Assembly (NCBI GenBank): GCA_951406725.2
Contig: OX597814.1
Location: 138,260,001 to 138,324,000 of the forward strand
Direction of reading: 5' to 3'
DNA length: 64,000 nt
From: Octopus vulgaris
Lineage: Eukaryota
Shown here: positions 1-64,000 of the stretch, in pieces
Position numbering within the stretch: the first letter of the stretch is position 1
Layout of the letters: each line of letters starts with the position of its first letter
Notes under the pieces: model-generated
The model's input: only the letters and a program-made list of their open reading frames with translations
Told to the model about the DNA's origin: nothing
Database searches by the model: none
Translations under genes and position numbers: made by a program

Positions 1-855
1 AAGTAACTGTGAAATGTTGTTTGCAGATGATTATGCACTGCCTACGCACGATGCGTCGAGCATACCGACAGCTGTCAATCAGTTCTCAAAAGTGTGCAAT
101 AACTTTGGCCCCGCTAAGACTACAAAAGCAGAAGTACTGCATCATTCTGTCCTAGGACATTCGAACTGTGTACCTCCTGAAATAGAAGTTAAGTGTGACT
201 GAACTGAAAAAAATGTAGAGAATTTTGAGTATCTTGGAAGTGCACTATCCTCAAATACTTGCATTGATGCAGAAATGTAGACACGTATTAGCAAAGCCTG
301 TGTGGCTTTTTGGAAAACTGCGGCACAGTATAGAGAGTCCAGGAATTGGCATATATACCAAAATCAAAGTTTACATGCTGTCATCCTTCTAACCCTTTTC
401 TATAGCGTGGAAAATCACTTAGTGAACCAGTTTCTTGCTAAATCTTGCAGTGAACCATATGTTTTGCCTGAGGAAGATGCTGAGCATAACGTACTAGGTG
501 ATAAAATAGATTCTCAAGTGTACCAAATTTTCCTGATTTGCTCAGGTCGAGCAAACACAACTGTGTTGAGCAGAACATGTTATCAAAGTGCCTGGCTGTA
601 AACTGCCGAAAGCAATCTTCTACTCTGTAAATGAAGGGTATGTTGTTGGTACAGCACGTAAAAGCATCTGAGAGACAGATCTACGTAAAAGGAAGCTAAC
701 ACCAGGGCGTTTGAATATTTACGAATCTCTATAGCAAAAACCAAAAGGAAAGTTCGTAAATTACACCCCAACAACCTTGAACATCAGCGTGTGGTCTGTG
801 AGAAATATTTCTCTATTAGAAATGGCCTTCTCAGTCACTGCAGAACATACAAACG
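1..855 (+). mobile_element. Degraded RTE-like LINE ORF2 3' part (RT FADD motif to C-terminal C2H2-like knuckle)
   Basis: Frameshifted translation gives MLFADDYAL..NQFSKVCNNFG..KAEVLH, VENFEYLGSALSSNTCIDAE..RISKA and terminal VCEKYFSIRNGLLSHCRTYK, as in RTE-clade RTs. Contains stops and frameshifts. Confidence 0.8.
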
Positions 856-895
856 AGCAATCCTTTTCTGCTTTCTTCCTTTCTTCTTCCCACCA

Positions 896-948
<53 letters not shown>

Positions 949-1580
949 GCCTGCCTGCCTGTCTGTTTATTTATTTATTTATTTATTTATTATTTGCAGC
1001 TGCTTGGTCTTGGCCAAACTGATGGACGAACCATCATACATGCCTGTCTGTTTGTATGTATCTATGTATGCATGAATTTATGTTTTCTTTTTCTCGTTTA
1101 GAGTTCATTTTGACCGGCCACCTGCTTGGTAGCGAGGTTGTGAAGGAAACATCTTGTTTTGTTCACCATCCTTTAAATCGTAAAGTCATGCAGAGTCTTA
1201 TTGTCCCATACATCATTTGTGGCGTTTGAATTATATAGAATTATTTATGTGTTATATTGCGCGTATGTACATACAAGCACACATAAATCCACAAATATGC
1301 ATACATACATACATGCATTTAAGCACATACACAAACAAGCACGCACATGTACATTGAAGGCGGACCTGGTGATTGAAAGCAAAATAAAATATAAAAAGAT
1401 AAAAACAGATATTAAATAGATATAAAACAAAATATTTTCAGAAAAATGGTTCAAATGTTCGGCTAGATTTAATGATAAGGTAACAGATAATTTAATAAAA
1501 CAGCTATCAACTTCAGTTTTGTCCTCGATGAGGCCATGGAGACGGCTGCATGCATGGATCAGTTGGATCTCGTTCATGTT

Positions 1581-2210
1581 AGTTTCAAATTTTGGCATAA
1601 GGCCAGCAATTTCGGTGTAGGGGGTAAGTCGATTACATGGATCCCAGTGTTCAACTGGTACTTATTTTATAGACCCTGAAAGGATGAAAAGCAAAGTCGA
1701 CCTCGGCAGAATTTGAACTTAGAACGTAAAGACGAAAGAAATACCGCTAAGGCGCAGGAGTGGCTGTGTGGTAAGTAGCTTGCTTACCAACCACATGGTT
1801 CCGGGTTCAGTCCCACTGCGTGGCATCTTGTGCAAGCGTCTTCTGCTATAGCCCCGGGCCGACCAATGCCTTGTGAGTGGATTTGGTAGACGGAAACTGA
1901 AAGAAGCCTGTCGTATATATATATATGTATGTGTTGTGTGTATATGTTTGTGTGTCTGTGTTTGTCCCCCTAGTATTGCTTGACAACCGATGCTGGTGTG
2001 TTTACGTCCCCGTCACCTAGCGGTTCGGCAAAAGAGACCGATAGAATAAGTACTGGGCTTACAAAGAAAAAGTCCCAGGGTCGATTTGCTCGACTAACGG
2101 CGGTGCTCCAGCATGGCCGCAGTCAAATGACTGAAACAAGTAAAAAAGAAAAGAGAAAGAGAAAAAGCATGTTGTCCGGCAAGCTAACGATTCTGCCAGT
2201 TCGCCACCTT
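1581..2210 (-). mobile_element. SINE family B copy interrupted by a family A SINE
   Basis: Reverse complement of the 28209 family. It breaks at ...aaataccgctaa (1750) and resumes at aagcatgttgtccggc (~2164). Confidence 0.75.
1751..2165 (+). mobile_element. tRNA-derived SINE family A, full length
   Basis: A-box-like TGGCTGTGTGGT, B-box-like GGTTCAGTCCC, internal microsatellite, 3' GGCGGTGCTCCAGCATGGCCGCAGTC..TGAAAC and A-rich tail. More than 10 copies in the window. Confidence 0.9.
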
Positions 2211-2214
2211 ACTG

Positions 2215-3130
2215 GATCTCGTTCATATTGTCCATCATGGTCTACGGTGACAGTTTTCAAAGAGTCCTTGGTGTAGTAAAACCACTGGCTGGTCTCCTTG
2301 GTAACGTCTGGGGATTTCAAATCAGGAGATTTAGGAGGCCATTTGTTAGGAGAGAATATGGTCACGAAAGTACTTGGTTTGTCACTTCTAGGTCATGAGA
2401 GCCATGCGTGGAGGGAGTAGTGCCTTGTTGGTACGCGTAGTACCTTCTCTGAGCCACTTCTTGATCAAGGATCTGACTACAGTGTTCAGTTCCTTGATGT
2501 AGGCGGTGGCCTTAGCTCTAAAGGCCTGTGAGAAGTGAAGCGGCATAACATGGCTTTCGTCAATTACAACACTCAGGACCATACAAACGACAGAAATTTG
2601 GTTCGCATTAATGTGGGTACCCCCAGAGGATATGTGTAGAGCCATCCGCATTTCTTCTGTTCATTTTACGAACATGAAGTGGCCACTTCTCATCCCGTAA
2701 GACTTGTAACTAATGTTCTCATGCACCACATGTTTGATAGTGGTCACCTTGAGCTGCACAGTGATGGCCCTTATTGACCTACTGGTGTCGTTGATAATGC
2801 CTTGGACATGCTTGACGAACTCGGCTATCTTGACGACCTCTGATAGCTGAGAATGTCTCTTTTGGCCACATATGACACGTCCTCGCTAGTGTCGACCAAC
2901 TCTTTCTTGACTCTGAACACGAAACATCTTGCCATGTTCAGGAAGCAGGTGACCTCCAAGTCACTGTGGTTAGCGAGTAGAGCCACGAGCACAGTATTAC
3001 TTTACTTTTCCTGCATCATACTACCATCTGTTATGTCAAAACTGTTGTTAAACCCGAAAGAGAAAATGAAACAACAAAAACTGTGGTGCATGCTGTGTAA
3101 CATCACATTAGGTCATCTTCCATTTATGGC
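2215..3130 (-). mobile_element. Degraded Tc1/mariner (IS630-Tc1-mariner) transposase remnant
   Basis: Minus-strand FSPNKWPPKSPDLKSPD (a WPPxSPDLNP-like motif) and MVLSVVIDESHVMPLHF..AYIKELNTVV. Homologous to 29773-30808. Confidence 0.7.
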
Positions 3131-3409
3131 AAGCTAAAGTTAGAACAATTACAGTTCACTGCTCCTCGCCCCATAGGAGAGTAGTAAACTCTAATATGAT
3201 CCTATAAAAAAAAACCCATACAGAATGGTCACAAATGGAACGCTTTTAAAAGAGAAGGTCATTCAGAAAAAAATACCTCCTTCCCCTAGTGTATCGTGTG
3301 ATATTTAAAACATTCATCGTTGTGAAATAGCAGCGAAAACTTGTTTCAAACAGAAAATTTTATAAACAGTTTTAAAACCATAAATTATTAATTTTCATCA
3401 TCATAATCA

Positions 3410-3580
3410 CAACCTTGATCCCTAACCCTAACTCTAAACCCTAAACCTATACCTAAGTGTAAACCTTAAACCACTAACTCTAAACCTATACTCTAACCCT
3501 AAACCAACTCTCTAATCCTGAAGCTAACCCTAAGCCTTAAATCCTAACACTAACCTTAAGCTCGAACCTTAAACCCTTGT
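3410..3580. repeat. Degenerate (CCCTAA)-like interstitial telomere-like tract
   Basis: Run of variant units: cctaaccctaactctaaaccctaaacctatacctaa... Confidence 0.6.
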
Positions 3581-3702
3581 CTTAATTTCATCGTAGCATT
3601 TTCGTTTCAAAAATAATGCTGTCTTTTGTGTGCACAAAGGATTCAACCAATATACTTCCCAATTTGAAAATGTTTTGTTTTGGAACTCTTCAATATATCC
3701 TT

Positions 3703-3866
3703 TGTATGTATGTATGTATGTATGTATGTATGTATGTATGTATGTATGTATGTATGTATGTATGAATGTATGTATGTACGTATGTACGTATGTACGTATG
3801 TATGTATGTATGTATGTATGTATGTATGTATGTATGTATGTATGTATGTATGTATGTATGTATGTA
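3703..3866. repeat. (TATG)n microsatellite, representative of dozens of (TA)n, (CA)n, (TATG)n, (GATA)n, (CAT)n and (GA)n tracts
   Basis: Direct reading. Other long examples: 17712-17830 (CA), 20150-20280 (GATA), 47050-47200 (CAT), 57257-57336 (GA), 59093-59260 (TATG). Confidence 0.95.
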
Positions 3867-3978
3867 TATGTGTGTGTATTTATGCGTGTATTTGTGTATA
3901 ACTGCGAGTGTGTGTGTATATATATGTATAATTACAGTTAAACACGCAAATACATTTGTGTATATATATCTGTGTATG

Positions 3979-4009
<31 letters not shown>

Positions 4010-4569
4010 ATGTGTGTGTGTGTGTGTGTGCGTGTGTGTGTGTTTACATATACAGAAACACATTGACACACATACATATATATATATTATTGCCGTTGCC
4101 GGCTGCAAAAGTTGAGTTATTCAGAAATCTTCCGGAAGCGTGTTATCGGGTTACCCATCTCATTCACTCACATGACGTCCCCCACCCGGCACCACACACA
4201 ACCACACATACTCACCTACGACACTCTCTCACCCTTACAACATACACTTACATATATATACACAGCCATAACTCTACGTCTCCATAGACACACTCATACT
4301 TAGACATCTCCAGCGGAAGCATAAACACACACACACAGAGAATAAAGTGAAAGAGAGAGAGGTGAGAGAGAGAGGGAGAGAGCTGCTCATAACTGTCACC
4401 ACTTCTCTTTCGTCTCTTACATTACCATCCCACTTCGACATCAGCGGCACGTTCTGCATACTAATTACAAAATACGGGAAGGTCTTACATACAATATATA
4501 TATATATATATAATGAATGAGAAAACTTCGTTTAACGAAGATTATCCAAGCGATTAGTCGACGAAATCT

Positions 4570-5391
4570 TCCTCAAGGACCCGCTACTGTATTTATACCT
4601 AAACCACAGTTCGCGTTCATGCCACCCTCTCCAAACTATCAACTCCAGCCCCCTTCCCCCACACAACTACATACCCCTATTCGAATTATTACCCCTTCTC
4701 TCCGCATTACTTTCTAACCATTTTTTGACACTACCCTTTTCTCCGCGCGCACGCACACACACGCACACACACAAGGCTACCCCCGCCCCCCATCTTGCCT
4801 TCCCCTCCTTTACCCCTAAAGAAAACGCTGTATTTTTCAACAGAGGGTAGAGCTGGGAGCATGTCGGGTCCCTCCCAGCCCCCTTCGTTTATATCCACTT
4901 CCTACTCAAGAGTCCCCCTTTCCCTCCCATTCTCCCTCAGCAATCGCTGTAGTACATCATACATATGGACCCCTTAGTCACCTTGCCTGCTAACATATAC
5001 TCCCTCATCGCCCCAACTTCATTATGTCTTCCGCTACCACCATTTACGTTCCCCTTGTTTTACCCTCGTCTTCTCCTCCTTTCCCTGTTTCTTTTTTGAT
5101 TTTTTTCTCATCTTCTACTTCAACCCTCTCTCTCTCTCTCACTTTCTCGCTTCCTCTCTACTAATTCTCACCCCCTACCTACCAACCGGTCTGTAACTTC
5201 CTATATAACTTATTGCCAAGCCTTGTTTCTAGTTTATTTGTAGTATTAGTAGTAGTAGCAAAAGCCACGTGGAAAACGAAGCTTAAAAAAAAAACTAATA
5301 TAATCGTCTATCGACAGGTTATTTTGACAACTTTGGTTATATATATTTATCTATATACATATACACATATAATATCCCTACGAAGGTGAGT
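4570..5391 (+). promoter_or_regulatory. Candidate promoter/non-coding first exon ending at a consensus splice donor
   Basis: Mostly unique C/T-rich sequence that retains CpG, followed by AAG|GTGAGT at 5383-5391. No recognisable coding exon. Confidence 0.3.
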
Positions 5392-6239
5392 CCGGCCTTT
5401 TGGTTTTATTGTTGATATCGAGCATCGCGTTCACTATTATGAAATTCAGCGAATATAAAACTATACTTTTTCTTTCGTAGTTATTTAATATATACAACTA
5501 AATATTCTAGTTCTTTAGGTCAATATATACGCACACTCACACATATATATTTGTTATTTATGTGTAACTTATTTCCATCGTGTATTTTGACAATTGTAAA
5601 TGGGATGCTAGCTAGCAAACCCTTTTTCCATTTTCTGTTTGCAGCTTGCTTTGTTGAGTTTGTTATTGTCACTGCTATTGTTTTGTTTATGATAATCGCT
5701 GTTGCTCTCTTCTTGCTATTGTTACCAATGTTGTTGTTATTCTTAAAAAAAAAAAAAAGAGATTTAAATCTGTTTGAGATATTTGAGCATTGAACGAACA
5801 AAATTCATCATTTGTTTTCTTTTATCCCAGTTCCTTATGTAAATTCTGTTGAAAGTGTTTGTGTGTGTGTGTGGAATCTACTTTATTTCTTCGTGATCGA
5901 TAAGAGAAGTACCCATGACATAAAACGGTTGATTCAAGTGAATATATACCAATCCACATTGTAATTCAATATTAATTATTAATTAGTGTTGTATTAAAAA
6001 ATATGAAAAAGGAAAGAGGAAATCATATTTAAAAATGTAATACATTGTTTATGTAATCTTATCATAATTGATAATTATAGTCAGAATTAAAATTAATTTA
6101 GTGGCAGAACAAATGAAACATGTAAGAGGTTTGACTATTACTTTCTCAAGAATCTTAGGGACATATGTAAAGAAAGTTGCATTGTTCTCACAACGAATCG
6201 AAAACAAATAAAGGATTATTTATAAGTCTGGCTGGGAGT

Positions 6240-6475
6240 TTGCCACCCTCTACGGGCACACGGTCACCTATTTGAACCGACCCCAGCAGTCAGTACACGT
6301 CTGCTTGTTTAATCACAAAGCCTGCCAAAATTGTAGGGAAGGGGAATCGGACTGCGTGACGGTCATGCCTTTCTCAATGTCATTATTAAGTCATGGGAAA
6401 GCGACTTGACTTCCGCAGGGAATCGAAACCTCAGCTCCGAAGGCGCTTACCTCTTCCTCTGATCCGCCAGCCTGA
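6240..6475 (-). mobile_element. Probable tRNA-derived SINE (separate family)
   Basis: Minus strand begins GGCTGGCGGATCAGAGG..GAGGTTTCGATTCCCTGCGG, with a B-box-like motif. Confidence 0.4.
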
Positions 6476-7255
6476 AATAATAATTTCTCGTACAAAACCA
6501 CTTCTTTTTTGTTTAGCTCTAGATAAACGCTAATCGAGCATACATTTACGTTTAAATGCTTTCCCATCGTGACCTTCCGGTAAAAACAAAACAAAACAGT
6601 GCAATGTACCTAAGACTACATTATCCCATGTCTTTTTTTTAAGGGTGGTAGGAAGTTTGGCTGTTGTTTCTAGCGTATGGAATGATTAGGTAGAAGCTTC
6701 CCTCGTTGACTTTCACAAAATAGGTTCTGAAGGAAAGAGTAAAATGGTGTAATGGACCTCAGTACATTACTGCTATCAATATTATCAAACGCCTTTGTGT
6801 AGACTTAACGAGAGTTGACAAATGAGGGGTTAAACATCCAAATTTAGGGTAATTCAACCTCGCAGTTGCTTAATAGAAACAACGGGAGCTTAAGTGAAAA
6901 CATTGAAGTGCGCACGCGCGAGTGTGTGAGTATGTGTGCGCGTATATGTGTGTGTATGCGCGTGTGTATGTATGTGTGTCTATGTGCGTGTACATGTTTC
7001 TGTATATACTGCGTGTGTACACGCGAATGTGTGTTTGCGCGTTTTTGTGCATGCTGCGAGCACGTACGTCTGTGTGTGTACATATATGTAAGCCTGCATA
7101 CGAGTGTTTGTGTGAAAATATGTATGTATTTATGTGTGTTTGTATGTTTGTATGTATGCACGCTTGTATGTATGCATGCATTTAGGTAGATGTGAGTGTA
7201 AATGTGCGCGCGTGAGTATACATGTATATATATATATGTGTGTGTGTATGTATGC

Positions 7256-7319
<64 letters not shown>

Positions 7320-7898
7320 GTATATATATATATATACACACACACAAATTATATACGTGTGTGTGTGTGTTGAGCAAGTACATCATCTAACGGCTGTCAA
7401 ATGTATGTTTTTATCATTTTTCATGTGAGTTTTTTTTCGACAAACGTGTAGAGCGTGATATATTAACATAGTTGTTTAACTTTGAATTCAACTCCGATCG
7501 AGCAAGACGTATGATCTAAAAGCATTCCAACCGTGACCATCACATTAAAAAAAAAAACATTCTAGTCATAGTGTAAATCTATGAAAAGATTCTAAATCTC
7601 AGAACTATGTGATCCTGTTCAGTCCTCTTTTAGTTTTTAAGACGATACACTGTGATCGGGGGAAAAACTTGGCTGCTATTTCTAGCAGGTCGACCGACCA
7701 CACAGTCTCCATTATTAACTTGTATGATGTTGACAGGGTGATCGAGTGATGTGTGTGTGCGTGTGTGTTTAGCGGTATATAAGTCTGACATCTGACAGTT
7801 TATACACATTTCGTTTTTGTATTTGGTTCACAATATTTTTTATGTGAATTCATTAACTTTTTTTTTTCTATATATATAAATAAATAAAAATGTGTAAG

Positions 7899-7960
<62 letters not shown>

Positions 7961-7966
<6 letters not shown>

Positions 7967-8198
7967 TTTACGAAAAAAAAAAAAAAAAAAAGACGAAGAC
8001 AAGTGGTGTACAAAACAAACAGATGTATTAGTATAACGCTCAGGAATAGAAAAGTCTTTTACGTTTCGAACCTATGCTCTTCTGCAGAAAGGCTCGAAAC
8101 GTAAAAGACTTTTTCTATTCCTGAGCATTATACTAATACATCTGTTTGTTTTGTACACCACCTGTCTTCGTCTTTTGTTTTTTTTCATAAACTCTCCC
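7961..8198. mobile_element. Inverted pair of PLE-like 3' ends (hairpin) with an HHR-like motif, flanked by microsatellite
   Basis: ~110-bp arms (7961-8073 and 8090-8198) are reverse complements. The minus strand at 8055-8090 reads TTT CTGCAGA A GAGC ATAG GTTC GAAAC GTA AAAGA. Same family as 16352-16678. Confidence 0.75.
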
Positions 8199-8306
8199 TA
8201 TATATACATACATACATACATACATACATACATACGTAAATGTCGAACGATGAAAATGAGTGTTCAACATTGCCTTGGTGGATAAATTTATTTATTTATG
8301 TATTAA

Positions 8307-8367
8307 GGCTACCATTGGTTTCATGTAAAGAACAAAATATCTTATTATTTTAACAATTATTCAAGCC
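8307..8367 (-). ncRNA. Degenerate type I hammerhead-like motif (U3-A8-type core with one extra base)
   Basis: GGC TTGAATAA T TGT...ACA T GAAA CC AAT GGT A GCC. Homologous to 21000-21051. Confidence 0.5.
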
Positions 8368-8380
8368 GATCACATGGAGA

Positions 8381-8441
<61 letters not shown>

Positions 8442-8664
8442 GTGCGTGTGTGTGTATGTGTGTGTGTGTGTGCGTGAGATAGACAGATAGATAAATAGAT
8501 AGATAGATAGATAAAGAGAGCGAGAGAGACGGAGAGAGATGATTGTATTCTTAACGAAATGCTAACGTATGTGTTAACAAGGATTAGGTATCACGTTTAT
8601 TTGTATACGTATGTATGTATTCATGTAGGAGCTATTTATGATGTATGTATGTATGTATGTATAA

Positions 8665-8812
8665 TAAACACTTACTTGGAGAAATAAGAAAGTGACGCCA
8701 GGCGTTCAATCATATAATAACAATTTAACAAATAAAACATATGCATACATACATACATACATATATGTACATGCCTACATCTATATGTATATATACATGC
8801 ATATATATATAT

Positions 8813-8849
<37 letters not shown>

Positions 8850-9012
8850 GAGTACAGGACACTACAAATAAACGTAGAACACAACGAGAAACGAAAACAT
8901 AAAAACAAAAACAAGGAAACGGACTTTTTTTAACAACGAAAAAACAGAGTACAAGACAAACAATACAAGGAATATCCCCTTCATCAGCTGCCCTGGTTCG
9001 ACTCAATGCGTG
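8665..9012 (-). mobile_element. PLE-like remnant carrying GTC-N12-CTGATGA-AGGGG
   Basis: Homologous to 36318-37010(-) and 16722-16900(+). Embedded in TA/TATG repeats. Confidence 0.55.
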
Positions 9013-9665
9013 TGTATGTACGTATGTATGTATGTATGTTCTCTTCTGGCTTTGATTGTGTGAAAGAAAGGTGCTGGTTTCTGGCAAATGTACAAGGCTC
9101 CATCGTTCGGATGTAGATACCAAAAACAATACCACATTGTAAACTCGAGAAAAAGTTTTGTATATTTTTACTGTTCCGCTTAGAGATTATGTTTGTAGTG
9201 TGCATATCAGCTGGTTGATTGCTTTTTCTGCAGACCTCGGTTTTTCCCCATTATCACTGAAGCATTTCGTCACAAAATCAAGTGCACCGGTTACTATTTG
9301 CATAAATGTGAATTAATAATCTGCATATAAAAGATGGACGTTTCGAAGTTGTTGTCCATAGTTCCCTCATTCTCTTTGATTTTTCGAAGAGATACATACG
9401 CACGGCCCATATTGGCGCTAGATACATTGTCCGGGTTTATCTCTGGATCGTGTCATGTCAGTAGAGTGGAGAGGATCTGTGAGGTGCTGGGCAAGCTCTG
9501 TTGGACCTAAAATATTAGGTTGTGCAATCGCCGGCGAGGCAACTATCCGACGCTCAGTTGCGAGTAAAGCCGATTGCTGGTGCAATAACCTCATATACGG
9601 ACATTGCTGGCATTTTGCATGGGCAATGCTCAGTGATGGTCTTCGTAGGTCATGAGAGGACAGCT

Positions 9666-9697
<32 letters not shown>

Positions 9698-9729
9698 TAT
9701 GTATATATTTCTATGTGCATGTTTGTATG

Positions 9730-9940
9730 TTTACTCTTTTGCTTGTTTCAGTCATTTGACTGTGGCCATGCTGGAGCACCGCCTTTAGTCGAGCAAATCG
9801 ACCCCCAGGACTTATTCTTTGTAAATCTAGTACTCATTCTATCAGTCTCTTTTGCCGAACCGCTAAGTTACGGGGACGTAAACACACCAGCATCGGTTGT
9901 CAAGCGATGTTGGGGGGACAAACACAGACACACAAACACA

Positions 9941-9998
<58 letters not shown>

Positions 9999-10143
9999 CA
10001 CATATACGACGGGCTTCTTTTAGTTTCCGTCTACCAAATCCACTCACAAGGCTTTGGTCGGTCCGAGGCTATAGTAGAAGACACTTGCCCAAGGTGCCAC
10101 GCAGTGGGACTGAACCCAGAACCATGTGGTTGGTAAGCAAGCT
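9730..10143 (-). mobile_element. SINE family A
   Basis: Reverse complement of 1751-2165. Confidence 0.9.
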
Positions 10144-10879
10144 GGGTGCAGGTAAAACAGGTAAAACAGTATATGGACATAAAACTCGTATTACGTTACA
10201 TATATATGTGTGAGTGTGTGTTTAAAGCTGTATTATGAGTTATGGATACGGTTTCGATTCCCGGTCGTGCCCATTTCGCTTAATATTGCTTATAACAAAA
10301 ACAACAAGGCTTAAAAAATGAGTAAGTCACGCGGTTGCAAATTGTTGTTGTTGTTTAATCTCAAATAAGCTTGATAAAGTAGACCCATGGTCATTGATAT
10401 TTCAGCCGTGGTCGTCGTCTCTTTTCGTATATTTAGAGATCAAATAATCGTAGGTTGTGATTCGAGTGAAAATTGGCTGCTGTTTCGGGCACATCGATCG
10501 ACCACATAGAAGTTCCTGCAATTTCAGGAGGGAGGTGTATGAAAGTGTGTGATGCATGTGTTGTTGTCAAAGACAGCAGATCATGGGGAACTGACCCAAA
10601 GCAAGAATTTTCACTATAGTCATGATAATAAACAAATACACTTTGGGATTTTTGTTGTTATAGTTGTATGGTAATAAGCTTGCTTACCAACCACATGGTT
10701 CTGGGTTCAGTCACACTGTGTGGCACCTTGGGCAAGTGTTTTCTACAATAGCCTCGGTCCGACCAAAGCCTTGTGAGTGGATTTGGTAGACGGAAACTGA
10801 AAGAAGCCCGTCGTATATATTCGATTTATTCGACTAAGTTGGCTCTGATCCAGCATACCTATGATCAAAGGCCACGACG

Positions 10880-11157
10880 ACGAGGGTTCCAGTTGATCCG
10901 TTCATCGGAACATCCTGCTCGTGGAATCAACATGCAAGAGGCTCTTAATGTAGTTCTCAGGGTTATTCAGCGTGACACAGAATGTAACAAGGCTGGCCCT
11001 TTTTTGAAATACAGGTACTACTCATTTTTGCCAGCTGAGTGGACTAAAACAGCGTGAAATAAAGTGTCTTGCTCAAGGACAAAACGCGCCGCCAGGTATC
11101 GAACTCACGACCTTACGATCGTGAGCCGAATACCCTAACCACTTAGCCACGCACCTT
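10880..11157 (-). mobile_element. tRNA-derived SINE family C
   Basis: Minus strand reads GGTGCGTGGCTAAGTGGTTAGGGTATTCGGCTCACGATCGTAAGGTCGTGAGTTCGATACC (clear A and B boxes), then CCTTGAGCAAGACACTT. Related copies at 25708, 49200, 55330, 61400 and 63187. Confidence 0.85.
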
Positions 11158-11214
11158 CACCTATGGACCGACCGAATAGCAACTGTCTTCTCTTTTCCTT
11201 CTCATTCTAATGGC

Positions 11215-12015
11215 TATGAGTATTCTCCATGTCTCCCGAGCAGGGGATCTTCAAAATTCGATTACGACTAGAAATAGCCACGCTTGCCGTCCTTTCTTCC
11301 TGCAAAAGGCTCTGCTATTCGGAACTCTTCTGTTCAAAGGATTGATTATACTCTTCTTCGCTGGGGGCTGTAAGTTCAATCAAGATAATCTTTGCCTCGT
11401 CAGATAACTGAATCACATCCGGCTTGTAGCCTTCTTCCCAGGCCCACTCTCATAACACCCGATGGTGGTATATAACTTGTTCTCCTTAAGAGCATCTACA
11501 CTTCTACAATCGTGGCTGACGGCTTTTCTATCTTGTTCGCAAACTTGATAGATGGTATTGGTCTTTTTCCTGTGTATGGTGTTTCTTGTATCTTCTCTGT
11601 TCAGGGTGTTGGAGTGCCATAAGCACCTTGACATAGAAACCTTACTATCTTCTTGAGTGACTGATGTTTGACAACATGACAAGATGTACGCCAAAGTGCC
11701 ATTCCCCTATCAAAACTTACACTGTTGTTCCTTTCCATGTCCTTTATTCTTCACCTGTGCAGATATATTGGTGTTGTGATGGAAGGAGATGCGGAAATGT
11801 TCTATTTCCCATAGATCCATCCATTAATCTTCCTCTTGGGAAGATCCCATTTGATTCAAACTCCCTGGGATACTACTAACCCAACAGCCTTTGATCTCCG
11901 TCCATTCTCCTCCTGGCGCTATACTTCTGTCTGGATCATGACTTTCCGATCTTTGTTGTCAGTTTTTCATCCCTTGTTGGGAATGGGAAGATCCGAGATT
12001 TTGTCTTCCCGCGCT
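11215..12015 (-). mobile_element. Degraded non-LTR retrotransposon 3' end with restriction-like (PD-(D/E)xK) endonuclease (HERO/R4-like)
   Basis: Minus-strand GYKPDVIQLSDEAKIILIELTAPSEEEY at ~11345-11430, preceded by a decayed CCHC-like YQVCEQDRKAVSHDC. Confidence 0.7.
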
Positions 12016-12024
12016 TGTTATTTC

Positions 12025-12055
<31 letters not shown>

Positions 12056-12095
12056 TGTATGTATGTATGTATGTATGTATGTATGTATGTGTGTA

Positions 12096-12128
<33 letters not shown>

Positions 12129-12414
12129 ATGTATGTATGTATGTATGTATGTATGTATGTATGTATGTATTATCGGTTGCATACCATAGTTGGCTGTAGC
12201 TGAGAAAGGCAAAATACTCAATGAAAAATTCCAAGATGGAATGAAGGCATGTGCCAGAGTGGGTGGCATTTGCTGAATGAGGCTCTCATTGTTGTCACAT
12301 CTGTACAAAAGAGTGTAGGTCCCTAGCAGGACTAGAAGTCCACATCCCTGTTGCTCTTATTTAAAAGGCATAGCTCAAAACCAAGTTGCAGCCATCATAA
12401 CTATATAGATGTTA

Positions 12415-12820
12415 TTTTGGTTTCAAATTTTGACACAAGACCAGCAATTACAAGATGTCGGAGTCAAGTCAATTACATCGATTCTAATGTTCAACTGGTA
12501 CTTATTTTATCGGCCCCAAAATGACGAAAGGCAAAGTCGTCCTGGGCGGAATTTGCACTCAGAACGCAAAGACGAACAAAATGCCGCTTTGCACTTTCCC
12601 GGCGTGCTAACGATTCTTTTCTACTCTAGGCACAAAGCCCGACATTTTTGGGGAGGAAGCCAGTCGATTAGATTGACCTCAGTACACAACTGGTACTTAA
12701 TTCATCGATCCCGAAAAGCAAAGTCGACCTCGGCGGAATCTGAACTCACAACGTAAAGACGAATGAAATGCCGCTAAGCATTTTGCTCGGCGTGCTAACG
12801 ATTCTGCCAGTTTGCCGCCT
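12415..12820 (-). mobile_element. Tandem SINE family B copies
   Basis: Two overlapping reverse-complement copies of the 28209 family. Confidence 0.8.
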
Positions 12821-13282
12821 TATACAGCTGTTATATTAACGTTTTAATGAATATAGCAGCTATATACATCTATGTATGTGTGGCTGTAATTTCTCGACCT
12901 ACTAGAAATAGCAGCAAGATTTTCAAATCGCCCACAATCATCGACCCTCCCCATAAAAATCGAAAACTAAGAGAAAAGGGAAGGAAGGACACATTGGATT
13001 ATATAGTCATGTACTTCAAATCACCTGAGTAAAATGGGATGATCATGACAGCAATGCTTTTTATCAAAGATTTGTTCGTTTAGAGCTAAACAATAACAAC
13101 AGAAATTAACTTCCATTCCATTAAATATCACCACTCCCCTGGCTTCATGAGATATTTCCTGTTTTTGCTTTTTCTGTTCTTTTCCATATTAAAAAATTAT
13201 TACTAAACCTTGACGTAAAAGAAACATTCCTAGAACTGCGGTTAAAAAGTCGACATTTTAGCGAAGAGACAGATGTTAGTTT

Positions 13283-13968
13283 TAGGCTGGTTATGTAGTT
13301 AGAAGTTTGCTTCCTAACCACATGGTTCCGGGTTCAGTCCCACTGCGTGGCACTTTAAGCAAGTGTCTTCTATTATAGCCCCGGGATGACCAAATCCTTG
13401 TGAGTGGATTTGGTAGACGGAATCTGATAGAAGCCGGTGTGTGTGCTTGTGTTTGTCCCCCACCGTAGCTTGATAATCGGTGTTTGTTTACGACCCTGTA
13501 ACTTAGCAGTTCGGCTAAGTAAGTACTAGGCTTTAGAAAAATCTACTAGGTTCGATTTGTTCGGCTAAAATCCTCCAAGGCAGTGCTCCAGCATGGCCGC
13601 AGTCTGAAACAAGTACAAGATAATAATTATAATAATAATAATGGTTCTGGGTTTAGTCCCACTATGTGGCACCTTGAGCAAGTGTTTTCTACAATACCCT
13701 CGGCCCGACCAAGGCCTTGTGAGTGGATTTGGTAGACAGTAACTGAAAGAAGCCCGTCGTATATATATATATATTTGTGTCTGTATTTGTCCTCCCACCA
13801 TCGCTTGACAACCTATATTGGTGTGTTTACGTTCAGTAACTTAGCGGTTCGGCACAGGAGACCAATGGAATAAGTACTAGGCTTACAAAGAAGTCCTGGG
13901 GTCGATTTATTCGACTAAAGGCGATGCTCCAGCATAGCCGCAATCAAATGATTGAAACAAGTAAAAGT
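13283..13968 (+). mobile_element. Two tandem SINE family A copies
   Basis: 13283-13620 and 13641-13968 both match 1751-2165. Confidence 0.85.
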
Positions 13969-14047
13969 AACCATTATTATTGTGAAACTTAGGAATGGTC
14001 ATATTTTGCTAATTAAACATACACGCCTGCATGCACATTCGCATACA

Positions 14048-14078
<31 letters not shown>

Positions 14079-14609
14079 GTATTGAGTGTCCAATAACACT
14101 ATACTTGTTCCATGTCCTCGCGTTGTTGTTTTCACTTTGTTGCTGTTTGGATTAACTTATACATACATGCATATGTATAAAAGAATAAAAGAATATGTAG
14201 AATATATGTTGTCTACGAGTTGTATATATGTTATGCAGAAAGGATGTAAACAAATTTTGAACGAGACATATTTTTTTTGACATGTTTGTTCTTTGCTGCC
14301 AGACTAAATCATGTCAAAGTCTTCCTGCGACAACCATCATCAGCCCCACCTTCTACAACCGGAAACCTTAAGTTCACAGATGTTAGACTGATAAAACAAA
14401 TCAGACAAAATAGATGGACGTAGTAAATAGCCTTGTAGAGAAAGCATATCATTGCCCGCAAGGGCGTTGTCGAGTGGTTGAGAATTTCGCTTCATTGTTT
14501 TCGAAGTTCCGGGTTCAATTTCGTTACGTTTTGGATTTTTTTGCTTTTATTACGTTTTGGATTTTTTCTTTCTTTCTTTCTTTTTTTTTTTTTGCTAATT
14601 ATTACTAAT

Positions 14610-15035
14610 GCGCCGGTTTGACTGTGTGGTTAAGAAGCTTCGCTTTGCAACCATGTGGTTTCGGGTTCGGTCCCATAGCGTGGCACCCTGGACAAGTGTC
14701 TTCTGCTCTAGCCCCTCGGGCAGACCAATGTCTTGTGAGTGAATTTTGGAAACTGAAACTCTGTGAAAGCTCACTGTATATACATACATACATACATTCA
14801 TACATACATACATACATACATACATACATACATACATACATACATACGTATGTGCGTGTGTGTGAACACTTGACAACCAGTGTTGGTTTGTTTACGTCAT
14901 CGTAATTTAGAGCTTCGACAAAAGGATTCTGAAAGGTTAGGTATCAAACTTATAGAAAGATTTGTTCGACTAAAAACCTTCCAAGGCGGTGTCCTAGCAT
15001 GGCTGCAATCCAATGACCGAAACAAGTAAAAGGTA
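14610..15035 (+). mobile_element. Diverged SINE family A
   Basis: Same head, body and tail, with an internal (CATA)n. Confidence 0.75.
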
Positions 15036-15150
15036 AACGAAAGCCTCGGTTGGCCCAAGTCACCTGAGTGAATTAAAGCACGCAAAAACTGTTGAAGTTC
15101 GTTGGATGTACTTTACCTGTAATTCAAACGGGTAGCCGTCTGTCTGTCAA

Positions 15151-15215
<65 letters not shown>

Positions 15216-15536
15216 CACACACAGAGTCTCATTCGTCATGCTGGTCATACCTGAGGATACATATAGTGATACATATAATTGTGGAGTACTCAGTCATCTA
15301 CACTTTAACTGGACTCATCTAGGCGATGTCGTGTTGTCACCATCCAATTAGATCAGTATTTTTCAAGTTCTTTAACTGAGGCCCTCACCGTTCTTTCTTT
15401 TACACCAGTGGTTCTCAACCATTTTTTTTTACCCCTGGATCCCTTAAATTGTTATTTCATTCTGATGAACCTCCATAGCTATTCCATATTTACAAACTAG
15501 TTCTATAGATGCTTCTTTTATACGCACTCCCCACAC

Positions 15537-15605
<69 letters not shown>

Positions 15606-15642
15606 GTACGCGCATGCATGCAAACACACGCATAAACATTCG

Positions 15643-15676
<34 letters not shown>

Positions 15677-16105
15677 TACATACATACATTATTCTTTTAA
15701 ATTTCCTATTTTATTTTTTCACACGTTCACTTGTATAGGTTTTGTAATAGCACTCCCCGAGAGAACATATTTCAGTGATCAGAAACATGTTGAACCATGT
15801 AAAACGTGAAAGAAAGAAACCTCTTTGTTTCTTGTAATAAATACATCTACAAGCAAAATTTATTCATGGTATTCGATGTTGCTTAACGTCGGTGATCGAA
15901 CGAGAACCGGTGCTTTCAACGTTTCTTTAATATATATATAAAGTAGTTGTATACTGTCAACTTAATGTGACGGTCCCATGAAGGGAATCATACTACTGCT
16001 ATTTAGCCCTAGGAAGCAGCAGCGCTTCCTGTCGGCCTTCACATATTTCCTGTGTCCTTATGTTTGCAAGGGGGAGATGAGCACCTCTACCCAGCTAAGC
16101 CTGCA

Positions 16106-16148
16106 TCCAGAGACTAGTTTCTGAGTCTTTGCTTGTCATCAGTCTGGA
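16106..16148 (-). ncRNA. Minimal type I hammerhead ribozyme motif with canonical core
   Basis: TCCAGA CTGATGA CAAGCAAAGACTCA GAAAC TA GTC TCTGGA: 6-bp helix I, CUGAUGA, GAAA, palindromic ACUAGU helix III and a GUC site. Helix II is poorly paired. Lies in a ~220-bp element (15940-16163) flanked by (TA)n. Confidence 0.75.
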
Positions 16149-16161
16149 GTTACATGGCCTG

Positions 16162-16217
<56 letters not shown>

Positions 16218-16243
16218 CATACATACATACATACATACATACA

Positions 16244-16277
<34 letters not shown>

Positions 16278-16351
16278 CATACATACATAAAGCACGATTT
16301 ATTTGTGATCAGAGTTGTTCGAAAATCGAGGTACTACTGTATATATATATA

Positions 16352-16677
16352 TGCGAGGTCATTCAACCCTATTATCTCCCCTAATTTCGCTCTTGCGTCT
16401 CATGTTTGATCTTTGACTTCTGGCCGAAATCAGATCGCCATGTTGATTCGCTAGCTTCTGCACGCATATTTTTTCTCTCTCCTTCTTTCTGTGTTTTTTT
16501 TTCTCTGTGTATCTTTCTGTTGAAGAGCGTAGGCTCGAAACATTAAAGACTTGTTTTATTTATATTTCCTGAGCGCCATACTAATACAATTGTTTGTTTG
16601 TATTCCACCTGCCTTCGTCTTTTGTTTATTTCCGTAAACCTGCCTTCGTCTTTTGTCTATTTTCATAAAGCTTCCCG

Positions 16678-16678
<1 letters not shown>
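16352..16678 (+). mobile_element. PLE-like 3' end in (TA)n with an HHR-like motif at 16512-16549
   Basis: TCTTT CTGTTGA A GAGC GTAG GCTC GAAAC ATT AAAGA. The downstream tail is homologous to 8090-8198. (TA)n on both sides. Confidence 0.65.
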
Positions 16679-16725
<47 letters not shown>

Positions 16726-16901
16726 TTGATTGCTCGAAATGGGGAGTAGATAGACAGCCGACAACCGATGAAGGGTCGTTCTTTGTATTTTTTTGTATTA
16801 CTTGTCTCGTTTTCCATTTTTTCTCTCGTTATGTGCGTATTTGACTCACTTTTTTTCGCATTTCATGTTGTTTACTGTTGGTGACGTCCTATACCCATAT
16901 A

Positions 16902-16973
<72 letters not shown>

Positions 16974-17736
16974 AAGAGAGAGAAAAAACTAAGACTATAG
17001 AAACTGCGCAGATGCACCTTTTGCTCCCCATCACTTCCTTTGTCTCCAGTACCTATATAAAATTTTCCACCGGCCCTTAAGGGACAGTAATACCCTCTTT
17101 GGGAAGCATTGATCTAAACAGACCAAAAGATATGTTCAAACTCTCCTCGGTTGATTTCGTTTTATTCTTCGTCATCGACGTTGATACAGTTATTGGTAGT
17201 AACGTATTGGGAATGGATAAGAGCCACTACATGGTTGCTCGACACGTTAGAAACACCAATAAAATCTCTCGTATATCGTAATCTAACCATCTTTAAACAA
17301 AAGAATCATTCGAATGTAGTTATGAATATAGAAATGACCGAATGATCACAGCTGAAGAGCCTTTGGTCAAGGTTTTTTTTTTCGATAAGGACATTAACAG
17401 GGGGCTAACACAAACGAAATCTAGTCTTATGTCTAGTCAATAGAGACCCTTCCCCTACTAACCAGCCCTTAGTTCTCCTCCACCTCATCATCATCATCAG
17501 CATCATCTTCGCCGCCATCACTATTCATCATTAGCATCATCGCCGTCGTCATCATCGTCATCGTTGCTATTGTCAATTGAGGGTTTCGTGCAGTTTAGAA
17601 ACAGCTGTTGAATAAGGGACCAAGAAAGTGAGTGTTTAGTTGACGAGAAATCTAATCTACTGTTGGACGAAATTAAAACCTGAGACTGATCTAATCTATT
17701 CCGCTCCTTAAACACACACACACACACACGCGCGCG

Positions 17737-17831
<95 letters not shown>

Positions 17832-17956
17832 TTTCATGGTTAGATTAATAAGTTATAAAAAGCTAGATGTGTAGGGTAGATTATAGGAGATAAGTCAGTG
17901 AGAGCAATTTTTAATTGCTGCAATAAACGATTACTTTAAGACAATAATGTATATAC

Positions 17957-17987
<31 letters not shown>

Positions 17988-18377
17988 TGTATGTATGTAT
18001 GTATGTATGTATGTATGTATGTTTGTATGTATGTATGTATGTATGTATGTATGTAGTTATGCATGTATGTATGTATTTATGCATGTATGTATGTATGTAT
18101 GTATGTATGTATGTATGCATGCATGCATGTATGTTTGTATGTATGTATGTTTGTATGTATGTATGTATGATTGCACGCATGCATGCACGTATGTTTATAT
18201 ATATATATATGTATATAACATGTATGTGAGTGTGTGTGTCTACGTATATGTGTGCGTAGGTGTAAGACACAGCGTGTATTAGTGAGAAAACCTAAGATAA
18301 ACTTTAGTTAAACTGCAGGTTTTAAGTCGTACCGTGTGCAACTTTAAAACAGATGTGAATACTTCTTGTTACTCTCT

Positions 18378-18423
<46 letters not shown>

Positions 18424-18500
18424 CAAACAAACGCACTCACGGAACAGACATAAGGAGACTTTACCCAGAAGATAGCGGAGTGTTGTGCTCGGTAGCTTAA

Positions 18501-18569
<69 letters not shown>

Positions 18570-18757
18570 GTTGAATGAATTATCCTAGTATGGATAATTC
18601 GGTTAACCGATACCCGGGTAGCAAATTTACGTCAGAAAGCACGGTTGAAGCTACATGCCAAGGGCAGAAATCACGTGCTTTCGTGTGGAAATTTGTGTTT
18701 TTTTTTACTATAGATAAATGAAAGATAAATGAAAGTTCGACTCCATTCTTTCATTTA

Positions 18758-18796
<39 letters not shown>

Positions 18797-19112
18797 CTGC
18801 TGGCGGCAATATCTTCAGTGATACATCAACGTGAATCGTAACACTTAATGGGTTACGAGATCAAACCGTGTTGACAGATAGGATAATCAACTTCCTTAAA
18901 ATATCTTTACACCTACACCCCCCCCCCACAGATGCGTGTGCGCAGTCGCTCATCTGTTTGGGTTTTATGACTTAGGCAAGTGTCTTGGCTCCAGACAGTC
19001 CTTTCTAACGCGTCTTGCTGTTGTTTAGCCCAGGTCAGCTGTCAGTCATTATGAAAGGACATCCAGCCGTGACAATTTCCGTCTCTACTGTATAACTGGA
19101 ACCACAATGTCT

Positions 19113-19525
19113 AATGCTCTTTTTACTCTTTTACCTGTTTCAGTCATTTGACTGCGGCCATGCTGGAGCACCGCCTTTAGTCGAGCAAATCGACCCCAGG
19201 ACTTATTCTTTGGAAGCCTGGTACTTATTTTTATCGGTCTCTTTTGCTGAACCGCTAAGTTACGGGGACGTAAACACACCAGCATCGGTTGTCAAGCGAT
19301 GTTGCGGAGGGGGACAAACACAGACACACAAACATATACACACACATACATATATATATTCATATATACGACGGGCTTCTTTCAGTTTCCGTCTACCAAA
19401 TCCACTCACAAGGCTTTGGTTGGCCCGAGGCTATAGTAGAAGACACTTGCCCAAAGTGCCAAGCAGTGGGAATGGACCCGGAACCATGTGGTTGGTAAGC
19501 AAGCTACTTACCACACAGCCACTCC
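19113..19525 (-). mobile_element. SINE family A
   Basis: Reverse complement of 1751-2165, nested in another repeat (19020-19110 and 19530-19615). Confidence 0.9.
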
Positions 19526-20150
19526 ACGTCTCTATTAAAAGGACGGTTGTGTGTGACGTGAGGGAGATTTGGCTGTTTTTCCTATGAAGTCAAAAAGCTG
19601 CGCACAGGCTTCCTAGTTAACTCGCCACTACCGTCGCCGCCGATGATGATGATGATGATGATTAAAGCATGAAAAACAATGGTTGGTAGCGATGGGGTTG
19701 ACGTTAACAGGAGTGAAGGGCAATCTCCAAGTTCGTGATGATGATGATGGTAACGATAAAGACAATGACGATGGTAACGATAAAGACAATGACGATGGTA
19801 ATAGAGCTGATTCTAATGATAATGGCTGATGTTGGTGATGACGACGACGATGATGATGATGATGATGATGATGGTGATACGGGCAAAGGCCATGACGAAA
19901 ACGAAATAATAAATAAAAGTGCAGACTCTACATATTGAGGTAGTAAATTAGTTATATATGTTTCTTCCTGTATTTGTACTCACCATCTGTTGACAGTCAG
20001 GCTGGTTTGAAACCCATTAGGGAGCTGGCGATAAATTAATAGATAGGTAGACAGACAGACATACAGATAGATAGATAGGTCGGTAGGTAGAAATGGACAG
20101 GTAAATAGAGACAGACAGATAGCTAGATAGATAGGTGGTTAGATAGATAA

Positions 20151-20206
<56 letters not shown>

Positions 20207-20235
20207 GTGGGTAGGTAGGTAGGTAGGTAGGTAGG

Positions 20236-20278
<43 letters not shown>

Positions 20279-20817
20279 ACAGATAGATAATAGGTGAGTA
20301 GGTAGAGAATTTGAAAGGTACTTTGAAGAGGGGCAGGGAGGAAATATACGTGAGAAATAGTCTGTGTGTATGTACGTCTTCTATGTTTGTATGTATGTAT
20401 GTATGTATGTATGTATATATATATAATTATTTTTATAACTGTATTTTTATATTATGTATTAATTTTAATGGTACACTGTATTTTTCCTCTTTGCTTATTT
20501 AATGATTTTCATTATGTTTTCAATATGATATACATAAATTTCTTTGTACGTTCCTCCCTGATGATATTCTGGCTTATAATAATTAACCAAATTGATTTAA
20601 ATATATTAAATTTGATTGATTTTATACTATAAGCGATGAATTGAAACAATTGTAGGTCTTATCAATGTATTAATAAATTTTTATTAATTTTATCTCCATC
20701 TTCTTTCTTGGTTTGTTATAATAATATATATATCTGTGTGCCTATATTATAAAGTATTCTACCAGTCTAATCTTGGATATTTCTATCCATCTGAGGTTTA
20801 TATATCCTCATCTGTAC

Positions 20818-20859
<42 letters not shown>

Positions 20860-20999
20860 TCGTCCGGTCATGGAATCGAACCCACTTGGCCTACTGGTTA
20901 GAGTGTTCAGCTTATGATCAGATATATTTTAACAGACACACGCACACAAATACACCCACCCACCCACACACACACATGCACTCTATTTGTGAGTTAACA

Positions 21000-21051
21000 A
21001 GGCTACCATTAGTTTCATGCTAAGAGAAATCTTTCAGCAATTATCAAACCT
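21000..21051 (-). ncRNA. Type I hammerhead motif with U3-A8 core
   Basis: AGGT TTGATAA T TGCTGA AAGA TT TCT C TTAGCA T GAAA CT AAT GGT A GCCT: helices I, II and III all form, with a GUA site. Confidence 0.65.
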
Positions 21052-21216
21052 GCCACATGGAACGTTGGTACTCGTTTTCAAGATAGAAACAAGTATCAAA
21101 GTTCCATGTGGCTGGCTTTCTCGGCATGAAGACAATAGTAGCATTGTTAACTCACAAACAAAGAATATTTACCCACCAATGCAGTGTTGAGCACTCATTC
21201 TCACTGTCCTATATAA

Positions 21217-21277
<61 letters not shown>

Positions 21278-21837
21278 ATTGAAATATATTATATATATAT
21301 ATATATATGATATTGAAATATATAATATTGAAATATATGTTTATTGAATTTTATTGAAAATTTACTTTATTTCACATGAACCCAGAATTTTATCATAGAT
21401 CTCTTGGGAAACACTGCCCTAATATGTCCTTAGGCACGTACAGATGAAAAATAAGTACGACTTTAATCCCAGGGAAAGCTAAAAAATACTAGCACTGGCC
21501 CAAATCGAACTTGTGTCGAAATACATCCACACCCTTCATTCACACATTTTAATGACGTGGTCGGGGTTGGTGTGAGATGCTGATAATCTCAGTTGTTCAG
21601 TCTCCAAATAACTCAAAGTGTTTGTCCCTAGAGGTTCTTATTGTGTTACTGCTATTCATAGGGACCCGCCCTTGGTATAGGCAGTTCAAGGTCCTTGGTT
21701 ATTTTGGCACATTTGGAATTTTCACTGACAAAGTAAAATACTTAACGGCATCGAATGACAAACTGATATAACACCCCACCTCTTCCACTACTTCTCCCTA
21801 TTTTTCATACATACATGTGTACATATATATATATATA

Positions 21838-21918
<81 letters not shown>

Positions 21919-22899
21919 TTTGTATATGAGTGTGTGTATATATATATATATATGTATATGGTAATTGCTTCATGTCCACAGATGCTTGCCGTCCCTTTGT
22001 GCTTCCTCGTTATCTATGGCATTTTGGACTTTCCATTCATGACCACTTAGATGACTGTACAGTTCCGTTTCAGATCTGTATGGGTTGAAACATAAGTGAC
22101 AGACGAAAGTTGTACCTTACCATGCGCTTCCAACTGGTTAGGTGAGCATACGTTACCACTCTTTTTTCGCCATAGGAATTTCGGCAGAGCGGGAGGACAA
22201 ATGAAGTCACCCTAAAGAGACATCTAAACGTCATTGAATTATAGTAATAAACACTTGTACAAGACGAGTATCGCTCTCTGAGTGACTGTGATTAATGCGT
22301 AACGACAGACCGAGATGAGATGACTATTAATCATGTAAAACCGTTGGTTTTACAACAGTGAGTCTCTATCGTAGAAGGAGCTTGTAGTCCCACGCTCCTA
22401 GCGGTTTTCCTGCATGCCCTGACACCAACCAAAGACATTTCTTTGTCCCTGCACTCAGATGGAATGTTGTCACAAGTGCTAACGAACCCATAGTTAGGAT
22501 CTTGACAGGTGCTGCTACGCCGGGTCAGTATAGATCTGGGAACAATTGTGGCTAAAAGGTGGTTCCATACACCTCAAAACTCAGGAATTCCCGAATCAAG
22601 GCTTTACTACCTGATGCAGTTTAGTCATACCCAGGACATACACATGCACACACACATACACACACACACATACATGCACGTACACACACACATACACACA
22701 CACACACATATGCACGCACGCGCACGCACGCGCACGCACACGCACGCACACGCACACACACCACACACACGACAGTCTTTCAGTTTCCGTGTACCAAATC
22801 TATTCCAAAGGCTTTGGTCGATCTAGGGCTTTTGTAGAAGACATTAACCCAAGATCTCACGCAGTGGAACTGAACTCAGAACCGTAAATGTGTATGTGT

Positions 22900-22936
<37 letters not shown>

Positions 22937-23214
22937 ATAAAATTTTGCTGGGTGATAACAGAAGTAGCCATTGTCGAATAGAAAGTACTCAATACACAAC
23001 CCTCGTAAAGTGAAAGGTCCTTTGTTGTTGTTAGTATTGTCATTTGTATTTTTGTAGATTTTAATTAATAAGGATGAACTTAACGTCACAAACAGTCTAT
23101 CTGGTGTTGTATATCGTTGGCTATGATAATTACGAAAACTAGTGTGTATGAATGAATACAAATTTCAAAAGCCAGGAAAATCCTCCCCGACCCCGGAAAA
23201 TTAGAAATAATAAA

Positions 23215-23520
23215 AGAAGATCACAACATTACGACAGAACTATTTCACCTCAACTGGCCCTGCTCTCTTCAACATCGTGCCAGCCCACATAAAGGAGGAA
23301 AGCGATTTCGCGGCATTCAAACGGTCCCTAGATGATCACCTCCAAAAAATACCAGTCAAACCACCCACACCCGGATATGTCTCTGAAAACAATAACCCAC
23401 TCCTCGAATGGGCTATGGTGCTCAAGGGCTGATTGTGTATCTCTTCCAGCTAGTGCTATTAAATTAGACATGACCTTTAGCCGACTTCGGCCGAAACTTA
23501 TCTAAGTAATTCTAAGTAAA
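23215..23520 (+). mobile_element. CR1/L2-superclade LINE 3' fragment
   Basis: Translates RQNYFTSTGPALFNIVPAHIKEESDFAAFKRSLDDHLQKIPVKPPTPGY, followed by a short 3' UTR and a tctaagtaa repeat tail. Confidence 0.7.
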
Positions 23521-23649
23521 AATTCAGGGAAACAATTTGGTCTGCAAAAATCGGTAAATGATGTTGACAGACAACACAAACGTTTTGTTATTTTTGGTAA
23601 CTCTGAAAGTATATTTAGGTTGTTGCGTCACTTTACGCTGCTCACTAAT

Positions 23650-24340
23650 TATGGTTTCAAATGTTGACACAAGGCTAGTAATTTTCGAAGGAGTGGCTCG
23701 CTGATTGCAGTGAATCTAGTACACAACTGGTACATATTTTATCGAACCCATTAGGAGGAAAGGCAAAGTCGACCTCAACGAAACTTGAACTCAGAACGCA
23801 ATGAGTCGGAAGAAACGCTACTTAGCCTTTCGTCCGGCGCGCTAACGATGCTGCCAGCTCGCCACCTTTCACAGCACATGAATGATTTTTTTCTGAGTTT
23901 GGTATAAGGCCTATGATTTGAACTCTGAACGTAAAGATCCGAAAACAATTTATTTTCTGTTTAAGTCCTAGCGAAATCTAAGCCATAAATGAGTTTGACC
24001 GAAGGTGTACAACCGAGGAACCAGGATATTCTTTCCTACTCTAGGCACAAGGCCCGGAATTTTGGGTAGGGTGCCAGTCGATTAGATCGACCTTAGTACG
24101 CAACTGGTATTTAATTTATCGACCCCCGAGAAGACGAAAGGCAAAGTCGACCTCGGCGGAATTTGAACTCAAAACATAAAGACAGACGAAATGCCGCTAA
24201 ACATTTCTTCCGGGGTGCTAACGTTCCTGCCAGGTCGCCGCCTTGAGGAGGAACTAGAATATTCTTTTCTATTCTAGGCACAAGGCCCGAAATTTTTGGG
24301 GAGGGTGCCAGTCGATTAGATAGATCGACACACGTTACGC
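23650..24340 (-). mobile_element. Cluster of SINE family B copies
   Basis: Repeated GGCAAAGTCGACCTCGGCGGAATTTGAACTC blocks. Confidence 0.8.
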
Positions 24341-25499
24341 CACTGTACTGAAACTTGGTTTAGGAATGCTAGAATTTAGAAACACTTGTGCATTACAAGC
24401 TACTCCTAAAATGGTTGGCAACGGACGAAGCCTTCCATATCACTGTGCTCATAAAAGCGTAAATGTAATGATTGTGACTCAATTACCTATGTTACACTTA
24501 TCTTTTAAGTACTCACAATAATAATAATAATAAAATGCGTAAGTTTTTCAGAAACATTTTGTTGGTATTTCTCATAGGACAGTTTGTTAGTGGGTGTATT
24601 CTACCGGGATCAGAATGCAGATGTTTCATATATATAATATAACATAGTTATCAATTATAAATTGATAAAGATCTCACCTACCCGGAATGGTAGGTGAAGA
24701 GATGGCAACATTGCATATTGTTAAAAATGGTTTAACTGCTTTGCTTCGCACTCAGTTGATAAAAGGCATTCTAAGTTCGTTCTATTAAAGCAGATGCTTC
24801 CATTTTCGATCTAGTTTTCCCCTGCTTTTCTCATTTACAAAAAACTCTTTTTAATCTGTTCTCTCTTCTTTTCCTTGCTACTCACTCACTCATTTATATG
24901 TCTATAATCAGTCATTCTTTCTCGTATTTGTCTATACTCGGTTACTCTGCCTGGTATTCTCTTTCTTGTTTTCATTTCTTTATCTCTTTTCCGAATCTTT
25001 TTTCCCTTCTCGCCTGCGTTCCTTTCTTTTTCTTCGCTTCCTCGTTTATTTTTCTAACACCCATCACCTCTCTCTGATTTTACTTATCACCACCATTGTC
25101 AATATAGGGTTTCACTATCATTTTTATATTAGATAATCTACTACAATCCCTTTTGCTTCCAGCTCCTCTTTTCTTTATCTTTTTGAAGTTGCGATAATTT
25201 TTTTTCTTTCTTCTTTATCTCTTCCTAGTTTTATCTTTTCATCTTAGATTCTTTTTGGAACATCCAGAATTAGTTCGAAAAAAAAAAGTCACTTGTTCCC
25301 ACGAGGTTCCTGATAGAGAAAGGGTTATAGTCTATTTTTATTAATACACACAACCATATACAAATCGCGGAGATGCCTTAACTGCCGGAATATAGCATTG
25401 ACTTAATGTTATATCCCTCTCCTATGCAGTCTCAGGACTCAAAATCATGGTCACACAGCCATATTTAAAACATATTTCTAACCAACGACGGAGCCTTAA

Positions 25500-25680
25500 A
25501 GTAGTCGTTTGACCTGCTAGAAATACAAGCGCAGACTCTCCCAAATTATAGCTAGCCTGCTTAAAAAGGAAAAGGAAACATGCGCCCATTTTACCTGAAA
25601 TAAAGGAGGAATGATCTTAGCTTGAATGCCTTTGATAAAAGGTCTGCTCAAACAAGGTTAACCTGGGGCTAAACAACATC
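25500..25680 (+). repeat. Dispersed repeat family E (unclassified)
   Basis: CTGCTAGAAATA..GAATGCCTTTGAT..CCTGGGGCTAAACAAC. Related copies near 7470, 10350, 12895, 19020, 32270, 46640 and 51340. Confidence 0.55.
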
Positions 25681-25707
25681 AACACCAACTTAAATATTTA
25701 CTTCCTG

Positions 25708-25950
25708 GTGACTAGTGGTCTAGTGGTTAGGGTGCTGCAGTCACGAACGCAAAGTTGTGGTTTCGATTCTCGGACCGGAAGGTGCGCTCTGTTCTTGAGC
25801 AAAGCTCTTCATTTCATGTTGGTCCAGTCCAGTCAGCTATAAATGAATAACTCTGCAACGCATTGGCGTCCCGTTTGAGGAGATTATTCTGATCTTGGTC
25901 ACTTATACGTCATGGAAACCAAGTAACTAGCTCTATAAGCCCCAGAACTC
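25708..25950 (+). mobile_element. SINE family C
   Basis: GTGGTCTAGTGGTTAGGGTG..GGTTTCGATTC..TTCTTGAGCAAAGCTCTTCATTTCA. Confidence 0.75.
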
Positions 25951-26482
25951 GAGGTAGTAATGTCCAGATGTTGAAGAAGATGGTGATGTTAATGGTAAAG
26001 TAACAGGTAAGCATTTGGTGTTTTGGTTTCAGTTTCCTTTTGAATCCATTCACTATTGTATTGACGCCAGTAAAACCATTGTGAATAGCAGGAACGTTAC
26101 AACTCTATTTCGCCTTCTCTTAAAATGCAAAGCCTCTGTACATCGTCATGAAATAATTTCGTATTGACCTCTTGAATAGCGCCTTTTGTAAAATGTGTTC
26201 TTCCACCTTACCCTGAACTATGAGGAAAGCCTTTATGTGGTTGCTCAACTTGCTAGTTATAGAAGTTATATCACCAATTACACCCTACCGCCTATAAAAA
26301 GAAAAGAATACATTGGATAATGATGTCCTGTACACACTTTTTTGGCCATGCTGGAATTACCATCTTGAAGGGTTTAGTCGAACAAAGCTACCCCAGTACT
26401 TATTTTCAAGTCTGGTACTTATTCTATCGATTTATATTACCAAACTGCATCGGCTTGAGAAGTAGTGGTGACAAGCACAATA

Positions 26483-26516
<34 letters not shown>

Positions 26517-26912
26517 GTAGCAGATATATAAACAGGGCTAATTTAACAAGTTCTCCATAGATTAGAACCAACGATAACAGACTTAACCGATTTTCTAAAC
26601 TTATTGGGATTTCATCAGCGGTATCTACATTATTCTGAGAAATCCCAGAGAAATAAGTTAATTAATCTCTTTATATATTCAACAAATCCTGTAGCTACAG
26701 AGAACTGGGGCTACTAACTTGCATATCATTAGCGTTTAATATTATTTAATATCAAGGGCCTAGGTGTGGTTGTGTGGTAAGAAGTTTACCTCTCAACCTC
26801 ATGGTCCTGGGTTCAGTTCCACTGCGTGGCACCTCGAGCTAGTGTCATCTACTATAGCTCAAGGTTGACAAATGCCTTGTAGCGGATTTGGTAGATGGAA
26901 ACTGAAAGAAAC

Positions 26913-26958
<46 letters not shown>

Positions 26959-27237
26959 GTTTCTTCCCTCCCCCCACTGCTTGGCAACAGAAGACATTCA
27001 CCAAAGTGGCACGCAAGAAGACTGAACCTGAAGTCATATGATTGCAAAGTGAGCTTCTTAACCATAATGCCATGCCTACGATCTATGTCTAAATCTTAAA
27101 GACAAAATAGTTGCAGCTTGGAACACTATTGATTATAGCTCTGTTTAGAAGAAGATCGACACGTGGCTAAATAACAGCAACAACAATAAAAAACAAACAA
27201 GCAAATATACAAACTACATCAAAAACAGTAGCATCGA

Positions 27238-27353
27238 GAAAAATGTTCACTTAAAGAGAATAACAAGCTACATAATGCAAAATTTTTACTTTTCAAAAAT
27301 TCCAATTGTAAAGGGTCGAAACAAACCCTAGCAACGCCGGGCGATACTGCTAG
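27238..27353 (+). mobile_element. 3' fragment of a non-autonomous Helitron
   Basis: Near-identical to 58420-58536. Ends GCAACGCCGGGCGATACTGCTAG|T. Confidence 0.7.
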
Positions 27354-28208
27354 TAAATGTATTATATTTCCGTACAATGTTTATGTGGTGTCGTTATGCT
27401 GTTAGCTTACTATTACGGCGGTAGTTCGACGCCAGACTCTTACACCTCTATAGTCATTGTGTTAACAGATAATTAACAAAAAAAAAAAAAAGAGAAAACG
27501 AATATAATTTTTATATATATATATGAAACTCCGTTTTTACCCCACTTTCTCATATTTACCAAGAACTATTTATTTTTTTCAGATTTCAAGTATTTATTTT
27601 CTCTTATTTTTGAATTCTATCTACTGCTATAAATCTATTGAACTAACATATCGTGTCGCAGTAAAGTTTGACATCAGCGCTGCAATGCATTCAAAGCTAA
27701 AACACTTCACTTTTAATTACCCCAGACTACGCTGTAAGAAGTGCCATAGATGGGGAGGGCTCATTAATGAAAGTACTGTATGTAGAGTGAGTGCTTCATT
27801 AGTTTAAAATATTAAGTGCAAATAGCACACAATAGGTACAGTTTGGAAAGGGATGAAGCTGACTTCTATCTAGATGCATTTTATGTAGACCAGAAGTGGA
27901 GAAACCCCCGCCCGCTGGGGCAAATGTGCCGCAGGCTGGTATACTCGTATGCACAACATATAGTAAATTTTTCAATTATAAAATTGATACAATATTCGTA
28001 TGTCTATTTGCGACGTAGGTCGCGATTCTACTACGACTTAAAACGGTCTGACACGAACAGAAATCGTTCGGTAATTGCCATTTGAATGGAACTTTTGTTT
28101 TCACTATAAAATACATATTGCTAGGTTTGTACCCCACACCCTTAAGACCCAACAGCACTCTAGCTGAAAAATATAGAATACATCATAAGTAATATAAACG
28201 CCCTAAAG

Positions 28209-28622
28209 GGCGGCGAGCTGGCAGAATCGTTAGCAGGCCGGGAGAAATGCGTAGCCGTATTTCGTCTGCCGTTACGTTTTGAGTTCAAATTCCGCCAAGG
28301 TCGACTTTGCCTTTCATCCCTTCGGGGTCGATTAAATAAGTACCAGTTACCTACTGGGGTCGATATAATCGATTTAATCCGTTTGTCTGTCCTTGTTTGT
28401 CCTCTGTGTTTAGTCCCTTGTGGGTAGTAAAGAAATAGGTATTTCGTCTGCCGTTACGTTCTGAGTTCAAATTCCGTCGAGGTCGACTTTGCCTTTCATC
28501 CTTTCGGGGTCGATAAATAAGTACCAGTTACGCACTGGGGTCAATATAATCGACTTAATCTCTTTGTCTCTCCTTGTTTGTCCCCCCACCATGTTTATCC
28601 CCCCGTGGGCAATAAATAAATA
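28209..28622 (+). mobile_element. SINE family B with internal tandem duplication
   Basis: GGCGGCGAGCTGGCAGAATCGTTAGC head, GAGTTCAAATTCC B-box and a central GCCTTTCATCCTTTCGGGGTCGATAAA..AGTACCAG (resembles the Deu/Nin-type core). The body is duplicated from 28440. Confidence 0.85.
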
Positions 28623-29068
28623 AATATAAACGTCCTAAATTCAGTGGCGGTGTTAATGAAGATGTTACGCGTTATTTTAACGTCCTAAACTTATCTAATT
28701 ATACATAGATATATATACAAGATTTACACAGATATAAGAGTTAGAACTTTCGATCTGCCCGCGGACCTTTTTCTTTGGAAATTTTTGCCCGCCGCACTAA
28801 AAAGATTCCCCACCCCTGATGTAGACCAATGATTCTCAACCATTTTTTTTTACTTATTGACCTTTTCGATTCCTATTTTATTCGAATGGATTTTCGTAGC
28901 CATTTGATGTTTAAGCAGTCATTTAATTATTTTTGATAATTAAATATTATTAGGAATTGTATTAAAAAAGTTGTCGAAATATTGTGTATTGTAGAAGTAT
29001 AACCAATTTTTCTGCACAAATTTTAACAACAAATTTTAACAACAAAATCTTATATGTTGTTAAAAAAT

Positions 29069-29410
29069 CAAGTGTCTTCTACTATAGCCTCGGGCCGACC
29101 AAAGCCTTGTGAGTGGATTTGGTAGATGGAAACTGAAAGAAGCCCGTCGTATATATGTGTATATATATGTATGTATGTGTGTGTGTATGTGTTTGTGTGT
29201 CTGTGTTTGTCCCTCCAACATCGCTTGACAACCGATGCTGGTGTGTTTACGTCCCCGTAACTTAGCGGTTCGGCAAAAGAGTCCGATAGAATAAGTACTA
29301 GGCTTACAAAGAATATGTCCTGAGCTCGATTTGCTCGACTAAAAAGGCGGTGCTCCAGCATGGCTACAGTCAAATGTCTGAAACAAGTAAGAAGGAGTAA
29401 AAAAAAAAAG
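29069..29410 (+). mobile_element. 5'-truncated SINE family A
   Basis: Matches the body and tail of 1751-2165. Confidence 0.85.
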
Positions 29411-29740
29411 AGATATGAACCCTCAAGGCCATACGAATCCCTAAAGGGTCTCAAACGAAAGCGACTCACTTTCAGTTATACTGCATATTGCGTTCACTTT
29501 TTCACATTTTCAGTTATTGGACTGCGGCCATGCTTGAGTATCGCCCGATCAAATTAACCCCAGTGCTTAAATTTAAGCCTAATACTTATTTTGTCGGTCT
29601 CTGTTTTGCCGAACTGCTATATTGCAGTGAAGTAAACAAATTAACACAGGTTATCAACACGCATTTATTAACAAACGGCAGAAGTCACAGAGTTACTCAC
29701 GGGCTGAGAGTTTCGTACATTGGCACTTATCAGATATGTA

Positions 29741-29772
<32 letters not shown>

Positions 29773-29773
<1 letters not shown>

Positions 29774-30808
29774 AGGATGTTCGGTCTAAATTTGACGGTT
29801 TTTTATGTCTCCCTTTTTCCAGGAAAAGCTTGATAGTCAACAAGGTTGGAGAGCGTAAAGATTAAAGTTGTAGTTGAGAAAAAGTTAGCTGACAACAAGC
29901 CATCTGAATATTGGAAAAGAGTTACCTGTATCATGATGATTCGCGCCGGGTATCAAACTACCGACATTGTGACTGCTGTTCAATGCTCTGTGAACACTAT
30001 AAAGGTCGTAAGATGCGACATGAACATCATGAAGACCAAGTTACTCCAAGCTGTAAAGGTCTTTGGGCATGTCTTCAGTAAGGGTGATGGCATGCCGTCC
30101 AACATCTTTGAACAGGGCTTAGGCTTTTATTCAGACTGTTATGTGAAGCTGCTGGAGACTGTGGTCAAACCCTGGCTGGAGAGAGATGCTGCTGAAAGAC
30201 TATATATGTGACAATAGGTTTCGGCTCCTTGTCACACCACCGGTAAGAGTCAGAAGTGGTTGTCGGAGAATTTCAATGACTTCACCATCCCCAAATTCTG
30301 GCCTCCTAATTCCCCCGATTTTAATCCTCCCATGGATTACTATGTATGGTCGCAGCTGAGAAAGATACTAACCGTTCTGTCTGCAACACCAAGGACTAGT
30401 TGGTGTCCAAGATCAAGGGAATTTTCGAAGGTCTTTCAGGGACACAGTGAAGGCCGCATACGTCAAGTTCCGGAGCCGTTTTGAAGCCGTGGTAGAAGCT
30501 GAGGATGGTTACTTTGAATAAACTGTTATCTCCCAGACATAATCTAGTTGATAAATTTTGCCTTTTTAGAATACTTCTTTTTTTAGATAGGATGTCAGGC
30601 GCGGTCCTAGGAATTTTTCGAAGGGAGGGCCCAAGGTCAGAAGGAAATACAATTCCAGGAGAAGAGGGCGTAATAACATTATATAGAAGAGCGCATTTCT
30701 CTTCTTGACGGGGGCACATACCCGTCAGGCCCCACCTTGGGTCCGCCCCTGGATATTGTATTTGCGTTACATTTTATGTAAACAATCGAATTTAGCCAGA
30801 ACAACCTG
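29773..30808 (+). mobile_element. Internally deleted Tc1/mariner element with TIRs and TA TSD
   Basis: TA|CAGGATGTTCGGTCTAAATTTG ... CGAATTTAGCCAGAACAACCTG|TA. Remnant ORFs include KFWPPNSPDFNPPMDYYVWS and YVKLLETVVKPWL. Confidence 0.85.
30596..30751. mobile_element. MITE nested in the mariner element
   Basis: Imperfect TIRs CAGGCGCGGTCCTAGG ... CCTTGGGTCCGCCCCTG. Confidence 0.65.
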
Positions 30809-31270
30809 TATCTAAATATATGTTGGGACACCGTCTTGAGGAATTTTAGACAAACGAATCGACCCCACAATTAATTTTTTCTTTTAAACTTGTATTTATT
30901 CTGTCGTGCACTTTTGCCGAGCCGCTAAGATATGGAAACGTAAACACACCAACATCGGTTGTCAAGCAGTGGTGGGAGACAAACGTGTGTAGTTGTGTGT
31001 GTGTGTGTGTGTGTGCGTGCGTGTGCGTATGTGTGTGTGGGCATGTGTGTGTGTATGTGTGTCTTTGTGTCTGTGTTTGTCTCTCACCACCACTTGACAA
31101 TCGGTGTTGGTGTGTTTACGTCCACCTAACTTAGCAGTTTGACAAAAGAGAACGATAGAATAAGTACAAATTTAAAAGAAAAAAGTTAATAGTGTGGTCG
31201 ATTCGTTCGATTAAAATTCCTCAAGGCGGTGCCCCAATATGACCACAGTCTGATGATTGAAACAAGTGAA

Positions 31271-31323
<53 letters not shown>

Positions 31324-32450
31324 CACGGTGGGCTTCCGCACAGTTTTCGTCTACCAAATTCACTCACAAAGTATTGACCAACCCTTGGCGAAAATAGAAA
31401 ACACTTGCCCAAGTTGCTGAATAGATTGGACTGAACCCTAAACCTCTTGATTGCGAAGCGAACGTCTTAACCACACAGCCATACTGCGGTTATATTTATT
31501 TATATATTTATTTTTTTTTTCTTCTTTTTCCTGTCTTACACTCAGAAATGGCTGGTATTGTGGTTTATTACGTTAAACAAATCTAGCCACTGCAGGTGTA
31601 TAATTAAAATAAACACGTTGGTTACTTAATCAATTAGTAAGTTGTACTTCCCAGTGAAACAATTGCATATAACTTACAACTGCTGTCTAAATATCGTCGA
31701 AGTGTGTCTTGTCTGGTATTTTTCTAACTCGTGTGCCATTTGCGTCAACTTCTGTTTTTGTTGCTTCTGTAAAGGAGGGTGAGTGGAAGCTGTAGTAAAC
31801 GACTATGGTGGAGCATTTTATGTTTGTTTAATTTTTTTGCGGATGTGTATGTGTATGCTGTGTGTATGCGGAAGGAAAACAGTCTGTGCATAACCGAGGC
31901 AAGGAGTGTTTTAACGATGACAAATAAGGACAGTTATATAACTGTGTATAGAAAATAGAGTCAAATCAATTGTAATCCTTATCTGACTTTTCTCTCTCTT
32001 TAACAAAGATCATCTCTAAATCAAATATGATCAGATCAATATACATTTTAGAGGGTACTGAAAGCAGTTAAGAACAATTCTGTTTTATTCTGTTAGTCAA
32101 CACAGAACTGTTTTCATCAAGTGTAAATAATAATAAACAAATATTTATAATATTTGAACGATTTTTAAAAGAAAAATAGCGCCGTTGATTGAGACATCCA
32201 TTAACGAGCAGATGATGAACTCTATTAAACCTTATCTCAAGCAACACGAGGTAATCTCTACGTGGTTGCACATTCCGTAAAAAATAGCAACCAAATCCCC
32301 TTCAAAACATAACCAACCACCTTTAAAAAAAAAAAAAATCACCTCAACCCCCCGGACAATCAAGGCTGGAATGTTTTTGATAAATAAGGTCCATCTGATC
32401 AGGGTTAAGCTGGAGTTCATCATCGCTATAGTCGTCGTCGTCGTCGTCAG

Positions 32451-32503
<53 letters not shown>

Positions 32504-32839
32504 GCTACTACTGCTACTGCTACTGTTACTGCTGCTGTTGTTGTTTGCGATTTAGGCACAAGGCTAGCAGTCTTGAAGGGAGAGTGTTAGCTGATTCTAT
32601 TGATCTCCATTACTTGACTGATACGTTTTTTTTTATCGGCGCCGGATGGATGAAAGGCAAAGTTGGCTTTGATTGAGGACTGGAAAAAAGGACCTGGTGG
32701 ATATGGTCCTGGCTCGGGAGCAGGCTCACGACAAGGCTTGCGACTCTGCCGGGTGGAGATTTTTCATGTTGTACGCAGAACCACGCGTTCGCACACACGC
32801 ACATATTATATATATATTATATAATATATTCTATTTTTT

Positions 32840-33175
32840 TTCTTTTTACGTGTTTCAGCCATTTGACTGGGGCCATGCAGGAACACCGCCTGAAACAGTT
32901 TTAGTCAAAGAAATCGGCCCCAGGACTTATTTTTCATAAGCCTAGTACTTATTCTATCGGACTTTTTGCTGAACCGCTAAGTTATGAGTACATAAACACA
33001 CCAGTATCGGTTGTCAAGCGATGGTAGGGGTGACAAACACAAACACACACACACACACACACATACACGCACTTACGATGGGCATCTTCCAGTTTCCATC
33101 TACCAAATCCACTCACAAGGCTTTGGACTGAACCTGGAACCATGTGGTTGGGAAGCAAGCTTCATACCACACAGT
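32840..33175 (-). mobile_element. SINE family A (internally deleted)
   Basis: Reverse complement match to 1751-2165. Confidence 0.75.
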
Positions 33176-33179
33176 CTGG

Positions 33180-33595
33180 TTCGGCCGCCGTCCGTGCAAC
33201 ATCTATATTCCTCCCTGTGCCTGTGAAATCTTGTATCCCTGCCGTAAGGCTTTATTTCCACACACGCCAACTTAATTTAATTCGTCCTTAGTCGAAAGAC
33301 ACCTGTTGTTATGTCCTGTTATTTGTATTTGTGTAACATTCTCCGTTTTTTTCCCGTCCTTGTTTTTGTATACATTCACTGCTTTCTTCTAAGGAATCTA
33401 ATACTCTTAGCTTAGTTTTTCCTTAGGGCTGGCCAGATAGGAGCAATCTCAATTATAACCAGCCGAAATTGCAAAGATAATCTGGAACTCGACTGAGGAA
33501 AGAAAATTCCGAATGACCTGTCCTTGTTTTCCTTGTATCGTCTATCTGGATGTTTTGTTGTCCCTTTTTTGTATCACCTAACTGTCCCATTTTGA
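33180..33595 (+). mobile_element. PLE-like remnant with permuted HHR-like motif (GAAA..ATC-N10-CTGAGGA)
   Basis: Homologous to 35410-35765(+) and 37320-37640(-). Ends in (TA)n. Confidence 0.55.
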
Positions 33596-33846
33596 TATAT
33601 ATATATATATAATAATGAATTAAACACACACACATTAAACTTTTATAAGAAGGGAGATAGTTACCTCGAAGTTTCGGCCTGTTCATGCACTCGAAGTCAC
33701 TGTCACCCCTCTATTTTTATAAATTTAATAAGCACGTACTCTACAAAAATGTGCTAATTCTTCATTTTAATGCTAAATTGTTTATATTATAACCTGACAT
33801 AAAAACAAACGTTACTACATACATGCGCGCGCGCACACAAACACAC

Positions 33847-33944
<98 letters not shown>

Positions 33945-35409
33945 ATACATGTATGGTTGGAATAATTTAGAGCGGCCGGAAATTTTAATGCATAAAAATG
34001 GGTTTTGGGCGGAAAAAACAACACAGAACTGGTAAATTGTGATAGCTGCTATTTGCGGTTTGCTGATGAAAAACATTAAAGTAATTATGACTGAATGTAG
34101 GGAGGATTGTATCCCAGCTCAAAATATGTTAAAATAGCAAGGATTGGTTGAACAAACCCATTTGAACCATTTTATCAGCGTATTAAATATCGGTTTCAAA
34201 TTTTGGCCAGCAATTTCGGAGAAGGCATTAAGTCGATTATAATCGACCTCTGTGTTCAACTGGTACTTATTTTATCGACACCGAAATGATGAAAGGCAAA
34301 ATCGACCTCCGTAGGATTTGAACTCAGAACGTGAAGTCTGACGAAAAACCGCCAAGCGTTTTGCCCAACATGCTAACAATTCTTCCAGCTGGCTTTCTTA
34401 AAGTTTGCGTGAAATTCGGGTATTAATGATGCCAAGTGTGCTCCAATGTGCACCAAAGTGACACGTACTTATGGCGTAATGGTATTAAATATCAAAATGC
34501 TGAGGATCGTGAACGAATACTTATCTATAACCTCACTTCATATCGTGATAAAGCTTATGTAAGTATATTTGTGTATGTAACCGAAACACCACTTGCCTTT
34601 TCTATCCTTTGTATCACACCATTCTCAAATAACTCGTACTAAACACTACCTCCCATATTATTTGTCTCTCTGAAATAATGGAAGAAAAATATTATATACC
34701 TTACACTGCTTCTTACACGAACTTTCACTCCGAACGGAAGACAGAAAATATGATCCACACACACACACAAAGCTTGTGAGAGTAATATATATTAATGAGT
34801 ATATAGTGTTTTTATTATTAACTTTTGAATAATGAAATAATGTATTTCACTCATAATTATTATTATATTATTCGTTGAATTAAATTCAATTGTGTTTTGT
34901 TTTCGAGAGAATTGAATATAAAGCTTTCACTTTTTTTTTAATATAGTAGTAATAATGGAAGATTGGTGGGATTATTATTTTGTATTGGTCGCTGTTTCGT
35001 ATATAATTTACTTATTGTAGGTTTACCAATAATACCGATACAGATGTAAATAGATTTGAAAAATTATATTTAAATGTTGAAGTGAATCTAATGGTTTTCT
35101 TTGTGTTTTTAAATAGCTTGTAAACACCTTCCACGCTGCAATTGTTTTTGTTTCAGCACATGATCTTAGATCAGGTTACTTGCTATGCAAGTACATATTC
35201 GTAATATATATATATATATATATATATAGGTTATAAAATGAGATAGGGGTTGAAAATTCAACCCACCATGGGATAATATGTGTATAATGCCTTTACTCAT
35301 ATGTAATGGTTTATTAAAGTATTGATTGGGTATCATCGGATAGTTGATGATTTATTGATTTAAGTATGTTTCTCCATTCTCTAATTTTGTTATATATATA
35401 TATATATAT

Positions 35410-35764
35410 ATCTTCATACACGCCAGCTCAATTTGTATCGTTCTCAATCGAAAGACGCCTGTTGCTATTTCTTGTTGTGTACCATGTTCTCTGTTTTTTT
35501 TTTCGTCTTTGTTGCCGTACACATTCGCCAGCTTTCTTACAAAGGGGTCTAATGCTCTTAGCTTAGACTTTTTTGGGAACAACCAGATCGAATCATCTCA
35601 AGTGTAACTCTCCGAAATGGTCGTGACTTCTGGTACTTGACTGATGAAAGACATCGAAGAATGACCCGTTTTTTCTGCCTGACTTTCTAATTGTTGTTTC
35701 TCTTGTCCGCCTTTGTGTCGGCTATCTGTCCGAACGTTTTATTGCCCTCTATTGCGTTTTTGGT

Positions 35765-35765
<1 letters not shown>
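35410..35765 (+). mobile_element. PLE-like remnant with permuted HHR-like motif (GAAA..TTC-N10-CTGATGA)
   Basis: Motif at 35614-35647. (TA)n on both sides. Confidence 0.5.
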
Positions 35766-35848
<83 letters not shown>

Positions 35849-35902
35849 GAATATATATATATATATATATATCTGTAAATATAATATGTGACAATTATTC
35901 GG

Positions 35903-35969
35903 TAGCCAAGATAAAGTTTCGGATGCCGAGGTGGAAATCCACACCACCATCTCTTCAGTTATCCGGCCA
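35903..35969 (-). ncRNA. Hammerhead-like motif with intact core and shortened helix III
   Basis: TGGCCG GATAA CTGAAGA GATG..GTGGA TT TCCAC..CATC C GAAAC T TTATC T TGGCTA. Confidence 0.5.
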
Positions 35970-36015
35970 TCGTTTTTACCAATAATACATACATACATAG
36001 ATACATACATACATG

Positions 36016-36080
<65 letters not shown>

Positions 36081-36140
36081 ATATAATATATATATAATAT
36101 ATATTATATATTAATATATATATATAATATATATTATATA

Positions 36141-36196
<56 letters not shown>

Positions 36197-36197
36197 T

Positions 36198-36250
36198 AAC
36201 AAAACTGTCCGACGAACGGGAACGTGAAACTCCGAGTAACAGGTTTTGTT
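36198..36250 (+). ncRNA. Type I hammerhead motif (U4C variant) in (TA)n
   Basis: AACAAAAC TGT CCGACGA ACG GGAA CGT GAAA CTC C GAG TA ACA G GTTTTGTT: 11-bp bulged helix I, GNRA-capped helix II, near-palindromic helix III and a GUA site. AATAAA follows. Confidence 0.7.
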
Positions 36251-36274
36251 GAATTTCTGTTGCTTTTAAATAAA

Positions 36275-36317
<43 letters not shown>

Positions 36318-36322
<5 letters not shown>

Positions 36323-37010
36323 ATACTGGGAGGATAGAGACGGAACGAAGTGAAAATTCGAAAAATCGAAAATTCGAACGAACCCGACGCGAGCGCTGTC
36401 AGACAATAGTGTAATAAATAAAATATATGCATACATACAAACATATATGTACGTACCGACATCTACATGTATATATACATGCATATATAAATATATATGT
36501 ACAGGACACCACAGAAAGACGTAAAACTCAACAGAAACGAAAACGGAAAAGCCATTTTGTTACAACAGAAGGACACGAGAACGAAAACGGGAAAAACATT
36601 ATGTACAACAGAAAAACAGGTAAAGGACATGCTACACAAGGAAAAATCCCCTTCATCAGCTGTCACTAGCAGACATAGCGTGTTTCGAAGGCAAGACAGG
36701 ACACGTCTGGTCATGCTAAGCCTTCCTACGAGAGAATTAAAATAAAATAACCTCGCAGAGAGGTAAAATAAGCAAGAAAAAAATGTAACACAAAAAGGGA
36801 CGTAACAAAGAACTGCACAATAAAATACAAGAAAAAAATACAAAATTAAAAATACATGTACAAGAAAATACAAAACGAGAAATAAATTACAAAACGAGAA
36901 ATCAATATAAACAAGAGAAAAAACGAAAAAAAACGAACGAAAGGCCTTTGTTCTGGCAGGGACGAAAGAGGTAACTGGCGAGCGCTGGGAAACATGACCT
37001 TAGGGCCTGA
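36318..37010 (-). mobile_element. PLE-like remnant with GAAAC..GTC-N12-CTGATGA
   Basis: Motif at 36653-36686(-). Homologous to 8665-9012. Confidence 0.55.
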
Positions 37011-37049
37011 AGCTATGCATGTATAAAGGTGTATATACATGTATGTTCA

Positions 37050-37124
<75 letters not shown>

Positions 37125-37182
37125 TTATTAGTGAATTGAAGAAATGGAGTTGAACGAAGATTGAACAGAATTCCTTTTATTG

Positions 37183-37270
37183 TATTCTACACATGTTTCA
37201 AAAGCCACAATTTTCCAAATTCTGATTAAATAAGGATCCCATATTGTGGCTTTCTCTTCTGGAAAAAAAT
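37183..37270 (-). ncRNA. Decayed type I hammerhead-like motif with long helix II
   Basis: C CAGAAGA G AAAGCCACAAT...ATTGTGGCTTT T GAAACATGT G TAGAATA. Palindromic ACATGT. (TA)n on both sides. Confidence 0.4.
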
Positions 37271-37319
37271 AGGAATTCCGTTGGCAGAACAATATATATA
37301 TATATATATATGTATAAAA

Positions 37320-37640
37320 ATTATATATAAAATTTACAAAAGGGGACAAGAACGCAAACCACACAAAGAGACGACACAAAAAAAAAAAAAAACAGGCAGG
37401 TCATTCGAAGCCTCTAATCTTCAGTCAGGAACCGGATCATCTTAGCAATTTCGGCTGATTAATCCTGATATCGCTCCGATCCGGCCAGCCCCAAGGAAAC
37501 ACTAAGCTACGAGCATTAGATTTCTTGGAAAAAGGATCGAATGTATACGAAACAAAACCGGACGATGCCACACGAATATAAATAAAAGAAACAAAAAATA
37601 AAAATAAAAAACAAGAATAGTAATAACAGGACAGCGGGAG
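37320..37640 (-). mobile_element. PLE-like remnant with permuted HHR-like motif (GAAA..ATC-N10-CTGAAGA)
   Basis: Motif at 37418-37452(-). Homologous to 33180-33595. Confidence 0.55.
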
Positions 37641-37933
37641 TCTTACGACTTCAGACAATTTAACTTATCTTGGCTGGCGTATTTTGAAAAAAATGCCTTT
37701 GCGGCAGACGAAAACAACAGTGTTAACATGGCAGCGGTCAAAGGCGAAAAGACCAGTTGAACAGCAGTCACGTGAGAGGACATGTATTGATGTATATAAA
37801 TGTATATATATATGAATATATATATATGTATATATATACATATATACATGGCGGTGCCCCAGCATGGCCACAGCTCATAAGCTGAAACTGGAAAAATCAA
37901 AAATCAAATCAAAATCATATTTATGTATATATT

Positions 37934-37984
<51 letters not shown>

Positions 37985-37994
<10 letters not shown>

Positions 37995-38723
37995 AAAGGT
38001 TTGAAAATGCAATTTAAACGATGTTTATTTACTTAACCGGTTTCACTCTTTGTTAAAAAGATTGTCAAAAGTAACATTGAATATTATGGGTTCAAAAAAA
38101 GTTTTTTACATAATTGTCACATTGAATATTATGAATTCAAAAATGTTTTTTTATACATAATTGTCACATTACATGTATAAATATAGTATAAAAAAGTTCA
38201 ATAGTGTGATGAGAATATTTGGAAAAATTGGCAGAAAAGAATAAAACAAATATATTATTGGAAATTTGGTTGCGTTAATTATTGGTTGTCGCAAATTGTC
38301 ACATTACATGTATATATATACAGTCTTTGGTAGAAATGACATGTTAAAGACATAAGGAAGTGTAATAGTTTGGTGAGAAAGCTTGTAATATTGACAGAGA
38401 AAATTAAAATGGATATTTTAGACATCTCAGAATATTTTGAATCGAAGGCGAGAATTTGTTTTTTACTGACCTGTTTGTTTTAGCAGAAAAGTTGAATTGA
38501 GAGAAAAAAGATATGTACCCAATTTGGTTTATACTTCCCCTTCAAGCATCAGTGACTTTGGGGTTATTGGGAGGTGAGTATGCGGGTGTGAATAGATGTG
38601 TCCGTGTGCCTGCTGGTCAGACAGCGTCTGTTTGTCACACACATATATACACACACACACACAACAACAATACACACACACACATAGTATACACACACAC
38701 ACCACATACACACAACACACACA
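37985..38723 (-). repeat. Inverted pseudo-LTR (left arm)
   Basis: Reverse complement of 42311-43050. By eye, 2 substitutions (38116/42919 and 38227/42808) and one homopolymer indel (~38504/42525). Confidence 0.95.
38029..38074 (-). ncRNA. Hammerhead ribozyme motif (U3-A8) in left pseudo-LTR
   Basis: Exact reverse complement of 42961-43006. Confidence 0.7.
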
Positions 38724-40916
38724 AGAGGACTAAAATTCACCCCAACTCCGCAATACCCTAACCTGAGGGAAATACAGGATGACATCTCACACTTTTGCAG
38801 AAAATTACGCCTCACAGAGGAATTCTTTGACAGGAAAACTAATAATAACGACGAATCAATGGTCCGTAACAAAAGCAACTATAATCCCATAAAAGGCAAA
38901 AACAAAACCTTAGACAAATTTTGCGATTACATCTCAAACTTCCCTTATGGTGAACTCCCACAACCTAAACTCAAACCCAACACCAGTAAAAGAGAATGGG
39001 AAATCATACATACGCTACGAGACAATCACAACGTCACAATAAAGGAAGCTGATAAGGGTAGTACGGTCGTTGTTATGAATACTGAGCAATATAAAAACTC
39101 TGTATCTCTCCTTTTAGAGGATACCACATACTATGAGAGAGTAGTCGACTACCAGCAATCCAAAACAATGACCAAACTGAAGGCACTCATTTACCAACAC
39201 CGGAATGACTTGACAGCAAAGGAATGCGACTACATTACTAAATTTAATTGCAAAACCAGCACACTCTATGGGCTTCCAAAAATACACAAGAGTCAAATTA
39301 TCACAGAAGCTTGCAAAAAGTCCACTTCAACCTGCATCACTATACCACATCCCACTGATCTCAAACTGAGACCAATAGTGGCAGGCCCAAGTTGTGAAAC
39401 ACACAGACTTAGCAACTTTATAGATATCATCTTAAAGCCAATACTGAAACACATTCCAAGTATTGTAAGAGATGACCTGGACCTATTAAATCATCTCCCC
39501 AAACATGCCGATAAAGACACCTTAATCGTTTCTTTTGATGTTATTAATCTTTACACCACAATCCCACATGAATATGGACTGGAAGCCATTAAATTCTGGC
39601 TGGATAAATATCCCAATGAGATCCCGGAAAGAATTAAAAAAGAATTCATAATTGAGGGCCTCAAATTTATTCTGCAAAACAACTTCATGTATTTCCACAA
39701 CAACACTTACAGACAGGTCTCAGGAACTGCAATGGGTACGAAAGTTGCACCTACCTATGCAAACCTGGTGATGGCCTACCTGGAATCACATATCTATGAA
39801 AAATCCAAATATAAGTACGGCCAGTCTTTCCACAAATACCTGTTGGAGAACTGGAAACGCTACTTAGATGATTGCCTCATCCTATGGTCCCACACACTCG
39901 ACCAACTTAAAGACTTCAAAAACCTTATCAACAGTGTTAATAACAACATTCAATTCACAATGGAATATAGTCAGGACCAACTCCCTTTTCTTGACATCCT
40001 AATCATTAAAAAAGGCGTCAACATTGAAACTGACATCCATTACAAACCCACTGACTCTAAACAATACCTTCTATTCACCTCCAATCACCCAAAACACACA
40101 AAGACAAATATCCCCTTCAACCTAGCGAGAAGAATCTGCACTATTGTCTCAAATGACACAACACGAAATAGAAGACTCCGGGAACTAAGGGCAATTCTTC
40201 TCGAAAGACATTACCCGGCATCACTAGTAGACAACGGAATAGAACGGGCCAAATCAATCAACATTCAAGACCTACGAAAACCCAAACACATCCACAGTTC
40301 AGTAAATAGCCTCCCCTATCTCTCAACACACAACCCAAGGAATGCAGAAGCTTACACTATTATATACAACAACATTCCACAACTAAATCAAGACCCACGC
40401 CTGAAAAAAATACTGGCAGCTCATAAAATAATAAAAAGTAAGAGACAACCTAAATCCCTAAAAAACCTCCTCACCAACGCAAAATTACACAACACAAACC
40501 CACCGCCCACCATCAAAAAATGTGGTCGCCCCAATTGCAAGACCTGCATCCACCTCATTGAGGGATCGTCGTACAAGTTCCACTCGGGACACACATTCAT
40601 CATAAAAAATAATTTCACGTGCGCATCAAAAAATTTACTCTACGTCATAAGGTGTGAAGGATGCCACGAAGACTACATAGGGCAAACGAGCCTTACCCTC
40701 AGAGAAAGAATGACAGTTCACCGACAACAACTGAGGGACCCCTCCACAAGACAGATACCACTAAGTGGACACTTAGACCTTTGTGCACACAATAAGTCCC
40801 CCAAATTCTTAGTCTTCCCACTATACCAATGCTCGGACAACACCACAGACCAAACACGAATAAATAAGGAAAGTAATCTTATTCAAAAATACAGACCACA
40901 ACTAAACATACTCTAA
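38724..40916 (+). CDS. Penelope-like reverse transcriptase + GIY-YIG endonuclease (N-terminally truncated; first ATG at 38859)
   Basis: PLE motifs RGLKFTPTP..FCRKLRL (in frame upstream of the ATG), KEADKG, YGLPKIHK, LRPIV, SFDVINLYT, GTAMGTKVAPTYANL, WKRYLDD, LPFLD and HYKPTD. Cys linker CGRPNCKTC. GIY-YIG region LLYVIRCEGCHEDYIGQT..RERMTVHR..GHL. No internal stops. Confidence 0.95.
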   Translation, partial: RGLKFTPTPQYPNLREIQDDISHFCRKLRLTEEFFDRKTNNNDESMVRNKSNYNPIKGKNKTLDKFCDYISNFPYGELPQPKLKPNTSKREWEIIHTLRDNHNVTIKEADKGSTVVVMNTEQYKNSVSLLLEDTTYYERVVDYQQSKTMTKLKALIYQHRNDLTAKECDYITKFNCKTSTLYGLPKIHKSQIITEACKKSTSTCITIPHPTDLKLRPIVAGPSCETHRLSNFIDIILKPILKHIPSIVRDDLDLLNHLPKHADKDTLIVSFDVINLYTTIPHEYGLEAIKFWLDKYPNEIPERIKKEFIIEGLKFILQNNFMYFHNNTYRQVSGTAMGTKVAPTYANLVMAYLESHIYEKSKYKYGQSFHKYLLENWKRYLDDCLILWSHTLDQLKDFKNLINSVNNNIQFTMEYSQDQLPFLDILIIKKGVNIETDIHYKPTDSKQYLLFTSNHPKHTKTNIPFNLARRICTIVSNDTTRNRRLRELRAILLERHYPASLVDNGIERAKSINIQDLRKPKHIHSSVNSLPYLSTHNPRNAEAYTIIYNNIPQLNQDPRLKKILAAHKIIKSKRQPKSLKNLLTNAKLHNTNPPPTIKKCGRPNCKTCIHLIEGSSYKFHSGHTFIIKNNFTCASKNLLYVIRCEGCHEDYIGQTSLTLRERMTVHRQQLRDPSTRQIPLSGHLDLCAHNKSPKFLVFPLYQCSDNTTDQTRINKESNLIQKYRPQLNIL

Positions 40917-41049
40917 CATACCCCCTGGGCACACATCCAGAGCAGGCACACAGGGGCACGCGCACACTCACAGCATATCGTGCGGGTGGGCACATGCGCG
41001 CATCGGCACGCATAGGACACACTAGCGGGCATTGACCGCACACATACGT

Positions 41050-41326
41050 GGCACGCACACGCATGCATTATATATATGTAGGTTATGTATGTGTGTGAGT
41101 GTTGTGTGTGTGTGTGTGAGTGTGCACGTTGTGTGTGTGTGTGTGCGCGTGTGTTTATGTGTGTGTGTGTGTGTGCACTGTGTGCGTGTGTGTATGTGTG
41201 TGTGTGTGCGCGCGTTGTGTGTGTGTGTGCACGTGTGTATATATGTGTGTGTGTGTGCGTGTGTGTGTGTATGTGTGTGTGTGTGAGCATTGTGTACGAG
41301 TGTATGTATTTACATGTGTATTTGTT

Positions 41327-41360
<34 letters not shown>

Positions 41361-42159
41361 CTGTGTGTGTATATGCATGGTATGTGTGTATATGTGAGTA
41401 CATTGTTTGTGTGTGTGTGCGGTATGTAGAGATATATTTGAGTGTGTACACTATAGGTTTGTATTTTTTGTGTGTGTGGGTGTGTGTGTGTGAATTTTAT
41501 ATATATATGTGTGTGTATGTGTGTGAAAAAATATATGTATGTGCATGTATGTATGTATGTATATGTGTATATATATATATATATGTGTATATATATATAT
41601 GTGTGTGTGTATGTGTGTGTGTGTATATATATTTTCATGTATATGGGTGTATAAACATGTGCATTATTTGCATGCGCATTGTGTATATGTATATTGTATG
41701 TATGTGTATTGTATATGTATGTGTACAATTAAGTGTATATATGTGTGTATGTGTGCATTGTATATATGTATATTGTAAGTGTGCTATATATACATGAATA
41801 CATGTATATACGTTGCGTGTATATATATGTATGCATTGTGTATGTATGTTATGTGTGTGTGTGTCTATATATTTTATATGTATGCGTACGTGTATGTGTA
41901 TGCATTGTATGTATGTATATTGTGTGTATATGTGGTATATCTATGTATGTGTATGTAAACACTATTTATATGTATATATGTATATATGTATATGCATTGT
42001 CTATATATATATATATTATATGTATGTATTGCGTATGTATATTGCATGCATATATTGTGTATGTGTATTATATACATGCTGTGTATGTGTATTGTATGTG
42101 TATATATATGCTAGGTGTATTTGTGTGATATTTATATTATGTATATATGTGTGCGTGTG

Positions 42160-42196
<37 letters not shown>

Positions 42197-42400
42197 GTGT
42201 GTGTATGTTTTATATATGTGTGTATATTATATATAAATACATGTTATATTTGTGTGCTGTGTGTATATATTATATATGTGGGTGCGTTGTGTGTGTGTGT
42301 GTTCTGTGTGTGTGTGTGTTGTGTGTATGTGGTGTGTGTGTGTATACTATGTGTGTGTGTGTATTGTTGTTGTGTGTGTGTGTGTATATATGTGTGTGAC
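41050..42400. repeat. Compound imperfect (TG)/(TA) low-complexity tract in the PLE 3' UTR
   Basis: Lies between the ORF stop and the pseudo-LTR. Its distal ~90 bp is copied in the left arm. Confidence 0.85.
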
Positions 42401-43050
42401 AAACAGACGCTGTCTGACCAGCAGGCACACGGACACATCTATTCACACCCGCATACTCACCTCCCAATAACCCCAAAGTCACTGATGCTTGAAGGGGAAG
42501 TATAAACCAAATTGGGTACATATCTTTTTTTCTCTCAATTCAACTTTTCTGCTAAAACAAACAGGTCAGTAAAAAACAAATTCTCGCCTTCGATTCAAAA
42601 TATTCTGAGATGTCTAAAATATCCATTTTAATTTTCTCTGTCAATATTACAAGCTTTCTCACCAAACTATTACACTTCCTTATGTCTTTAACATGTCATT
42701 TCTACCAAAGACTGTATATATATACATGTAATGTGACAATTTGCGACAACCAATAATTAACGCAACCAAATTTCCAATAATATATTTGTTTTATTCTTTT
42801 CTGCCAACTTTTCCAAATATTCTCATCACACTATTGAACTTTTTTATACTATATTTATACATGTAATGTGACAATTATGTATAAAAAAACATTTTTGAAT
42901 TCATAATATTCAATGTGATAATTATGTAAAAAACTTTTTTTGAACCCATAATATTCAATGTTACTTTTGACAATCTTTTTAACAAAGAGTGAAACCGGTT
43001 AAGTAAATAAACATCGTTTAAATTGCATTTTCAAACCTTTTTTCATATAT
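42311..43050 (+). repeat. 3' pseudo-LTR (right arm)
   Basis: See left arm. Contains short internal repeats (AATGTGACAATT), the HHR and AATAAA at 43006. Confidence 0.95.
42961..43006 (+). ncRNA. Minimal type I hammerhead ribozyme with compensatory U3-A8 core
   Basis: TTACTT TTGACAA T CTTTTT AAC AAAGAG T GAAA CC GG T T AAGTAA: 6-bp helix I, U.U plus 6-bp helix II, palindromic ACCGGU helix III. Predicted cleavage after 43000 (GUU). Sense to the ORF. Confidence 0.72.
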
Positions 43051-43083
43051 AATCCCACTCGTGCGATACCCCACAACTCAACT

Positions 43084-43127
<44 letters not shown>

Positions 43128-43272
43128 GTATTTATGCATGTATATATGTGTATATATTTATATTTATGCATATATGTGTATATATATAGATGTGTATATA
43201 TATATATATATATATATGATTGATTGATTGATTGATTCTAGTTTCAGCTTATGAGCTGTGGCCATGCTGGGG

Positions 43273-43327
<55 letters not shown>

Positions 43328-43940
43328 ATATGTATAGATACATACGATACATACAACAGTTTCTGTCTACCAAGTTTCTGTCCAAAATGCCGCGCAATCG
43401 GACTGAACGCGAAGCCGCTTAGTTGCGAAGCGAACTTCTTAATCCAATAGCTATTTTTTCAATGTCTACATTGAAATCCATCAGTGGTGTCGCAGTCGCT
43501 ATTATGATATTTCAAACATTCCTCAAACTCTGGGTCCATTCGTTAGTGTGTTTGATTAGTACGGAGAAAGCGTCACGAATTCGAATCTCTGACGGTTTGA
43601 TCTTCAAAACCCTTGTATCCATGAGAAATCTCTCCTGTTGCAGGGACATTCCGCTACTACAGTCTGTCTTGGTCCACCCTGACGCGTTCTTTCAATGCGT
43701 GATGGGCAATGAGGAGTATTGGTAGGCTTTGAAGCCCCAGGCGGAATTTGAACCACCCTAGATAGGTACCATATTTACAGATTGCCGAAGGGACAAAAAG
43801 TAGATTTAAGTTCGAGTGAACTTGAGTTCAGAAACTCAGAATCAGAACGAACAGAGCAAAGCGTTCTCTTATTTAACGATGTTGACAATTCGCCGCTTAT
43901 ATCGCTGCATACATGCATGCATGCATGCATGCATGCTTGC

Positions 43941-43971
<31 letters not shown>

Positions 43972-44276
43972 CATACATACATACATACATACATACATGC
44001 ATGCATGCATGCATGCATGCATGCATATACACGCTGCCTACAGCAGTATGTATGCTTGATTTTTCTTTGAGTTTTATTTAAGTTCTTCTTGAGAGAGTTT
44101 AAGCCGGTCGCTAAAAAAAAGCAACCAGAGATTTTGAGTTATGAGAGTTCCCGGTGTTTGTAAATTCGTGGTCAAGTTGATGCGTTGGTTGAACTGTTAT
44201 GCATACACCTAAGTGTGTGTGTGTATGCATGCATGCAGGTATGTATGCATTTTTGTATCCATCCATCCATCCATCC

Positions 44277-44356
<80 letters not shown>

Positions 44357-44388
44357 CTGTCTGTCTTATATTTATTATATATATATAA

Positions 44389-44434
<46 letters not shown>

Positions 44435-44992
44435 GTATTGTTTTGTGTGCCGGTTTGCCTTTATATATATGTAACACAAACAGGTACACATAATACTACA
44501 TAAGCATGCTTATGAATATAGTCGGCTATTTCTTAACTCTGAGCATTTCATTGTTGATCTGAGCGTGGGACGAATATCGTGTTGATGGCAAAATTATCGT
44601 GCTAGAGAAGGATTCGATCTCAGCACTATATATTAACAAGCGGCATATATTTCTCGTTCATTCGGCGCTATGCAAGTGACCAGTTCACACTACTCTCGTG
44701 ATCTGTCATATCCAGGTAAGTGAAAGTGGACCAGGACATTACAATACTAACAAAAAGAAAAAAAAAAAAGAAAAGACCTGCGACTGTGTCTATTTATAAA
44801 AAAAACAACCTAAGACGTGTGTAGTAGAGCCTAACTTATGTACACTGTTATTGCGTTTGAGGGTGAGAAGTGTGTGTGTGAGTATATATAAACAAATATA
44901 CGCAAGGAGTGTAATTGCTTTCTACATACACACACACACACACACATATATATACATACATGCATGCATCCATACATACATTTCCACGCACG

Positions 44993-45035
<43 letters not shown>

Positions 45036-47087
45036 GCTCGTACACATATATGCACACGCTATATATACTTGTACATATGCATATAGGCAATCTTTCGTTA
45101 TTCGTTGCATAGACAATATGCACATACACATATGTATGTATGTATGTATATATTTATACTGAAATAAACAGAGTATAATGCTTGCACATATGTGTCTCTT
45201 CCTGTCATAATTTTTCTTTTATATACAAATATGTATAATCGTCGTTTTTCTTAATCGTTTCAAAAGTGGATCAAGGGCAGAAAGTTTCGTGTATAGGCAT
45301 TTATCAAACTTCTCGGCCAATAAGTCACTTTCTTCTAATTATGTAAGATCTAATTTTCCCTGCAAGTTCTGTTTGACCAAAAACTTGCACAAATATATAA
45401 TTATAATCTGCATTTCTTAATGCTTGTGTTTAAAAGTTTGTCTCAGTTTTTCGTCCAGGCGTCTTTTTATGTTTGGACTCTTGTTCATTTCAGTTTGCTA
45501 AACATTCATGCTTTCTTTCTGTCTGTCTGTCTGTCTCTCTTTTTTTTTTCCTTGTTTAAAACCACACCGATCAGTATAGAGGTGGTTTTTGACAGAAATC
45601 TTTTATTATATTATAAATATATATAACGACGTAAATGTAGGCACATAAAACGAAAAAGTTTTTTGTGTTCGTGCGTGGGTGTGTATGTGGATATATGTGT
45701 GTAGGTATGTGTATGTGTCAGTGTATTATATAAATTTGTGCATGCTTCCGTGTTTGATTGACGTTTTGATTTTAATGGTTCGATATGAACCTTCGTTATC
45801 TTTTTTTCAACCTTGTGTTCCTACTCTATGTGTTTGTGTGTGTGTGGGTATGTGTGTGTTTATATTTATTTATTCATGTATATATATTGGTAAATATATA
45901 TATATACGAAGGCCTTTGTGTGTGTGTGTGTGTGTATGCTCTTGGCTCTGTATCTCGCATAAACACACCAGGGACATTGGCAGACACGTTTAATCATCGG
46001 ACAACGTGCTTTGCAGTATTTAGTTACATACCTTTTTATATCTTGAGTTCAAATCCTCTCGAAGTTTTACTTCGATATTTAACCCTTTTGGGATCGATAA
46101 AGGACAACATTGGTCGAATGATACTGAGAAACGATACTGTTGGAAGCTTTTCAAATCGTTGTGATCTGCGGTCGACGCTTGATGGAAAGAATGTCTTGCA
46201 ATGTATATTGGTGATGTTGAGGCTTTACGTAAGAATGATTTTCCCTTATATATTTACTATTTGATATCACGTTGAAATTAGACTAGATTTTAACATAGTA
46301 TATTCTCACCTGTAGACATATTATCAACTTGCTAATCTATTGTTTGTTTGTCTATGTCTCGGTTTGTCTATGTGTTGAACTGATCTTAAAAACGGACTAG
46401 GTTCAAGCGCGAAAAGCGAAACTTAGCAATGAACTTGGCTCGTTCATCACCAACACTCTCGTCACTATCATCATCACTATAATCATCATTAATATTTAAA
46501 CTATGCGGTAGATATGTTTCTATTTAAAAGTCCCAACGCTTTATCAAAACCTGCCCTAACTACATACTTCTTAACTTTTTGTTTATGACGCGATAAGAAC
46601 GGCAGAATTGTTTGTTCGCTTGTTTACTTCTTAAACCCATATTAACATACATGGATCAAATCTATGATCAAAGGCATTCCAGCCATGACAATCCTGTCAT
46701 ATATTTAGACAATGCATTTAAGCCACAATATCTGCATTTAAAACCTCAGCGTGGCCTTCCCTTTTTAAGACGACAAGATGTGATTTGAGGGTGACTGCTA
46801 TATTTTAGCAGGCTTAGTGAGAGCGTAAGAGACTCGTTTTTGCTCGAGATGTTTCTTAGTGCCAGATTTGCTCTGACTGGGCTGACGTATGGTCAAAGAC
46901 GTTCTAGCAGTGACCATCCTGTCTTTTCCCAAGACAGTAAGTACATCTGGGATCCATTGTCCATTGTGTCCTTTGCTAAGACAGTAAGGTATAATTTTGG
47001 AGGAATCGCCTACTATTTCTTGCTGCCTGAACGACCACAAAGAAACCCATCATCATCATCATCATCATCACCACCACCACCACCACC

Positions 47088-47185
<98 letters not shown>

Positions 47186-47508
47186 TGTCATCATCATTTT
47201 CATGTCGATATTTCCATAATTGCATGTGTCAGACAGGATTTGTTAAGGCAGATCTTCTATAGCCAGATGACTTTCCTGTTGTAATATTTATCCATCGACC
47301 ACAACTACGATTTCCCTCAGTTCAACAGGTTTTCACAAGCACAGCGTATCGTCCAATGATTGAAGGTTGCTTTTAATGGGCCAATTAACACAACATTGGC
47401 ATCAACCACAACTACAATCTCACTTGGCTCGATAAGTCTTCTCAAGTATGGTATATCTGTAATGGTCTCTATATATACACATATATACGACGGGTTAGGG
47501 TATGTGTT

Positions 47509-47539
<31 letters not shown>

Positions 47540-47819
47540 ATATATATATTTCAAAATGTAACCACATGCGAATCATTGGCGATTTTCTTCCCTTCTATTG
47601 GACTTTCCTCTGTTTCCTAAGAAGAGTGCTTGAAACATTAAACCATTTTTCAAAGATCATGCTTCATCACCTCATCCCCTGTCTTCATGGGTCTGCCTCT
47701 TCCACAGGTTTCCTCCTTTATTACAGTGCAACACTTCTTCATACAGCTGCCCTCATCCATACACTCATCCACACACACACACACGCACACACATATACAT
47801 ATATAGATAGATATATATA

Positions 47820-48050
47820 CTCTCTTTACTCTTTACTCTTTTACTTGTTTCAGACATTTGACTGTGGCCATGCTAGAGCACCGCTTTTAGTCGAGCAAAT
47901 CAACCCTAGGATTTATTCTTTGTAAGCCTAGTACTTATTCTATCGGTCTCTTTTGCCGAACCACTAAGTTACGGGGACGTAAACACACCAGCATTGGTTG
48001 TCAAGCGATGTTGAGGGGACAAGCACAGACACACAAACATATACACACAT
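47820..48050 (-). mobile_element. SINE family A 3' half
   Basis: Reverse complement match. Flanked by a local duplication (47470-47650 and 48110-48295). Confidence 0.8.
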
Positions 48051-48419
48051 ACATACATATCATCATCATCATCATCATCATTTAGCGTCCGTTTTATATA
48101 TATATATATATATACATACACATATATACGACGGGTTAGGGTATGTGTTTATATATATATATATGTATGTGTGTATATATATATATATATATATTTCAAA
48201 ATGTAACCACATGCGAATCATTGGCGATTTTCTTCCCTTCTATTGGACTTTCTTCTGTTTCCCAAGAAGAGTGCTTGAAACATAAAACCATTTTTCATTT
48301 CTTTCCTGAGCATCTGGTAATACATTACATGTACCATGCCCTCATTTTGTTGTTTTTTTGTGTTTGTTCTTTCTGGGATTTACTATATTTATATATATAT
48401 ACATATATGTATGTGTGTT

Positions 48420-48467
<48 letters not shown>

Positions 48468-48472
48468 CCAAG

Positions 48473-49040
48473 TAAGTTATGGGTATAATAATCCCTCAAA
48501 ATGAATACTGTTGGAAAAATGGTGATAATATGGATGGATTCATCGCTAAAGGATATACCCTTACCCTAATATCTGAAAGCTGATGAACCAACTAAATCGT
48601 TTCTCCATTTTCTTATTTGTATTATAAATTAATGGTAAATTATTTCTTTATCTTCACCCAATAAAATACAATAAATAAGTTAATTGCATTGCAATTAAAA
48701 ACATTTGTATTTTAAGAATTTGGGTATTATACCAACAGTATATTGGATAAATATTATCCCTTAGTGGGTTGGATTCATAACCCTTAACTTGCTGTTATAA
48801 AATTAATTATATGAGGAATATTTATTGCTAATACTTGTATGTGTATGAATTATCTATGCAATATTTGGAGTATTGCTAGTATAAGTGAATATATTTAAGT
48901 ATAGTATAATAATCCCTCAAAATGAATACCGTTGGAAAAATGGAGATAATATGGATGGATTCATCACTAAAGGATATACCCATACCCTAGTATCCGAAAG
49001 CTGATGAACCAACTAAATTGTTTCTTCATTTTCTTATTTG

Positions 49041-49045
<5 letters not shown>
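48473..49045 (+). mobile_element. Small element with ~150-bp direct terminal repeats in (TA)n (retrozyme-like or PLE tandem remnant)
   Basis: 48473-48626 and 48895-49045 are ~90% identical, with a period of 421 bp. Each contains a decayed HHR-like TTCATC(A/G)CTAAAGGATAT..(A/G)TATC(C/T)GAAAGCTGATGAA. Confidence 0.55.
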
Positions 49046-49092
<47 letters not shown>

Positions 49093-49093
49093 A

Positions 49094-49140
<47 letters not shown>

Positions 49141-49199
49141 ATATATGCGTGTATATATATATATATATATATGTAATGTATGTGTGTGTATATATATAT

Positions 49200-49525
49200 A
49201 TGCTGCTGATACCCACTTCGGTCATGACTGACCACAGGATTGCACCTAGAAAGTTACCCTCCTAGGCACAAGTCCGGGCAAGGTTGTTTATGGAAGACTA
49301 GCAGTCACCCATGCATACTGGCCTCCCCTCTCCATGCCACCAGTGTTATCCAAGGGAAAGGCAAAGGCCGATACAGCTTGGTACCTGTGATGTCACAACT
49401 CATTTCTACAGCTGAGTGAACTGGAGCAACGAGTGTTTTACTCAAGAACACAACATGCAACCTGGTCCGGGATTTGAACTCACAACCTCACAATTGTAAG
49501 CTTGATGCTCTAACCACTGACCCAT
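49200..49525 (-). mobile_element. SINE family C-like copy (CpG-decayed)
   Basis: Minus strand GGTCAGTGGTTAGAGCATC..GAGTTCAAATCCCGG..GTTCTTGAGTAAAACAC. Confidence 0.7.
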
Positions 49526-49682
49526 GGATATATATATGTATGTATGTATATCTGTGTGTATATATGAATGTATGTATATATATCTGTGTTTTTATATGAA
49601 TGTATGTATATATATGTGTATATATATATATGCTTATGTATATATATATGTTTATGTATGTATGCATATATATATATGTTTT

Positions 49683-49725
<43 letters not shown>

Positions 49726-49971
49726 ATTATGTATATATATGTATATATATATATATATATGTGTATATATATATATATATGTATGTTTGTATATGTTTGT
49801 ATCCCTGTAACTTAATGATTCTGTAAAAAAATATGTATCAGGCTTTAAAAAAATTTAAGTACTGAGCTTGATTAATTCAACAATAAATTCTCCAAGCAGG
49901 AGCCCCAGCATAGCCATGGTCTAATCACTGAAACAAGAAAAAATAGAAGGTATATATGTATGTATATATAT

Positions 49972-50385
49972 AGGCACAGGAGTGACTGTGTGGTATGTAG
50001 CTTGCTTACAGACTACATGGTTCCAGGTTCAGTCCCATTGCGTGGCACCTTGGGCAAGTGTCTTCTGCTTATAGCCTCAGAACGGCCAAAGCCTTGTGAG
50101 TGGATTTGGTAGACGGAAACTGAAAGAAGCCCGTCATATATGTATATATGTATGTATGTGTGTGTATATATGTTTGTGTGTTTGTGTTTGTTCCCCACCA
50201 ACATCACTTGACAACCGATGCTGGTGTGTCTACATCCTTGTAACTTAGTGGTTTGGCAAAAGAGACCAATAGAATAAGCACTAAGCTTATGAAGAATAAG
50301 TTCTGGGGTTGATTTGCATGTCTAAAGGCGGTGCTCCAGCATGGCTGCAGTCAAATGACTGAAACAAATAGAGAAATAAAAGAAT
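49972..50385 (+). mobile_element. SINE family A (CpG-decayed)
   Basis: Full length, with many CpG>TpG/CpA changes relative to 1751-2165. Confidence 0.9.
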
Positions 50386-50604
50386 ACCTTTCAGTCCCTC
50401 AGTACTCTAGTAGAGGGGTCTTGCGCTGCCTGTTACTTAATGACCTCACTGCTGCTAGTGCCATGTAAAAAGCACCCAGTCCATTCAGTAGTGGTTGGCA
50501 TCAGGAAGAGCATCCAGCTGTAGAAACCATGCCAAAGTAGACAGTAGAACTTGATGTAGTCTCCTGACTTGCCTCTTCCTACCAAACCATCCTACACACA
50601 CAAA

Positions 50605-50640
<36 letters not shown>

Positions 50641-50723
50641 TATACACACATACACACACACACAAATATTTGTATATAAATACACACACACATATATATA
50701 TTCTCATACATATACACATACAT

Positions 50724-50760
<37 letters not shown>

Positions 50761-51135
50761 AGTTTCCATGTATTTTTCAGTGTTAGCATATGTCGGAAAA
50801 CTTATGTTAATTGATTCTACAGATAGAGTTTTAATCTTTCCTGTTTGCAAAGTCCTGTTTTTACACCAACCAGTTTTCTAAAGTGATAATTTGTGTCCTG
50901 TTTTTTTAATTATTTTTATTATCATTTGTTTTGTTTTTTTTTTAAATTTGGTATGCTGAATAATACATTCTCTGAGTATTTTGCATAAAAGCTATGACAT
51001 ATTTTTTTTACTGCAATTTGATTCTATAAGCATTAACCTTTCTCAAAATGCATCACTTGTGCATTTGCAAGAAGTTGCACTCACATAAGAATTTCATGAC
51101 TCGAAAACTTTGTGAGCTCTAATTTATTATATATA

Positions 51136-64000: not shown

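Follow-up and report, generated by a model that had tools for sequence, protein, structure and literature searches.

The 52-base minus-strand motif near position 21,000 of the window (the whole 64,000-nucleotide stretch of Octopus vulgaris DNA analysed here) is quite probably a dimer-type minimal hammerhead, located in the 3′ pseudo-LTR of an old Penelope-like element (PLE) family that would belong to the Hydra clade and whose source elements would already have carried U3-A8 in place of C3-G8, the copy itself being predicted to be inert. When we re-read the minus strand from 21051 to 21000, the letters were exactly those given by an earlier reading made from the sequence only. They follow the type I order N3-U-G-A-N-N8-A, GAAA and UH, with a Watson-Crick 3-8 pair and with A as H17 (Table 1), and hammerhead numbering predicts a cut between 21004 and 21003. 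The canonical G10.1-C11.1 closing pair is absent and U.U stands instead. Nor is an unpaired base inserted between 9 and 10.1 together with G10.1-C11.1; the U.U is symmetrical, a state also seen in the Hydra clade and in many motifs of Neptune type. Helix III is self-complementary at eight of its nine positions, with a self-duplex of −8.2 kcal/mol in the majority form of the family versus −3.6 kcal/mol in the 21-kb copy. As a monomer, the 21-kb motif has a hammerhead fold of −4.1 kcal/mol versus a minimum of −8.7 kcal/mol (z 0.70), which is expected of a dimer-type motif but lends it no support.

Table 1. Features of the 21-kb motif, its locus, the second family copy and family A, the Neptune-type PLE used for comparison.
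Feature	Position	Strand	Details
Type I minimal hammerhead motif, U3-A8 core and U10.1.U11.1	21000..21051	-	52 bases; sequence read, descriptor
Helix I, 5′ strand	21048..21051	-	Partner 21000-21003; 4 bp including one U.G (U2.1.G1.1)
Core U3-U4-G5-A6-U7-A8-A9 (UUGAUAA)	21041..21047	-	U3 = 21047, A8 = 21042
U10.1.U11.1 mismatch, 6-bp helix II and variable loop 21024-21033	21017..21040	-	U10.1 = 21040, U11.1 = 21017
Helix II strands	21034-21039 with 21018-21023	-	6 bp
G12-A13-A14, 9-nt near-palindromic helix III (21005-21013), A17	21004..21016	-	GUA triplet, A17 = 21004
Left arm, inverted 5′-truncated copy of the family 3′ end	20986..21079	-	blastn, comparison of arms
Loop where the arms meet head-to-head	21080..21085 (about)		Folding, contig alignment
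Right arm, 5′-truncated copy, full 3′ end, then (TA)n	21086..21218	+	blastn, contig alignment
Second family copy, microsatellite-flanked	8236..8378	-	Hammerhead 8307-8367: core UUGAAUAA, U.U, helix III ACCAAUGGU
Family A motif: U3-A8, U.U, 6-nt palindromic helix III	42961..43006	+	3′ repeat, intact PLE
Identical family A motif in inverted 5′ repeat	38029..38074	-	Arms 37984-38723 and 42311-43051
Intact 742-codon RT and C-terminal GIY-YIG frame, CX2-5CxxC linker	38688..40916	+	Neptune-type PLE

When the type-I descriptor was relaxed by leaving positions 3 and 8 free, it reported five matches on the two strands of the window: 21047, 8364 and 38068 on the minus strand, 42967 on the plus strand, and a poor one at 51211. 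The first four combine U3-A8 with U.U. Block-wise dinucleotide shuffles (n = 40) yielded 0.025 U3-A8 matches per window and none with U.U, and the U3-A8/U.U motif, present four times in the window, is therefore not a product of chance. An Rfam scan (E ≤ 5) had no hammerhead family among the 150 of its 238 matches that were listed, which were repeat-driven and of miRNA type; below threshold were a weak U6-like match at 62576-62628 and a 5S-like one at 15838-15937.

The motif lies in the left one of two arms arranged head-to-head. This arm lacks the final ~58 nt of the family 3′ end (the published tail measures 30-40 nt; PMC8557442, available part), stops beside a (TG)n tract and could form a distal helix I (21054-21057 with 20988-20991). 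In the right arm a 20-nt deletion near 21118 has taken out the core, and GAAA and helix III have decayed. A decayed inverted partner had been proposed at about 21110-21215; it is real and larger than claimed, and 60 of 74 aligned letters are identical between the arms. In two of the four sequencing runs described below, a 188-nt contig (21002-21189, four differences) bridges the arm junction, so that the hairpin is no assembly artefact, and the depth at the junction is 16 to more than 60 times below that at the core, which makes the hairpin particular to this locus or to a few. An inverted 5′-truncated copy placed head-to-head, with a tail at one end only, is the usual form of a PLE insertion in the available parts of PMC8557442 and PMC3846280, and this form was found at 21 kb, where the pair is also flanked by microsatellites. 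Minus-strand read-through RNA is predicted to fold into a long hairpin (−100.8 kcal/mol, z −10.2) in which most of the motif pairs with its antisense partner. Because of the coreless partner, this fold-back and the weakened helix III self-duplex, the locus is likely an inert, dead insertion. The window has further short inverted-repeat elements at 30820-31240, 29225-29657 and 62293-62410, and another head-to-head hairpin at 7988-8176, whose arms are 90% alike.

The sequence-only reading had also named a homologue at 8307-8367 with a UUGANAA core. The homology was confirmed (blastn E 9e-11; 59 of 74 aligned letters as in the left arm), and so were U3, U.U and GUA, but the core has eight nucleotides (UUGAAUAA) and therefore does not literally fit UUGANAA. 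Two further 8-nt cores were seen at other loci in the contig alignment, with G or C where the 8.3-kb copy has U. The 8-nt cores may be read as U3-A8 with an extra A after A6 and with N7 free; one of the three can be read as U3.G8 plus the extra A as well. An insertion after A6 (A6a) is listed as a natural hammerhead variant of low activity in the available part of Perreault et al. (2011; PMC3088659).

To describe variation across the family we aligned contigs of four runs (from 24; four organism labels) to positions 20972-21216 at 80% likeness. The numbers aligned per run were 795, 1107, 756 and 1070, and with 756-1107 contigs per run the family is an old, abundant repeat. Core coverage, estimated from counts and shares, was ~67-86 contigs per run, and because the four runs have loci in common, they do not sample the family independently. 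Of the 90 variant rows 40 were listed, for contigs at least 80% alike, and none of these affected U3, U4, G5, A6, A8, A9, U10.1, U11.1 or GAAA, and there was no C3 or G8 row. All rows listed are at least 31 letters from the alignment end, possibly by a ranking rule; if they are ranked by this distance, the bound on G8 rests on some 10-13 contigs per run and that on C3 on some 4-7. The listed variation sits on N7 (2-9%), loop II and helix II. One C-G pair of helix II has U on one side in 46-49% and A on the other in 38-48%, and in the 8.3-kb copy, the one copy in which both sides of the pair are seen together, it is U-A. Helices I (4 bp) and II (6 bp) can form and change compatibly among copies, and majority letters restore G-C at both wobbles of the 21-kb copy (21048, C in 49-57%; 21011, 78-83%). 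Cores that could be read directly in other copies had U3 in two of two cases where it was visible and A before A9-U10.1 in three of three. The loose contig ends fell into two subfamilies (27-44 and 19-30 contigs per run). Both had U-GAAA and a palindromic helix III, position 17 was A or U, never G, and the ends behind 21203-21214 ran into (TA)n-type tracts in all four runs. As no C3 or G8 was among the rows listed, as the helix II changes are compatible and as the directly read cores agree, the family state is likely U3-A8, received from the source elements. A CUGANGA consensus, named in advance as the sign that both changes are decay, was not seen among the rows listed from the four runs, and the pair changes in helix II are compatible with the fold.

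The second family in the window, family A, is a young intact Neptune-type PLE at 37984-43088, typed by the definition given in the available part of PMC8557442. Its ~740-nt inverted arms are near 100% identical; it has a ~38-nt tail at the right end only, a microsatellite-rich 3′ spacer and (TA)n flanks. The family A protein matches one from Octopus bimaculoides at 83%, the sole eukaryote-named match among the 120 listed. A PDB sequence search with this protein returned 0 matches, and viral scans with the protein and its alignment found no relative; a pattern scan of viral contigs gave 21 matches in 19 loci, in none of which helix I or II reached 3 bp, and these were set aside as chance. CpG decay is rejected as the origin of the family A A8, since the repeats are near-identical and the ORF is intact. 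That the 21-kb family is unrelated to this element was upheld: blastn between the two was empty at E ≤ 1, word size 4 produced merely short chance-level matches, and helix III is of the 9-nt Hydra type at 21 kb versus the 6-nt Neptune type at 42961. The recurrence of a UUGANAA-type core with U3-A8 and U.U in the 42961 motif was likewise found, as the descriptor match at 42967.

An alignment of the family A protein with 29 relatives was used to fetch 86 PLE-related loci. The descriptor found 48 matches in 40 of these loci, versus ~2.7 per shuffled pass, and a pattern pass over 22 flanks added L021, L022 and L102. After leaving out likely chance or wrong-strand matches (L034, L051, L059, L064 and the second L053 match) and near-duplicate loci (L092, L097, L105), 36 non-redundant loci of other organisms remained: 30 have C3-G8 and six U3-A8, with U.U accompanying U3-A8 once. 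In the 11 closest relatives of family A (within L021-L031 and L099-L103), U.U occurs in 6/11, U3-A8 in 2/11 and both in one (L031). When family A is added, the 3-8 pair is C-G in nine and U-A in three of 12 motifs and is never unpaired; the overall covariation score of 0.855 was reached in none of 500 shuffles, and slid controls scored 0.07-0.17. A FastTree tree of 40 RT sequences shows the U3-A8 loci scattered, which indicates that the swap has occurred repeatedly among the PLEs of many hosts, and the neighbours of family A (L022 and L023, support 0.89) are C3-G8. ORF GC was 0.336 in the six U3-A8 loci versus 0.386 in the 30 C3-G8 loci (one-sided P 0.026, uncorrected for relatedness); an AT-bias as the source of U3-A8 is a weak idea, and the GC of family A, 0.40, runs against it. 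A covariance model built from the 12 Neptune-type motifs did not detect the 8.3-kb copy and scored the 21-kb motif at 11.9 bits (E 2.9), and with this low score the 21-kb family is not Neptune-like in detail; its sequence had a best E of 0.012, AT-rich noise, against the 86 loci. At L031:3851-3903, a Neptune-type PLE of another organism combines U3-A8 with U.U, and its core and the base of helix II are near those of the 21-kb family. Loci L099-L105 and the proteins P0021, P0031 and P0051 are eukaryotic PLE sequences in bacterial genome bins of animal symbionts and are likely host contamination. The long PLE-like RTs of loci L060, L077, L088, L090, L092 and L096 group together with good support, and the hammerheads of this clade are of the monomer type, with helix III long and stable.

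The proposal that U3-A8 is a recurrent feature of PLE ribozymes in this genome, and not random decay, held in part. Decay is made unlikely by U3 and A8 being common to two diverged copies and to both family A repeats, by the missing C3 and G8 among the 40 of 90 rows listed and by the 3-8 covariation in the 12 related motifs. The swap does recur, in two families, but it is neither general nor genome-specific. It is not general, as the same window also has C3-G8 remnants and the published Hydra-1_oBim is C3-G8. It is not special to this genome, as six of the 36 PLE loci of other organisms have it and it was published in 2014; and U.U does not belong to a new octopus variant, being a clade trait that published tables already show. 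The C3-G8 remnants of the window are all imperfect, and the four best-preserved motifs there are U3-A8.

Two decayed C3-G8 remnants were recognized on the minus strand: 16106-16148 (19.7 bits), with a 6-bp helix I, a palindromic helix III and a broken helix II, and 35900-35965 (at 35958); both are near a (TA)n tract. A third repeat family of minimal hammerhead layout (7988-8176 and 16513-16624, with matches at 8068, 8095 and 16520) has C3-G8, an extra A, G10.1-C11.1, no loop III and, at both loci, C or U at position 6, which could be an A6 variant or decay. At 8987 and 36659 on the minus strand, CUGAUGA precedes a short purine-pyrimidine hairpin, and GAAA is missing; this pair resembles the octopus Naiad 'half core' in File S1 of Craig et al. 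(2021), as far as that file was available. A repeat family at 37424 (minus), 33493 and 35641 (both plus) has CUGANGA (N = A, G or U) with, about 12 nt on, GAAUGACC and not GAAA.

If the 21-kb family cuts as a dimer, the near-palindromic helix III segments of two same-sense copies in one RNA, or of two RNAs, would pair. With U3-A8, the Watson-Crick tertiary contact that places residue 8 would be retained, U10.1.U11.1 would replace G-C beneath the G12-A9 and A13-A8 stack, and cutting after A17 of GUA might be slow or helped by an element protein. U3-A8 itself could be the product of two transitions with U3.G8 in between, once in the 21-kb and once in the Neptune-type (38-43 kb) family; the swap likely arose twice, given that an intact PLE of Neptune type carries the 42961 motif. 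The fold might instead have been kept with catalysis largely lost, the motif now being a structural or protein-binding signal whose core changes reflect relaxed selection. There is published ground for this: the hammerhead of an Anolis PLE cut only with protein, its cutting was dispensable for in vitro insertion and RNA ends were absent at the site (Frangieh et al., 2024; PMC11167929, available part), metazoan min-HHRs cut poorly (PMC4209133, available part), and A6 insertions, whose low activity was noted above, would be present in the three 8-nt cores. Yet the 3-8 pair is Watson-Crick in 12/12 related motifs, G17 was unseen and U4, G5, A6, G12, A13 and A14 are invariant in the 40 of 90 rows listed; an invariant core, 3-8 pairing and an absent G17 are constraints of catalysis, and we consider its loss unlikely.

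PLE origin and Hydra membership would follow from the architecture, as no RT or endonuclease remnant was linked to the family: a tblastn search with the protein of family A recovered nothing but family A itself, and both copies end 15-35 nt upstream of the motif. The RT and EN of the Hydra clade are marked by RWK and DKT motifs, a CxCX5C linker and the absence of CCHH. The family may be a non-autonomous, retrozyme-like or SINE-like derivative with a borrowed PLE 3′ end, which we regard as decidedly improbable. The copies seen are all short and ORF-less, depth falls ~20-fold 30-35 nt upstream of the core, and animal retrozymes have been argued to derive from PLE pLTRs (bioRxiv 2026.07.22.740005, available part). 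However, both loci are free of a tandem array, the fall in depth coincides with the hairpin junction, where the 21-kb locus leaves family collinearity, and the hammerhead is of the minimal PLE type, not of the canonical retrozyme type.

Rather than twice, U3-A8 with U.U might have arisen once and reached both families by common descent or by exchange of 3′ ends. U.U is indeed found in both families and in 6/11 Neptune-type relatives, and the L031 core and helix II base are much like those of the 21-kb family, but homology outside the core was not found between the families, helix III has 6 nt in all 12 Neptune-type motifs and 9 nt at 21 kb, and the nearest family A relatives, L022 and L023, are C3-G8, so that we give a shared origin very little weight. 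Decay of a canonical C3-G8 hammerhead after insertion is scarcely credible: the family copies have changed most often from C to T and from G to A, the 21-kb copy has two other decayed pairs and a C3 minority is possible beyond the rows listed, but both changes are common to two copies ~20% diverged and to cores at other loci, G8 is absent among those rows and intact family A has U3-A8 in both repeats.

Returning to a catalytic PLE hammerhead with U3-A8 as its family state, there is a slim chance that two unrelated octopus PLE clades converged on U3-A8 with U10.1.U11.1, one subfamily having spread with an extra A after A6. If so, a host-linked pressure (AT-biased mutation, or cephalopod RNA editing at A8) would tune the ribozymes down, with selection keeping the 3-8 geometry and allowing slow, protein-assisted cutting. 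Apart from its origin, the family provides a natural double core variant, triple in one subfamily, in many genomic copies, which could be used to test how much core change a hammerhead tolerates and whether cutting is under selection in PLE hammerheads. Families of this kind escape descriptors that demand CUGANGA and G10.1-C11.1, and PLE hammerheads are consequently undercounted.

The closest published layout is that of the Hydra clade. The available part of Craig et al. (2021; PMC8557442, File S2) holds 25 Hydra-clade families, with U.U in 14 and a 9-nt helix III in 19; all 25 are C3-G8, the descriptor used there having been canonical, and nearly all insert in (TA)n. Like hammerheads of this clade (e.g., Penelope-1_HM), the 21-kb family is type I, has U10.1.U11.1 and lies near the 3′ end beside (TA)n, and like many of them it has UG..CA at the base of helix II; the Hydra-type layout, compared by eye with File S2, and the (TA)n bias were both found. 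For Penelope-13_HM an inverted 5′-truncated copy is noted there, as at 21 kb, and Hydra-1_oBim of O. bimaculoides has a 9-nt helix III equal, by eye, to the 21-kb majority form, but differs in lacking U.U, in being C3-G8 and in its helix I and II sequences. Unlike the Hydra-clade families of that table, the 21-kb family has U3-A8 and, in one subfamily, an extra core base. With the Neptune-type hammerheads it shares U.U (6/11 of L021-L031 and L099-L103) and U3-A8 (2/11), but not the 6-nt palindromic helix III, its own having 9 nt, and sequence homology was not found between them. The collection made by Lunse and colleagues in 2017 is reportedly the largest of such hammerheads and is cited in PMC6765202 as evidence for dimers; its alignments may contain U3-A8 together with U.U, a combination found neither in the literature seen nor in the available parts of the tables compared here. 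This combination and its likely independent appearance in two clades of one host may be unreported; U3-A8 and U.U are each already in print, and the motif represents no new class or mechanism of ribozyme. U3-A8 is described from Cercyon PLE hammerheads of Schistosoma mansoni (~1,300 matches, low dimer activity), and of the 56 rows of Fig. S3 two are U3-A8; these lack loop III, have an extra base and pair 10.1 with 11.1 in Watson-Crick fashion, and U.U is confined to two rows with C3-G8 (Hydra, D. willistoni) (Cervera and De la Pena, 2014; PMC4209133, available part). The 21-kb family resembles Cercyon in its U3-A8 covariation, predicted dimer, mostly single truncated copies and close inverted pairs, and differs from the Schistosoma U3-A8 rows in having U.U. 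In the available part of Perreault et al. (2011; PMC3088659), natural U3-A8 is active in vitro, as cited there from earlier work, and U10.1-U11.1 is the best-tolerated mismatch and a natural variant; U3-A8, U10.1-U11.1 and A6a occur separately there, whereas the 21-kb family joins U3-A8 and U.U, and in one subfamily the extra A, in the core of a putative retroelement.

Follow-up and report, generated by a model that had tools for sequence, protein, structure and literature searches.

A young, 5'-truncated Penelope-like element with an inverted pseudo-LTR, most likely of Neptune type, in a (TA)n microsatellite of Octopus vulgaris

Introduction

In a 64,000-nt stretch of Octopus vulgaris DNA (contig OX597814.1, called the window here), the 3' end of a retrotransposon is repeated in inverted orientation directly against the retrotransposon's own reading frame. 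How did this arrangement arise, to which lineage of Penelope-like elements (PLEs) does the copy belong, and could it still act by itself? For O. vulgaris, 31 families with a total of 336 recently active Penelope-like insertions have been reported (PMC13282606). We read the locus as a young Neptune-type PLE copy, 5'-truncated and probably non-autonomous, that was inserted by priming from two starts on two strands, and we assign this reading a probability of about 0.8. The identity and truncation of the element, taken by themselves, are highly likely; among the possible routes of insertion, the two-priming route is somewhat favored. The inverted pseudo-LTR, the tail, the TA target and U3-A8 hammerheads have each been published for PLEs before. 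The features of the locus are collected in Table 1.

Table 1. Features of the element and its flanks, in window coordinates
Feature	Position	Strand	Remarks
SINE-like 3' end, left flank, outside the element	37850..37917	+	38-nt core 37852-37889; AATC-type tail; faces the element
Left target flank, (TA)26	37938..37989	.	Repeat hides the exact boundary and any target-site duplication
Inverted pseudo-LTR (left arm)	37984..38723	-	740 nt; copied from the element 3' end, without tail
Mirror U3-A8 hammerhead motif, left arm	38029..38074	-	Core at 38068
5'-truncated ORF	38724..40916	+	730 codons; begins at the GLKF motif
Reverse transcriptase core (RVT_1)	39369..39929	+	Pfam E 1e-7
CX4CX2C Zn-finger-like linker	40521..40547	+	C600-C608
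GIY-YIG endonuclease, C-terminal	40635..40901	+	Internal CxxC, R662, H666, H683, E716
3' region, 2.2 kb	40917..43088	+	Inferred 3' UTR
Degenerate (TG)/(TA) tract within 3' region, 1.35 kb	41050..42398	+	
Right pseudo-LTR, repeated as the left arm	42311..43051	+	741 nt
Type I minimal hammerhead motif, U3-A8 core	42961..43006	+	Core 42967-42974
Tail	43052..43088	+	37 nt (38 counting the first T of the TA run); right end only
Right target flank, (TA)13	43089..43114	.	
Second SINE-like copy, right flank, outside the element	43217..43277	-	Core 38/38 nt identical; different AATC tail; faces the element

Results

Structure of the insertion

The initial annotation of this DNA had described an inverted arm of about 740 bp that meets the ORF at 38723/38724, about three changes between the arms, and a 38-nt tail confined to the right end, and our analysis bore out each of these. 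The left arm abuts the truncated ORF head-to-head and ends on its inner side in a (CA)n; both outer ends of the element are element 3' ends. Pairwise alignment of the arms gave 3 differences in 741 columns, consisting of two substitutions, both C/T on the sense strand (38116/42919 and 38227/42808), and a 1-nt indel in a T run (38503/42531). This divergence suggests an insertion age of approximately 0.4 My (0.05-1.4). Because the two substitutions are C/T changes on the sense strand, A-to-I editing was rejected as their origin. Transcription through both arms would give RNA able to pair as a duplex of 740 bp, on which silencing or A-to-I editing would be likely to act.

The tail is 62% A+C, and each of its halves occurs once in the window. 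It folds no better than shuffled sequences (37 of 200 fold equally well), so an anole-type tail stem-loop is without support here. Further upstream in the 3' region, purines and pyrimidines alternate at 89% in the (TG)/(TA) tract, compared to 54% for the window, and the last 88 nt of the tract were copied into the left arm. The (TA)n reported on both flanks was found, with 26 and 13 units, but counts as one observation and not two, since a single insertion into a TA run yields both. TA runs of at least 5 units make up 3.3% of the window outside the element; runs of at least 6 units were seen at none of 16 related loci, most of which are short contigs of distant elements. The 64-kb window contains neither a second copy of the family nor other PLE coding fragments; our sample is one copy, too few to establish that the family is active or that it targets TA.

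Origin of the inverted arm

From the anole Poseidon system, we infer the following route to the observed anatomy. Protein from an intact source copy would bind the family RNA, and its GIY-YIG domain would nick both strands of the (TA)n tract, whose two strands read alike. Each 3'-OH would then prime reverse transcription at one of two internal starts, 37-38 nt apart, close to the RNA's 3' end. The distal start would yield a long cDNA reaching from the tail to 38724, approximately 25-45 codons short of the ORF start, and the proximal start a 740-nt cDNA on the other strand; the two unfinished cDNA ends would finally be joined head-to-head. Dual-strand priming, as the initial annotation had suggested, is reasonable, given that the anole Poseidon protein cuts and extends both DNA strands at AT-rich sites in vitro (PMC11167929). 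The tail of the anole element is the sequence between two reverse transcription start sites, and the starts lie in AC-rich RNA (PMC11167929). The two-start mechanism was demonstrated for a Poseidon element, and its use by a Neptune here would be by analogy. Inverted 5'-truncated copies, one-sided tails of 30-40 bp and a TA bias are typical of PLEs (PMC8557442), and one related locus (L006) carries a natural inverted and tandem pseudo-LTR with 99.1% identity. The octopus copy is a clean in-vivo example that agrees with two-start, two-strand priming, a model that until now only a Poseidon element has been shown to follow, and it supplies exact predicted start sites for a Neptune.

The best-surviving alternative, possible but doubtful, is that a single reverse transcriptase produced the inverted arm through self-priming or a template switch on its own RNA, its cDNA or an antisense transcript, and not through two target-primed events. 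For head-to-head inversions of PLEs, self-priming on an antisense template has been proposed (PMC3846280), and the simple (CA)n at the inner end of the arm favors template switching. The self-priming model relies on junction palindromes, but only 4 of 40 positions mirrored across the junction match in our copy. Moreover, TA adjoins both outer ends, and the difference between them is exactly the tail, which is what two start sites predict.

It is improbable that the structure records two events, an older insertion followed by a solo 3' end that entered in inverted orientation by insertion or gene conversion; the age would then be greater than arm identity implies. Solo PLE-like 3' ends do exist at microsatellites elsewhere in the window (8236-8380 and 20857-21225), and the two arm substitutions could stem from two different template RNAs. 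However, neither TA nor host sequence separates the arm from the ORF, no stop or frameshift interrupts the 730 codons, and the same architecture recurs in L006 and across PLE clades.

Protein domains and clade assignment

The Neptune clade was reportedly first defined by Arkhipova in 2006. A stop-free ORF of about 730 codons with a reverse transcriptase (RT), a CxxxxCxxC linker and a GIY-YIG domain had been proposed for this locus and was confirmed by the matches in Table 1. The RT contains YLDD (39861-39872), with a DKG motif upstream of the core and a GxKF motif, and the ORF has no insertion between RT3 and RT4 (IFD); the first six Foldseek ranks were telomerase RTs. The C-terminal 134 aa matched Pfam GIY-YIG (E 1.4e-5) and carry, with C644, C647, H666, H683, R662 and E716, both the CCHH motif and the catalytic R, H and E residues, and the catalytic motifs of the ORF read as intact. 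Other searches were uninformative: the single match in a PDB sequence search was meaningless (E 0.44), NCBIfam gave just a weak group II RT match far under cut-off, and a homodimer prediction for residues 8-500 of a homologue scored 0.01 against a mark of 0.32, speaking neither for nor against a dimer. A telomerase-related RT, GIY-YIG in the same ORF, an inverted pseudo-LTR, a tail in the 30-40 nt range and a hammerhead motif together place the element among the EN+ PLEs.

The Cys linker had been taken as a mark of the Neptune clade, a claim that we could not uphold, because the Cys linker is common to Neptune, Nematis and Naiad (PMC8557442). A spacer of 24 residues separates the linker from the Cys that precedes the GIY motif, and the spacer measures 23-25 aa in 112 of the 115 matching proteins (of 121). 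In the text of Fig. S2 of PMC8557442, compared by eye, the spacer is 25-27 aa in four Neptune rows and approximately 7 aa in three Nematis rows. RT4 ends in APTYAN, as in two Neptune rows and differing from the Nematis and Penelope/Poseidon rows, also by eye. The spacer length and the RT4 motif favor Neptune, as the linker and the C-terminal nuclease allow, and the element is most likely a Neptune-type PLE judging from these sequence features. Penelope/Poseidon elements have no Cys linker, whereas one is present here. In a quick tree of unnamed relatives, without named Neptune, Nematis or Poseidon references, a Cys-linker clade of 19 rows that includes the element received 100% SH-aLRT, and a branch of 2.57 set it apart from 9 linker-less rows; even the published tree shows Neptune as paraphyletic.

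We consider it unlikely that the element is instead a Nematis or belongs to an unnamed Cys-linker lineage. Nematis too carries CX2-5CxxC and a C-terminal endonuclease, and no named references in our tree test it against Neptune, but the reduced linker and short spacer of Nematis were not found, and the RT4 ending also speaks against it. Overall, the initial picture of a young PLE, most likely Neptune-type, with an inverted pseudo-LTR, a one-sided tail and a TA target, is supported, the near-identity of the arms included. The element indicates a young cephalopod family of Neptune type, which is of modest importance.

Coding capacity

The copy had also been described as coding-intact, which our reading of its 5' end contradicts. 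The stop-free frame spans 38688-40916; the left arm contributes 12 codons to it, with no ATG, before a stop is reached upstream, and the first in-frame ATG (38859) is codon 46 after the junction. An INLS-like motif, present in all 48 homologues that extend at least 22 aa upstream of GLKF, is absent, and by this comparison the ORF lacks a predicted 25-45 or so N-terminal residues. Structure prediction for a full-length homologue gave a strand and a helix in the missing segment (pLDDT 96); pTM rose from 0.75 to 0.85 with the N-terminus, a gain confounded by alignment depth and by the use of a different protein. Elsewhere the ORF deviates at 7 of 172 conserved columns, each deviation being found also in at least one homologue. 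The sense-oriented (tandem) pseudo-LTR that carries the promoter in characterized PLEs is absent upstream of the ORF, and there is no pyrimidine tract before the junction. The copy thus lacks the complete N-terminus, the start codon and the upstream sense pseudo-LTR of a full-length autonomous copy, and is 5'-truncated and probably non-autonomous.

Coding intactness and autonomy, with a start at Met46 or one spliced in from the inverted arm, are very unlikely, even though 730 codons are open, all catalytic motifs are present, no deviation at conserved columns is private, and a bidirectional pseudo-LTR promoter is suggested for rotifer PLEs. A Met46 start would leave the INLS-like motif missing and would also remove the GLKF motif and a predicted helix (14-33), and the arm offers neither an ATG nor a pyrimidine tract for splicing, nor a promoter in tandem position. 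Least probable of all is that the inversion is spurious, made by the assembly or by a read folding back: assemblies often have difficulty with structures of this kind (PMC8557442), but a fold-back mirrors junction-adjacent sequence, which the few matching positions do not show, and not a segment 3.6 kb away, and between the arms there are two substitutions and the difference of a tail of canonical length.

Hammerhead motif

Each arm contains a putative hammerhead with a U3-A8 core. The right motif has stems I and II of 6 bp each and a palindromic stem III (42994-42999), with cleavage predicted after 43000; the end of the arm lies 51 nt, and that of the tail 88 nt, after this cut. The stem score was 15 and none of 2000 shuffles reached 12, in a test that is post hoc, because the search was opened to any Watson-Crick 3-8 pair when the motif had already been spotted by eye. 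The minimum-energy structure is not that of the hammerhead (z 0.56), and the window holds at least one further U3-A8 motif elsewhere. A canonical CTGAnG search of the window found none in the element, and at 9 of the 16 related loci the same finder recovered canonical cores. An Rfam scan of 36500-44500 returned 95 matches; all fell short of their gathering scores, and no hammerhead was among them. The CTGATGC at 42482 has no GAAA arm and was dismissed as a hammerhead site. The predicted U3-A8 hammerhead in both arms, missed by Rfam, is new here. As a consequence of this core variant, hammerhead counts in such genomes will come out too low when they are made with Rfam or C3-G8 searches.

SINE-like ends in the flanks

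Two SINE-like 3' ends lie 96 and 152 nt from the element. Their motif has 13 matches in the window, and only the two flanking ones carry that variant sequence, the other 11 sharing 23-29 of 38 nt; our literature search for the motif in octopus found no paper. We rejected an inverted flank duplication, as spacers and tails differ between the sides. The differing tails and 5' ends of the two copies point to two independent insertions. They would be passengers if PLE-made TA nicks, or the PLE RT, inserted a minimal retroposon of another class, and PLE target sites would then gather symmetric passengers; we regard this as improbable, and a common preference for one long TA microsatellite accounts for the pair equally well. 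The symmetric pair of identical 38-nt SINE-like 3' ends around the element is new here.

Comparison with known elements

Naiad and Hydra PLEs have both been reported in Octopus (PMC8557442 File S1) and share TA targeting, an inverted pseudo-LTR and a tail with our element, Naiad also a long Cys linker. Neither fits the element: Naiad/Chlamys elements have an N-terminal nuclease, DKA or DK and an IFD (Naiad has DKA, usually an IFD, and no canonical hammerhead), and Hydra elements have DKT, a CxCX5C linker, no CCHH and a GxKF that is not conserved. The closest named protein, the uncharacterized Octopus bimaculoides LOC106870299, aligns to 57% of the query at 83% identity and is a fragment from a close family; it differs in its length of 419 aa, its degraded RT motifs, and the lack of linker and nuclease in the predicted protein. 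The hammerheads resemble those of Schistosoma Cercyon (PMC4209133), which are likewise type I minimal motifs in pseudo-LTRs with a U3-A8 core, opposite-strand pairs, an extra base before stem II and a palindromic stem III. Cercyon differs in host and PLE lineage, and our element has a stem I of 6 bp and a hammerhead activity that is predicted.

The Anolis carolinensis Poseidon element PAc (PMC11167929) shares an AC-rich tail between two 3' ends, an AT-rich target and a hammerhead just upstream. It belongs to the Penelope/Poseidon clade, without a Cys linker, and its pseudo-LTR overlaps the ORF start; unlike in PAc, the pseudo-LTR region of our element has no tblastn match to PLE proteins. Compared to Neptune elements (PMC8557442), the octopus element is truncated, has a 2.2-kb 3' region with a 1.35-kb (TG)/(TA) tract and a U3-A8 instead of a C3-G8 hammerhead core, and lacks a tandem pseudo-LTR. 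With Neptune it shares the RT, the CX2-5CxxC linker with a long spacer, the C-terminal GIY-YIG with CCHH, the DKG and GxKF motifs, the absence of an IFD, the hammerhead in the pseudo-LTR, the TA target, the inverted 5'-truncated copy and the 30-40 nt tail.

Structure and target site of the element

Pairwise alignment of the left arm (37984-38723) with the reverse complement of the right arm (42311-43051), the two pseudo-LTR copies of the Penelope-like element (PLE), gave three differences in 741 columns: two transitions and one base within a T run. The coding sequence abuts the left arm directly (junction 38723/38724), and a 37-nt segment (43052-43088), which occurs once within the window, lies 3' of the right arm only. 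The element is flanked by uninterrupted TA runs, of 26 units on the left and 13 on the right. All measurements of the initial annotation (arms, junction, one-sided tail, TA flanks and open frame) were accurate on re-measurement, and the arm alignment is the one it had proposed. TA runs make up 3.3% of the window outside the element; the two TA flanks are the outcome of a single insertion event rather than two observations, and one copy cannot demonstrate family-wide activity or a TA preference.

The element copy is 5'-truncated

The ORF of the element copy starts at the GLKF motif, and the seven closest homologues that cover the N-terminal end (P0002-P0008) have their Met start 27-43 residues further upstream. 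All 48 homologues that extend 22 residues or more beyond this point carry an INLS-like motif there, at a fixed distance. The absent N-terminal segment is a strand plus a helix (pLDDT 96) in the model of one full-length homologue. The inverted arm contributes 12 codons, none of them ATG, and the first in-frame ATG is codon 46. No tandem pseudo-LTR was found at the element; the promoter resides in the tandem pseudo-LTR in two characterised PLEs discussed in PMC8557442. The initial description of the element as coding-intact was thus not borne out.

In L001, a related Neptune-like locus at 41% identity, a long upstream frame (3-1265, with one internal stop) overlaps the RT frame (1199-3511) in -1 phase. 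Where the two frames overlap, a T run precedes a structured segment, and no Met lies before the INLS motif; this arrangement suggests ribosomal frameshifting. Pfam returned no significant match for the upstream frame. Extra ORFs are mentioned for Neptune-like elements (PMC5408684, PMC12602865); by analogy with these and with the L001 upstream frame, the element copy may have lost more than the N-terminus.

Encoded protein and clade assignment

The stop-free frame spans 38688-40916 and encodes 730 residues counted from the junction; Pfam identifies an RT domain and a GIY-YIG domain, the latter in the final 134 residues. The AlphaFold model has a mean pLDDT of 89.8; telomerase RTs took ranks 1-6 in a PDB fold search with this model, as expected for a PLE. 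Of 7028 candidate proteins in a homologue search, 1020 matched with an E-value of 1e-10 or lower. The closest named protein among the 120 matches listed was Octopus bimaculoides LOC106870299 (83% identity), which makes an octopus the probable host. The protein retains the GxKF, DKG, RT3, RT4 and YLDD motifs, the CX4CX2C linker, the CCHH residues and R662/E716. Among 172 columns at least 90% conserved in 100 proteins of at least 690 aa (out of 121), the element deviates at seven, the median of the compared proteins being four. Each deviation also occurs in at least one homologue, so the retained part of the protein carries no private lesion.

The Cys linker had been taken to mark Neptune; it is also common to Nematis and Naiad (PMC8557442), and together with the C-terminal nuclease it narrows the choice to Neptune or Nematis. 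Neptune-type is favoured by spacer length and RT4. The spacer between the linker and the Cys before GIY is 24 residues long in the element; among the 115 pattern-matching proteins (121 examined), 112 have a spacer of 23-25. Counted by eye in the Fig. S2 text of PMC8557442, it is 25-27 in four Neptune rows and about 7 in three Nematis rows. The element RT4 looks, by eye, like the two Neptune rows of Fig. S1 in that paper. A quickly built tree without named references took in 28 rows: 14 from the 121 proteins, and 14 from the 16 related loci after omission of the duplicate L010 and of L016, which yielded no usable frame. It placed the element protein within a 19-row clade (100% SH-aLRT), distant from nine linker-less rows. 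Neptune-type is well supported by these sequence features, not proven by phylogeny.

A predicted hammerhead motif

The initial annotation mentions no hammerhead, and neither an Rfam scan nor a canonical-core search found one in the element; the latter found canonical cores in 9/16 related loci. By eye we recognised a predicted type I minimal hammerhead at 42961-43006 (stems of 6, 6 and 3 bp), in which a U3-A8 pair replaces C3-G8, and the search pattern was widened only after this. Its score is 15; among 2000 dinucleotide shuffles of 42399-43088, five reached 9 and none reached 12. The arm ends 51 nt and the tail 88 nt downstream, and the left arm holds a mirror copy. U3-A8 cores are already known from Schistosoma PLEs, whose minimal form is likewise shared by our motif, and minimal motifs of that kind cleave poorly as monomers (PMC4209133). 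Since the hammerhead fold is not the minimum-energy structure, activity of the putative ribozyme is unproven.

A 45-nt tandem repeat of two copies (42865-42961, mirrored at 38074-38170) lies directly 5' of the motif; one of the two arm substitutions falls inside it.

Insertion mechanism and age

The anole Poseidon protein cuts and extends both strands of AT-rich DNA in vitro, and reverse-transcribes from two internal start sites bounding the tail (PMC11167929). By analogy, we infer that each of two nicks within the (TA)n tract would prime one cDNA on the family 3' end; a 4.4-kb product starting at 43088 and a 740-nt product starting at 43051 would then be joined head-to-head. The main rival to this two-nick route is self-priming or template switching (PMC3846280), against which stands the non-palindromic junction. 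PMC13282606 quotes a rate of 0.0036 per site per My for O. bimaculoides, with which the two substitutions in 740 nt correspond to an age of 0.38 My (95% range 0.05-1.4). The age would be lower if RT errors contributed to the differences, and higher in the case of gene conversion.

Surroundings of the element

Apart from the element's own ORF, no long frame in the window looked clearly protein-coding, and we saw no sibling copy of the element. Two SINE-like 3' ends stand 96 and 152 nt from the element; they are identical over 38 nt and differ in their AATC tails. This core folds into two hairpins (6/200 shuffles were as good), the second of which departs from the common variant on both stem sides. 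The other 11 window matches are the commoner variant, mostly ending a longer dispersed repeat. PLE-like 3' ends of a second family, with hammerhead-like motifs, adjoin microsatellites at two places.

Features of the window around the element
Feature	Position	Strand	Remarks
Dispersed abundant repeat, conserved SINE-like 3' end	11 sites, e.g. 2101, 9744, 19136, 29348, 50329		presumably 'octopus SINE, RTE-type tail'
Degenerate CCCTAA array	3420-3559		telomere-repeat-like, about 22 units
Second PLE-like family, third copy	8236-8380	-	hammerhead-like motif; ends at (TATG)n repeat
Weaker PLE-like 3' end candidate	20558-20660	+	canonical-core hammerhead-like motif (long stem II, stem I only 2 bp), TA run about 160 nt further on; may be a further old PLE end
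Second PLE-like family, head-to-head pair of 3' ends	20857-21225	both	between TA runs, 67% alike; at 21047 the minus-strand end carries a hammerhead motif of U3-A8 type scoring 14, partner looks decayed
Short open frame	29837-30211	+	translation presumably resembles a decayed Tc1/mariner transposase piece
SINE-like 3' end, left flank	37850-37917	+	faces element
SINE-like 3' end, right flank	43217-43277	-	faces element

Comparison with known PLEs

Our search of the published literature found no description of this family; recently active PLEs are already catalogued in O. vulgaris (PMC13282606), and the family may already be named, for example in Repbase, in Dfam or in the supplement of that paper. 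The loci L001-L015 encode PLE-like RTs, and many of them have hammerheads as well as pseudo-LTRs in tandem or inverted arrangement. They lie in contigs deposited as bacterial MAGs and look like contamination from animal hosts, a problem already noted in PMC8557442. In rotifer Pen1, long spacers precede the 3' pseudo-LTR (PMC3846280). The element shares the typical PLE traits described in PMC8557442, namely an inverted 5'-truncated copy, a one-sided tail (30-40 nt in known PLEs), a TA target in keeping with their TA bias, and a hammerhead motif in the pseudo-LTR.

Follow-up and report, generated by a model that had tools for sequence, protein, structure and literature searches.

Does the 46-base segment at 42961-43006, on the plus strand of the window (the whole 64,000-nucleotide stretch of octopus DNA analysed here), form a hammerhead ribozyme with an altered core, and could it act? 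We give a probability of about 0.8 to the following reading: the segment belongs to the minimal type I hammerheads, it terminates a Penelope-like element (PLE) with a Neptune-type linker, and it is likely to self-cleave 3' of U43000, at a slow rate and by dimer action. The letters given for this segment in the first-pass annotation match the sequence exactly, and they lay out as a motif with a U3-A8 core, U10.1.U11.1 and a GUU triplet, for which there is also comparative support. Helix I is a perfect 6-bp complement between 42961-42966 and 43001-43006 (95% of cells paired in seven distinct family copies) and encloses the core U3 U4 G5 A6 C7 A8 A9 (UUGACAA, 42967-42973), seen also in family copies, followed by helix II (42974-42990) and by G12 A13 A14 A15.1 running into the palindrome ACCGGU (42991-42999 together), the predicted intermolecular helix III. 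Helix II proper (42975-42989) has 6 bp, including one G.U, and a 3-nt loop, and a G42987A variant among family copies preserves its pair; at its base stand U10.1 (42974) and U11.1 (42990), so that the U.U described there is borne out by the sequence as well as by the family loci. The GAAA (42991-42994) shares A42994 with ACCGGU (42994-42999), which RNAcofold pairs between two motif copies. H17 is U43000, and cleavage is predicted 3' of this base, which varies among subfamilies as U, A or C and is rarely G. All the core elements of a minimal type I hammerhead are present, U4 G5 A6 N7, A9 and G12 A13 A14, as are A15.1-U16.1 and an NUH triplet, here GUU. The Watson-Crick 3-8 pair is present as U3-A8, the literal C3-G8 being absent from the window motif, and the usual though not obligatory G10.1-C11.1 pair is missing, replaced by U.U at every distinct family-A locus (12 of 12). 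The motif lies beside AATAAA, as had been noted: this signal (43006-43011) overlaps the last base of the helix I 3' arm, and the 2.2-kb 3' UTR contains no other. The duplicate placed in an inverted arm is likewise real, the minus-strand copy at 38029-38074 being identical to 42961-43006.

The host is a young, 5'-truncated PLE. Its open frame (38688-40916, plus strand, 742 aa stop to stop) encodes a reverse transcriptase (RT) followed by a C-terminal endonuclease of GIY-YIG type (EN; RVT_1 E 1e-7, GIY-YIG E 1.5e-5), the order expected of an EN+ PLE, and element sequence begins at about 38724, inside this frame, ORF1 and the start of the RT frame having been lost through 5' truncation. A microsatellite-rich 3' UTR (40917-43051, plus strand) is part of the element and is 96-99% identical in other copies; within it, a TG/TA microsatellite-like stretch of about 1.4 kb (40917-42311) is copied along with the element. 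The element 3' end (42311-43051, plus strand) matches an inverted, 5'-truncated copy of itself, a pseudo-LTR arm at 37984-38723 on the minus strand, over 741 bp at 99.6% identity, the length of this arm varying among genomic copies. A 38-bp 'tail' (43052-43089, plus strand) follows and is succeeded by (TA)n. At all 30 fetched loci (TA)n follows the element end and the 38-bp tail is found at one insertion end only. According to the relevant section of PMC8557442, partial tandem or inverted 5'-truncated copies and a one-end tail of 30-40 bp are PLE hallmarks, and both are seen here. The translation also contains a C-X4-C-X2-C linker, which fits the CX2-5CxxC before the endonuclease in Neptune; such a linker is given there as common to Neptune and Nematis, and together with the (TA)n target it suggests the Neptune clade. 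The family is young, because the best 40 of 920 candidates are 100% identical over 106 bases. Similar sequence stands in inverted orientation at both insertion ends (37829-37991 and 43131-43319), part of it being a short dispersed repeat that recurs in other parts of the window.

Could so short a match be an accident of composition? A descriptor search permitting C3-G8 or U3-A8 returned two matches in the window, both of them the motifs already noted, and with the same descriptor dinucleotide-Markov controls had none in 100 of 100 sequences. Rfam at gathering score gives nothing in the window, and none of its hammerhead families appears at E<=10 within 42300-43100, in agreement with the claim that standard searches overlook the motif. 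This blank might equally be taken to mean that the match arose by chance in AT-rich sequence, aided by the element's short repeats with TGACAAT upstream, since short degenerate repeats sharing the heptamer do sit at about 42850-42961. We regard this as highly improbable: besides the empty controls there is an 85-fold excess above reversed patterns, the same core is embedded in unrelated helix sequences of other families, and covariation across those families already contradicts it. Degenerate direct repeats of 27-55 bp with TGACAAT extend over 42715-42961, upstream of the hammerhead, and in one other copy (L110) the core and helix II are partly duplicated locally.

Across the genome the pattern YTGANRA-N14-28-GAAACCGGT has 7,464 matches, and its reversed form 236. 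The U3-A8 form, UUGANAA...GAAACCGGU, accounts for about 12,000 matches against about 140 in the control, in at least seven families; with spacers of 14-28 there are about 6,762 against 97 for the reversed control (by subtraction) and with spacers of 6-13 there are 5,262 against 44, two counts that overlap slightly, since some matches with N7 = G belong to a family in which they pick out an outer register, 9 nt outside the true core. C3-G8 is found 365 times (38 in the control) with spacers of 14-28, shorter spacers adding 72 (19), and the mismatched cores U3-G8 and C3-A8 132 (46) and 205 times (55), respectively. Pairing between positions 3 and 8 is thus enriched, with 327 C-G above control where 27 would be expected under independence and an odds ratio of 169 that counts copies, not independent events. 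This enrichment of paired 3-8 states upholds the proposal that U3-A8 is a compensatory form of C3-G8. A-to-I editing at A8 was considered and rejected, as U3-G8 shows no excess over C3-A8 (86 versus 150 above control). G17 is avoided, being present in 81 of the approximately 6,762 U3-A8 matches.

U3-A8 does not, on these counts, dominate the genome. The canonical pattern CTGANGA-N8-26-GAAASSTH has 25,573 matches against 3,626 in the control, so that, after subtraction of the control, some 22,000 canonical C3-G8 cores with a 2-nt palindrome compare with about 12,000 for U3-A8. The dominance is confined to the ACCGGU class (about 12,024 versus 437 C3-G8), and the coupling of core to palindrome is shown in one direction only, because the U3-A8 count is one of motifs with ACCGGU. 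Of the minimal hammerhead motifs counted here, about one in three would escape a search restricted to CUGANGA or made with Rfam.

The canonical CUGANGA...GAAACGU-type matches fall into several families, L198-L208 being examples, and none of the 11 fetched regions has an RT of its own. We rejected a link between a canonical C3-G8 family and a related RT, an RT match being found in only one of 20 regions (L199); there the RT, 99% identical to that of family C1, precedes a mutated U3-A8 motif of its own, and it is therefore a nested insertion. Elsewhere a tandem repeat of about 360 bp carries one C3-G8 hammerhead per unit, in the manner of a retrozyme (L102-L104, L121, L122, L189-L197). In the L122 array all three fetched units have C3.A8, while L085 combines U3-A8 with a helix II related to theirs; this pair of loci may record a stepwise swap of the core inside one lineage.

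We examined 90 loci, 30 of them selected for U.U; four with C3 cores were dropped, leaving 86 with a central U3-A8 match (78 distinct) that sort into seven families with differing helix sequences. Each of the seven has upstream RT-EN homology at one locus or more; from family to family the proteins share 33-70% identity, apart from the pair C1 and C2 (81-85%). Helices I and II show two-sided compensating changes between families, and N7 and H17 vary. In helix I the first pair is mostly U-A (54) or G-C (25) and the second A-U (44) or U-A (35), the third being C-G, A-U or U-A across the seven families; the mean number of helix I pairs is 3.87 of 5, against 2.19 +/- 0.13 in 1,000 shuffles that leave relatedness uncontrolled. 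Position 10.1/11.1, in this sample partly chosen for U.U, is U.U in 43 loci, G-C in 20, A-U in 10, G.U in five and otherwise in eight, and an RT tree, which is unrooted and covers the families of this genome only, places U.U on two distinct branches. H17 is U in 36, A in 34, C in 14 and G in two, which, with the genome-wide avoidance of G17, is consistent with the cut that had been predicted 3' of 43000. In the contigs of four public runs the listed motif substitutions fall only in loop II, at H17 (A or C) or as pair-keeping A/G changes (G.U or A-U), none of those listed lying in the core. In U3-A8 families represented by L130, L133, L150, L151 and L156, a helix II of no more than 1-2 bp (G-C followed by C-G or U-A) goes with a perfect helix I of 6-7 bp. 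Taken together, the comparative counts and the covariation between families are strong evidence, at the level of sequence, that the minimal type I hammerhead is real, and they uphold its assignment to a PLE.

Within the window family the picture is different from what had been foreseen. Covariation had been expected among family copies and is absent there, appearing between families only: C3-G8 is found in none of the 100 listed copies (of 1,950), and the seven distinct copies contain no two-sided covariation, their changes being one-sided. Among the same 100 listed copies UUGACAA is kept in 88 and UUGANAA in 92, and G5A is found in five, equal to the changes at N7 (5/100), a frequency such as neutral decay gives.

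How such a motif could be brought to act is suggested by the intact relatives of the window copy. We fetched 11 regions picked for having the element 5' end, and in these full-length copies the order is hammerhead, tail, a 448-aa ORF1, the RT-EN frame, a 2.1-kb 3' UTR and a second hammerhead. Nine of the 11 contain same-strand motif pairs and a tenth a mutated second copy, with a spacing of 5.66-5.95 kb in eight regions and of 6.9 kb in one rearranged copy. As full-length copies carry hammerheads at both ends, read-through RNA would hold two motifs about 5.8 kb apart, and these same-strand pairs are consistent with the suggestion that a palindromic helix III serves dimer action. By analogy with published PLE hammerheads, the two ACCGGU palindromes on one such RNA would pair to form helix III, U3-A8 would stand in for the C3-G8 core pair, slow cleavage of the two motifs would set free a unit RNA that starts 120 nt before the ORF1 AUG (the position of the predicted cut in full-length copies), and this unit may be circularised. 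In full-length copies the palindromic helix III is accompanied by another motif that one transcript would include; the window copy does not show this arrangement. It is also without the upstream direct repeat and, since it is 5'-truncated and its second motif lies on the opposite strand, it has no cis partner and is probably an inert passenger; in a transcript spanning both arms the motif would be expected to lie hidden within a long RNA duplex. We think it quite likely that the lineage is selected and weakly active, and we lean towards the view that precisely this sequence, as a dimer, would cleave measurably in vitro; action from the window locus itself would be a surprise.

The same full-length copies show a further arrangement. 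ORF1, to which no Pfam family is assigned above cut-off, has a -1 overlap with the RT frame at the heptamer U UUU UUA G (L109, G000:C26; L087; L184), which is absent from the truncated window copy and retained in each of the three families checked. Family B (L087) has stops immediately upstream in the RT frame, and between the slippery site and the RT homology there is no AUG. The overlap is likely to be a programmed -1 frameshift; no stable stimulator is predicted. PMC8557442 describes canonical EN+ PLEs as single-ORF, but the legend to Fig. 1 in that paper refers to a frameshift in ORF1 for some PLE type; among the papers listed by our searches none deals specifically with a PLE ORF1/RT frameshift.

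The active dimer fold of the window motif is calculated at -13.1 kcal/mol, against which the predicted minimum stands at -20.5, a fold that joins 42961-42968 to 42985-42992 and U17 to A14; in other families the corresponding gap is 0-10.8 kcal/mol, all of these being nearest-neighbour energies that leave out core stabilisation. This competing fold, favoured by 7.4 kcal/mol, together with the combination of three weakening features (U3-A8, U.U and GUU), could mean that the hammerhead shape is kept in this family with negligible catalysis, persisting for RNA dimerising or packaging through the palindrome or as a decaying relic. An insertion with a mismatched U3.G8 core points the same way. A full-length insertion with U3.G8 at both ends occurs at L111 and L112 (G000:C17, about 11 Mb apart), and RNA with this core has probably transposed once (L111); independent transposition of a U3.G8 subfamily was rejected, as the two share their 3' flank at 98.5% identity and are one insertion duplicated with its flank. 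The anole Poseidon PAc ribozyme, too, was dispensable for insertion in vitro in the assay reported in PMC11167929, with no RNA ends at its site, and PMC4209133 leaves room for roles other than cleavage. Against this, the avoidance of G17 and the Watson-Crick 3-8 pair, held across families whose proteins are only 33-70% identical, are constraints of catalysis and not of simple pairing, and we consider negligible catalysis unlikely, preferring slow dimer cleavage.

Neither odd feature of the motif is new, and the novelty implied by the first-pass annotation does not survive: U3-A8 in PLE minimal hammerheads is in PMC4209133 (2014) and natural U3-A8 and U10.1-U11.1 are in PMC3088659 (2011), as passages of both state, so both are already published and the motif adds no new ribozyme class. 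Among the closest counterparts is the minimal hammerhead of the Schistosoma mansoni Cercyon PLE, for which Cervera and De la Pena (PMC4209133) give U3-A8 and about 1,300 matches. Like the present motif it is of type I, lies in a PLE terminal repeat, has a palindromic helix III, U3-A8 and predicted dimer action, and is found mostly in truncated copies; unlike it, the octopus motif has the 6-nt palindrome ACCGGU, a 6-bp helix I and U.U in place of G10.1-C11.1, in another host, with U3-A8 fixed in at least seven families and about 12,000 matches. The same passages describe G10.1-C11.1 as highly conserved in PLE motifs and PLE minimal hammerheads as poor cleavers, even when dimeric. Perreault and co-workers (PMC3088659) present U3-A8 as natural, its activity in vitro having been shown earlier, and U10.1-U11.1 likewise, U-U being the best tolerated mismatch. 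Their variants share this U3-A8 covariation and U10.1-U11.1 mismatch with ours; the passage on them mentions neither the two changes together in a single motif nor a PLE setting, both of which hold in the octopus. The axolotl HHR_Amex2 (PMC7229834), also of type I with U.U at the base of helix II, is reported to cleave, 22% in an hour as a monomer and better as a dimer; it differs in having a 2-bp helix III, loop contacts and a non-coding tandem repeat (retrozyme) as its setting. Anole PAc resembles the octopus motif in being a PLE hammerhead with the tail signature, its cleavage needing the 3-8 pair, but PMC11167929 gives it a C3-G8 core that overlaps the ORF start, while here the motif ends a 2.1-kb 3' UTR and the predicted cut falls 120 nt before ORF1. 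The dimer model is summarised in a review (PMC6765202), and tandem retrozymes are linked to PLE repeats in a preprint (bioRxiv 10.64898/2026.07.22.740005), again as given in the parts cited. Among the literature matches listed for octopus hammerheads no title concerns cephalopod ribozymes.

The size of the U3-A8 lineage and the ORF1/RT slippery site are the most useful by-products of this analysis, and the conserved -1 site may merit further attention. More tentatively, we suggest that a still active lineage of at least seven families and about 12,000 motifs has fixed U3-A8 together with the 6-nt ACCGGU, and that in the window family the ribozyme has been tuned down, through U.U, GUU and the competing hairpin, to a slow or switchable cutter; we hold this to be possible but doubtful. 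If it is true, the lineage is a natural allelic series bearing on whether hammerhead cleavage matters for PLE retrotransposition. In any case a young family with intact full-length copies, alongside sister families differing at 10.1/11.1 and H17, is convenient material for a test.
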